Below, one piece after another: positions 1 to 34,432 of a DNA stretch of 34,432 bases. The stretch comes from Candidatus Gottesmanbacteria bacterium (GTDB lineage Bacteria > Patescibacteriota > Microgenomatia > UBA10105 > UBA927), in contig OY969569.1 of NCBI GenBank assembly GCA_963701185.1, positions 513,054-547,485 of the forward strand. Reading direction: 5' to 3'. Position 1 is the stretch's first letter, and every line of letters starts with the position of its first letter. Position numbers and translations under genes: made by a program. Under the pieces are notes generated by a model that was given only the letters and a program-made list of their open reading frames with translations, made no database searches and was not told the origin of the DNA.

Positions 1-1619
1 CCGGAAAAATCGGCAACGCCACGGTCGAAGGCCTGCCCAAAAGTACGCTGGCATTCGGACATACGCGGTGGGCCACACACGGCGGCGTCACGGACGCCAA
101 CGCCCACCCGCATCTGGACTGCACGGGAACGATTGCCCTCATCCACAACGGCATATTTGAAAATTATGAGGAGATCAAAAAGAAACTTGCCGCCCGCAGG
201 CACCACTTCCGCAGCGAAACGGATACCGAAGTGGCTGTCCATTTAATCGAAGAGTACGCTAAAACTATGGCGTTCACAAAAGCCGTGCAAAAAGCATTTA
301 ACGATATGGAGGGGTTAAATGCAATCATCGTGATGGACATCAAAGACCATACGCTCATTGCGGCACGCAACGGCTCTCCCTTGGTCGTCGGATTCGGTGA
401 CGGCGAAAACTTTTTGGCAAGCGATGCTGCGGCGCTTTTACCCCACACCAAACAGGTACATTTTTTGGAAGATGACCAAATGGCTATTATCGGCGCGCAG
501 GCCATTATGCTTTTTAACGCCAAAACCGGCGAGCACCTGCAGTCGAAAAAACAGTATCTCACATGGAACGTCCGTGATGCGGAAAAGGGTGATTATCCAT
601 TCTTTATGCTGAAGGAAATCTATGAACAGCCGGGGGTCGTTTCCGATATCGCGGCAAATGCTGCACATATTCAGACTCATGCCGATCACATAAAAAAATC
701 ACGGGGCGCGTATCTGGTGGGGTGCGGCACAGCCTCGTATGCCGCGATTGCCGGAGAATATTTATTTTCTAAAATCGCCAAACGGCACATCAACACCGCC
801 ATCGCAAGCGAATTCGGGTATCATCTGGATTTTTTGAATCGCGACAGTCTGGTTGTTGCCATATCGCAATCGGGAGAGACCATGGACATCCTCGAGTCGG
901 TGAAAAAGGCGAAACAAAAAGGGGCGAAAATACTCGCACTGGTCAATGTATTGGGAAGCACATTATATCGTGAGGCGGACTATACACTCATGATCGATGC
1001 CGGGCCGGAAAAAGGGGTCGCCTCTACCAAAGCATTTATCGGGATGCTTTCGCACCTCACACTGCTGGCGTATGCTGTCGCCGGTAAAACCAAGGAAGGG
1101 GTTGCTGTGCTTACCCGGGCTGTGGTATCCATGAAAAAAGTTTTATCCGGCCCTTCCGTCAAAAAGATTAAAGAGCTCGCAGTGAAACTGAAAAAAACAG
1201 AGCATATCTACGTCATCGGCCGCGGACTCTCCTACCCGACGGCACTGGAGTCGGCACTCAAAGTGAAAGAGATCAGCTACATCCACGCCGAAGGGTTGGC
1301 GGCGGGAGAGCTCAAACACGGGCCGTTGGCGCTCGTCACCCGCGGGACACCCTGCATTGCGTTTCTGCCCGATGATGAAACATACGGGGCAAATCTCGCC
1401 GGCGCCATGGAAATGAAAGCGCGCGGCGGGTACATTATCGGAATCTCGTACAAACCGCATGAAGTGTTTGACTATTACCTGCCTGTTTCCGACGCGGATG
1501 AGGCGACAATCATGCCCAACGTCGTGACGGCCCAGCTATTAGCCTATTACCTGACGATCGAACGCGGATATAACCCCGACATGCCGCGGAATCTCGCCAA
1601 AAGCGTGACGGTAAAATAA
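1..1619 (+). CDS. glmS: Glutamine-fructose-6-phosphate aminotransferase, 5'-truncated by the window edge
   Basis: The frame is open from base 3 and reads GHTRWATHG...NAHPH...IHNG (class II GATase). It continues into the 231..1619 ORF with SIS motifs SQSGET, GVASTKAF, LKHGPLAL and the C-terminal PRNLAKSVTVK. Confidence 0.98.
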   Translation, partial: GKIGNATVEGLPKSTLAFGHTRWATHGGVTDANAHPHLDCTGTIALIHNGIFENYEEIKKKLAARRHHFRSETDTEVAVHLIEEYAKTMAFTKAVQKAFNDMEGLNAIIVMDIKDHTLIAARNGSPLVVGFGDGENFLASDAAALLPHTKQVHFLEDDQMAIIGAQAIMLFNAKTGEHLQSKKQYLTWNVRDAEKGDYPFFMLKEIYEQPGVVSDIAANAAHIQTHADHIKKSRGAYLVGCGTASYAAIAGEYLFSKIAKRHINTAIASEFGYHLDFLNRDSLVVAISQSGETMDILESVKKAKQKGAKILALVNVLGSTLYREADYTLMIDAGPEKGVASTKAFIGMLSHLTLLAYAVAGKTKEGVAVLTRAVVSMKKVLSGPSVKKIKELAVKLKKTEHIYVIGRGLSYPTALESALKVKEISYIHAEGLAAGELKHGPLALVTRGTPCIAFLPDDETYGANLAGAMEMKARGGYIIGISYKPHEVFDYYLPVSDADEATIMPNVVTAQLLAYYLTIERGYNPDMPRNLAKSVTVK

Positions 1620-1622
1620 TAG

Positions 1623-2192
1623 TTATCGTTCCTGCGCAATTTTACTGGCTTCCGGAGAATTTTGCCCCGCGTATTTGGCGGATTTCTTTTCGTAATACGG
1701 GGTAGCGGCGGGGCTGCTGAGCTCTTCAAAGGATATGGAACAAATCCGCATACCGGGGTACAGCATAACCGGAATCCTGCCCATATTGGCCAGTTCCAAT
1801 GTAATGTTTCCGCGAAATCCCGCATCAATGGTCGCGGCGGTTGAATGGACAACCACTCCCAACCGGCCGATCGATGAACGGCCCTCGAGCCGCCCCGCTA
1901 AATCATCGGGCATACGGATATATTCTTCCGTCACCGCCAAAATAAATTCTCCCGGGTGCAGGGTAAATGCCTCTCCGTTTTTCACATGAATCTCCGTCGT
2001 AACGCCTGCAAGCGTTTTTGGGTTTTGCGGATCGATATACGGCGTACGGCTGTGATCAAATACGAGATATGTCTTCCCGAGGCGCAAATCGAGGGCACAG
2101 CTCCCCAGCTGAGTTTTCCAATCAGGCTTGGGGGTAATGCTCACGCGGCCGGACGTGACGGCTTTTCGTATATCGCGGTCAGAGAGAATCAT
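1623..2192 (-). CDS. dcd: dCTP deaminase
   Basis: N-terminus MILSDRDI, motifs GRSSIGRLG and IDAGFRGNITLEL, C-terminal KYAGQ. Start set to ATG 2192, which has TATACT 6 nt upstream. Confidence 0.95.
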   Translation of the reverse strand: MILSDRDIRKAVTSGRVSITPKPDWKTQLGSCALDLRLGKTYLVFDHSRTPYIDPQNPKTLAGVTTEIHVKNGEAFTLHPGEFILAVTEEYIRMPDDLAGRLEGRSSIGRLGVVVHSTAATIDAGFRGNITLELANMGRIPVMLYPGMRICSISFEELSSPAATPYYEKKSAKYAGQNSPEASKIAQER

Positions 2193-2232
2193 ATGAAGAG
2201 TATAGTGAAATTTTATGCTCAACACAAATACT

Positions 2233-2254
2233 ATCAATGAATCGATTCATTGAT
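2233..2254. promoter_or_regulatory. 22-bp perfect palindrome ATCAATGAATCGATTCATTGAT, putative operator upstream of dcd
   Basis: Read directly from the sequence. Shares the 16-bp core AATGAATCGATTCATT with 2722-2749. Confidence 0.75.
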
Positions 2255-2260
2255 GCTATA

Positions 2261-2713
2261 CTATCGGAGAGTGCGCCAGGAGGCCCGTTCCATTTTTCGT
2301 TTCCATTTCGCCTTCCCTGCCTCGGACCAATTCGTCCCATATGCAGGAGGGAGTTCATCTAATAAAGCCTCAACCCGATCCAACAACGCTTGCCAGTTTC
2401 CTTCTTTGATAATACGTTGCAGTGCATTTTTCGTTTGAGGTTTTGCGTTTTTCAACCAACTTCCGACGGACCCAATCGTTGAGTTCGTTACATGGAGTGT
2501 ATCTTTAATTTCTACCGCTCGTTTTCCGCGAAGAAGCAACACCGCGATGGTGAATCGTTTTGCCAGCATTATTTTTTCCGTATCCGTCAGAAGATCGGAA
2601 AAGAACGATGCTATGTGAACCGAATCCTGAAGAGCGGACAACGATTCCCAAAACTGACTAAACATTTCCGTTTCAATTGTTTTATCTAATTTTTTCCTTG
2701 ATATCTGCGGCAT
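2261..2713 (-). CDS. TrpR-like (YerC/YecD) helix-turn-helix regulator
   Basis: FFSDLLTDTEKIMLAKRFTIAVLL followed by the HTH-like IKDTLHVTNSTIGSV, matching the YerC/TrpR-like pattern. Confidence 0.85.
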   Translation of the reverse strand: MPQISRKKLDKTIETEMFSQFWESLSALQDSVHIASFFSDLLTDTEKIMLAKRFTIAVLLLRGKRAVEIKDTLHVTNSTIGSVGSWLKNAKPQTKNALQRIIKEGNWQALLDRVEALLDELPPAYGTNWSEAGKAKWKRKMERASWRTLR

Positions 2714-2721
2714 AACGATGT

Positions 2722-2749
2722 ACTACTAATGAATCGATTCATTAGTAGT
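2722..2749. promoter_or_regulatory. 28-bp perfect palindrome ACTACTAATGAATCGATTCATTAGTAGT, putative auto-operator of the TrpR-like gene
   Basis: Read directly from the sequence. Lies 8 nt upstream of the ATG at 2713. Confidence 0.8.
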
Positions 2750-2765
2750 TAATATTGCATCTATG

Positions 2766-5150
2766 TTAGGTATCCCCTGTTCTATAAAACCACTGCTTGA
2801 GGGCTTCGGCGAGCATCAGATACGCGGCAACGAGCCCCACGAGGATGACGAAAAACACCGGCGGCAGGCGGACAAACGAAAAGGCTCCCGCAAGAAGCGG
2901 GATAAACGGCAGAATGACGGCAACGGCGACAATGGAAAGAAGCGACAATGTAAACAGCAGACTGGTGCGGCTTTTATAGAACGGCACGACGGCAGTGCGG
3001 ATGCTAAAGACAATGATTGTCTGCGCCACGATATTTTCCACAAACCAGCCGGTCTGGAAAAGAGGCACCGACGCATGAAATAGCCAGAGTAAGATACCGA
3101 AGGTTGCAAGGTCAAACAATGAATTGGCCGGCCCGAAGATGAACATGAATTTCCGGATGGACGTCACGTTCCATTTGCGCGGGACGGCCAGCGACGCTTC
3201 ATCGACCCGGTCGCCGGCGAGCGCAAGCTGGGACACGTCATACAGAAGATCGTTTAATAATATCTGAACGGGCAACATCGGCAAAAACGGCAACAGGACC
3301 GATGCTACGGAGATACTTACCACCGTGCCAAAATCGGAACTCGTATTCATCCGCAGATATTTGATGACATTGGCAAACGTGACTCTCCCTTCCGCAATCC
3401 CATCCAACAGCACATGCAGGTCTTTATGAAGAAGAATAATATCGGCTGACAATTTCGCAACATCGGACGCATTATTGACCGATATCCCGATGTCTGCCGA
3501 CCGAAGACCCGGCGCGTCATTGATGCCGTCGCCCATATATCCCACAACATGGCCGTTTTGGCGGAGTGCCGAAATGACACGAACCTTGAGCACCGGATTC
3601 AACCGTGAAAATATGGTGTTTTTTTCTACTAACCGGCGAAGCTCACTATCAGATGCGCGTTCTATCTCTTCACTTTTGGCGATCCCCAACACCGGCAAGC
3701 CTATCTGCCTGCAGATGGTTGCCGTCACGACATCGCTGTCGCCGGTAAGAATTTTTATGGCGACATGATGATATGCCAACCGTTTCAGGGCATCGATGAC
3801 TGTTTTCTTCGGCGGATCCAAAAATACCATAAATCCCAAAAATGTGAGATCCGTTTCGTCGCGCGCGCTGTACGACCTTTTATCCGCCACTTTTTTATAC
3901 CCGACCCCGAGTACTCTGAACCCCTGGCGGCCATACCCGTCCAGACGTTGTAACGCTGATTTTCTTCCCGCCAGCGTCATTGACGATATCCCGATAATAT
4001 CCTCCGACGCGCCCTTGGTAATCAAAAGCCGCTCACGGCTTTTTGTCACGACCACGGACACGCGTTTCCGGAAAAAATCAAACGGGATGACATCAACACG
4101 GGTGTATCCGTGGCGTGCCGCCTCTTTGTGGGCAAGGATCGCCTCCTCCATGGGCCCCCGGAATCCCGACTGAAAAATGCTGCCGATGTATCCGTACTGC
4201 AACACTTTGTCGCTCGTATTGCCGGCCGCGTCTTCGTACCGTTCAAGAATGATTTTGTTTTCCGTCAGTGTCCCGGTTTTATCCGTACATAAAATATCCA
4301 TGCTGCCGAAATTTTCAATGGACGGCAGGCTTTTGACAATCACGCCGCGTCTGGACATCCGCAGTGCCCCGCGGGAGAGATTAATCGTGATAATCATCGG
4401 AAGCATTTCCGGCGCAAACCCGATAATAAGTGCCAGCACAAATAAAGCAGACGTGAACAGTTCATGTGCCAAAAAGAAATGCACGATAAAGACAAATATT
4501 CCGAAAACAACCGCCGTCTTCATAAGGAACACCCCGAATTCGGAAATACCTTTCTCAAATTCCGTTTTGGGACGCGGCGCGACCAAATGATCGGCAATAG
4601 TTCCCAACCGCGTCTGTTTTCCGGTCACAATGACGACGGCCTGCCCTTCACCGGTGACGACATTCGTTCCCATGAATGCCATGGCAGAGGCCGCTTTTTC
4701 CTTCGGATAGGATTCCCCTGTCAGCGTTGACTCGTCAATGAGAAGGTCTCTGGCAGTAACAAGCTTGGCGTCTGCCGGGACGATGTCCCCGACTGACAAA
4801 AAAATAACATCTCCGGGCACAATATGTTGCAGCGGCACTTCTTTTTTGACACCGTCGCGCAGCGCTGTCGCGGTCAGGGACACACGTTTTCGGAGTTTAT
4901 CCGCCGCACCCTCCGCAGACATTTCCTGATACATATCCATGAGGATACTCACAAACGTAATGATGCAGATAATAATGAAGTCCGGCGCCTGTTTGAACAC
5001 TGCCGAAAGCAAAGCCGCCGCCAGCAACAGAAGAATAAGCGGATTGCCGAGTTTCCGTACAAATCTTTCAAGGAGTGTTACATGCCGCTGTTGGGCCAGC
5101 GTATTGGGTCCGTACTGCAGAAGGCGCGCCTTCGCTTCATCTTCAGTCAT
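2766..5150 (-). CDS. mgtA: Magnesium-translocating P-type ATPase (MgtA/MgtB-like)
   Basis: TGES, PEMLP (MgtA-type), DKTGTLT, FLDPPK, GDGINDAP and FQTGWFVE. Start moved from GTG 5210 to ATG 5150 (MTEDEA), which has TG-N-TATACT upstream. Confidence 0.9.
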   Translation of the reverse strand: MTEDEAKARLLQYGPNTLAQQRHVTLLERFVRKLGNPLILLLLAAALLSAVFKQAPDFIIICIITFVSILMDMYQEMSAEGAADKLRKRVSLTATALRDGVKKEVPLQHIVPGDVIFLSVGDIVPADAKLVTARDLLIDESTLTGESYPKEKAASAMAFMGTNVVTGEGQAVVIVTGKQTRLGTIADHLVAPRPKTEFEKGISEFGVFLMKTAVVFGIFVFIVHFFLAHELFTSALFVLALIIGFAPEMLPMIITINLSRGALRMSRRGVIVKSLPSIENFGSMDILCTDKTGTLTENKIILERYEDAAGNTSDKVLQYGYIGSIFQSGFRGPMEEAILAHKEAARHGYTRVDVIPFDFFRKRVSVVVTKSRERLLITKGASEDIIGISSMTLAGRKSALQRLDGYGRQGFRVLGVGYKKVADKRSYSARDETDLTFLGFMVFLDPPKKTVIDALKRLAYHHVAIKILTGDSDVVTATICRQIGLPVLGIAKSEEIERASDSELRRLVEKNTIFSRLNPVLKVRVISALRQNGHVVGYMGDGINDAPGLRSADIGISVNNASDVAKLSADIILLHKDLHVLLDGIAEGRVTFANVIKYLRMNTSSDFGTVVSISVASVLLPFLPMLPVQILLNDLLYDVSQLALAGDRVDEASLAVPRKWNVTSIRKFMFIFGPANSLFDLATFGILLWLFHASVPLFQTGWFVENIVAQTIIVFSIRTAVVPFYKSRTSLLFTLSLLSIVAVAVILPFIPLLAGAFSFVRLPPVFFVILVGLVAAYLMLAEALKQWFYRTGDT

Positions 5151-5189
5151 GTGTTTCCAGTATAGCACCGAATCTGATACGCTAGGAAC

Positions 5190-6548
5190 ATGAAGCGACG
5201 AATCTCTCACTTGTGGAAACGCAGAAGAAACAAGGCAATCGCGGGTTTATTTTTTATAAATGTTCTTTTAGTATTTCTTCTTTACAGTAACATGTTCACC
5301 TACCCCAATACCTTTATCGGCACGACGAATGTATCCGGGAAAACCTCGGGGCAAATCAAACGCATTCTCACAGCGGAACAATCGGTCTTGCCGAAAATCC
5401 AGGTAAAAGACCGTACCTATCAATATACGTATACCCGGCTTGGCGTCGTGGTAGATACGGATCGGGCGTTAAGCGAAGTATTTAATCCGAACAGAAAAAT
5501 TTTCCCGATCAACATTCTCTATTTCATCCGATCGCTCTTTACAAAAAATACAATCCCCGCTCCCGTCATATTTACCCAGGCATTCGACCAGTTCATTACG
5601 GACATGACGTTTAATTTCGGTGACGCGACAGACAGCGTTTCCGTGGATCCGGAGACGAAATCAATCATGGTGACGGGTACAAGCGAGACGTACAGATTTG
5701 ATAAAACTAGTTTGCAGACGCTTATCAGTACGCGTTTTGGCAACTATGCATACCCTATATATCCGATGCTGGCAAAAGTCACCAATGAAACGATTAACCA
5801 GATAACCGATGTAAACCAAAAACTCGCGGATATATTTTCCCAACCCATCATGGTGTACCTGGATATGGGAGGCACCACGCGCGCCGTGGAGCTTAAAGAG
5901 GAAGATATCCGCAAAGCCACAACCATTACGATAACTCCCGGGACACTCCGTGTTTCCATTGCCGTAAACCTTACGGCACTCAATACGGTTCTCACGCAGC
6001 GGATCCGTCATACAGGTTTTCCGATACGCGAAAACGTCGTTACCCAAAACGTACAACAAGATTTTCTCAAAGCGATACAGCTTCGCTACGCCGGCATGGA
6101 TATTACTGCCGTATCTACCACGCTGGACGACGGTCCAAATACTGACGGTACCGTTGCCGAAAAATATATTGAGGTGGATATTTCGCAGCAGAAAATGTAT
6201 TTATTTAAGGATGGTGTCGTCTATAAAACATATAAAGTCTCAACAGGTCTTGACTACCCCACGCCGGTCGGCCAGTTTACCATCCTTAACAAAGTAGACC
6301 TGGGATTTTCCGATATCTATAAAGTGTGGCTTCCCTGGTGGCTGGGATTTAGCTATAGCGACACATTGAATGCATACTTCGGCATCCATGAACAACCATA
6401 CATCCTGACGGCAGACGGAAAGCCTGTGATCCGTGATAAACGATTGGGCACGCCCACCACCGGCGGATGTATCGCCCTGGCTCCGGGGGCAGCCAAGGAA
6501 GTTTACGAGTTTGCCTCAATCGGCACTCCTGTGTATATTTATAACTAA
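5190..6548 (+). CDS. Membrane-anchored L,D-transpeptidase (C-terminal YkuD domain)
   Basis: N-terminal TM helix. C-terminal YIEVDISQQKMY...VSTG...TPVGQF, then GIH...TTGGCI with the catalytic His and Cys; the usual SHGC is here TGGC. Confidence 0.88.
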   Translation: MKRRISHLWKRRRNKAIAGLFFINVLLVFLLYSNMFTYPNTFIGTTNVSGKTSGQIKRILTAEQSVLPKIQVKDRTYQYTYTRLGVVVDTDRALSEVFNPNRKIFPINILYFIRSLFTKNTIPAPVIFTQAFDQFITDMTFNFGDATDSVSVDPETKSIMVTGTSETYRFDKTSLQTLISTRFGNYAYPIYPMLAKVTNETINQITDVNQKLADIFSQPIMVYLDMGGTTRAVELKEEDIRKATTITITPGTLRVSIAVNLTALNTVLTQRIRHTGFPIRENVVTQNVQQDFLKAIQLRYAGMDITAVSTTLDDGPNTDGTVAEKYIEVDISQQKMYLFKDGVVYKTYKVSTGLDYPTPVGQFTILNKVDLGFSDIYKVWLPWWLGFSYSDTLNAYFGIHEQPYILTADGKPVIRDKRLGTPTTGGCIALAPGAAKEVYEFASIGTPVYIYN

Positions 6549-6549
6549 T

Positions 6550-9063
6550 ATGAACGGACTAACGGAAGCCCAAGCCGCATCGAAATTAAAAACTGACGGA
6601 TATAATGAGCTGCCTTCTCAAAAATCGCAAAGCAGTTTCAGTCTTCTTTTGCGGGTACTTTCCGAACCGATGCTGCTCCTCCTCTTGGCCGCCGGTACGA
6701 TTTATTTTTTTCTGGGTGAACCGCGTGATGCGTTCATGCTGTTGTCTTTTGTGATGGTAGTGATCGGTATTACGTTTTACCAGGAGAAAAAAACGGAACG
6801 GACGCTTGAGGCACTCAAAAATTTATCGAGCCCCCGGGCACTGGTCATTCGCGACGGAAAACAGCAACGTATTGCCGGCCGCGAGGTGGTAGGAGGCGAT
6901 ATCGTCATGATCCGTGAGGGAGATAGGATTCCGGCGGATGCGCGCGTCCTATCCTGCGAAAATCTTTCCATTGACGAATCGCTATTGACCGGTGAATCCG
7001 TTCCGGTGCGAAAAGCCCAGTGGGACGGGAGGACCAAAGAAGCACGGCCCGGGGGTGATGACCTTCCGTTTGTCTACTCGAGTTCATTGGTCGTCAGCGG
7101 CCGGGGCATGGCCGAAGTTCTTGCGACCGGTCCGGGTACGGAAATAGGGAAAATCGGCAAAAGTATCGGGTCCATCAAAGAAGAACCGACGCTGCTTCAA
7201 AAAGAAACAGGGGCGCTCGTTCGCTCCATGACTGTGATCGGCATTGTCCTTTGCAGTATTATCGTCCTTATATATGCATTGGTAAAAGGCAATTTCATCC
7301 AGGGGTTACTGGCCGGTCTGACGTTGAGCATGGCCATGCTTCCTGAGGAGTTTCCGGTCGTCCTCATCATATTTTTAACACTCGGGGCATGGCGGATTTC
7401 CAAAAGAAAAGTACTCACCCGGCGTCCCGCCGCGATTGAGACCCTCGGAGCCGCTACCGTACTTTGCACCGACAAAACCGGTACGCTGACGCTCAATAAA
7501 ATGAAATTAACCAGTCTTTTTACCGAAGGATCGTTTTATGAAGTCAGTGAATTTGCCTCAACCAGCCTCCCTGAAAAATTTCATCCGTTGTTGGAATACG
7601 GAATACTGGCGAGCGAAAAGGACCCGTTTGATCCGATTGAAACGGAACTCATTAAAATCGGAAAATTGTACCTCAACCATACCCGACATCTGCATGACAA
7701 TTGGAAGCTGATAAAAGAATATCCGTTGACAAAAGAGTTTTTGGCATTTTCCCATGTGTGGCAGATGTCGGACAAAAAAGAATATGTCATCGCCTCCAAA
7801 GGTGCTCCCGAAGCGATACTTGAACTCTGCCATGTCCCCGCCGCAAAACACAAGGAGACCCTCAAACGCGTGACGGAAATGTCGGCGAGAGGATTACGGG
7901 TATTGGGTGTGGCAAAAGCCGTCTACACCAAAACTACCCTGCCAAAAAATCAGCATGACTATGTGTTTGAATTTGTGGGTTTGTTGGGTTTTATCGATCC
8001 GCCCCGGTCCACAGCCCCCGATGCCGTACGGGAGGCATACGAAGCGGGGATGCGTGTCATTGTGATCACCGGAGATTATTCGGGTACCGCGCAATTCGTT
8101 GCACGAAAAATCGGCATTCTCAACCCGGATGTGGTAATCACAGGCACCGAGCTTAGTAAAATGGATCATCTGCAGTTACGGGAACGCATCAAAACCACAA
8201 ACGTATTTGCCCGGGTCATGCCGGAGCAAAAACTGGCAATCGTCAATGCACTGAAAGCCAACGGGGAAATCGTCGCCATGACCGGGGACGGCGTCAACGA
8301 CGCACCTGCATTAAAAGCCGCTCATATCGGGATTGCTATGGGAGAACGCGGAACTGATGTTGCCCGCGAAGCGGCATCATTAGTGCTGTTAAACGACGAT
8401 TTTTCTTCGATCGTGGCGTCCGTGCGCCTGGGGCGAAGAATTTTTGACAATCTGACCAGCGCCATGGGATATATTCTTGCGGTTCATATTCCGATTGCGG
8501 GCATGTCGCTGTTGCCGCTCCTTTTCAATTTACCCGTCGTGCTGCTGCCGGCCCACATCGCATTTTTGGAACTTATCATCGATCCGTCCTGTTCCGTCGT
8601 CTTTGAGGGGGAAGTGGAAGATGACCATATCATGAAGCGTCCGCCGAGGGATCTTCATCAGACGATGTTCAACCCGAAAAAGGTTCTCATTATCGCGTTG
8701 CAGGGGTTGGGTATACTCATGGCAACATTTACCTTACTCGTCATTGCTACGAAATCCGGCAGAAGTGAAGCTGAAATCCGTTCGATCGCGTTCACATCGC
8801 TGGTATTGGCAAATTTACTTCTTATTGTTGTGAACCTGTCCTGGAGGAAAAACATGCTCCGGATACTTTTATCTGCAAACCATGCACTTGGCATGGTTAT
8901 TGTTGCAGCAATTGCGTGCCTTGCCGTCATCCTCTATATCCCGTTTTTTGCGGAGTTATTCCACCTTGCTCCGCTTCAGATCAAAGATTATTTTCTCATT
9001 ATGCCCATCATGCTTGCCAGCATCCTATGGTTTGAGGGATTTAAACTGCTGAGGAACCGGTAA
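6550..9063 (+). CDS. Cation-translocating P-type ATPase (P2, Ca2+/Na+-like)
   Basis: TGES, PEEFP, DKTGTLT, KGAPE and TGDGVNDAPALK. Start at ATG 6550 (MNGLTEAQA), 1 nt after the L,D-transpeptidase stop. Confidence 0.92.
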   Translation: MNGLTEAQAASKLKTDGYNELPSQKSQSSFSLLLRVLSEPMLLLLLAAGTIYFFLGEPRDAFMLLSFVMVVIGITFYQEKKTERTLEALKNLSSPRALVIRDGKQQRIAGREVVGGDIVMIREGDRIPADARVLSCENLSIDESLLTGESVPVRKAQWDGRTKEARPGGDDLPFVYSSSLVVSGRGMAEVLATGPGTEIGKIGKSIGSIKEEPTLLQKETGALVRSMTVIGIVLCSIIVLIYALVKGNFIQGLLAGLTLSMAMLPEEFPVVLIIFLTLGAWRISKRKVLTRRPAAIETLGAATVLCTDKTGTLTLNKMKLTSLFTEGSFYEVSEFASTSLPEKFHPLLEYGILASEKDPFDPIETELIKIGKLYLNHTRHLHDNWKLIKEYPLTKEFLAFSHVWQMSDKKEYVIASKGAPEAILELCHVPAAKHKETLKRVTEMSARGLRVLGVAKAVYTKTTLPKNQHDYVFEFVGLLGFIDPPRSTAPDAVREAYEAGMRVIVITGDYSGTAQFVARKIGILNPDVVITGTELSKMDHLQLRERIKTTNVFARVMPEQKLAIVNALKANGEIVAMTGDGVNDAPALKAAHIGIAMGERGTDVAREAASLVLLNDDFSSIVASVRLGRRIFDNLTSAMGYILAVHIPIAGMSLLPLLFNLPVVLLPAHIAFLELIIDPSCSVVFEGEVEDDHIMKRPPRDLHQTMFNPKKVLIIALQGLGILMATFTLLVIATKSGRSEAEIRSIAFTSLVLANLLLIVVNLSWRKNMLRILLSANHALGMVIVAAIACLAVILYIPFFAELFHLAPLQIKDYFLIMPIMLASILWFEGFKLLRNR

Positions 9064-9064
9064 T

Positions 9065-9499
9065 TTATCTCCATCCGAATTCGGAGTAAAAAATTTTCTT
9101 CCGGTAATTTTCTATCGCGGCGCGGATATACGGAATTGTATTTGTCGGCAATTTTGTAAGCGGGAACCATGAGACATCATCGGATTTGTGCGGCTCAGTA
9201 TTTTTCGGCTTCATATTCTTTTTATCCGTCGTAAAGAAAAAATCCATGCGGATATCGAAATGCCTGCGGTGCATGACATGAACGAGTTTTAGATCGGAAG
9301 GCAAAGGTGTAATCCCTATTTCCTCGCGGATTTCGCGGCAGGTGCCGGCAGTTATCGTCTCTCCGTCTTCAATATGTCCGGCGGGAAGAGAATATTTTCC
9401 ATCCTCGTATCCGGTTTGATACCTGCGGGACAATAATATGTTTCCGTTCCGGATAAGCATCAGGTACCCCGACGCGATCATTTTAAATCGGCCGTTCAT
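9065..9499 (-). CDS. Nudix hydrolase
   Basis: Nudix box GHIEDGETITAGTCREIREEIG. Confidence 0.92.
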   Translation of the reverse strand: MNGRFKMIASGYLMLIRNGNILLSRRYQTGYEDGKYSLPAGHIEDGETITAGTCREIREEIGITPLPSDLKLVHVMHRRHFDIRMDFFFTTDKKNMKPKNTEPHKSDDVSWFPLTKLPTNTIPYIRAAIENYRKKIFYSEFGWR

Positions 9500-10173
9500 A
9501 TCGTTCCTTTTAAATATTTCCGCCGTCTTATTTTATCAAATTTTTCAATCGCATACCGCAGCATGGTGCGCGGCATGGTTTTGTACCGTGTGGATAAGTA
9601 ATCCACCAAAGCCTTCCCATCCTGTTTCCCCACCTCCCGCAATACCCACCCTACAGCCTTATGCATGAGATCATGTGGATCGTTTATAAGCATTCCTGCT
9701 AACTTCAGCGAATCTGCAATATCTCCGTTGCGCAAAAATGCGAACGTTGAGATGACAGCAATTCTTCGTTCCCAAATATTTTTTGATTTTGCAAGTGTAT
9801 ATAAAATTTTCCGTGGTTTGCCTAAAAGATACGTCCCTAAAATTGCATGCGACGAAAGATCCACAAGATCCCAGTTGTTTATGTGAGTTGTATTCCGGAG
9901 ATAGAGATCGACAATTTCTTTTGTTAACTTTTTATATGTCAGGATGATGAGTGCCGTCAGCCGGTATTCATGAATTTTGTTATGAAGTAATTCTTCAACA
10001 TCCGCAAGCGGCAGCTCTTTATATTTTTTGGCAATTACCCGCACCTGCGGCACCGTCAACCCAATAAACATATCCCCCTCCCCGTACTCCCCTTTGCCGG
10101 TTTTAAAATATCCCTGCAGAAGTTTCGCCCTCTTTTTATCCGCTAATTTCCGTAAATCCGTTTGTACGCTCAT
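9496..10173 (-). CDS. AlkD-like DNA alkylation repair protein (HEAT-repeat glycosylase)
   Basis: YFKTGKGEYGEGD, NNWDLVD, WERR and HKAVGWVLREVGK motifs. Confidence 0.9.
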   Translation of the reverse strand: MSVQTDLRKLADKKRAKLLQGYFKTGKGEYGEGDMFIGLTVPQVRVIAKKYKELPLADVEELLHNKIHEYRLTALIILTYKKLTKEIVDLYLRNTTHINNWDLVDLSSHAILGTYLLGKPRKILYTLAKSKNIWERRIAVISTFAFLRNGDIADSLKLAGMLINDPHDLMHKAVGWVLREVGKQDGKALVDYLSTRYKTMPRTMLRYAIEKFDKIRRRKYLKGTI

Positions 10174-10177
10174 ATAT

Positions 10178-11041
10178 TTATGCGACTAATGTTTTAAATA
10201 TTTCTTCTGCATGTGTGATCGAAATCAAATGTCCCTCGTTCGGATAGACAGTTAATTCATTTCTTGGAATACGCGACTGGTAATACCGAGCCATATGTAT
10301 GGTGACATTCCGATCATCCCTGCCATACCACAAATATATTTTTGACGTGATATCACCGACATCAAATCCCCAATCTGTCGTATATAGTTTAAGATCGAGA
10401 TCCGGACCCTTATAGCCCTGCCGAAATGCTTCCTGAAATACTTTTTTTGCCGCAAGGCGGACGGCGGGATCCATGTATATTTTCCGATCAGCTTTTGCGC
10501 CGAAAAGGTACCGGTACAACCCCCACGACGGACCCCAACGGGAATTGAGGTGATGGATACCCGATGATATGCTTCGCAGTAACCCACATCTCCCGTAATT
10601 CATCCATACAATTTTCGCCATCCAATCCATGCCGTCAAGTGCTTCCGGGCTATATATCGGCGACAGTCCCACGATGATCCCGGTTTTCGTAATCCTTTGC
10701 GGGATTTTGTACGCACACACGGCGGCATACGGCCCGCCGCCAGATACGCCCATCACGGAAAACTTCTTAATCTTCAAATAGTCAGCAAGAGCGATGACGT
10801 CATTAGACCAACCTAAAAGTGTCCTCCCTTTTTGGTAATCAGATAACCCGTATCCCGGCCTATCCGGAGCGATCACTCGAATATGAAGTTTTTTAGCAAG
10901 CTCGTCGTATTTTTGTGCACTCAAGTGCGACCCCGGCCATCCGTGGAAATAAAAAAATGGTTTCCCTTTCGGATCGCCGTACTCGGCAAACCCCAGCATC
11001 CGTCCGTCTTTGAGTTTTATCGTTTGAGAATCGCGGCTCAT
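10178..11041 (-). CDS. Alpha/beta hydrolase
   Basis: FHGWPGS oxyanion motif, DRPGYGLS, nucleophile elbow GVSGGG, and EGH near the C-terminus. Confidence 0.9.
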   Translation of the reverse strand: MSRDSQTIKLKDGRMLGFAEYGDPKGKPFFYFHGWPGSHLSAQKYDELAKKLHIRVIAPDRPGYGLSDYQKGRTLLGWSNDVIALADYLKIKKFSVMGVSGGGPYAAVCAYKIPQRITKTGIIVGLSPIYSPEALDGMDWMAKIVWMNYGRCGLLRSISSGIHHLNSRWGPSWGLYRYLFGAKADRKIYMDPAVRLAAKKVFQEAFRQGYKGPDLDLKLYTTDWGFDVGDITSKIYLWYGRDDRNVTIHMARYYQSRIPRNELTVYPNEGHLISITHAEEIFKTLVA

Positions 11042-11889
11042 ATGTCCTTATGATACAACACGCCGCCGAGGCGAAGACGGAAGTGGTAAGATTTCAAAAG
11101 ATCCGCAATCACGGCGTCCAATTCTTCGCGGTAACTTTTGGATTGGGACGAATAAAATTTCTCCATGATATTTTTATCGACGCCTTCCATCTTTTGCGCC
11201 AACCGTTTTTTAATGTACGGCGAAAGATTGAGGTGCTCCATATACATTTCGGATACTCCCGCGGACGCGAGTGCATCGAAAATTTCCTTAAGTTTCTCCG
11301 GATTGGCGGAAAAATGCGGCAGAAGTGGACCGACAAACGCATAGGTCGGGACACCTGCCTCGTGGAGTGTTTTGAGGGCGTTGATCCGCAGCGACGCTGG
11401 CGGCGCGGCACGTTCCAAGAACCGGCCGACGGAATCATCGGTTGAGGTGACGGTCACGCCGACGGTTATATGCGGAAATTTTTTGAAGAGATCAATGTCG
11501 CGGGTAACCAGCGACGATTTTGTGAGAATTCCCACCGTTCCCGTCCATTTGTGTTTGAGAAGCAGTTCGAGCGCCGTCCGCGTGAGCCGGTATTTCCCTT
11601 CGACGCCCTGATACGGGTCGGTAACGGAACTTAACAAAACCGTTTTCGTTTTATCCTTCAATTTTCCCAATTCTTTATCCAATATTTCCCCGAGATTTAC
11701 TTTCGCAAACACGTAGTTTCCCCAGTCCTCTACCTGCTTCCCCACAAACCGACCCATAAAACTCGCGTAACAGTAGCTGCACCCGAACGCACAGCCAGTA
11801 TACGGATTCACGACATAATCCGCGTCCGGCAGCTTGGATGTAACTAAAATACTCTTCGCCCGTATTTCCTTAACGATGCTTTCCGCCAT
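11038..11889 (-). CDS. Radical SAM protein, spore-photoproduct-lyase-like (Rv2578c/SPL-like family)
   Basis: NPYTGCAFGCSYCYA (CxxxCxxC), SSVTDPYQ and LTKSSLVTRDIDL. Start is probably ATG 11889. Confidence 0.88.
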   Translation of the reverse strand: MAESIVKEIRAKSILVTSKLPDADYVVNPYTGCAFGCSYCYASFMGRFVGKQVEDWGNYVFAKVNLGEILDKELGKLKDKTKTVLLSSVTDPYQGVEGKYRLTRTALELLLKHKWTGTVGILTKSSLVTRDIDLFKKFPHITVGVTVTSTDDSVGRFLERAAPPASLRINALKTLHEAGVPTYAFVGPLLPHFSANPEKLKEIFDALASAGVSEMYMEHLNLSPYIKKRLAQKMEGVDKNIMEKFYSSQSKSYREELDAVIADLLKSYHFRLRLGGVLYHKDI

Positions 11890-11937
11890 ATTCCCCAAAT
11901 TGTAACAAAGATCATGAATAATAAGTATCTACCGAGA

Positions 11938-12345
11938 TCAAATGTGCAAGTAGAATGCGATAACAAGCATAATGAGTATAAGTAAGGCGGCAAACTTCAC
12001 TCGCAGCCAATCGACCGTTTCTCTTAAAAAAACGTGTATTGCTAATACGAAAAGAAGTAGCAAGGCAGCAAATAATGGGGTAAAAGTAAGAAACTGTTTA
12101 ACTTCAAAATTTTGTGCAAGCTTAAACTCTATAGACACAAAGGTAAAAAACGCAACAAAAATTCCAAGCTGCTGTATGGTATTTGATTGTACTTCTTTTA
12201 CCTTATCGTCTAACTCAGCTATTTTGGGCTCAAGTTGAATCCGAATCGCTTCCTTAATCTCACTTTCGCCAGCCTTAAATTCTCCTTCTCCGGTCTTTGT
12301 AGGTTCATCGCTGCTACCAACTTGAGTAGGATTAGAATTATCCAT
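11938..12345 (-). CDS. Hypothetical membrane protein with an acidic N-terminus, a coiled-coil-like segment and three C-terminal TM helices
   Basis: 135-aa ORF in an AT-rich stretch with three hydrophobic segments, starting 2 nt after the upstream stop. Confidence 0.7.
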   Translation of the reverse strand: MDNSNPTQVGSSDEPTKTGEGEFKAGESEIKEAIRIQLEPKIAELDDKVKEVQSNTIQQLGIFVAFFTFVSIEFKLAQNFEVKQFLTFTPLFAALLLLFVLAIHVFLRETVDWLRVKFAALLILIMLVIAFYLHI

Positions 12346-12347
12346 CC

Positions 12348-12755
12348 TTAGTTTGTTGAGGCAGACCGTTTGATAGATGGCATTACGTGTAATTGAAGTG
12401 TAGTTTTCAGCTCGTTGTTCAAATAAATTTCAATTAAATAAATTCCTTCTTGAGCAATTGGAATACCATTAAAATAACTAATAAATTGGTTATTTCCTTG
12501 TGCGAGCGGTGCTTCAACGACAACTTCAGCAATCTTATTTCCCTTAGGATCTTTAATTCTCGTTATATTTTTCAAACTCGAAATCTCTTCTTCTTCAGAC
12601 TCAGACTCTTTTTTATAATTAGAAACAACTGTTAGTCGAGTTTGAATAGCAGGAAATTTATTTGCATAAATTTCCTCAAAAGTCTGAATAATACTAAGCC
12701 TGTTACTTTTATCTACAAATGCATTGTCACAAATTATTGCAAAATTTAATTTCAT
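12348..12755 (-). CDS. DUF6941-like hypothetical protein
   Basis: The pattern FAIICDNAFVDKSNRLSIIQTF..IYA.KFP...EGIYLIEIYLN resembles DUF6941 from memory, not from a search. Start at ATG 12755. Confidence 0.6.
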   Translation of the reverse strand: MKLNFAIICDNAFVDKSNRLSIIQTFEEIYANKFPAIQTRLTVVSNYKKESESEEEEISSLKNITRIKDPKGNKIAEVVVEAPLAQGNNQFISYFNGIPIAQEGIYLIEIYLNNELKTTLQLHVMPSIKRSASTN

Positions 12756-12804
12756 GTGAGTCGAGAATAGCAAAAATTTATCATAATTGCAATCATTCTT
12801 ACTA

Positions 12805-13299
12805 TTATTTCCACCTAAACATGCTACCTAAAATACTCATGAATGGCGAGAAATTCCACCAGTGAAATTTCCAGGCGGGAAGCTCGGTTGGTGCTACATT
12901 TTCGGCAGATTTTGGGATCTCCGCATTCGCTGAAGCTTCTGTTGGCAAAGAAGTTGGTGTTGCAGCGATAGTTGGGTTGGGTGTTGGGGTAGCTGTGGGT
13001 ATCGGCGTGGACGTCGGTGTCGGGACCGCTGTAGGTTTAATAGTCGCAACCGGCGGCACGTAGGTAGGAATTGGAGTCGCGGTCGGTGCGGCCGGGCATC
13101 CACCACACATAGCCATATTACAATAAAAACACGATGATCCGGTCCAGCCGTCGTTACAGATGACGTGCCCGTTCCCCTGCGCGCCCGCAGCACAATTGAC
13201 TCCGCCATGACCGGAACAACAACCGCTCGTCGCAAACACATGAGAAGCAAAAACAGAAGCAACAAGAATAAGTGCGGGCAGGAGGAAAAGCTTTTTCAT
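12805..13299 (-). CDS. Secreted protein with an 8-Cys N-terminal domain and a Pro/Thr-rich stalk
   Basis: AGGAGG SD before ATG 13299, signal peptide MKKLFLL...VFA, then SGCCSGHGGVNC...ICNDG...SSC, then PT repeats. Confidence 0.8.
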   Translation of the reverse strand: MKKLFLLPALILVASVFASHVFATSGCCSGHGGVNCAAGAQGNGHVICNDGWTGSSCFYCNMAMCGGCPAAPTATPIPTYVPPVATIKPTAVPTPTSTPIPTATPTPNPTIAATPTSLPTEASANAEIPKSAENVAPTELPAWKFHWWNFSPFMSILGSMFRWK

Positions 13300-13389
13300 A
13301 TTCCTCCTAACGTTTGGCCCATTATAACACGCCGTGTAAATAAATCGCACTTCCTTGCATAGAATTATCCGTTGTGCTACAAAATAGAT

Positions 13390-13698
13390 ATGGCAGGGAT
13401 TATTTTACTTTTGATGGTTCTCCTCTACTTCTACGGCTACGTGCAGATTCCGGGCCTCACGGTACCGAACCCGACGGTATTCATCATTCACGGTCAAACG
13501 ATTTCGCTTGCCGCATTTCTCATATTTTTCGCCATCCTCTGGACTATCACTGTTCTCCCTCCGGTTCTGCGGATTATCGGAATTATTCTCTTGACTGCCT
13601 GGACGCTGACGGAACTGGGGTTTGTCGTGATTGCAGGGCTGTCTAATTTTATCGCCATTGCCATTATCATTTCACTCTTCGTTATCATTTTCCGCTAA
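13390..13698 (+). CDS. Small multi-TM membrane protein
   Basis: About 102 aa and almost entirely hydrophobic. Fills the gap between neighbouring genes. Confidence 0.7.
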   Translation: MAGIILLLMVLLYFYGYVQIPGLTVPNPTVFIIHGQTISLAAFLIFFAILWTITVLPPVLRIIGIILLTAWTLTELGFVVIAGLSNFIAIAIIISLFVIIFR

Positions 13699-13699
13699 T

Positions 13700-13894
13700 T
13701 TATTTCAAACATGGCGTCGTGGGTTTTGGAGTTGCCGGTTTTCCGTGCATGACCCATTGGCCGCCCGAGCAAATCCATGAATCCTCCGGCCCGCCGAAGA
13801 GAAAACGCGCGGCGGCCAGTATTGCAAAAACCGCGATGACGATAACGCTTATTTTTACAACAACCCCAGATATTATATCAGCCTTTGTTTTCAT
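13700..13894 (-). CDS. Small membrane-anchored protein with an EDSWIC..GQWVMHGKP motif
   Basis: TM helix followed by a two-Cys module that I recall from CPR surface proteins. Confidence 0.7.
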   Translation of the reverse strand: MKTKADIISGVVVKISVIVIAVFAILAAARFLFGGPEDSWICSGGQWVMHGKPATPKPTTPCLK

Positions 13895-13895
13895 A

Positions 13896-14465
13896 TTAGT
13901 GTTGCGTTAAAAGATGAGGCATTACAGGGCTAATTTTAGCTTCTTTATATGGAACTAATACAGGAGTCTCAAAACTCGGATGCTCAGATACCGCATTCAG
14001 AAGAAATCGCTTCACCGTTTCGTTAAAATCTATCAGGGATGGAACTTGCGCGATATCAAAATACCCGCGCAGTCTGTAATCTTTCCGAGATTTTTCCGGT
14101 GATTCTCCGGCGAATACACACGAGGAACCATGCCAACGTAATATCCCATTTTCGTCGTAATCCCCCATGCGCGTAACAATAGTACTTTTATCCCGCTCTG
14201 TCGCTTCGATCATCAATGTGTACTGCGATTTCCCGGAATGAGACGACCGGCATACTTCCATTATTCGAAATACAGTATTACCTCTTTTTGAATGAAAAAT
14301 AACTCTGTTAACGTCACTCTCAGTATCGCGCCACATCCAGATATCACGTGTTCCATCCGGACTTGTCCGGATATAGGGATTGTCCTCATGCCTGTGAATC
14401 TCGCGGAGAAGCGCACTGATTTTTTTAATAAAATCACCTGGCTTTGTAGTTTCTATCTGGTTCAT
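13896..14465 (-). CDS. Hypothetical protein
   Basis: 189-aa ORF coupled to the methyltransferase by an ATGA overlap. No motif recognised. Confidence 0.65.
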   Translation of the reverse strand: MNQIETTKPGDFIKKISALLREIHRHEDNPYIRTSPDGTRDIWMWRDTESDVNRVIFHSKRGNTVFRIMEVCRSSHSGKSQYTLMIEATERDKSTIVTRMGDYDENGILRWHGSSCVFAGESPEKSRKDYRLRGYFDIAQVPSLIDFNETVKRFLLNAVSEHPSFETPVLVPYKEAKISPVMPHLLTQH

Positions 14466-15145
14466 GTATCAAGACGGCACAATAAGGCCAAAAACAGCGG
14501 AAACTCTGCCCGCGACCGGTTTTCCATTTTACCCGCACTCCCGACGCTCTCTTTATCCGAGGTCCATTCTTCAATATTCTCAATCACAAAATGATTGTCG
14601 GCAAGCATTTTCGTATAGGCAGATAGCGGCTGGTGGAACGACCATGTCAACGGACCACTGCTCTGCCCCGGGTGCATTGTAATCGGAATCTTGAGCGGCG
14701 ACATATAGATGTTTTCTCTGCGGTATTGAATTTTGCTGTGTTCATCGATGCCCCAGCTGCTCTGCCGCGGAATCCGGAACGCCGGGTGGTTCAAAACAAT
14801 AACTAATGTGCCGTTTTTCTTCACATGATCGGCGGCGTTTTTAATTACCAGCGCAGGAAATTCGATATTTTGCAACGCCAAAATAATCGTCGCGTGGGAG
14901 AATGTGTCCGCTGTGGGGAGCGGCTTGGTCACATCAACGCCGCGTACAATATCATATCCCATGTAGCGAACCCCTTTCGGAATTTTCCGCTGCAGCCAGC
15001 CGGTACCGCACGCGAGATCAAGAAGCGAATCGCCGACTTTCAGACCGAGCAGCCGCAATACGCCGGGGCCAATGAGATGATCCTCAAAATACGTGTTATT
15101 CCACTTCCCCACCGTGTGCCAGGATGTATCGCGCGAAGGTTTCAT
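14462..15145 (-). CDS. Class I SAM-dependent methyltransferase
   Basis: Motif I LLDLACGTG. Start at ATG 15145 (MKPSRDTSW); the longer ORF extension is antisense to the exonuclease. Confidence 0.85.
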   Translation of the reverse strand: MKPSRDTSWHTVGKWNNTYFEDHLIGPGVLRLLGLKVGDSLLDLACGTGWLQRKIPKGVRYMGYDIVRGVDVTKPLPTADTFSHATIILALQNIEFPALVIKNAADHVKKNGTLVIVLNHPAFRIPRQSSWGIDEHSKIQYRRENIYMSPLKIPITMHPGQSSGPLTWSFHQPLSAYTKMLADNHFVIENIEEWTSDKESVGSAGKMENRSRAEFPLFLALLCRLDT

Positions 15146-15166
15146 GGTACTATTATACTCCAAACT

Positions 15167-15778
15167 ATGATTACAGAAGTCATTTTCGACTGCGAAACGC
15201 AAAAGCTCTTTAGCGAAATTGTAGGCAACGACCCCGGCGGACTTGGAATTTCCGTCGTATCCGTCTATGTGCGGACGGTCGATGATTTTCAGAACGAAAT
15301 TCAGGGAACGATGTACAGTTTTTGGGAGCATGAACTTGCCGATATGTGGAAATATTTTTCCGGCGCCCAAAGGATCATCGGCTTCAATTCCGTCAGGTTT
15401 GACGTGCCGGCACTCAAAAAGTATTCGCCCACCGGATTTGAACGCCTCCCGCATTTTGACATCATGAAAATCGTGCGGGACACGCTGGGGTTTTCTTTGA
15501 GCCTCAATCACCTGGCGAGCCAAACACTGAGAAAATATAAATCCGATGTCGGCACCAATGCCGTCGTGTACTGGAAAGAACATTCACCGGAGACCCTGGC
15601 GAAATTGAAATCGTACTGTGAGGCGGACGTCCTTCTCACCCGGGATCTCTACGATTTCGGCGTGCAGCACAAAAAACTCAACTACGTGGACAAATGGAAT
15701 ACGACGCGCGAGATCCCCGTGGATTTTTCCTACCCCCAATCCGTCATCGACGCATCACGGCAAATCGGGTTGTTTTAA
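15167..15778 (+). CDS. RNase H-like DEDD 3'-5' exonuclease (YprB / RNase_H_2-like)
   Basis: ExoI IFDCETQK, ExoII IIGFNSVRFD, ExoIII YCEAD. Start at ATG 15167. Confidence 0.85.
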   Translation: MITEVIFDCETQKLFSEIVGNDPGGLGISVVSVYVRTVDDFQNEIQGTMYSFWEHELADMWKYFSGAQRIIGFNSVRFDVPALKKYSPTGFERLPHFDIMKIVRDTLGFSLSLNHLASQTLRKYKSDVGTNAVVYWKEHSPETLAKLKSYCEADVLLTRDLYDFGVQHKKLNYVDKWNTTREIPVDFSYPQSVIDASRQIGLF

Positions 15779-15781
15779 CTA

Positions 15782-16897
15782 CTAAATTTCCGGGGTTGGG
15801 GTGGCAGATGACGTGGCTGTTTCTGTGGGAAGTAGTATCGGCGACGCCGATGGAGATGCAACCGCTGATGGTGATGCCTGGCCGCTGCCAGTTGCGACCG
15901 GAAATCTATTAAACACGCCGATTGCTTTCCCTGGAATAATATGGATCCGTTGGGCCAACAGCCCGTCACTTGTCGGCTGTCCTACTGCCGCAATCCGCAT
16001 ACCGACCGCAAGCGTCGCACTACCCGAAGCCGTGTCTTTTCCCGTAATCTGCGTCTGTGCATTCACTGACACAATCCACGTCCGGTCACGCTGGATAAGA
16101 TGACTGACGGTAATCGCCGATCCCGATATGGCGGTGATGACTCCTGATACGGCATTCCGTGAGAGGTTCGCGGCACCGGTGGCCACAACTGTCACATCAA
16201 GCTTGTGAATTTTTAATCCTGGAATCGGCAGGGCGCTCCCCGTGCTTTCATGCGCCAAAATATTTTTCAGTTTAGTAACGGATAACGCATCTTTTTTCGG
16301 AGGCGGCGTGCGGTTTGCGACAAAATCTTTGACTAATTTATCTTCCTGTGTCTTTTTCACCGCAGCGACGGTCGGCGACACAGCAACCGGCACAACAGAC
16401 GTCGCTGATTTTGTTTCCTTCTTGATTTGACCCGGAGCAGTCGTCGATTTGCCGAGGATGCCTGTGGTATAGGCTACTGCTCTGGTAATTTCCTCTCCTG
16501 CCGGTCCGTATGCCGTAACGCCGACCGTTCCGCCGGTATCCCCCACGGTAACGGACCCTTCAAATTTCCCCTGGCTGTCGCTTTCTACAATCGCATCGTC
16601 CGTGTCGGAGTAGAGGGCGACCGTCGAATTCGGGAACGTACGCCCGGTAATAAGGACCTGGTCATTCACGGACGTTGCCGTACCGGAGGCGGCATCAAGC
16701 ACAAGATAAAACGGTTTGGCGGCAACCGGCGACGTGTTGGCGGACTCTGACGTGTGTGTCAGGACATATCCCAATTCACCGAACGCAAAAACCAGCAACA
16801 AAACCAGGATCCAAAAAAACGTGCGCGGGCGCGGTGCAGGAGTTACTGCCGGTATGGGCGGATTCGGGGACGGGGTCGGTTCGGGAGGTGTATCCAT
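15782..16897 (-). CDS. Membrane-anchored surface protein with an Ig-like domain and a DUF5666-like domain
   Basis: Pro-rich N-terminus, a TM helix, Ig-like ITGRTFPNSTV...SDSQGKFE, and C-terminal GVITAISGSAITV...TQI...LAVGMRIAAVG...AQRIHI. Confidence 0.7.
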   Translation of the reverse strand: MDTPPEPTPSPNPPIPAVTPAPRPRTFFWILVLLLVFAFGELGYVLTHTSESANTSPVAAKPFYLVLDAASGTATSVNDQVLITGRTFPNSTVALYSDTDDAIVESDSQGKFEGSVTVGDTGGTVGVTAYGPAGEEITRAVAYTTGILGKSTTAPGQIKKETKSATSVVPVAVSPTVAAVKKTQEDKLVKDFVANRTPPPKKDALSVTKLKNILAHESTGSALPIPGLKIHKLDVTVVATGAANLSRNAVSGVITAISGSAITVSHLIQRDRTWIVSVNAQTQITGKDTASGSATLAVGMRIAAVGQPTSDGLLAQRIHIIPGKAIGVFNRFPVATGSGQASPSAVASPSASPILLPTETATSSATPTPEI

Positions 16898-16964
16898 ATC
16901 TCTATATACTTATACTATAGACCAACTTTTGTGCAGTGTAAAGTAACCCAAGAGATTTTTACTG

Positions 16965-17036
16965 TGGGCGGCCATGGAGTCGGACCATGCACCTCTTTCT
17001 TATCAGGAAAGCGTTCTACCGATGAACTAGCCGCCC
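16965..17036 (-). tRNA. tRNA-Ile(GAU)
   Basis: GGGCGGCTAGTTCATCGGTAGAACGCTTTCCTGATAAGAAAGAGGTGCATGGTCCGACTCCATGGCCGCCCA folds as a cloverleaf with anticodon GAT. CCA is not encoded. Confidence 0.92.
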
Positions 17037-17062
17037 GAGTTTACAAATTATACCAAATTTTG

Positions 17063-17135
17063 AGGCGCGGAAGGGAATCGAACCCTTGCAATAGAAGTTT
17101 TGCAGACTCCCGCGTTACCACTTCGCCACCGCGCC
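17063..17135 (-). tRNA. tRNA-Cys(GCA)
   Basis: GGCGCGGTGGCGAAGTGGTAACGCGGGAGTCTGCAAAACTTCTATTGCAAGGGTTCGATTCCCTTCCGCGCCT, anticodon GCA, U73 discriminator. Confidence 0.95.
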
Positions 17136-18698
17136 TTACGAACGTATTTTATCACAGGAGCCTATCGCCTCACTAATGGAAGCATATCCATCCCGTTCCA
17201 ACAGGTCCAATAATCCGTTATTAATTTCGGAAATAAGCTGGGGACCCTGGTACACCATGCCGGTAATAAGCTGGACGAGCGATGCGCCGCGATTAATCTT
17301 CTCGTAGGCATCCGCCGCGCTAAATATTCCACCGCACCCGATAATCACGAGTTTCTTTTTGTAATGTTTATACGCAAGTGATATTAATTCGTTTGATCTG
17401 TCAAACGTAGGCTTACCGCTGAAATTGCCCACGGGAAATTTCGCAACTTCCTGCGGCGCGAGCGCCGGACTGCTTCTGTCCTTCCATAGATTTCCAAAAA
17501 TCACCCCCGCTGGGCTATGTCGGACAATGACTTTTAACATCGCGAGCGTCCTGCTGTCAGATTCCGATATGGGCATTTTTACAAATAGCGGGCGTGATAA
17601 ATTCGTTCGGTCGATTGCGGTCAGCAGCGCATCCAAATGTTTCGGCGGGTAAAATGAGACATCTCCTGCGATATTCGGACAGCTGATATTAAGTTCGTAA
17701 TACGCATGGTGTACGCTGGACGATTCAAATAATCTAAAGGCGGCGACAATATCTTTAATACTTTTCTCTCGCGTCGCCAAAGCGGTATTGTTGCTGCGTC
17801 CGATACTCACACCGACGGGTATCGAAAATCGTATTTCTGTAAGCGCTCGTATGGTTGCCGATGCGCCTAAATTTTTGAATCCTTTGTTCACCATGATGCT
17901 TTTTGATACTGGAAGCCTACCCAACATGGGCCGCGGATTCCCCCCATACGCGCCATTTGTAATCGTCCCTACGCTTTGAAATCCAAATCCGACGGATCCC
18001 AAAATCTTTGTGAGACGCGCCTCATAATCAAACCCGGCGGCGAGCCCTACGGGATTGGCAAATTGTATTCCTGCGACAGTTTGGACAAGCCGGTCATCGG
18101 ACACACGGAGAAACCATGTAAAAACAGGCTGAACGCCCGGCACCGAACTCAACCATTGTCCGGCGGAAACCACTCCCGTGTGAATATATTCCGGATCGAT
18201 TTTAAAAAAAATTGGTTTCAAAATCCAGGAATACACAAAACCCCCTATCACCCCCACCCACCACCGGCGGTCATTAGGGTACGCGGCGTGAACAACAAAA
18301 AAGATCAGCGCGCTTATGAGTGCCGACAACAAACAATATTTGCATAGCGCCCCGATAACAAACACCATTACATACACAAAATACAGGGACATCACAAATC
18401 CTGCTGTACCTAAGAACACTGCCAGCATCCTCGTCCACCGTTTATGCGTCAAAAATGCGAGTGAAAATATGACATTTTCTATACTGTAATGAATAAATCC
18501 TACGAGAGAAAGCGGCACACCGAAAAAATAAGAATACCTGCTAGTGAGTACTTTTCCGCAATCCGGAAACCACCCTCCGATCGTACAGGGGGGGATAATA
18601 TTGTGATAATACTCCCATGTAAGATATCCTGCATCCGCAATACCAAAAAGTGAGAAAATAATAAGGAGAGAGGCAAGAAAAAGTACCGTCCGTTTCAT
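17136..18698 (-). CDS. pyrD: Fusion of a vitamin K epoxide reductase (VKOR) domain and a class-2-like dihydroorotate dehydrogenase
   Basis: aa 1 to ~140: four TM helices, loop cysteines PPCTIGGWFPDCGKVLTSRYSYFFGVP and active-site CKYC. Remainder: DPEYIH, NPVGLAAGFD, GNPRPMLGRLP, ELNISCPN, FVKMP, GNFSGKP, IIGCGGIFS, GASLVQLITGMVYQGP. One uninterrupted frame. Confidence 0.9.
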   Translation of the reverse strand: MKRTVLFLASLLIIFSLFGIADAGYLTWEYYHNIIPPCTIGGWFPDCGKVLTSRYSYFFGVPLSLVGFIHYSIENVIFSLAFLTHKRWTRMLAVFLGTAGFVMSLYFVYVMVFVIGALCKYCLLSALISALIFFVVHAAYPNDRRWWVGVIGGFVYSWILKPIFFKIDPEYIHTGVVSAGQWLSSVPGVQPVFTWFLRVSDDRLVQTVAGIQFANPVGLAAGFDYEARLTKILGSVGFGFQSVGTITNGAYGGNPRPMLGRLPVSKSIMVNKGFKNLGASATIRALTEIRFSIPVGVSIGRSNNTALATREKSIKDIVAAFRLFESSSVHHAYYELNISCPNIAGDVSFYPPKHLDALLTAIDRTNLSRPLFVKMPISESDSRTLAMLKVIVRHSPAGVIFGNLWKDRSSPALAPQEVAKFPVGNFSGKPTFDRSNELISLAYKHYKKKLVIIGCGGIFSAADAYEKINRGASLVQLITGMVYQGPQLISEINNGLLDLLERDGYASISEAIGSCDKIRS

Positions 18699-18715
18699 GA
18701 CAGCATTATATCTGT

Positions 18716-18741
18716 TTTGACATCCAAATGGCGGTAAGAAT
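18716..18741 (-). repeat. 3' arm of the pre-16S processing stem
   Basis: TTTGACATCCAAATGGCGGTAAGAAT is an inverted repeat of 20533-20558. 25 of 26 positions pair in the RNA when G-U is allowed. Confidence 0.8.
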
Positions 18742-18904
18742 ATGTATTGAGAGCATCGCTACCACTTCCGTACATAAGAAAGTGGGATCTGTAAAAGCGA
18801 TTTTAATTATGCGTCGCTCTCAGCGACGCGGTAATCGACGTAACTTTGTATATAGAAAAACCCTTACGGATTACACATATACTTAGAAACACCGATTTTA
18901 AAAT

Positions 18905-20496
<1,592 letters not shown>

Positions 20497-20532
20497 AATT
20501 AACGTAAGACATTACTGCTTACATTAATTTAA

Positions 20533-20563
20533 ATTCCTACCACCATTTGAGTGTCAAAGAACG
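20533..20563 (-). promoter_or_regulatory. boxA-like element (GTTCTTTGACA) and 5' arm of the pre-16S processing stem
   Basis: Resembles rrn boxA and is complementary to 18716-18741. Confidence 0.7.
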
Positions 20564-20579
20564 AAGCTAAAATGAGGCC

Positions 20580-20605
20580 AAAAAAACCCGACCAGGTGGT
20601 CGGGT
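20580..20605 (-). terminator. Intrinsic-terminator-like hairpin in the rRNA leader
   Basis: ACCCGACC-ACCT-GGTCGGGT followed by TTTTTT on the minus strand. Confidence 0.6.
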
Positions 20606-20643
20606 GGTTGTCCCAAATCCAAATGGTCTTACGGCTTAGGCAC

Positions 20644-21300
20644 TCATTGCTTGTCAATTATAGGGGAGATGGTGGCCATAGTCAATAGCCCCAGTCCGGA
20701 GCCCAATAATGCCCCGCCGATGACGTCGGAAAGCCAGTGGTGGCCAAGGTAAATGCGGCTGACGGCAACGAGAAGTATATAGAAAGCTAACCCTGCACCC
20801 AGCCATTTTTTCCTATGGAACAACATCCACGAAATTATAGCAATAAACACGGCCCTAGCTGTATGCCCGGAAGGATAGGAAAACTGCTCATTTATATAAT
20901 TTGCAGGAAAAATACTGGTTGTATGTTTTATCATTGAAAACGGCGGCGACGGATGATGGATAATGCTCTTTCCATAAAGTTCAACCAACACAATCAGCAC
21001 AAATGCCGCGGAAATGATAAGTGCGTGCCAATGTTTCTTTCTGAATGCCAACCCCGTGAGAATAAAAACGACAACGCTCGTAAAGACCGGACCGGCAAAA
21101 AACGAGGAACCCTCCATCACATTATCTACAAACGAGGCGAGTCTCAGATGTGCTGACTTATCTATCCGATCCTGTATTTTGACCGTGGCGGCAAAATCTA
21201 TGGACCGAATAACCTGCCGGTCTTCATATTTCGACAGCAACAAAAAAGCAAGAAGAAATATAATAGGAAGAAACAGTCTAAATTTTTTTGGTAATCTCAT
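20644..21300 (-). CDS. PAP2 family phosphatase
   Basis: KSIIHHPSP, SYPSGH and SRIYLGHHWLSDV. Start at ATG 21300. Confidence 0.9.
   Translation of the reverse strand: MRLPKKFRLFLPIIFLLAFLLLSKYEDRQVIRSIDFAATVKIQDRIDKSAHLRLASFVDNVMEGSSFFAGPVFTSVVVFILTGLAFRKKHWHALIISAAFVLIVLVELYGKSIIHHPSPPFSMIKHTTSIFPANYINEQFSYPSGHTARAVFIAIISWMLFHRKKWLGAGLAFYILLVAVSRIYLGHHWLSDVIGGALLGSGLGLLTMATISPIIDKQ
20657..20685 (-). promoter_or_regulatory. Sigma70 promoter for the 16S rRNA, inside the 3' end of the PAP2 gene
   Basis: TTGACT-17 nt-TATAAT on the minus strand, about 160 nt upstream of the 16S. Confidence 0.8.
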
Positions 21301-21802
21301 ACAACACAATTCCCAAAGAAACCATGACATTAAGACTTTTATTTATCCCCCACATCGGCAACTCAACGATCATGTCCGAGGCGTCCAATATATCTTTTGT
21401 AATACCCGCTGTTTCATTGCCGACGACAATTGCCAACGGCAAATTATATGTCGCCTGGTAAAATGGTTTACTTCGCGGATCCTGTTCGACGGCAACTATT
21501 TTTATCCCCTGTTCTTTCAATTTTTTCACCGCATCAATGGTATTTTTTGCGTATTCCCAGTTCACCCATCCTGTGGTATTGATCGACGCTTTTTTAATCC
21601 GGGAATTGGGGGGCGTGAGGGTAGTCCCGCACAAAATTACTTTTTCGGCCGCCACGGCATCGGCCAGCCGAAAAATAGATCCCACATTATACGTATCCAG
21701 TACGTTATCAAGGATGATCGTGACGGGATTTTTCTTGATGTTTTTTGCCGCTTCGGGATCTACCGGAGTCGTGCGCAATTCTTTCGCGTTTAACTTGAGC
21801 AT
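21278..21802 (-). CDS. TrmH/SpoU family RNA 2'-O-methyltransferase
   Basis: SPOUT motifs YNVGSIFR, VVGNETAG and LPMWGINKSLNV. Confidence 0.92.
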   Translation of the reverse strand: MLKLNAKELRTTPVDPEAAKNIKKNPVTIILDNVLDTYNVGSIFRLADAVAAEKVILCGTTLTPPNSRIKKASINTTGWVNWEYAKNTIDAVKKLKEQGIKIVAVEQDPRSKPFYQATYNLPLAIVVGNETAGITKDILDASDMIVELPMWGINKSLNVMVSLGIVLYEITKKI

Positions 21803-22319
21803 GAACGTATTTTATCACGTTTCGTTCAATCCAAAGAGAAACGTACCCAATGCCCAGCCCGACGAGCGTACCGGCAATAATATCGTAGGGATAATGCACC
21901 CCGAGGTACACGCGGGAAAGAGAAATGAAAAAAGCCAATGCATAAAACAGCCAACGAGCCCGGGGCTCCTTATCAGCGAGAACGACTGCCAGCGCCCAGG
22001 CAAACGTAGCATGGCCCGATGGAAATGAATAATCGGCAAGCTGCGCTCCCGGCGGGCGATTTCTGCTAAAAAAGTTTTTAAGAAGGATATCCGTAACCAA
22101 TATGCTCAATGATGAGGCCAAGACAACGGGCAGGAAAAACCAGTGATCCTTTTTTTCCTCACGGACAAATAACCAAACGCTTAACAGCAGCCAGATAATA
22201 ACCGTCGAGGCAAATACGCCTGACAATGTGAGTGCCATCGCATCGGACACCGCAGTATGCGGCCAGTGATTGATAAAAAGAAAAATTTTATGATCGAGTG
22301 TAATGAGCAGGTGATACAT
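21708..22319 (-). CDS. PAP2 family phosphatase (BcrC-like undecaprenyl-PP phosphatase)
   Basis: KNFFSRNRP, SFPSGH and SRVYLGVHYPYD. The C-terminal tail overlaps TrmH by 95 bp. Confidence 0.9.
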   Translation of the reverse strand: MYHLLITLDHKIFLFINHWPHTAVSDAMALTLSGVFASTVIIWLLLSVWLFVREEKKDHWFFLPVVLASSLSILVTDILLKNFFSRNRPPGAQLADYSFPSGHATFAWALAVVLADKEPRARWLFYALAFFISLSRVYLGVHYPYDIIAGTLVGLGIGYVSLWIERNVIKYVHAQVKRERIAHDSGRSRSGKKHQEKSRHDHP

Positions 22320-22323
22320 GACT

Positions 22324-22488
22324 TTACGGTGTGGGCGTCACAAAAATAATTTTAATCGCGCTGTCGTCCTCAGGCACAGGGGAAAGAACTCTTCTTCCTG
22401 ATACCAATACACCAACAATAACCGCAACGAAAATCAAAAATCCGACAATCAGGGTAATGGCAGCGAGCGTGCGGCGTCTATCATCCAT
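22324..22488 (-). CDS. 54-aa single-TM small protein, absent from the ORF track
   Basis: My translation: MDDRRRTLAAITLIVGFLIFVAVIVGVLVSGRRVLSPVPEDDSAIKIIFVTPTP*. It fills the topA-PAP2 gap and has TG-N-TATACT upstream. Confidence 0.75.
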   Translation of the reverse strand: MDDRRRTLAAITLIVGFLIFVAVIVGVLVSGRRVLSPVPEDDSAIKIIFVTPTP

Positions 22489-22504
22489 ACCAAACTTAAG
22501 TATA

Positions 22505-24529
22505 TCACTTTATGTCTTCTTTCTTCCACGCGGCGAAGGTGCAGGTCGGGTAATTGCTGCACCCGTAAAACGTTTTGCCGCGGCGGGTCTTTTTAATAAC
22601 GATATCTCCCCCGCAGCGCGGGCATTTCATGTCGATTTTTTCGCTAAATTGCCGGGTATATTTGCATGCCGGAAACGTGCTGCAGGCGATAAATTTTCCG
22701 AACCTGCCCATACGGATGACTAATGGATTCCCGCATTTCGGACATTTCTCATCTATCACCTCTTCTGCCACTTTCACTTTTTCTGCCTTATCATAGGCGG
22801 CATTCAAATCCTTTTCAAACGGCGTATAAAATTCACGGATCACCGGAACCCACTGGGCGTCACCATTTGCGATACTGTCAAGTTCCGCTTCCATCTTTGC
22901 CGTAAACGGCAACTCGAGGATGTCCGGAAAATACTGCACCAGAAAATCCGTGACGGAATTCCCGAGCTCCGTGGGAACCAATTTCTTTTCTTCTTTCACT
23001 ACGTACTGCCGGTCCTGAATGGTCGAGATAATCGGTGCATACGTCGACGGCCGGCCGATATCTTTTTCTTCCAACGTTTTAATAAGCGACACTTCTGTAT
23101 ATCGCGGCGGCGGATTGGTAAAATGCTGTTCGGGCTTGGCCTCTTTAAGCTGAACCGTAGCCCCTACCGCAACGTTGGGAATAATCACTTCATCAATATC
23201 CCGTCCCATGATTTTCAAAAACCCTTCAAATTTTATAACCGACCCCTGTGCCTCAAACACGTAGGCATTACTTGCCGTCACATCAATCGTTGTCGAATCA
23301 AACACGGCTTCCGAAGCCTGCGATGCGACAGCCCGTTTCCAGACAAGCTCATAGAGCCGGTGGTGGTCACGGTTGAGCTCTCCATCACCATCCAAGGCAC
23401 CGCTCAGTGTGGTCACAGTCGTAGGCCGTATTGCTTCATGCGCCTCCTGGGCAACTTTGGATTTTGTGTGATATTTGCGTGCTGCTGCAGAGACAAATTC
23501 TTTCCCATAGGTCGCAGCAATATATGCGCGGGACTCATCCAAAAATTTATCGGAAAGATTTACCGAGTCGGTCCGGTGATACGTAATATACCCTTCCTCA
23601 TATAATTTCTGTGCAAGCTGCATGGTTTTTTTAGCGGAATAATAGAGCTTGCGGCCCGCGTCCTGCTGGAGCGTGCTGGTTGTATACGGCGCCGAAGGCG
23701 AACGCCGGATTTCCTTTTTATCCACAGCCGTTACGGTAAACGGTGCCTTCAAGTCCGCAACAATTTTTTTCGCGGTTGCTTCATCAGCGATTGATGTTGA
23801 GCTTGTCGTATATTTTCCGTCAAACAAATCAAAACTAAGGATCTCTTCATACTTCACTCCGTCTTTAGAAATTAATTGCGCGGTAATCGCCCGATCAAAT
23901 ATGCCCTCAATCGTCCAAAATTCCTTCTTCGTAAACCGCTCAATCTCGCGTTCCCGCTCGACAATGAGCCGGACGGCAACAGATTGGACCCGCCCTGCGG
24001 ATAACCATCGTTTAGAAAGTTTCTGCCAAAGTAAGGGAGAAAGTTTGTATCCAACCAATCTATCTAATATACGGCGGGCTTGTTGGGCATCCACAAGTTT
24101 GAGGTCTATGGATCTCGGGTTTTTGAGCGCCTCTGCGATTGCGTGCTCGGTAATTTCATGAAATGCAATCCGTTGAAATGTGGAGGGGTCACGCGCTGGT
24201 GCGGGTACCGGAATTTTCTTCGTCTTTTTTTCTTCCTGGGACAATAAAAATGCCACATGCCAGGCGATTGCCTCCCCTTCGCGGTCAGGGTCTGTCGCAA
24301 GAATAATGGTATCTGCCTTTTTGGCAACTGCTTTTAATTCTTTCGCGTGTTTTGCCTTATCGCGCGGAATAATGTAGCGCGGTGTAAAATCGTGCTCAAC
24401 ATCAACCCCTAAATCGGACTTGGGCAAATCCCGGATGTGTCCCATGGTCGCCATCACGTCGTACTTCCCCTTCAAATAGCGGGTTAACGTTTTTGCCTTC
24501 GTCGGTGATTCAACAATAATCAAATTCAT
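22505..24529 (-). CDS. topA: DNA topoisomerase I
   Basis: IVESPTKAK, ATDPDREGE, SAGRVQS, catalytic ITYHRTDS, and two C-terminal C4 zinc ribbons. Confidence 0.98.
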   Translation of the reverse strand: MNLIIVESPTKAKTLTRYLKGKYDVMATMGHIRDLPKSDLGVDVEHDFTPRYIIPRDKAKHAKELKAVAKKADTIILATDPDREGEAIAWHVAFLLSQEEKKTKKIPVPAPARDPSTFQRIAFHEITEHAIAEALKNPRSIDLKLVDAQQARRILDRLVGYKLSPLLWQKLSKRWLSAGRVQSVAVRLIVEREREIERFTKKEFWTIEGIFDRAITAQLISKDGVKYEEILSFDLFDGKYTTSSTSIADEATAKKIVADLKAPFTVTAVDKKEIRRSPSAPYTTSTLQQDAGRKLYYSAKKTMQLAQKLYEEGYITYHRTDSVNLSDKFLDESRAYIAATYGKEFVSAAARKYHTKSKVAQEAHEAIRPTTVTTLSGALDGDGELNRDHHRLYELVWKRAVASQASEAVFDSTTIDVTASNAYVFEAQGSVIKFEGFLKIMGRDIDEVIIPNVAVGATVQLKEAKPEQHFTNPPPRYTEVSLIKTLEEKDIGRPSTYAPIISTIQDRQYVVKEEKKLVPTELGNSVTDFLVQYFPDILELPFTAKMEAELDSIANGDAQWVPVIREFYTPFEKDLNAAYDKAEKVKVAEEVIDEKCPKCGNPLVIRMGRFGKFIACSTFPACKYTRQFSEKIDMKCPRCGGDIVIKKTRRGKTFYGCSNYPTCTFAAWKKEDIK

Positions 24530-25158
24530 AATTCTTCTATGATATCATCCGCGGATTCTACCAGTTTCGCGCCGTTTTTCAAAAGAATCGATGATGCACG
24601 GCTATATGTATTCGTTATCTGACCGGGTACCGCAAATACTTCCCGCCCCTGCTCTGCCGCATACCGTGCGGTAATAAGTGTCCCGCTTACCCGTGCCCCT
24701 TCAACAACAACGACACCCAGAGATAAACCGCTTATAATTCTGTTTCTCGTCACAAACCGTTTCTTGTCCGTGACTACCCCGGGTGGGATCTCCGAAACGA
24801 CTGCGCCGTGGCCTTTTATGATATCCCAATACAAGTTAGCATTACGTGCCGGAGCGATAATGTCAATACCGCAACCTAAAACCGCAATCGTTTTTCCGCC
24901 TGCGTTAATCGCTGTCCAATGTGCAACTGCATCTATCCCCAACGCTAATCCCGATACAATCGTAAACCCCTGATTCACCAAATCGGACACGAGTTTTTTT
25001 GTGATGGCAATGCCATAGGGAGTCGGATGCCGGGTTCCGACGATCGCAATAGTTTTATTCAGATTAATTTTGGAGCCGGCTCCCCGCACGTACAGTACCG
25101 CCGGCGGATCGGGAATTTCTTTGAGAAGCCGCGGATACTTCGGACTATCAATGGGCAC
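24526..25158 (-). CDS. dprA: DNA-processing protein DprA, Rossmann core only
   Basis: IAIVGTR, IVSGLALGIDAVAH, RNRIISGLS, SGTLITA and GREVFAVPG. Upstream of topA as is common. Confidence 0.95.
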   Translation of the reverse strand: MPIDSPKYPRLLKEIPDPPAVLYVRGAGSKINLNKTIAIVGTRHPTPYGIAITKKLVSDLVNQGFTIVSGLALGIDAVAHWTAINAGGKTIAVLGCGIDIIAPARNANLYWDIIKGHGAVVSEIPPGVVTDKKRFVTRNRIISGLSLGVVVVEGARVSGTLITARYAAEQGREVFAVPGQITNTYSRASSILLKNGAKLVESADDIIEEL

Positions 25159-26299
25159 TAACGACGTCGTATACCTCCTTTAATTTGGACCAGGAAGCGC
25201 GGTTGTCAAAATGCTTACGCGCATATTCACGCGCCTGATCCCCCATCAACGCGGCCTTCACCGGATCGTCCAAAACTTCCAGAACCCTGCTGGCAAATAC
25301 ACGGGTGGATTTACGGTACACTTTGATACCGGTAACCCCGTCGGCGATAAGATCGTTAATCGACAACCCGTTGAGGGCAACAATAGGGATGGCGGCTGCC
25401 ATCGCTTCCGCCAGCACCCGCCCGAATGTCTCCGTCTGCGATGCATACACAAACAGATCCGCGGCCGCGTACGCATCCTCGATGTTTTTCGGCGTCCGGT
25501 CCGTCACGATATGGACAAACTGAGCAACGTGCTTCCGGCGCGCATATGCGCGGATACTCTCCTCTTCCATACCGCTTCCGACCAGAAAAAAATGTGTGCG
25601 GGGCTTCCGACGATGAATAAACAAAAACGACCGCAGGAGAAAATAGATATTCTTTTCTTTTGCAAGCCGGCCGACGTACAGAAGCACCATATCACGGTCC
25701 GATATCCCGTACCGCTTCCGCAGCGATGCCCGGTTGCCGGTCCCGAATTTTTTTGTGTCAATGCCCGGAGGCACGATGTACATAGGCGTACGCACTCCCT
25801 TGACGGCAAGTTCGTCTTTCAGCGTTTCGTTTGCCACGGTCACGGCGTCGCAGGCGTTCATAAACCGGACCACCATGCGGGTCACAATCAGGTTAATAAA
25901 TTTTGTTATGGGAAACGGGAAATATGTCCTGACATAATCGGTGTAGCGCGTATGGTACGTAAACACGACCGGCAAATGGAATTTCTTTTTAATGATAAGC
26001 GCCAGACGGCCGATATAGAACGGATGGTGGACATGAAGGAGCGTAATATGGCGCGCAACAATTTCTTTTTCAATCGAACGCGCCGGAAATACCGGAATGG
26101 TAATGCCGAGTTTTTTATATAACCGGATTGCGGGATACTCAACGACATCCGGTATCGCGGATTTATTCCAGTCCGCCTGCGAGGTAAATACCGTCATACG
26201 CATCCCGGCGCGTTCTGCTTCTTTTTTCCAATCACCGATCGTCAATACCACCCCGTTGATGAGGGGATAATAATAGTAGGTAAAAACACCGATATGCAT
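25148..26299 (-). CDS. GT4 glycosyltransferase, diacylglycerol glucosyltransferase-like
   Basis: MHIGVFTYYYYPLINGVV, FTYHTRY, YVGRLAKEKN and ETFGRVLAEAMA. Confidence 0.88.
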   Translation of the reverse strand: MHIGVFTYYYYPLINGVVLTIGDWKKEAERAGMRMTVFTSQADWNKSAIPDVVEYPAIRLYKKLGITIPVFPARSIEKEIVARHITLLHVHHPFYIGRLALIIKKKFHLPVVFTYHTRYTDYVRTYFPFPITKFINLIVTRMVVRFMNACDAVTVANETLKDELAVKGVRTPMYIVPPGIDTKKFGTGNRASLRKRYGISDRDMVLLYVGRLAKEKNIYFLLRSFLFIHRRKPRTHFFLVGSGMEEESIRAYARRKHVAQFVHIVTDRTPKNIEDAYAAADLFVYASQTETFGRVLAEAMAAAIPIVALNGLSINDLIADGVTGIKVYRKSTRVFASRVLEVLDDPVKAALMGDQAREYARKHFDNRASWSKLKEVYDVVSAH

Positions 26300-26330
26300 A
26301 ATCACCGTGACAATGCGCAGTCTTTTTATT

Positions 26331-27440
26331 ATGATGATCTATGTGACAAAAGGCAAAAGATATAGTACGGCTTCCGTTGGTTGGCAATCATGGAGCCCTG
26401 TCCATGCTGCCGTTTTAAAATTTCCTGTACGTAATTATTCACCGTTTGGAGATATACAGGCGTTTCCCTCACGCTCTGTCAAATTACCTACACGTCATAC
26501 ATCTGCGCTGACCGGCTGGTGCTCATGGTATGCCTACGGATCAAATATTTCCGAAGAAAAAATACTGGCTCATGTCGGATTCATCATACAACACCATATT
26601 CCGCTCTCTACTATTCTTATAGACGATGGATGGGCCCCGTGGGGCGATTGGAAAATACCGTATAAAAACAAATTTTCCGACGGCATGCGAGCCCTTGCAC
26701 AAAAAATTACCAACTTTGGGTTAAAACCGGGACTATGGATCGCCCCGTTTCTGTGCAATCCGGATGCAGAACTAGTAACAAAACACCCGTCATGGTTTAT
26801 TCGTACGCCCGATAGCGCATATGTGGACGGAAGGAAAATATCACCATTTGATCGTATGCTGCCGTATAAAAAATGGATTTTGGATATGACCAAACCCGAA
26901 GCTCAATCATATATTTTTCGCGTTATAGATACGATTATTTCAGATTGGGGGTATACATTTTTAAAACTTGATTTCCTCTATGCGCAACATTTTAATCCGA
27001 AATTTACATCTCCTACAATTCCTGACAGACTGCTTCATGATTTCCTTATTACAATAAAAAAGCGCTATCCGCGGGTCCACATCGCCGCGTGCGGATGTCC
27101 CCTCATTCCTGCTATCGGCGCATGCGACTCAATGCGAATAAGTGAAGATATTGTCAATCCGCAACTTCGTGACATCTGGACTGTTAACCATATAGTACAT
27201 TCACAACGCCTTATACAACTCCGACAAAACCTACTACTTCTGCGCTTCACCAATAAATGGTGGATCCTTGACCCTGATGTGTTTGTCTGTGATCCGGCAT
27301 ATGGGTTTTCACCAGCACAAATACGAACATTACAAAAGACTATTATAGAAACAAAGGGGCTTCGATTCTTAGGTGATAATTTACTTACACTTGACGCAGA
27401 AAAAATTGAAAAGGAGATTATACCTTTCTTGTCCACATAG
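26331..27440 (+). CDS. GH36 alpha-galactosidase-like glycoside hydrolase; start uncertain
   Basis: TGWCSWY, IDDGW, PGLWIAPF, nucleophile KLDF, acid/base MRISED, and DPD. Confidence 0.85.
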   Translation: MMIYVTKGKRYSTASVGWQSWSPVHAAVLKFPVRNYSPFGDIQAFPSRSVKLPTRHTSALTGWCSWYAYGSNISEEKILAHVGFIIQHHIPLSTILIDDGWAPWGDWKIPYKNKFSDGMRALAQKITNFGLKPGLWIAPFLCNPDAELVTKHPSWFIRTPDSAYVDGRKISPFDRMLPYKKWILDMTKPEAQSYIFRVIDTIISDWGYTFLKLDFLYAQHFNPKFTSPTIPDRLLHDFLITIKKRYPRVHIAACGCPLIPAIGACDSMRISEDIVNPQLRDIWTVNHIVHSQRLIQLRQNLLLLRFTNKWWILDPDVFVCDPAYGFSPAQIRTLQKTIIETKGLRFLGDNLLTLDAEKIEKEIIPFLST

Positions 27441-27442
27441 CA

Positions 27443-29200
27443 TTATCTCCCAAACCATTCCTCCAAAATCTTTTTTGCAACCGGCGCGGCGACATTGCTG
27501 CCTTCGCCCGCGCCTTCAACCAATACGGTGACGGAAAGTTCAGGGTCACCCGAGAGTATTTTTGTATCATCCGTCACGCCCGCCTTCGATATACCCGCCT
27601 CGCCGGCAGGCAGGTCTTCGGCGGGTAAAGGCGCGAACGCGGTAAACCACGCGTGCGTCCGGTTTTTGGGGTCGCCGAATTCCGCCGTACCGGTTTTGCA
27701 CGCAACCGGAATTTGTTTGAGCGTACCCGAAGAGGACGCGGAAAACCCAAACAGCGGCCAACCGGTGCCGCCTGTCGCGCAAGCTTCCTGCATGCCCGTC
27801 GAAATTAGTTTAATCGTCTCCGCTTTAATTCCGATATCTTTACAGTCCCCTTTTCCGCCGGAAATTTTCGCAATCGTCGGCCGGCATAACTTTCCGCCGT
27901 TTGCGATACTATTTGTCCACGCATTGACCTGCAGCGGGGTCGTCAACAAATATCCCTGCCCGATAGCGACATGGTACGTATCCCCCAAATACCACTCGTC
28001 TTTATGTGCGGCGCGGTCGGCCGGCGAGTTAAACGCCGCCGCCTTCCAGGCGGGATCCGGCACCAGACCCGTTGCCTCTCCGGATAATTCAATGCCAAGA
28101 GGTTTTCCCAACCCCACGATATGCGCCCATTTTACAATTTTCGTAATCCCCAACAATTCCCCGACTTTATAGAAAAAGATGTCGTTACTCCGCTTTAAGG
28201 CTTTCACGATATCCACCGGGCCTTCGGTCTTGCCATATTGGAGAAAATACCAGTTCGGAAATGTAAACTGCCCGATGGTGATGGTCCCGTTATCCTCAAT
28301 AATCGTATCGGGTTTGACATATCCTTCTTCCATACCGGCGATGGCAAGAACTATCTTAAACGTCGATCCCGGCGGGTACGTGCCTCCGATTGCCCGGTTA
28401 AAAAGAGGCCTGTCCGGATTGGTGAGCAGCGCGGTATACTCGCCTGTCGACATGCCAAGAGCGAACCTGCTGGCTGAAAACGCAGGAGCAGAATACAGCG
28501 CCAATACTTCTCCGGTGCCGGGTTTGGAAACAATGATTGCCCCTTTCTCACCGGACGGAAACGCGCGGGCGACCGCCTCAGAAAGAGATGCGTCCACCGA
28601 CAGCATGACATCTTCACCGGGAATTGCTTCCTGGCGTCCAAGCACGCGCAGAATCTTACCGGTAGCGTCAACTTCGACGAGTTCGCGGCCGTCCCGGCCG
28701 CGAAGCTTATCTTCAAAATAGGCTTCCGCTCCTGATCTGCCGACTTTATCGCCCGCCTGATATTCACGGATGGAGTAATATTCATCGTGAAGCTCGCCAT
28801 CCGTCAGTTCTCCCGTATATCCGGTCACCTGGCTTAAACTATCGGGATAGACATATTGTCTCCGATAATCCGTCTCCATATAATTTCCCACTCGTCGATT
28901 CTGTGGAATATTAGCAACCAGCGGTTTACCCGCCCGGTCCAACAGGATGCCGCGCGGCGCGTGGATGATGAGTTCCCGTGTCCTATTGTTATCAGCCAAT
29001 GCGCGGAATTGGTGACCCCGGATAATAGTAAGATCAAACATCCGCCACATCAGTATAAAAAACGAGACAAACAATATGGTGGCGAATATGAGCGCCCGGC
29101 CGGCGCCAAGCCACCAACTCGCTCCGGAATCCCGCGGCATACGGGTCCCTGTTTTTGCAGTAACGGAGAGACTATCGGAAAATGCTTTACCTAGTTTCAT
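27443..29200 (-). CDS. mrdA: Penicillin-binding protein 2 (class B)
   Basis: TM anchor, APRGILLDR, YPPGSTFK (SxxK), SND and KTGTAE. Start at ATG 29200 (MKLGKAF), overlapping the upstream stop. Confidence 0.92.
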   Translation of the reverse strand: MKLGKAFSDSLSVTAKTGTRMPRDSGASWWLGAGRALIFATILFVSFFILMWRMFDLTIIRGHQFRALADNNRTRELIIHAPRGILLDRAGKPLVANIPQNRRVGNYMETDYRRQYVYPDSLSQVTGYTGELTDGELHDEYYSIREYQAGDKVGRSGAEAYFEDKLRGRDGRELVEVDATGKILRVLGRQEAIPGEDVMLSVDASLSEAVARAFPSGEKGAIIVSKPGTGEVLALYSAPAFSASRFALGMSTGEYTALLTNPDRPLFNRAIGGTYPPGSTFKIVLAIAGMEEGYVKPDTIIEDNGTITIGQFTFPNWYFLQYGKTEGPVDIVKALKRSNDIFFYKVGELLGITKIVKWAHIVGLGKPLGIELSGEATGLVPDPAWKAAAFNSPADRAAHKDEWYLGDTYHVAIGQGYLLTTPLQVNAWTNSIANGGKLCRPTIAKISGGKGDCKDIGIKAETIKLISTGMQEACATGGTGWPLFGFSASSSGTLKQIPVACKTGTAEFGDPKNRTHAWFTAFAPLPAEDLPAGEAGISKAGVTDDTKILSGDPELSVTVLVEGAGEGSNVAAPVAKKILEEWFGR

Positions 29201-29712
29201 GTGAGGATGAGGATGAGTATCCAAGAATATAGTGCTCCCGCAATCACTTGTGCTATCGTATGATCGCGACGTACAACTCTCGCCCACCCGACTAAGGGAA
29301 CGATCAAAAGCACCGGCCACCATACCCAACCGAACCGAGCAACGATGGTAGCGGTTGCAAGTCCCGCTGCCATCGCATGGCCGGATATTTTCCAAAAATG
29401 GGTGATAACGGAAAATCCAATCAGGGCAATAAGAATGGGTATCATCGTCCCAATGTGAAACAGGAAGACACCCAGCGCTTCTATGGCAACAAGAGACCAT
29501 AATATTTTCGGCCGCTCTCTCCGGTCACTCACATCCCAGTTGGCAACAAATTTTGTTTTCCAGGCGACGAAAAACAATACAAGAGGCACAAGAATCATGC
29601 AGATGAATGCAGGGAAAAATACGGGCGTACCGGAAAGAAGAACGACAAATACAATGGCGAGCAGAATAAACGGATCGAATACTCGGGAAATAATTGTCGC
29701 AACTTTTTTCAT
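29197..29712 (-). CDS. PAP2-like polytopic membrane protein
   Basis: About six TM helices with WKISGHA and ARVVRRDHT..QV, which are degenerate PAP2 C2/C3 motifs. Confidence 0.7.
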   Translation of the reverse strand: MKKVATIISRVFDPFILLAIVFVVLLSGTPVFFPAFICMILVPLVLFFVAWKTKFVANWDVSDRRERPKILWSLVAIEALGVFLFHIGTMIPILIALIGFSVITHFWKISGHAMAAGLATATIVARFGWVWWPVLLIVPLVGWARVVRRDHTIAQVIAGALYSWILILILT

Positions 29713-30764
29713 AACTTTCTCGCCGCGACTTTGACTTTGCGAAGAAGCGATTCATCATCAAGGAGTTTGCCGCATCCGCGAACGACGGCCGTCTGCGGAT
29801 CCTCGGTAATCCATACCGGCATTTTGACTTCGGTTGCAATAAGCTTATCAATGCCGCGAAGCAATGCACCTCCTCCGGCCAGCACAATTCCGTGTTCCAT
29901 AATATCCCCGATAAGTTCCGGTGGTGTTTCCTCGATGGTTTCGGCAATCCCTTCGACGATTTCATGAATAACCGAGGCAAGCGTTTCGCGGATTTCCGAT
30001 TCGTTCACCCTAATGGATTTCGGCAGACCCGTCTCTATGTCACGACCGCGCACGACCGTTTGCCGTTCTGTTTTGTCAACCGGATAGGCCGATCCCACGG
30101 CGATTTTTATATCTTCGGCCGTCGGCTCGCCGATTAACAGCGAATATTTAAGGCGCATAAAATTCACAATCGCCTCATCCATCTCATCGCCCGCGATGCG
30201 GATGCTGCGGTTCACAACAATGCCGCCAAGAGACAAGACCGCAATTTCACTGGTCCCGCCGCCGATATCACAAATAAAACTTCCGTTGGTTTCCTCAATC
30301 GGGAGTCCGGCGCCGATGGCGGCTGCCATAGGCTCTTCGATAAGGTAGGCTTCCCGCGCGCCTGCTATGATCGCCGCCTCCTGCACGGCACGCCGTTCCA
30401 CTTCCGTGACACCCGACGGAATACCGATGACCACTTTCGGGCGGGGAATTTTCGGCAAGAGGGAATGTTTGGGGGAAGCGTGAACAAGCTGAATATAATG
30501 TTTGAGCATCGCTTCAGCCGCATCAAAATCCGCAATCACGCCGTCTTTCAAAGGCCGGAACGCTTCGATCGTCGCCGGCGTTTTGCCGAGCATCCGTTTT
30601 GCCTCAGAGCCGATCGCGACGATGTGTTTCGTTTTACGGTGCCGAGCCACCACGGATGGTTCGCGGATAACAATCCCTTTGCCGCGCACATACACAAGGG
30701 TATTTGCCGTCCCGAGGTCTATTCCTAAATCATGAGAAAGAAGCCCGAATAACCAATCAAGCAT
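29709..30764 (-). CDS. mreB: Rod shape-determining protein MreB
   Basis: GIDLGTANT, RPLKDGVIADF, IEEPMAAAIGAG, DIGGGTSE and LAGGGALL. Confidence 0.98.
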   Translation of the reverse strand: MLDWLFGLLSHDLGIDLGTANTLVYVRGKGIVIREPSVVARHRKTKHIVAIGSEAKRMLGKTPATIEAFRPLKDGVIADFDAAEAMLKHYIQLVHASPKHSLLPKIPRPKVVIGIPSGVTEVERRAVQEAAIIAGAREAYLIEEPMAAAIGAGLPIEETNGSFICDIGGGTSEIAVLSLGGIVVNRSIRIAGDEMDEAIVNFMRLKYSLLIGEPTAEDIKIAVGSAYPVDKTERQTVVRGRDIETGLPKSIRVNESEIRETLASVIHEIVEGIAETIEETPPELIGDIMEHGIVLAGGGALLRGIDKLIATEVKMPVWITEDPQTAVVRGCGKLLDDESLLRKVKVAARKL

Positions 30765-30790
30765 TGTGGAATCATTCTATCACACCTGCG

Positions 30791-31750
30791 TCAGGCAGCT
30801 TTTCTTTCTTCGTTCTTTCTCTTCACCGTCCGGCCTGCTCTTCGAACGAGATCTACCCCCTCATCACCAGCTACATAGAGGCCTCCGATTACACCGCCAA
30901 TTGTTCCGCCAACAACAAACAGTCCTGCTTTTACGACCTCCGCAAACCCTTGTGCGGCGATCCTGCCGAGGTTTGTTCCCGCAGCATCTAATCTCGCAAG
31001 CCCTGTTTGTATTTTCAAACGTTGCGCTTCGACTTGAATAGCAGAATTTCGTCTCCATTCAACAGCCGTAAATAAATTACTTACAACACTCATATCTTCC
31101 AATGAGAAAGGACATATTTTCTCGAGATGTGTTTCTGCTTCTTGCGGCAGCCCGGTTCGACCGAAAGTTTTAACCACGGTGTAGTCACCGTTTAATAAGT
31201 CCAATAATGCCCGTGATTTCCCTGGATCTAATAATATGTGCTGTTGAAGCTTTGTTAAACGTAAAAGTCTTCGCTCCATTATTTTTTCATCGATCAATAA
31301 TCCTATAACAACACGCATATTATCAACGGTATTCGCCAAAATCATCGCTTTAACCGTCCATTTAATTCCCTTCGGGGCATCCGGCGGCAAAATTTTCCCC
31401 ACGATGTGCTCAAGATCACCAGTGGTCCCTGTCAGTAATGCGTGTAATCCATTTTGTGCGTGATCAAATCCTACAGTGGTAAGTGCGGCTCTCGTAACAG
31501 GAAGTGCTGCCAGCAAATCCTTATATTCCCATCCTTTTTCCTGGCCTTTGGCATCAATCGCATGCATCGCGGCAAGCACTGTCGGTAAATTCAAGCCGAT
31601 TTCAACATCAGGAGAAAGATACCGTTGAAAATCATATTGACTCTGTACAAAAGCTAATGTTCTTGCAACTTCCGGACGCGATAGTTGAATTTCCCTACCT
31701 AAAACCGGGGGTTGTGGTGCTTGCTCTGGCAATGATTCAGGTAATGCCAT
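30791..31750 (-). CDS. Hypothetical protein with a C-terminal glycine-rich hydrophobic helix
   Basis: Start probably ATG 31750 (MALPES), just after a consensus promoter. The ORF-track extension to 32110 is antisense to the next gene. Confidence 0.7.
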   Translation of the reverse strand: MALPESLPEQAPQPPVLGREIQLSRPEVARTLAFVQSQYDFQRYLSPDVEIGLNLPTVLAAMHAIDAKGQEKGWEYKDLLAALPVTRAALTTVGFDHAQNGLHALLTGTTGDLEHIVGKILPPDAPKGIKWTVKAMILANTVDNMRVVIGLLIDEKIMERRLLRLTKLQQHILLDPGKSRALLDLLNGDYTVVKTFGRTGLPQEAETHLEKICPFSLEDMSVVSNLFTAVEWRRNSAIQVEAQRLKIQTGLARLDAAGTNLGRIAAQGFAEVVKAGLFVVGGTIGGVIGGLYVAGDEGVDLVRRAGRTVKRKNEERKAA

Positions 31751-31765
31751 AGGATGAGAACATAA

Positions 31766-31794
31766 ATTATAGGTTACAATGGCCTCATTGTCAA
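31766..31794 (-). promoter_or_regulatory. Perfect consensus sigma70 promoter
   Basis: TTGACA-17 nt-TATAAT on the minus strand, 15 nt upstream of ATG 31750. Confidence 0.8.
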
Positions 31795-31834
31795 CCATAC
31801 CGGGCCATAGTATCGATATGGTATACTTAACCCT

Positions 31835-33916
31835 ATGAATGTAAGCATGTGGTGCGGCCGGATTATGCGGAGCAGTTTTTATTTCCTTTTTATCCTCGTC
31901 CCCCTTATTCTCACCCCATGGAATTATGAGCTGTTTGAATACAATAAAATGGTCATCACCTATGGAATCACGGCCATCATTTTTGGCGCCTGGCTTATTC
32001 AGATGATAACGGATAGAGAGATCCGCATTGCCAAAACACCCCTGGATATTCCCCTCGCCCTGTTTGTCGCGTCGCTCCTCGTGAGTACTTTGTTTTCGAT
32101 GGACCCGCATGTGTCATGGTTCGGATATTATTCCCGTTTTAACGGCGGCATGTGGTCGATATTTTCCTACGTCATCCTATATTATGCGTTTGTTACACAC
32201 TTTCCTCCGGTCAAAAAAATCCTCAATGTCATCGTTGCCACAACCGGCGTCGTTGCCCTCTATGGTTTTGCCGAACATTTCGGCATAGATAAAAACTTAT
32301 GGGTCCAGGACGTCCAGAGCCGCGTCTTCTCAACCCTGGGACAGCCCAACTGGCTGGCGGCGTTTCTGGCCGCCGTTCTGCCTATTTCATTGTATCTTTT
32401 CGCCGCAAATATATCGCGCGCCACGGCAATGCAGGGTATAAAATTTCTCTTCGGCGGGATAACTGCCATTCTCTTTTTTCTCGTTATCCTCTATACGCGG
32501 TCCCGCTCGGGATACCTGGGACTCGCTGTCGCGGATGTGGTTTTTTGGCTCCTATTATTTCTTTCATCCAAAAACAAAAAATCCATTCGGCTTCCCTTTT
32601 TCATTGCGCATTGCGCATTTTTTCTTGTTATTTTTTTCAACGGTATCTACATGGACCAAGTTGACCGATGGTTTACCTTTACCGCATGGAAAAACAGGAT
32701 TACCCGGGTAGCGACACCCGCGCCGACGGCGGAAAAACCGCAGTCCGGAACCCTTTTGGAATCCGGGGGTACGGAATCCGGAACCATCCGGAAGTATGTC
32801 TGGCAGGCCGCCCTTACCGCGTGGCGCGCCAACACGAAAAACATGGCAGTGGGAACCGGCACGGAAACTTTCGCATTCGCCTTTTACCAATACCGGCCCG
32901 CCGGGCACAATCAGACATCCGAGTGGGATTTTCTCTATAACAAGGCGCACAACGAATACCTCAATTATCTGGCGACCACGGGTTTATTTGGATTGGGAGC
33001 GTACCTTCTCCTCGTCGGTTCATTTATTTTTTGGTTTATCAAAAATCTCAAGAATGAAAAATCTGAACAAAAAATGCTCCCTATCGCTTTATTTGCAGGA
33101 TGGATATCCATTCTAATAACCAATTTTTTCGGATTTTCCGTTGTCATCATGCAAATTTTCTTTTTCCTGTTCCCCGCCCTTCTTATTGCCCGTTCGGGCG
33201 TCGCCTATCGGAATATCAGCCTTGCCGCTTTCAAAAAACACGAGACGATACTGCGCTGGAGTATCGCCGCGGCCACGGCAACCGCACTGATTCTGATATA
33301 TCGGTATTGGCAGGCAGATACATTTTTTTCCAGCGGTTATCGCTTGGCACGCGCCAACCAATATGCCCAGGCAGATACAGTTGATGTCAAAGCAATTGCA
33401 CTCAACCCCGGCGAGCCCATGTACCACGATGAACTGGCGACGACGCTTGGATCTCTGGCCATGTCGGCAATTGATGCGAAAAACGCAACGCTTGCGGCGG
33501 CGCTCGCCAAGCAAAGCTTGGCCGAAAGCGATAAGGCTATCCGCACGTCCCCGAAAAATGTCAACTTCTGGAAAACGCGTACAAAATTGTATTACACGTT
33601 CTCCACGTTTGATCCGCAGCTCAATACTGCGGCAATCCAGGCCCTGGAAATGGCCCAAACGCTCTCACCGGCTGACCCGAAAATCGACTATAACCTCGCA
33701 ATTCTCTACGGGCGGGGCGGAGACAATACGAAAGCAGTGGAGCTTCTGACCCGCGCAAAAACATTGAAACCTAATTACCGGGATGCATATTTCGGCTTGT
33801 ATGTGTTTTACACAGAATTGAAAAAACCGGATCTTGCCAAAAACGAACTGCAAACATACCTGGACACTGTCGATCCTACTGACCGCGATTTCCGGGACCG
33901 CCTCTCCCAACCATGA
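31835..33916 (+). CDS. O-antigen ligase / O-oligosaccharyltransferase family membrane protein with C-terminal TPRs
   Basis: Many TM helices, RVFSTLGQPN, TRSRSG, GTGTETF and KAHNEYLN (Wzy_C-like), and a TPR-like C-terminus. Confidence 0.88.
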   Translation: MNVSMWCGRIMRSSFYFLFILVPLILTPWNYELFEYNKMVITYGITAIIFGAWLIQMITDREIRIAKTPLDIPLALFVASLLVSTLFSMDPHVSWFGYYSRFNGGMWSIFSYVILYYAFVTHFPPVKKILNVIVATTGVVALYGFAEHFGIDKNLWVQDVQSRVFSTLGQPNWLAAFLAAVLPISLYLFAANISRATAMQGIKFLFGGITAILFFLVILYTRSRSGYLGLAVADVVFWLLLFLSSKNKKSIRLPFFIAHCAFFLVIFFNGIYMDQVDRWFTFTAWKNRITRVATPAPTAEKPQSGTLLESGGTESGTIRKYVWQAALTAWRANTKNMAVGTGTETFAFAFYQYRPAGHNQTSEWDFLYNKAHNEYLNYLATTGLFGLGAYLLLVGSFIFWFIKNLKNEKSEQKMLPIALFAGWISILITNFFGFSVVIMQIFFFLFPALLIARSGVAYRNISLAAFKKHETILRWSIAAATATALILIYRYWQADTFFSSGYRLARANQYAQADTVDVKAIALNPGEPMYHDELATTLGSLAMSAIDAKNATLAAALAKQSLAESDKAIRTSPKNVNFWKTRTKLYYTFSTFDPQLNTAAIQALEMAQTLSPADPKIDYNLAILYGRGGDNTKAVELLTRAKTLKPNYRDAYFGLYVFYTELKKPDLAKNELQTYLDTVDPTDRDFRDRLSQP

Positions 33917-34432
33917 AGTTTTTTGCAATACTGTGCTTCCTCCTTATCCTTATGATCGGCACAAGACTTGCAGGTATATATACTTCTCCGAAAGATGTCT
34001 TAGGTTGGGATTTCGTTAATTACGCAGTCACACCGTGGTACCAAATTCTTCATGGCCAAACCCCCATCGTGTTCGGATGGAGCTCGGTTCTTTTGGCCGC
34101 GGCAGGACTCCGTTACCAAAGCATGGTCGCCGTCAGCATTCTCGGGCTTCTGGTTCTTCTCTTCTTATTTATACAACAGAAAGATACACGCATACTGGCG
34201 CTCCTTTTTTTCGGCATATTTCTTCTCGGCGTTCCGATGAACAAAGCCATCGAAGCCGGCAATCCTGATATGTTTCTGTCGGTCTTGTTCGGCATCATAC
34301 TTCTTTTACTTCAAAAACGAACGCTCATCCGCTCCCTGGCGCTCGGAATCCTCCTCGGTTTTTTCCTGAACGTAAAGGGGTTCTTACTCCTCTTTACGTT
34401 GGCCGCTCTTGCCCTTTCCGGCCCTGACATTC
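33913..34432 (+). CDS. GT-C (GT87/DUF2029-like) membrane glycosyltransferase, 3'-truncated
   Basis: ATG 33913 overlaps the upstream stop and the frame stays open to the window end: MKFFAILCF...GWDF...AIEAGNPD...LLGFFLNVK. Confidence 0.6.
   Translation, partial: MKFFAILCFLLILMIGTRLAGIYTSPKDVLGWDFVNYAVTPWYQILHGQTPIVFGWSSVLLAAAGLRYQSMVAVSILGLLVLLFLFIQQKDTRILALLFFGIFLLGVPMNKAIEAGNPDMFLSVLFGIILLLLQKRTLIRSLALGILLGFFLNVKGFLLLFTLAALALSGPDI

Follow-up and report, generated by a model that had tools for sequence, protein, structure and literature searches.

A VKOR domain fused to a dihydroorotate dehydrogenase-like flavoprotein: a candidate redox conduit in bacteria of the candidate phyla radiation

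In a Candidatus Gottesmanbacteria genome, a single gene joins VKOR (vitamin K epoxide reductase) to a flavin domain resembling dihydroorotate dehydrogenase (DHODH), and the product would be a two-module membrane redox protein. The first module would be an outward-facing, catalytically complete VKOR, which most likely returns the DsbA-like proteins of the cell to their oxidised state and passes the electrons to a membrane quinone. The second would be an FMN enzyme on the cytoplasmic side, hung from the fourth helix of VKOR, with the quinone tunnel of class 2 DHODHs and the active site of a divergent clade that we call V/L-type. A common quinone, probably scavenged, would couple the two. In the direction that we prefer, quinol from VKOR would be re-oxidised by the flavin module, which would then pass the electrons to a C=C acceptor in the cytoplasm, be it an orotate-like compound or a dicarboxylate, for instance fumarate, and the outcome would be oxidative protein folding by a route free of a respiratory chain. 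The data show the architecture, a topology signal, the conservation of residues, the independence from the pyr genes and a genomic link to VKOR/DsbB; that the modules share a quinone, which way the electrons run and what accepts them we infer. A coupling of some kind via a common quinone appears probable to us; the flow from VKOR quinol to the flavin module as quinol sink, and from there to an acceptor, is a possibility that we take seriously and put forward with more reserve.

VKOR or DsbB was present in 197/397 sampled genomes of the candidate phyla radiation (CPR), i.e. in about half, mostly without quinol oxidases and quinone synthesis, and how these enzymes are kept oxidised is a puzzle. 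A like puzzle as to what keeps VKOR oxidised is raised for quinone-less Clostridia in a study of them (PMC12453122). The V/L-type enzyme, found fused to VKOR, found beside DsbB and almost confined to genomes with either of them, is thus a concrete and testable candidate for the missing partner. The fusion hints at how small-genome bacteria without a respiratory chain fold their secreted proteins.

Results

The window, by which we mean the whole stretch of 34,432 nt that was analysed (GCA_963701185.1, OY969569.1 positions 513,054 to 547,485), holds the fusion gene with the features listed in Table 1. The first-pass annotation had described a single 520-aa frame joining VKOR with DHODH, and this proved correct: the frame was uninterrupted in the ORF list and in the translation, and Pfam found both VKOR (94.6 bits, cut-off 27.5) and DHO_dh (161.8 bits, cut-off 27) within it. 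The four catalytic VKOR cysteines (C38 and C47 in the loop, C119 and C122 in CKYC) and the DPEYIH motif (residues 168-173) were likewise present as described.

The AlphaFold2 model of the fusion (pLDDT 91.8, pTM 0.90) placed the helices of the VKOR module at residues 2-31, 63-84, 87-115 and 120-139, followed by three N-terminal DHODH helices at 141-164, 169-185 and 189-197 and then by the barrel. At this pTM, the two domains are predicted to be held rigidly relative to each other. K+R counts put the N-terminus, loop 2 and the segment after TM4 inside and the Cys-bearing loops outside. The barrel superposed on 8ofw with a TM-score on target of 0.94, an rmsd of 1.7 Å and an E value of 8e-26 (Foldseek), and this structure match bore out the FMN-binding TIM-barrel fold of the flavin module. 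A 16S rRNA gene adjoins the fusion locus, yet rRNA was found in 0/12 other fused loci, and the adjacency was therefore discarded as a conserved feature.

Table 1. Position of the fusion gene and its features in the window, with the evidence for each
Feature	Coordinates	Strand	Evidence
Whole fusion gene, 520 codons + stop, protein P0001	17136..18698	(-)	ORF list, translation, both Pfam domains in a single frame
VKOR domain (residues 11-136) with four TM helices and predicted outward-facing active site	18291..18668	(-)	PF07884, model helices, K+R counts
Loop Cys pair C38...C47 (shuttle cysteines)	18558..18587	(-)	Positions in protein; kept in 120/120 fused homologues listed
CKYC redox motif (C119, C122), outer end of TM4	18333..18344	(-)	Both Cys kept in 120/120 homologues listed
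Linker and N-terminal helical (quinone-tunnel) domain, residues 141-197, with DPEYIH and H173	18108..18278	(-)	Model helices; H173/R261 conservation
FMN barrel (residues 204-500) in the DHODH-like module	17199..18089	(-)	PF01180; Foldseek to class 2 DHODH structures
Cys340 codon, acid/base residue of catalysis, which is Ser in class 2	17679..17681	(-)	Alignment to M. tuberculosis DHODH NVSSPN
Val270 codon, in place of Asn of the N-x-M-G-[LF] motif	17889..17891	(-)	Alignment column
Leu404 codon, in place of Thr/Ser after the last active-site Asn	17487..17489	(-)	Alignment column

The fusion also occurs outside this assembly. Both Pfam domains, with no stop between them, were present in 120/120 homologues listed (identity 51-78%; all homologue figures refer to the 120 matches listed), and full-length fused genes occurred in 7 other sampled genomes, which makes 8 fusion genomes in all and rules out an assembly artefact. 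C38, C47, C119, C122 and C340 were invariant in the 120 homologues listed; the conserved VKOR loop Ser53 was invariant too. On the DHODH tree, 8 changes of fusion state were needed, of which the starred branches force at least 3; on the VKOR tree, 3 were needed and the starred branches force 1. An AU test did not reject a single fused clade (p 0.238). Since the fusion is lost or absent in close relatives, with at least 3 changes on the DHODH tree, the coupling would not be obligate.

A literature search combining VKOR or vitamin K epoxide reductase with DHODH, pyrD or Patescibacteria, with supplementary tables outside its reach, found no publication on a VKOR-DHODH fusion, in agreement with the earlier remark that no characterisation of it was known; the papers listed that name VKOR together with DHODH dealt with ferroptosis or with other, unrelated subjects. 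Nothing linking DHODH to the candidate phyla radiation was found in the literature either, and Patescibacteria with dihydroorotate returned unrelated papers only. The single Patescibacteria paper with VKOR mentions it as a variable core gene only.

NCBIfam models of quinone-dependent DHODH matched residues ~155-516 of the fusion. Two of these exceeded their equivalog cut-offs (NF003652 with 284.7 vs 267 and TIGR01036 with 225.8 vs 200), all eight further equivalog models for quinone-dependent DHODH that were listed stayed below theirs, and class 2 models scored 225-307 bits vs 61-71 bits for class 1 models. H173 and R261 were kept in 67/67 V/L-type members, in line with an N-terminal quinone-tunnel domain. 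Judging by the alignment, they are probably equivalent to human His56 and Arg136, described as quinone-site residues in a passage of PMC7762340. The earlier description of a class-2-like DHODH with N-terminal helices holds for the helices and the barrel, but the Cys340 base together with V270 and L404 points to a divergent subfamily.

We define as V/L-type a clade of 67 divergent DHODH-like domains with aliphatic residues at the V270 and L404 positions. In the V270 column, Asn occupied 56/56 class 1 and 6/6 canonical class 2 rows, and Val or Ile all 67 clade members; in the L404 column, Thr or Ser was found in 58/58 class 1 and 6/6 canonical class 2 rows, and Leu, Val or Ile again in 67/67 clade members (canonical rows number 64, 58 of class 1 and 6 of class 2, with 2 gaps at the Asn column). 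Covariation was perfect across the 140 aligned domains, N...T/S vs V/I...L/V/I. The two positions correspond to Asn67 and Ser195 of T. cruzi DHODH, which hydrogen-bond orotate-type ligands according to part of PMC12060061; the fusion, with V270 and L404 instead, does not have the full orotate-contact set. Lysines were gained at K275 in 55/67 and at K406 in 61/67 V/L-type members. Cys340 (NISCPN) stands opposite the second Ser in the NVSSPN motif of M. tuberculosis DHODH, so that the Ser base of class 2 is missing, and although the Cys base is that of class 1, the N-terminal helical domain sets the module apart from that class too. The Cys base was also considered as a marker of neofunctionalisation and dismissed, as Cys is also found in class-2-like CPR enzymes (L142-L144) that are linked to pyr operons and have canonical contacts. 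As far as its sequence tells, the flavin module belongs to a divergent DHODH-like subfamily and is no ordinary class 2 DHODH. Automatic annotation names this subfamily 'quinone-dependent dihydroorotate dehydrogenase' despite the changed active site and usually without a pyrimidine pathway around it, and CPR metabolic reconstructions that score V/L-type as pyrD are probably wrong.

The distribution of the V/L-type module is independent of the pyr genes, and the module seems not to be the DHODH of the pyrimidine pathway. Among 57 genomes picked by score as V/L-type carriers (two of which, G293 and G206, proved to be canonical-type, and three of which, G350, G146 and G364, entered without a sequence check), 13 had strong pyrC, 24 had pyrF and 33 had neither of the two. 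A second DHO_dh occurred in 16 genomes of this set, all pyrF-positive, and in 0/33 pyrF-negative ones; in pyrC-positive V/L-type genomes, a second, canonical DHO_dh was present in 12/12. Six pyrF-positive genomes had V/L-type as their only DHO_dh, so that it may act as DHODH there. In the 8 fusion genomes, a second DHO_dh went with pyrF without exception: the 3 pyrF-positive ones had it, and the others (5/8), which were without pyrF and strong pyrC, did not. The first-pass annotation had proposed to look for pyrB, pyrC, pyrE, pyrF, dsbA and quinone genes in the genome itself (98.7% complete): pyrF, a pyrE-like gene and two DsbA-like genes were found in it, and pyrB, pyrC and a quinone prenyltransferase were not. 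In this genome, the second DHO_dh is the first gene of a pyrD'-pyrF-pyrE-pyrG operon, and the flavin module of the fusion is not embedded in a de novo pyrimidine pathway.

The V/L-type enzyme is instead linked to disulfide-forming quinone reductases. In the corrected set of 59 carriers, VKOR or DsbB was present in 55 V/L-type genomes (47/51 unfused ones) vs 142/338 others, i.e. 93% vs 42%, a count over related, non-independent genomes, for which the Fisher p-value overstates the association. The V/L-type enzyme was found in only 4/200 genomes without both VKOR and DsbB, and 4/59 carriers had neither. When the unfused loci were checked specifically for DsbB and VKOR, only 3 of those examined showed adjacency: in G179 and G181, a DsbB gene abuts the V/L-type gene and shares its strand, and VKOR is its divergently oriented neighbour in G031. 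ORF clustering over 67 loci gave no recurrent neighbourhood, the largest cluster, of histidine kinases, covering 7 loci. A redox link mediated by quinone predicts such a picture, with the VKOR fusion, the neighbouring DsbB genes and the co-occurrence. Co-occurrence could also reflect a common need for quinone.

In 7/7 other fusion genomes, the fused VKOR was the sole VKOR, and VKOR was absent from 21/50 unfused genomes of the first set. DsbA-like genes were present in 8/8 fusion genomes, the two of the present genome being adjacent. A sole VKOR accompanied by DsbA-like genes implies that the VKOR module must do a housekeeping job. CcdA-type reductive transporters were found in 6/8 fusion genomes, so that VKOR would not be needed as a reductase.

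Neither cytochrome bd nor a heme-copper oxidase (COX1) nor a quinone prenyltransferase was found in this genome, which supported the earlier statement that CPR bacteria generally lack respiratory chains and quinone synthesis. Quinol sinks were surveyed as cytochrome bd across the carriers and as heme-copper oxidases in this genome only; cytochrome bd was nearly absent from the carriers (2/58 other carrier genomes). The only UbiA homologue of the genome was rejected as MenA, since its match is to decaprenyl-phosphate phosphoribosyltransferase (220.1 > 207) and a GT4 gene adjoins it. Searches for a canonical fumarate reductase or succinate dehydrogenase flavoprotein gave only matches to the dinucleotide-fold N-terminal part. 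Both argH and purB were present, and it is from these two genes and the changes in the pocket that fumarate is proposed as acceptor. Scavenged quinones have been proposed for VKOR by the authors working on quinone-less Clostridia, in the passages of PMC12453122 concerned.

Discussion

The redox-conduit interpretation of the first-pass annotation is partly supported by our data. It had offered orotate, or another substrate, as the electron sink for oxidative protein folding. The Cys base, the exchanges of Asn for Val and of Thr/Ser for Leu and the pyr-independent distribution make another substrate the more likely branch. Orotate is thermodynamically a poor sink: the orotate/dihydroorotate couple and the flavins of class 2 DHODHs lie at about -0.25 V, DsbA-type disulfides at about -0.12 V and menaquinone at about -0.07 V. 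As -0.25 V is well below menaquinone, electron transfer from quinol via FMN to orotate would be steeply uphill unless both flavin and acceptor differ.

A wider generalisation is offered tentatively, and we regard it as rather doubtful: V/L-type may be a previously unrecognised quinol-oxidising terminal reductase, which would pass electrons from VKOR or DsbB via scavenged quinone to a cytoplasmic C=C acceptor (fumarate from purB and argH, or orotate). The fusion would then be a self-contained chain from DsbA to the acceptor, and oxidative protein folding in CPR bacteria that do not respire would have found its general explanation.

The alternative that survives best, although we consider it unlikely, is that the protein combines two independent quinone reducers on one anchor. 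Both would feed the same scavenged quinone, VKOR from DsbA and the flavin module from dihydroorotate or a relative, the quinol would be re-oxidised by O2, the host or another enzyme, and the fusion would serve anchoring, co-expression or access to scarce quinone only. This agrees with the canonical direction of both enzyme families, with the retained quinone-tunnel residues H173 and R261 and with the scavenging proposed for Clostridia. Close relatives function unfused, the DHODH tree calls for at least 3 changes of fusion state, VKOR is missing from the 21 unfused genomes mentioned, and co-occurrence with VKOR or DsbB is expected if all three merely need quinone. However, the purpose of a quinone-reducing dehydrogenase is left unexplained in the 33/57 genomes without pyrC and pyrF, both modules are left without a sink (cytochrome bd in only 2/59 carriers), and it is not clear why a competitor for oxidised quinone should be linked to both VKOR and DsbB.

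It is quite improbable, in our opinion, that the conduit runs in reverse, with the flavin module oxidising host-derived dihydroorotate or a related donor and over-reducing the quinone, and VKOR working backwards to reduce extracytoplasmic thiol-disulfide proteins. Such a flow would be downhill from dihydroorotate to DsbA-type disulfides, no quinol oxidase was found (cytochrome bd nearly absent from carriers, COX1 absent from this genome), and the gap between menaquinone and DsbA is so small that a fully reduced pool could reverse VKOR. The cells would be left without a disulfide generator, though, where the fused VKOR is the sole one in a genome that has DsbA-like genes (7/7 other fusion genomes). 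CcdA/DsbD-type transporters already provide a reductive route in 6/8 fusion genomes, which weakens the earlier suggestion that dihydroorotate oxidation is discharged onto external disulfides; the dihydroorotate-contact residues are altered, and with pyrB and pyrC not found in this genome, a source of dihydroorotate is lacking.

The protein might also be an ordinary bifunctional one, that is a genuine class 2 DHODH making orotate for UMP from scavenged dihydroorotate, to which VKOR was joined by a neutral accident of genome compaction. The two equivalog cut-offs exceeded, the presence of pyrF and a pyrE-like gene in this genome and the six pyrF-positive genomes with V/L-type alone would fit, but the absence of pyrF and strong pyrC from 5/8 fusion genomes, the separate DHO_dh inside the pyr operon of this genome and the exchanges of Asn for Val, Thr/Ser for Leu and Ser for Cys at catalytic or contact positions make it distinctly improbable. 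An accident would not be expected to retain four VKOR cysteines in 120/120 listed homologues, nor to recur as adjacency to DsbB.

That VKOR has lost its thiol-disulfide function and is a mere membrane anchor or quinone-holding scaffold is hardly credible, even though the membrane association that class 2 DHODHs require could come from a four-helix anchor, since the loop pair, the CXXC motif and loop Ser53 are invariant and the fused VKOR is the only one in 7/7 other fusion genomes.

Comparison with known systems

With bacterial VKORs, of the M. tuberculosis type and of the thioredoxin-like fusion type of Synechococcus, the present protein shares the Pfam match, the four-helix core, the loop Cys pair with CXXC and the DsbA-like partners in the genome. 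It differs in its fusion partner, a predicted cytoplasmic flavoenzyme and not an extracytoplasmic thioredoxin or DsbA domain, and in having no fifth helix, so that the C-terminus would stay inside according to the model and the K+R counts.

A second case of VKOR genomically coupled to another, putatively quinol-consuming enzyme comes from giant viruses, where VKOR is adjacent or fused to an epoxidase-desaturase proposed to consume its quinol (passages of PMC13486548). Partner enzyme, chemistry and the eukaryotic-virus context are different there, and the paper makes no mention of DHODH (PMC13486548).

The Cys acid/base of the flavin module is shared with class 1A DHODHs (L. lactis, T. cruzi) and with the class 1 rows of our alignment. 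In class 1A enzymes, fumarate, a C=C acceptor, is reduced in that same pocket. They are, however, without the N-terminal quinone domain and keep the two contacts, Asn and Ser, that V/L-type has lost, as the relevant part of PMC12060061 describes.

Class 2 DHODHs (E. coli PyrD 1f76, M. tuberculosis 8ofw, human 1d3g) are the best sequence and fold matches and resemble the flavin module in the N-terminal helical domain, the probable His56/Arg136 equivalents and the FMN barrel motifs. In contrast to them, the fusion has Cys for Ser, and Val and Leu at two contact positions that all canonical DHODHs examined have conserved, and V/L-type is uncoupled from pyrC and pyrF and fused to VKOR or located beside VKOR/DsbB.

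The logic proposed here, in which a disulfide-forming quinone reductase hands its quinol to a terminal reductase, is that of anaerobic E. coli. There, electrons reportedly flow from DsbA via DsbB and menaquinone to fumarate or nitrate reductase, as Bader et al. described in 1999. In the present case, the putative terminal reductase would have the fold of a DHODH and be part of the same polypeptide or be encoded beside DsbB.

Results

The fusion gene was a single open frame, in which Pfam recognised a VKOR domain (residues 11-136, 94.6 bits) and a DHO_dh domain (residues 204-500, 161.8 bits). NCBIfam models of quinone-dependent DHODH covered residues ~155-516, two of them passing their curated cut-offs (NF003652, 284.7 against 267; TIGR01036, 225.8 against 200). 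Cysteines were found at positions 38, 47, 119 and 122, the last two in a CKYC motif, and also at 340, 455 and 515. In a large protein search, both Pfam domains were present in 120/120 listed matches (51-78% identity), with source names including Levybacteria and Roizmanbacteria, and C38, C47, C119, C122 and C340 were invariant in all 120. The catalytic sets of both modules are under selection. The first-pass annotation, which described one 520-aa frame joining a VKOR domain with four intact cysteines to a class-2-like DHODH, was borne out for the frame and the cysteines. The class 2 likeness held for the N-terminal helices and the fold, but not for the catalytic base, which is Cys instead of Ser in the alignment, nor for two contact positions.

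An AlphaFold2 model built from 59 fused homologues was confident (pLDDT 91.8, pTM 0.90) and ordered four long helices, three shorter ones (141-197) and an alpha/beta barrel. The barrel and its N-terminal helices superposed on class 2 DHODH structures (8ofw: TM-score on target 0.94, rmsd 1.7 Å). Across the 59-sequence alignment, mean K+R was 1.75 in 5 residues at the N-terminus, 2.81 in 8 in loop 2 and 2.68 in 14 after TM4, all inside segments, and 1.64 in 35 and 0.34 in 6 in the two Cys-bearing loops, both outside. These counts therefore place the VKOR active site outward and the flavin domain in the cytoplasm, and the model shows a protein predicted to be rigid and two-modular, with a thiol-disulfide relay outside and a flavin domain inside. 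In a 587-aa fused variant (locus L021, G107:C17), an extra pair of hydrophobic helices separated VKOR from the flavin module; since their number is even, the flavin domain would stay on the same membrane side.

Coordinates of the fusion gene, its neighbours and related loci of the source genome (G000)
Feature	Position	Strand	Remark
tRNA-Ile(GAT)	window 16964-17036	-	
tRNA-Cys	window 17062-17135	-	starts one base past the fusion stop codon
Fusion gene	window 17136..18698	-	520 codons
16S rRNA	window 18907-20496	-	
Two PAP2-family phosphatase genes (228, 203 aa)	window 20644-22319	-	
pyr operon (locus L003, 368-3661)	G000:C1:309097-312390		P0121, pyrF, pyrE-like gene, CTP synthase
Stand-alone VKOR (locus L002)	G000:C1:757515-760880		between Crp-family regulator and short-chain dehydrogenase

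The gene lay between the 16S rRNA gene and the two tRNA genes (window 16964-20496, minus strand). The window contained no 23S rRNA; the rRNA genes therefore seem to be unlinked, a protein gene taking the place where the spacer normally lies. This neighbourhood was not conserved, as 0/12 other fused loci contained rRNA. The PAP2-family phosphatase pair adjoined the 16S rRNA gene on its upstream side, with topoisomerase I and DprA coming next.

The same architecture occurred in an ESM-Atlas cluster of 85 members. When residues 1-200 were searched against a library of 50%-identity representatives, roughly 25-30 of the best 150 matches, many of them fragments, extended across VKOR and the N-terminal helices of the DHODH. 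A sample of 401 genomes from this phylum contained the fused gene at full length in the source genome and in seven others across seven other families, and an unfused homologue in about fifty. The fusion is thus neither unique to this assembly nor broken by a stop between the domains, two doubts raised at the outset. In a flavin-domain tree of 88 rows (34 fused), all fused rows fell within one well-supported clade of 51, together with 17 unfused ones; the fused state needed 8 changes, of which the starred branches force at least 3. The VKOR-domain tree recovered the same three fused groups and did not reject a single fusion origin (AU p 0.238). The fusion therefore dates far back, has been lost or regained more than once and is not obligate.

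Two sets of contig labels deserve mention. An unfused gene of the V/L type (the clade holding the fusions, named after V270 and L404) on RFLC01000125.1 (locus L032; 45% identity, NISCPN) branched within the Patescibacteriota (CPR) clade though the contig is labelled Candidatus Pacearchaeota, a DPANN archaeon; either the gene was transferred between these two groups of ultra-small cells or the contig was wrongly binned. Contigs titled e.g. 'uncultured Gammaproteobacteria' or 'Pseudomonadales' (L024, L025, L028, L034) carried close homologues of CPR type, in fused or unfused form; the titles probably reflect automatic naming of co-assembled bins, not true taxonomy.

The active site was compared over 140 aligned DHO_dh domains taken from the retrieved loci. 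In the motif N-x-M-G-[LF], 56/56 class 1 rows (2 more had gaps) and 6/6 canonical class 2 rows had the Asn; in 67/67 members of the clade it was Val or Ile. The Thr/Ser following the last active-site Asn (58/58 and 6/6) was Leu, Val or Ile in 67/67. Both changes covaried perfectly, and the V/L state was also seen in four intermediate rows. Residues that hydrogen-bond orotate-type ligands in T. cruzi DHODH include Asn67 and Ser195 (PMC12060061); mapped by motif, these two would correspond to the two altered columns. The clade gained K275 (55/67), K406 (61/67) and N303 (67/67). It kept the quinone-tunnel positions H173 and R261 (each 67/67), which align with human His56 and Arg136 (residue list from PMC7762340). 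The Cys base by itself is not diagnostic, as operon-linked CPR enzymes with canonical contacts have it too. The flavin module is no ordinary DHODH.

Its distribution ignores the pyrimidine pathway as well. Of the pyr genes proposed for a check, the source genome (98.7% complete, single contig) had pyrF (TIGR02127, 217 against 110) and a pyrE-like gene and gave no match to pyrB or pyrC; its pathway is therefore truncated. The operon also holds P0121, a soluble and very divergent DHO_dh of 361 aa with an NLSCPN motif and the canonical Thr (PF01180 at 65 bits), the best PDB match of which was a class 1B PyrD at an E of only 4e-7. In 57 genomes picked as clade carriers, pyrC was strong in 13, pyrF above cut-off in 24, and neither was present in 33. 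A second DHO_dh occurred in 16 carriers, all pyrF-positive, in 0/33 pyrF-negative genomes and in 12/12 pyrC-positive V/L-type genomes; among the eight fusion genomes it was found exactly in the three with pyrF, and in G380 it sat between pyrF and pyrC. Six pyrF-positive genomes that had the V/L-type enzyme alone speak against this reading. Overall, the flavin module is independent of UMP synthesis.

The V/L-type enzyme is instead genomically coupled to VKOR and DsbB. In a corrected set of 59 carriers (8 fused, 51 unfused; the unpublished G154 and three fragmentary cases excluded), VKOR or DsbB was present in 55 (93%), or 47/51 of the unfused carriers, against 142/338 (42%) of the remaining genomes; only 4/200 genomes with neither VKOR nor DsbB had the V/L-type enzyme. 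Since related genomes do not count as independent cases, the Fisher p of about 1e-14 makes the link look too strong; a common need for quinone could also lie partly behind it. DsbB was found in 18/22 VKOR-negative genomes of the first set. In two of these, G179 and G181, from different families, DsbB and the V/L-type gene directly adjoined each other in the same orientation, and in G031 a VKOR gene was its divergent neighbour about 700 bp off. VKOR and DsbB are different proteins with one and the same function, and linkage to both points to that function rather than a particular fold. The fused VKOR was the only VKOR match in 7/7 other fusion genomes. The source genome had one extra stand-alone VKOR (146 aa), which grouped with stand-alone VKORs of close relatives, apart from the fused domain. 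DsbA-like genes, which the first-pass annotation proposed to look for, were present in 8/8 fusion genomes. In several genomes (e.g. G238, G224, G176, G049, G138), VKOR matches lay in 330-380-aa frames, probably VKOR with a thioredoxin/DsbA-like domain; if so, two or more types of VKOR fusion exist in CPR genomes.

Neither cytochrome bd nor heme-copper oxidase was found in the source genome, and its only UbiA-family gene matched decaprenyl-phosphate phosphoribosyltransferase, in agreement with the initial expectation of no oxidase or quinone-making gene. Cytochrome bd occurred in 2/58 other carriers. CcdA/DsbD-type transporters were present in 6/8 fusion genomes (5 above cut-off), and a conventional reductive route therefore already exists.

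Discussion

The first-pass annotation read the fusion as a candidate self-contained redox conduit via a bound or scavenged quinone, an interpretation that the data support in part. The recurrent fusion, the lack of a detected oxidase and the VKOR/DsbB linkage speak for this reading; its picture of a class-2-like DHODH has to be corrected for the remodelled active site. We infer that both modules would share a scavenged quinone: VKOR would generate quinol, and the flavin module would use it up in reducing a cytoplasmic C=C acceptor. That the modules are coupled in some way seems to us somewhat more probable than not, and the direction from VKOR through quinol and flavin module to the acceptor is a tentative choice, at somewhat under an even chance. 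The main objection is energetic. Orotate/DHO and class 2 flavins lie at about -0.25 V and menaquinone at about -0.07 V. On these figures orotate would serve poorly as a sink, barring a retuned flavin or a different acceptor. As judged from the alignment, the pocket may have lost two ring hydrogen-bonders and gained two lysines. Given this and argH and purB, which encode fumarate-releasing enzymes in the source genome, a dicarboxylate such as fumarate is conceivable as acceptor, as a speculation. No canonical fumarate reductase flavoprotein was found there.

That the modules are parallel quinone reducers on a common anchor is an unlikely reading, and the best of the alternatives. A reverse conduit, in which a DHO-like donor would feed external disulfides, has a clearly smaller chance. 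An ordinary DHODH in an accidental fusion is slightly less probable still: the V/L-type enzyme is the sole DHO_dh in six pyrF-positive genomes, but two putative orotate-contact residues are replaced and its distribution is unrelated to pyrC and pyrF. VKOR as anchor only is very improbable.

Both domains are members of known superfamilies; neither the VKOR-DHODH architecture nor the V/L-type subfamily seems to have been characterised. Among the papers listed by literature searches, none dealt with the fusion or with DHODH from CPR. The nearest functional analogy to the proposed quinol-consuming mechanism is anaerobic E. coli, where DsbB passes electrons to menaquinone and on to a terminal reductase. 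For the coupling of a VKOR to a quinol consumer, the closest precedent is the VKOR module of giant viruses (PMC13486548).
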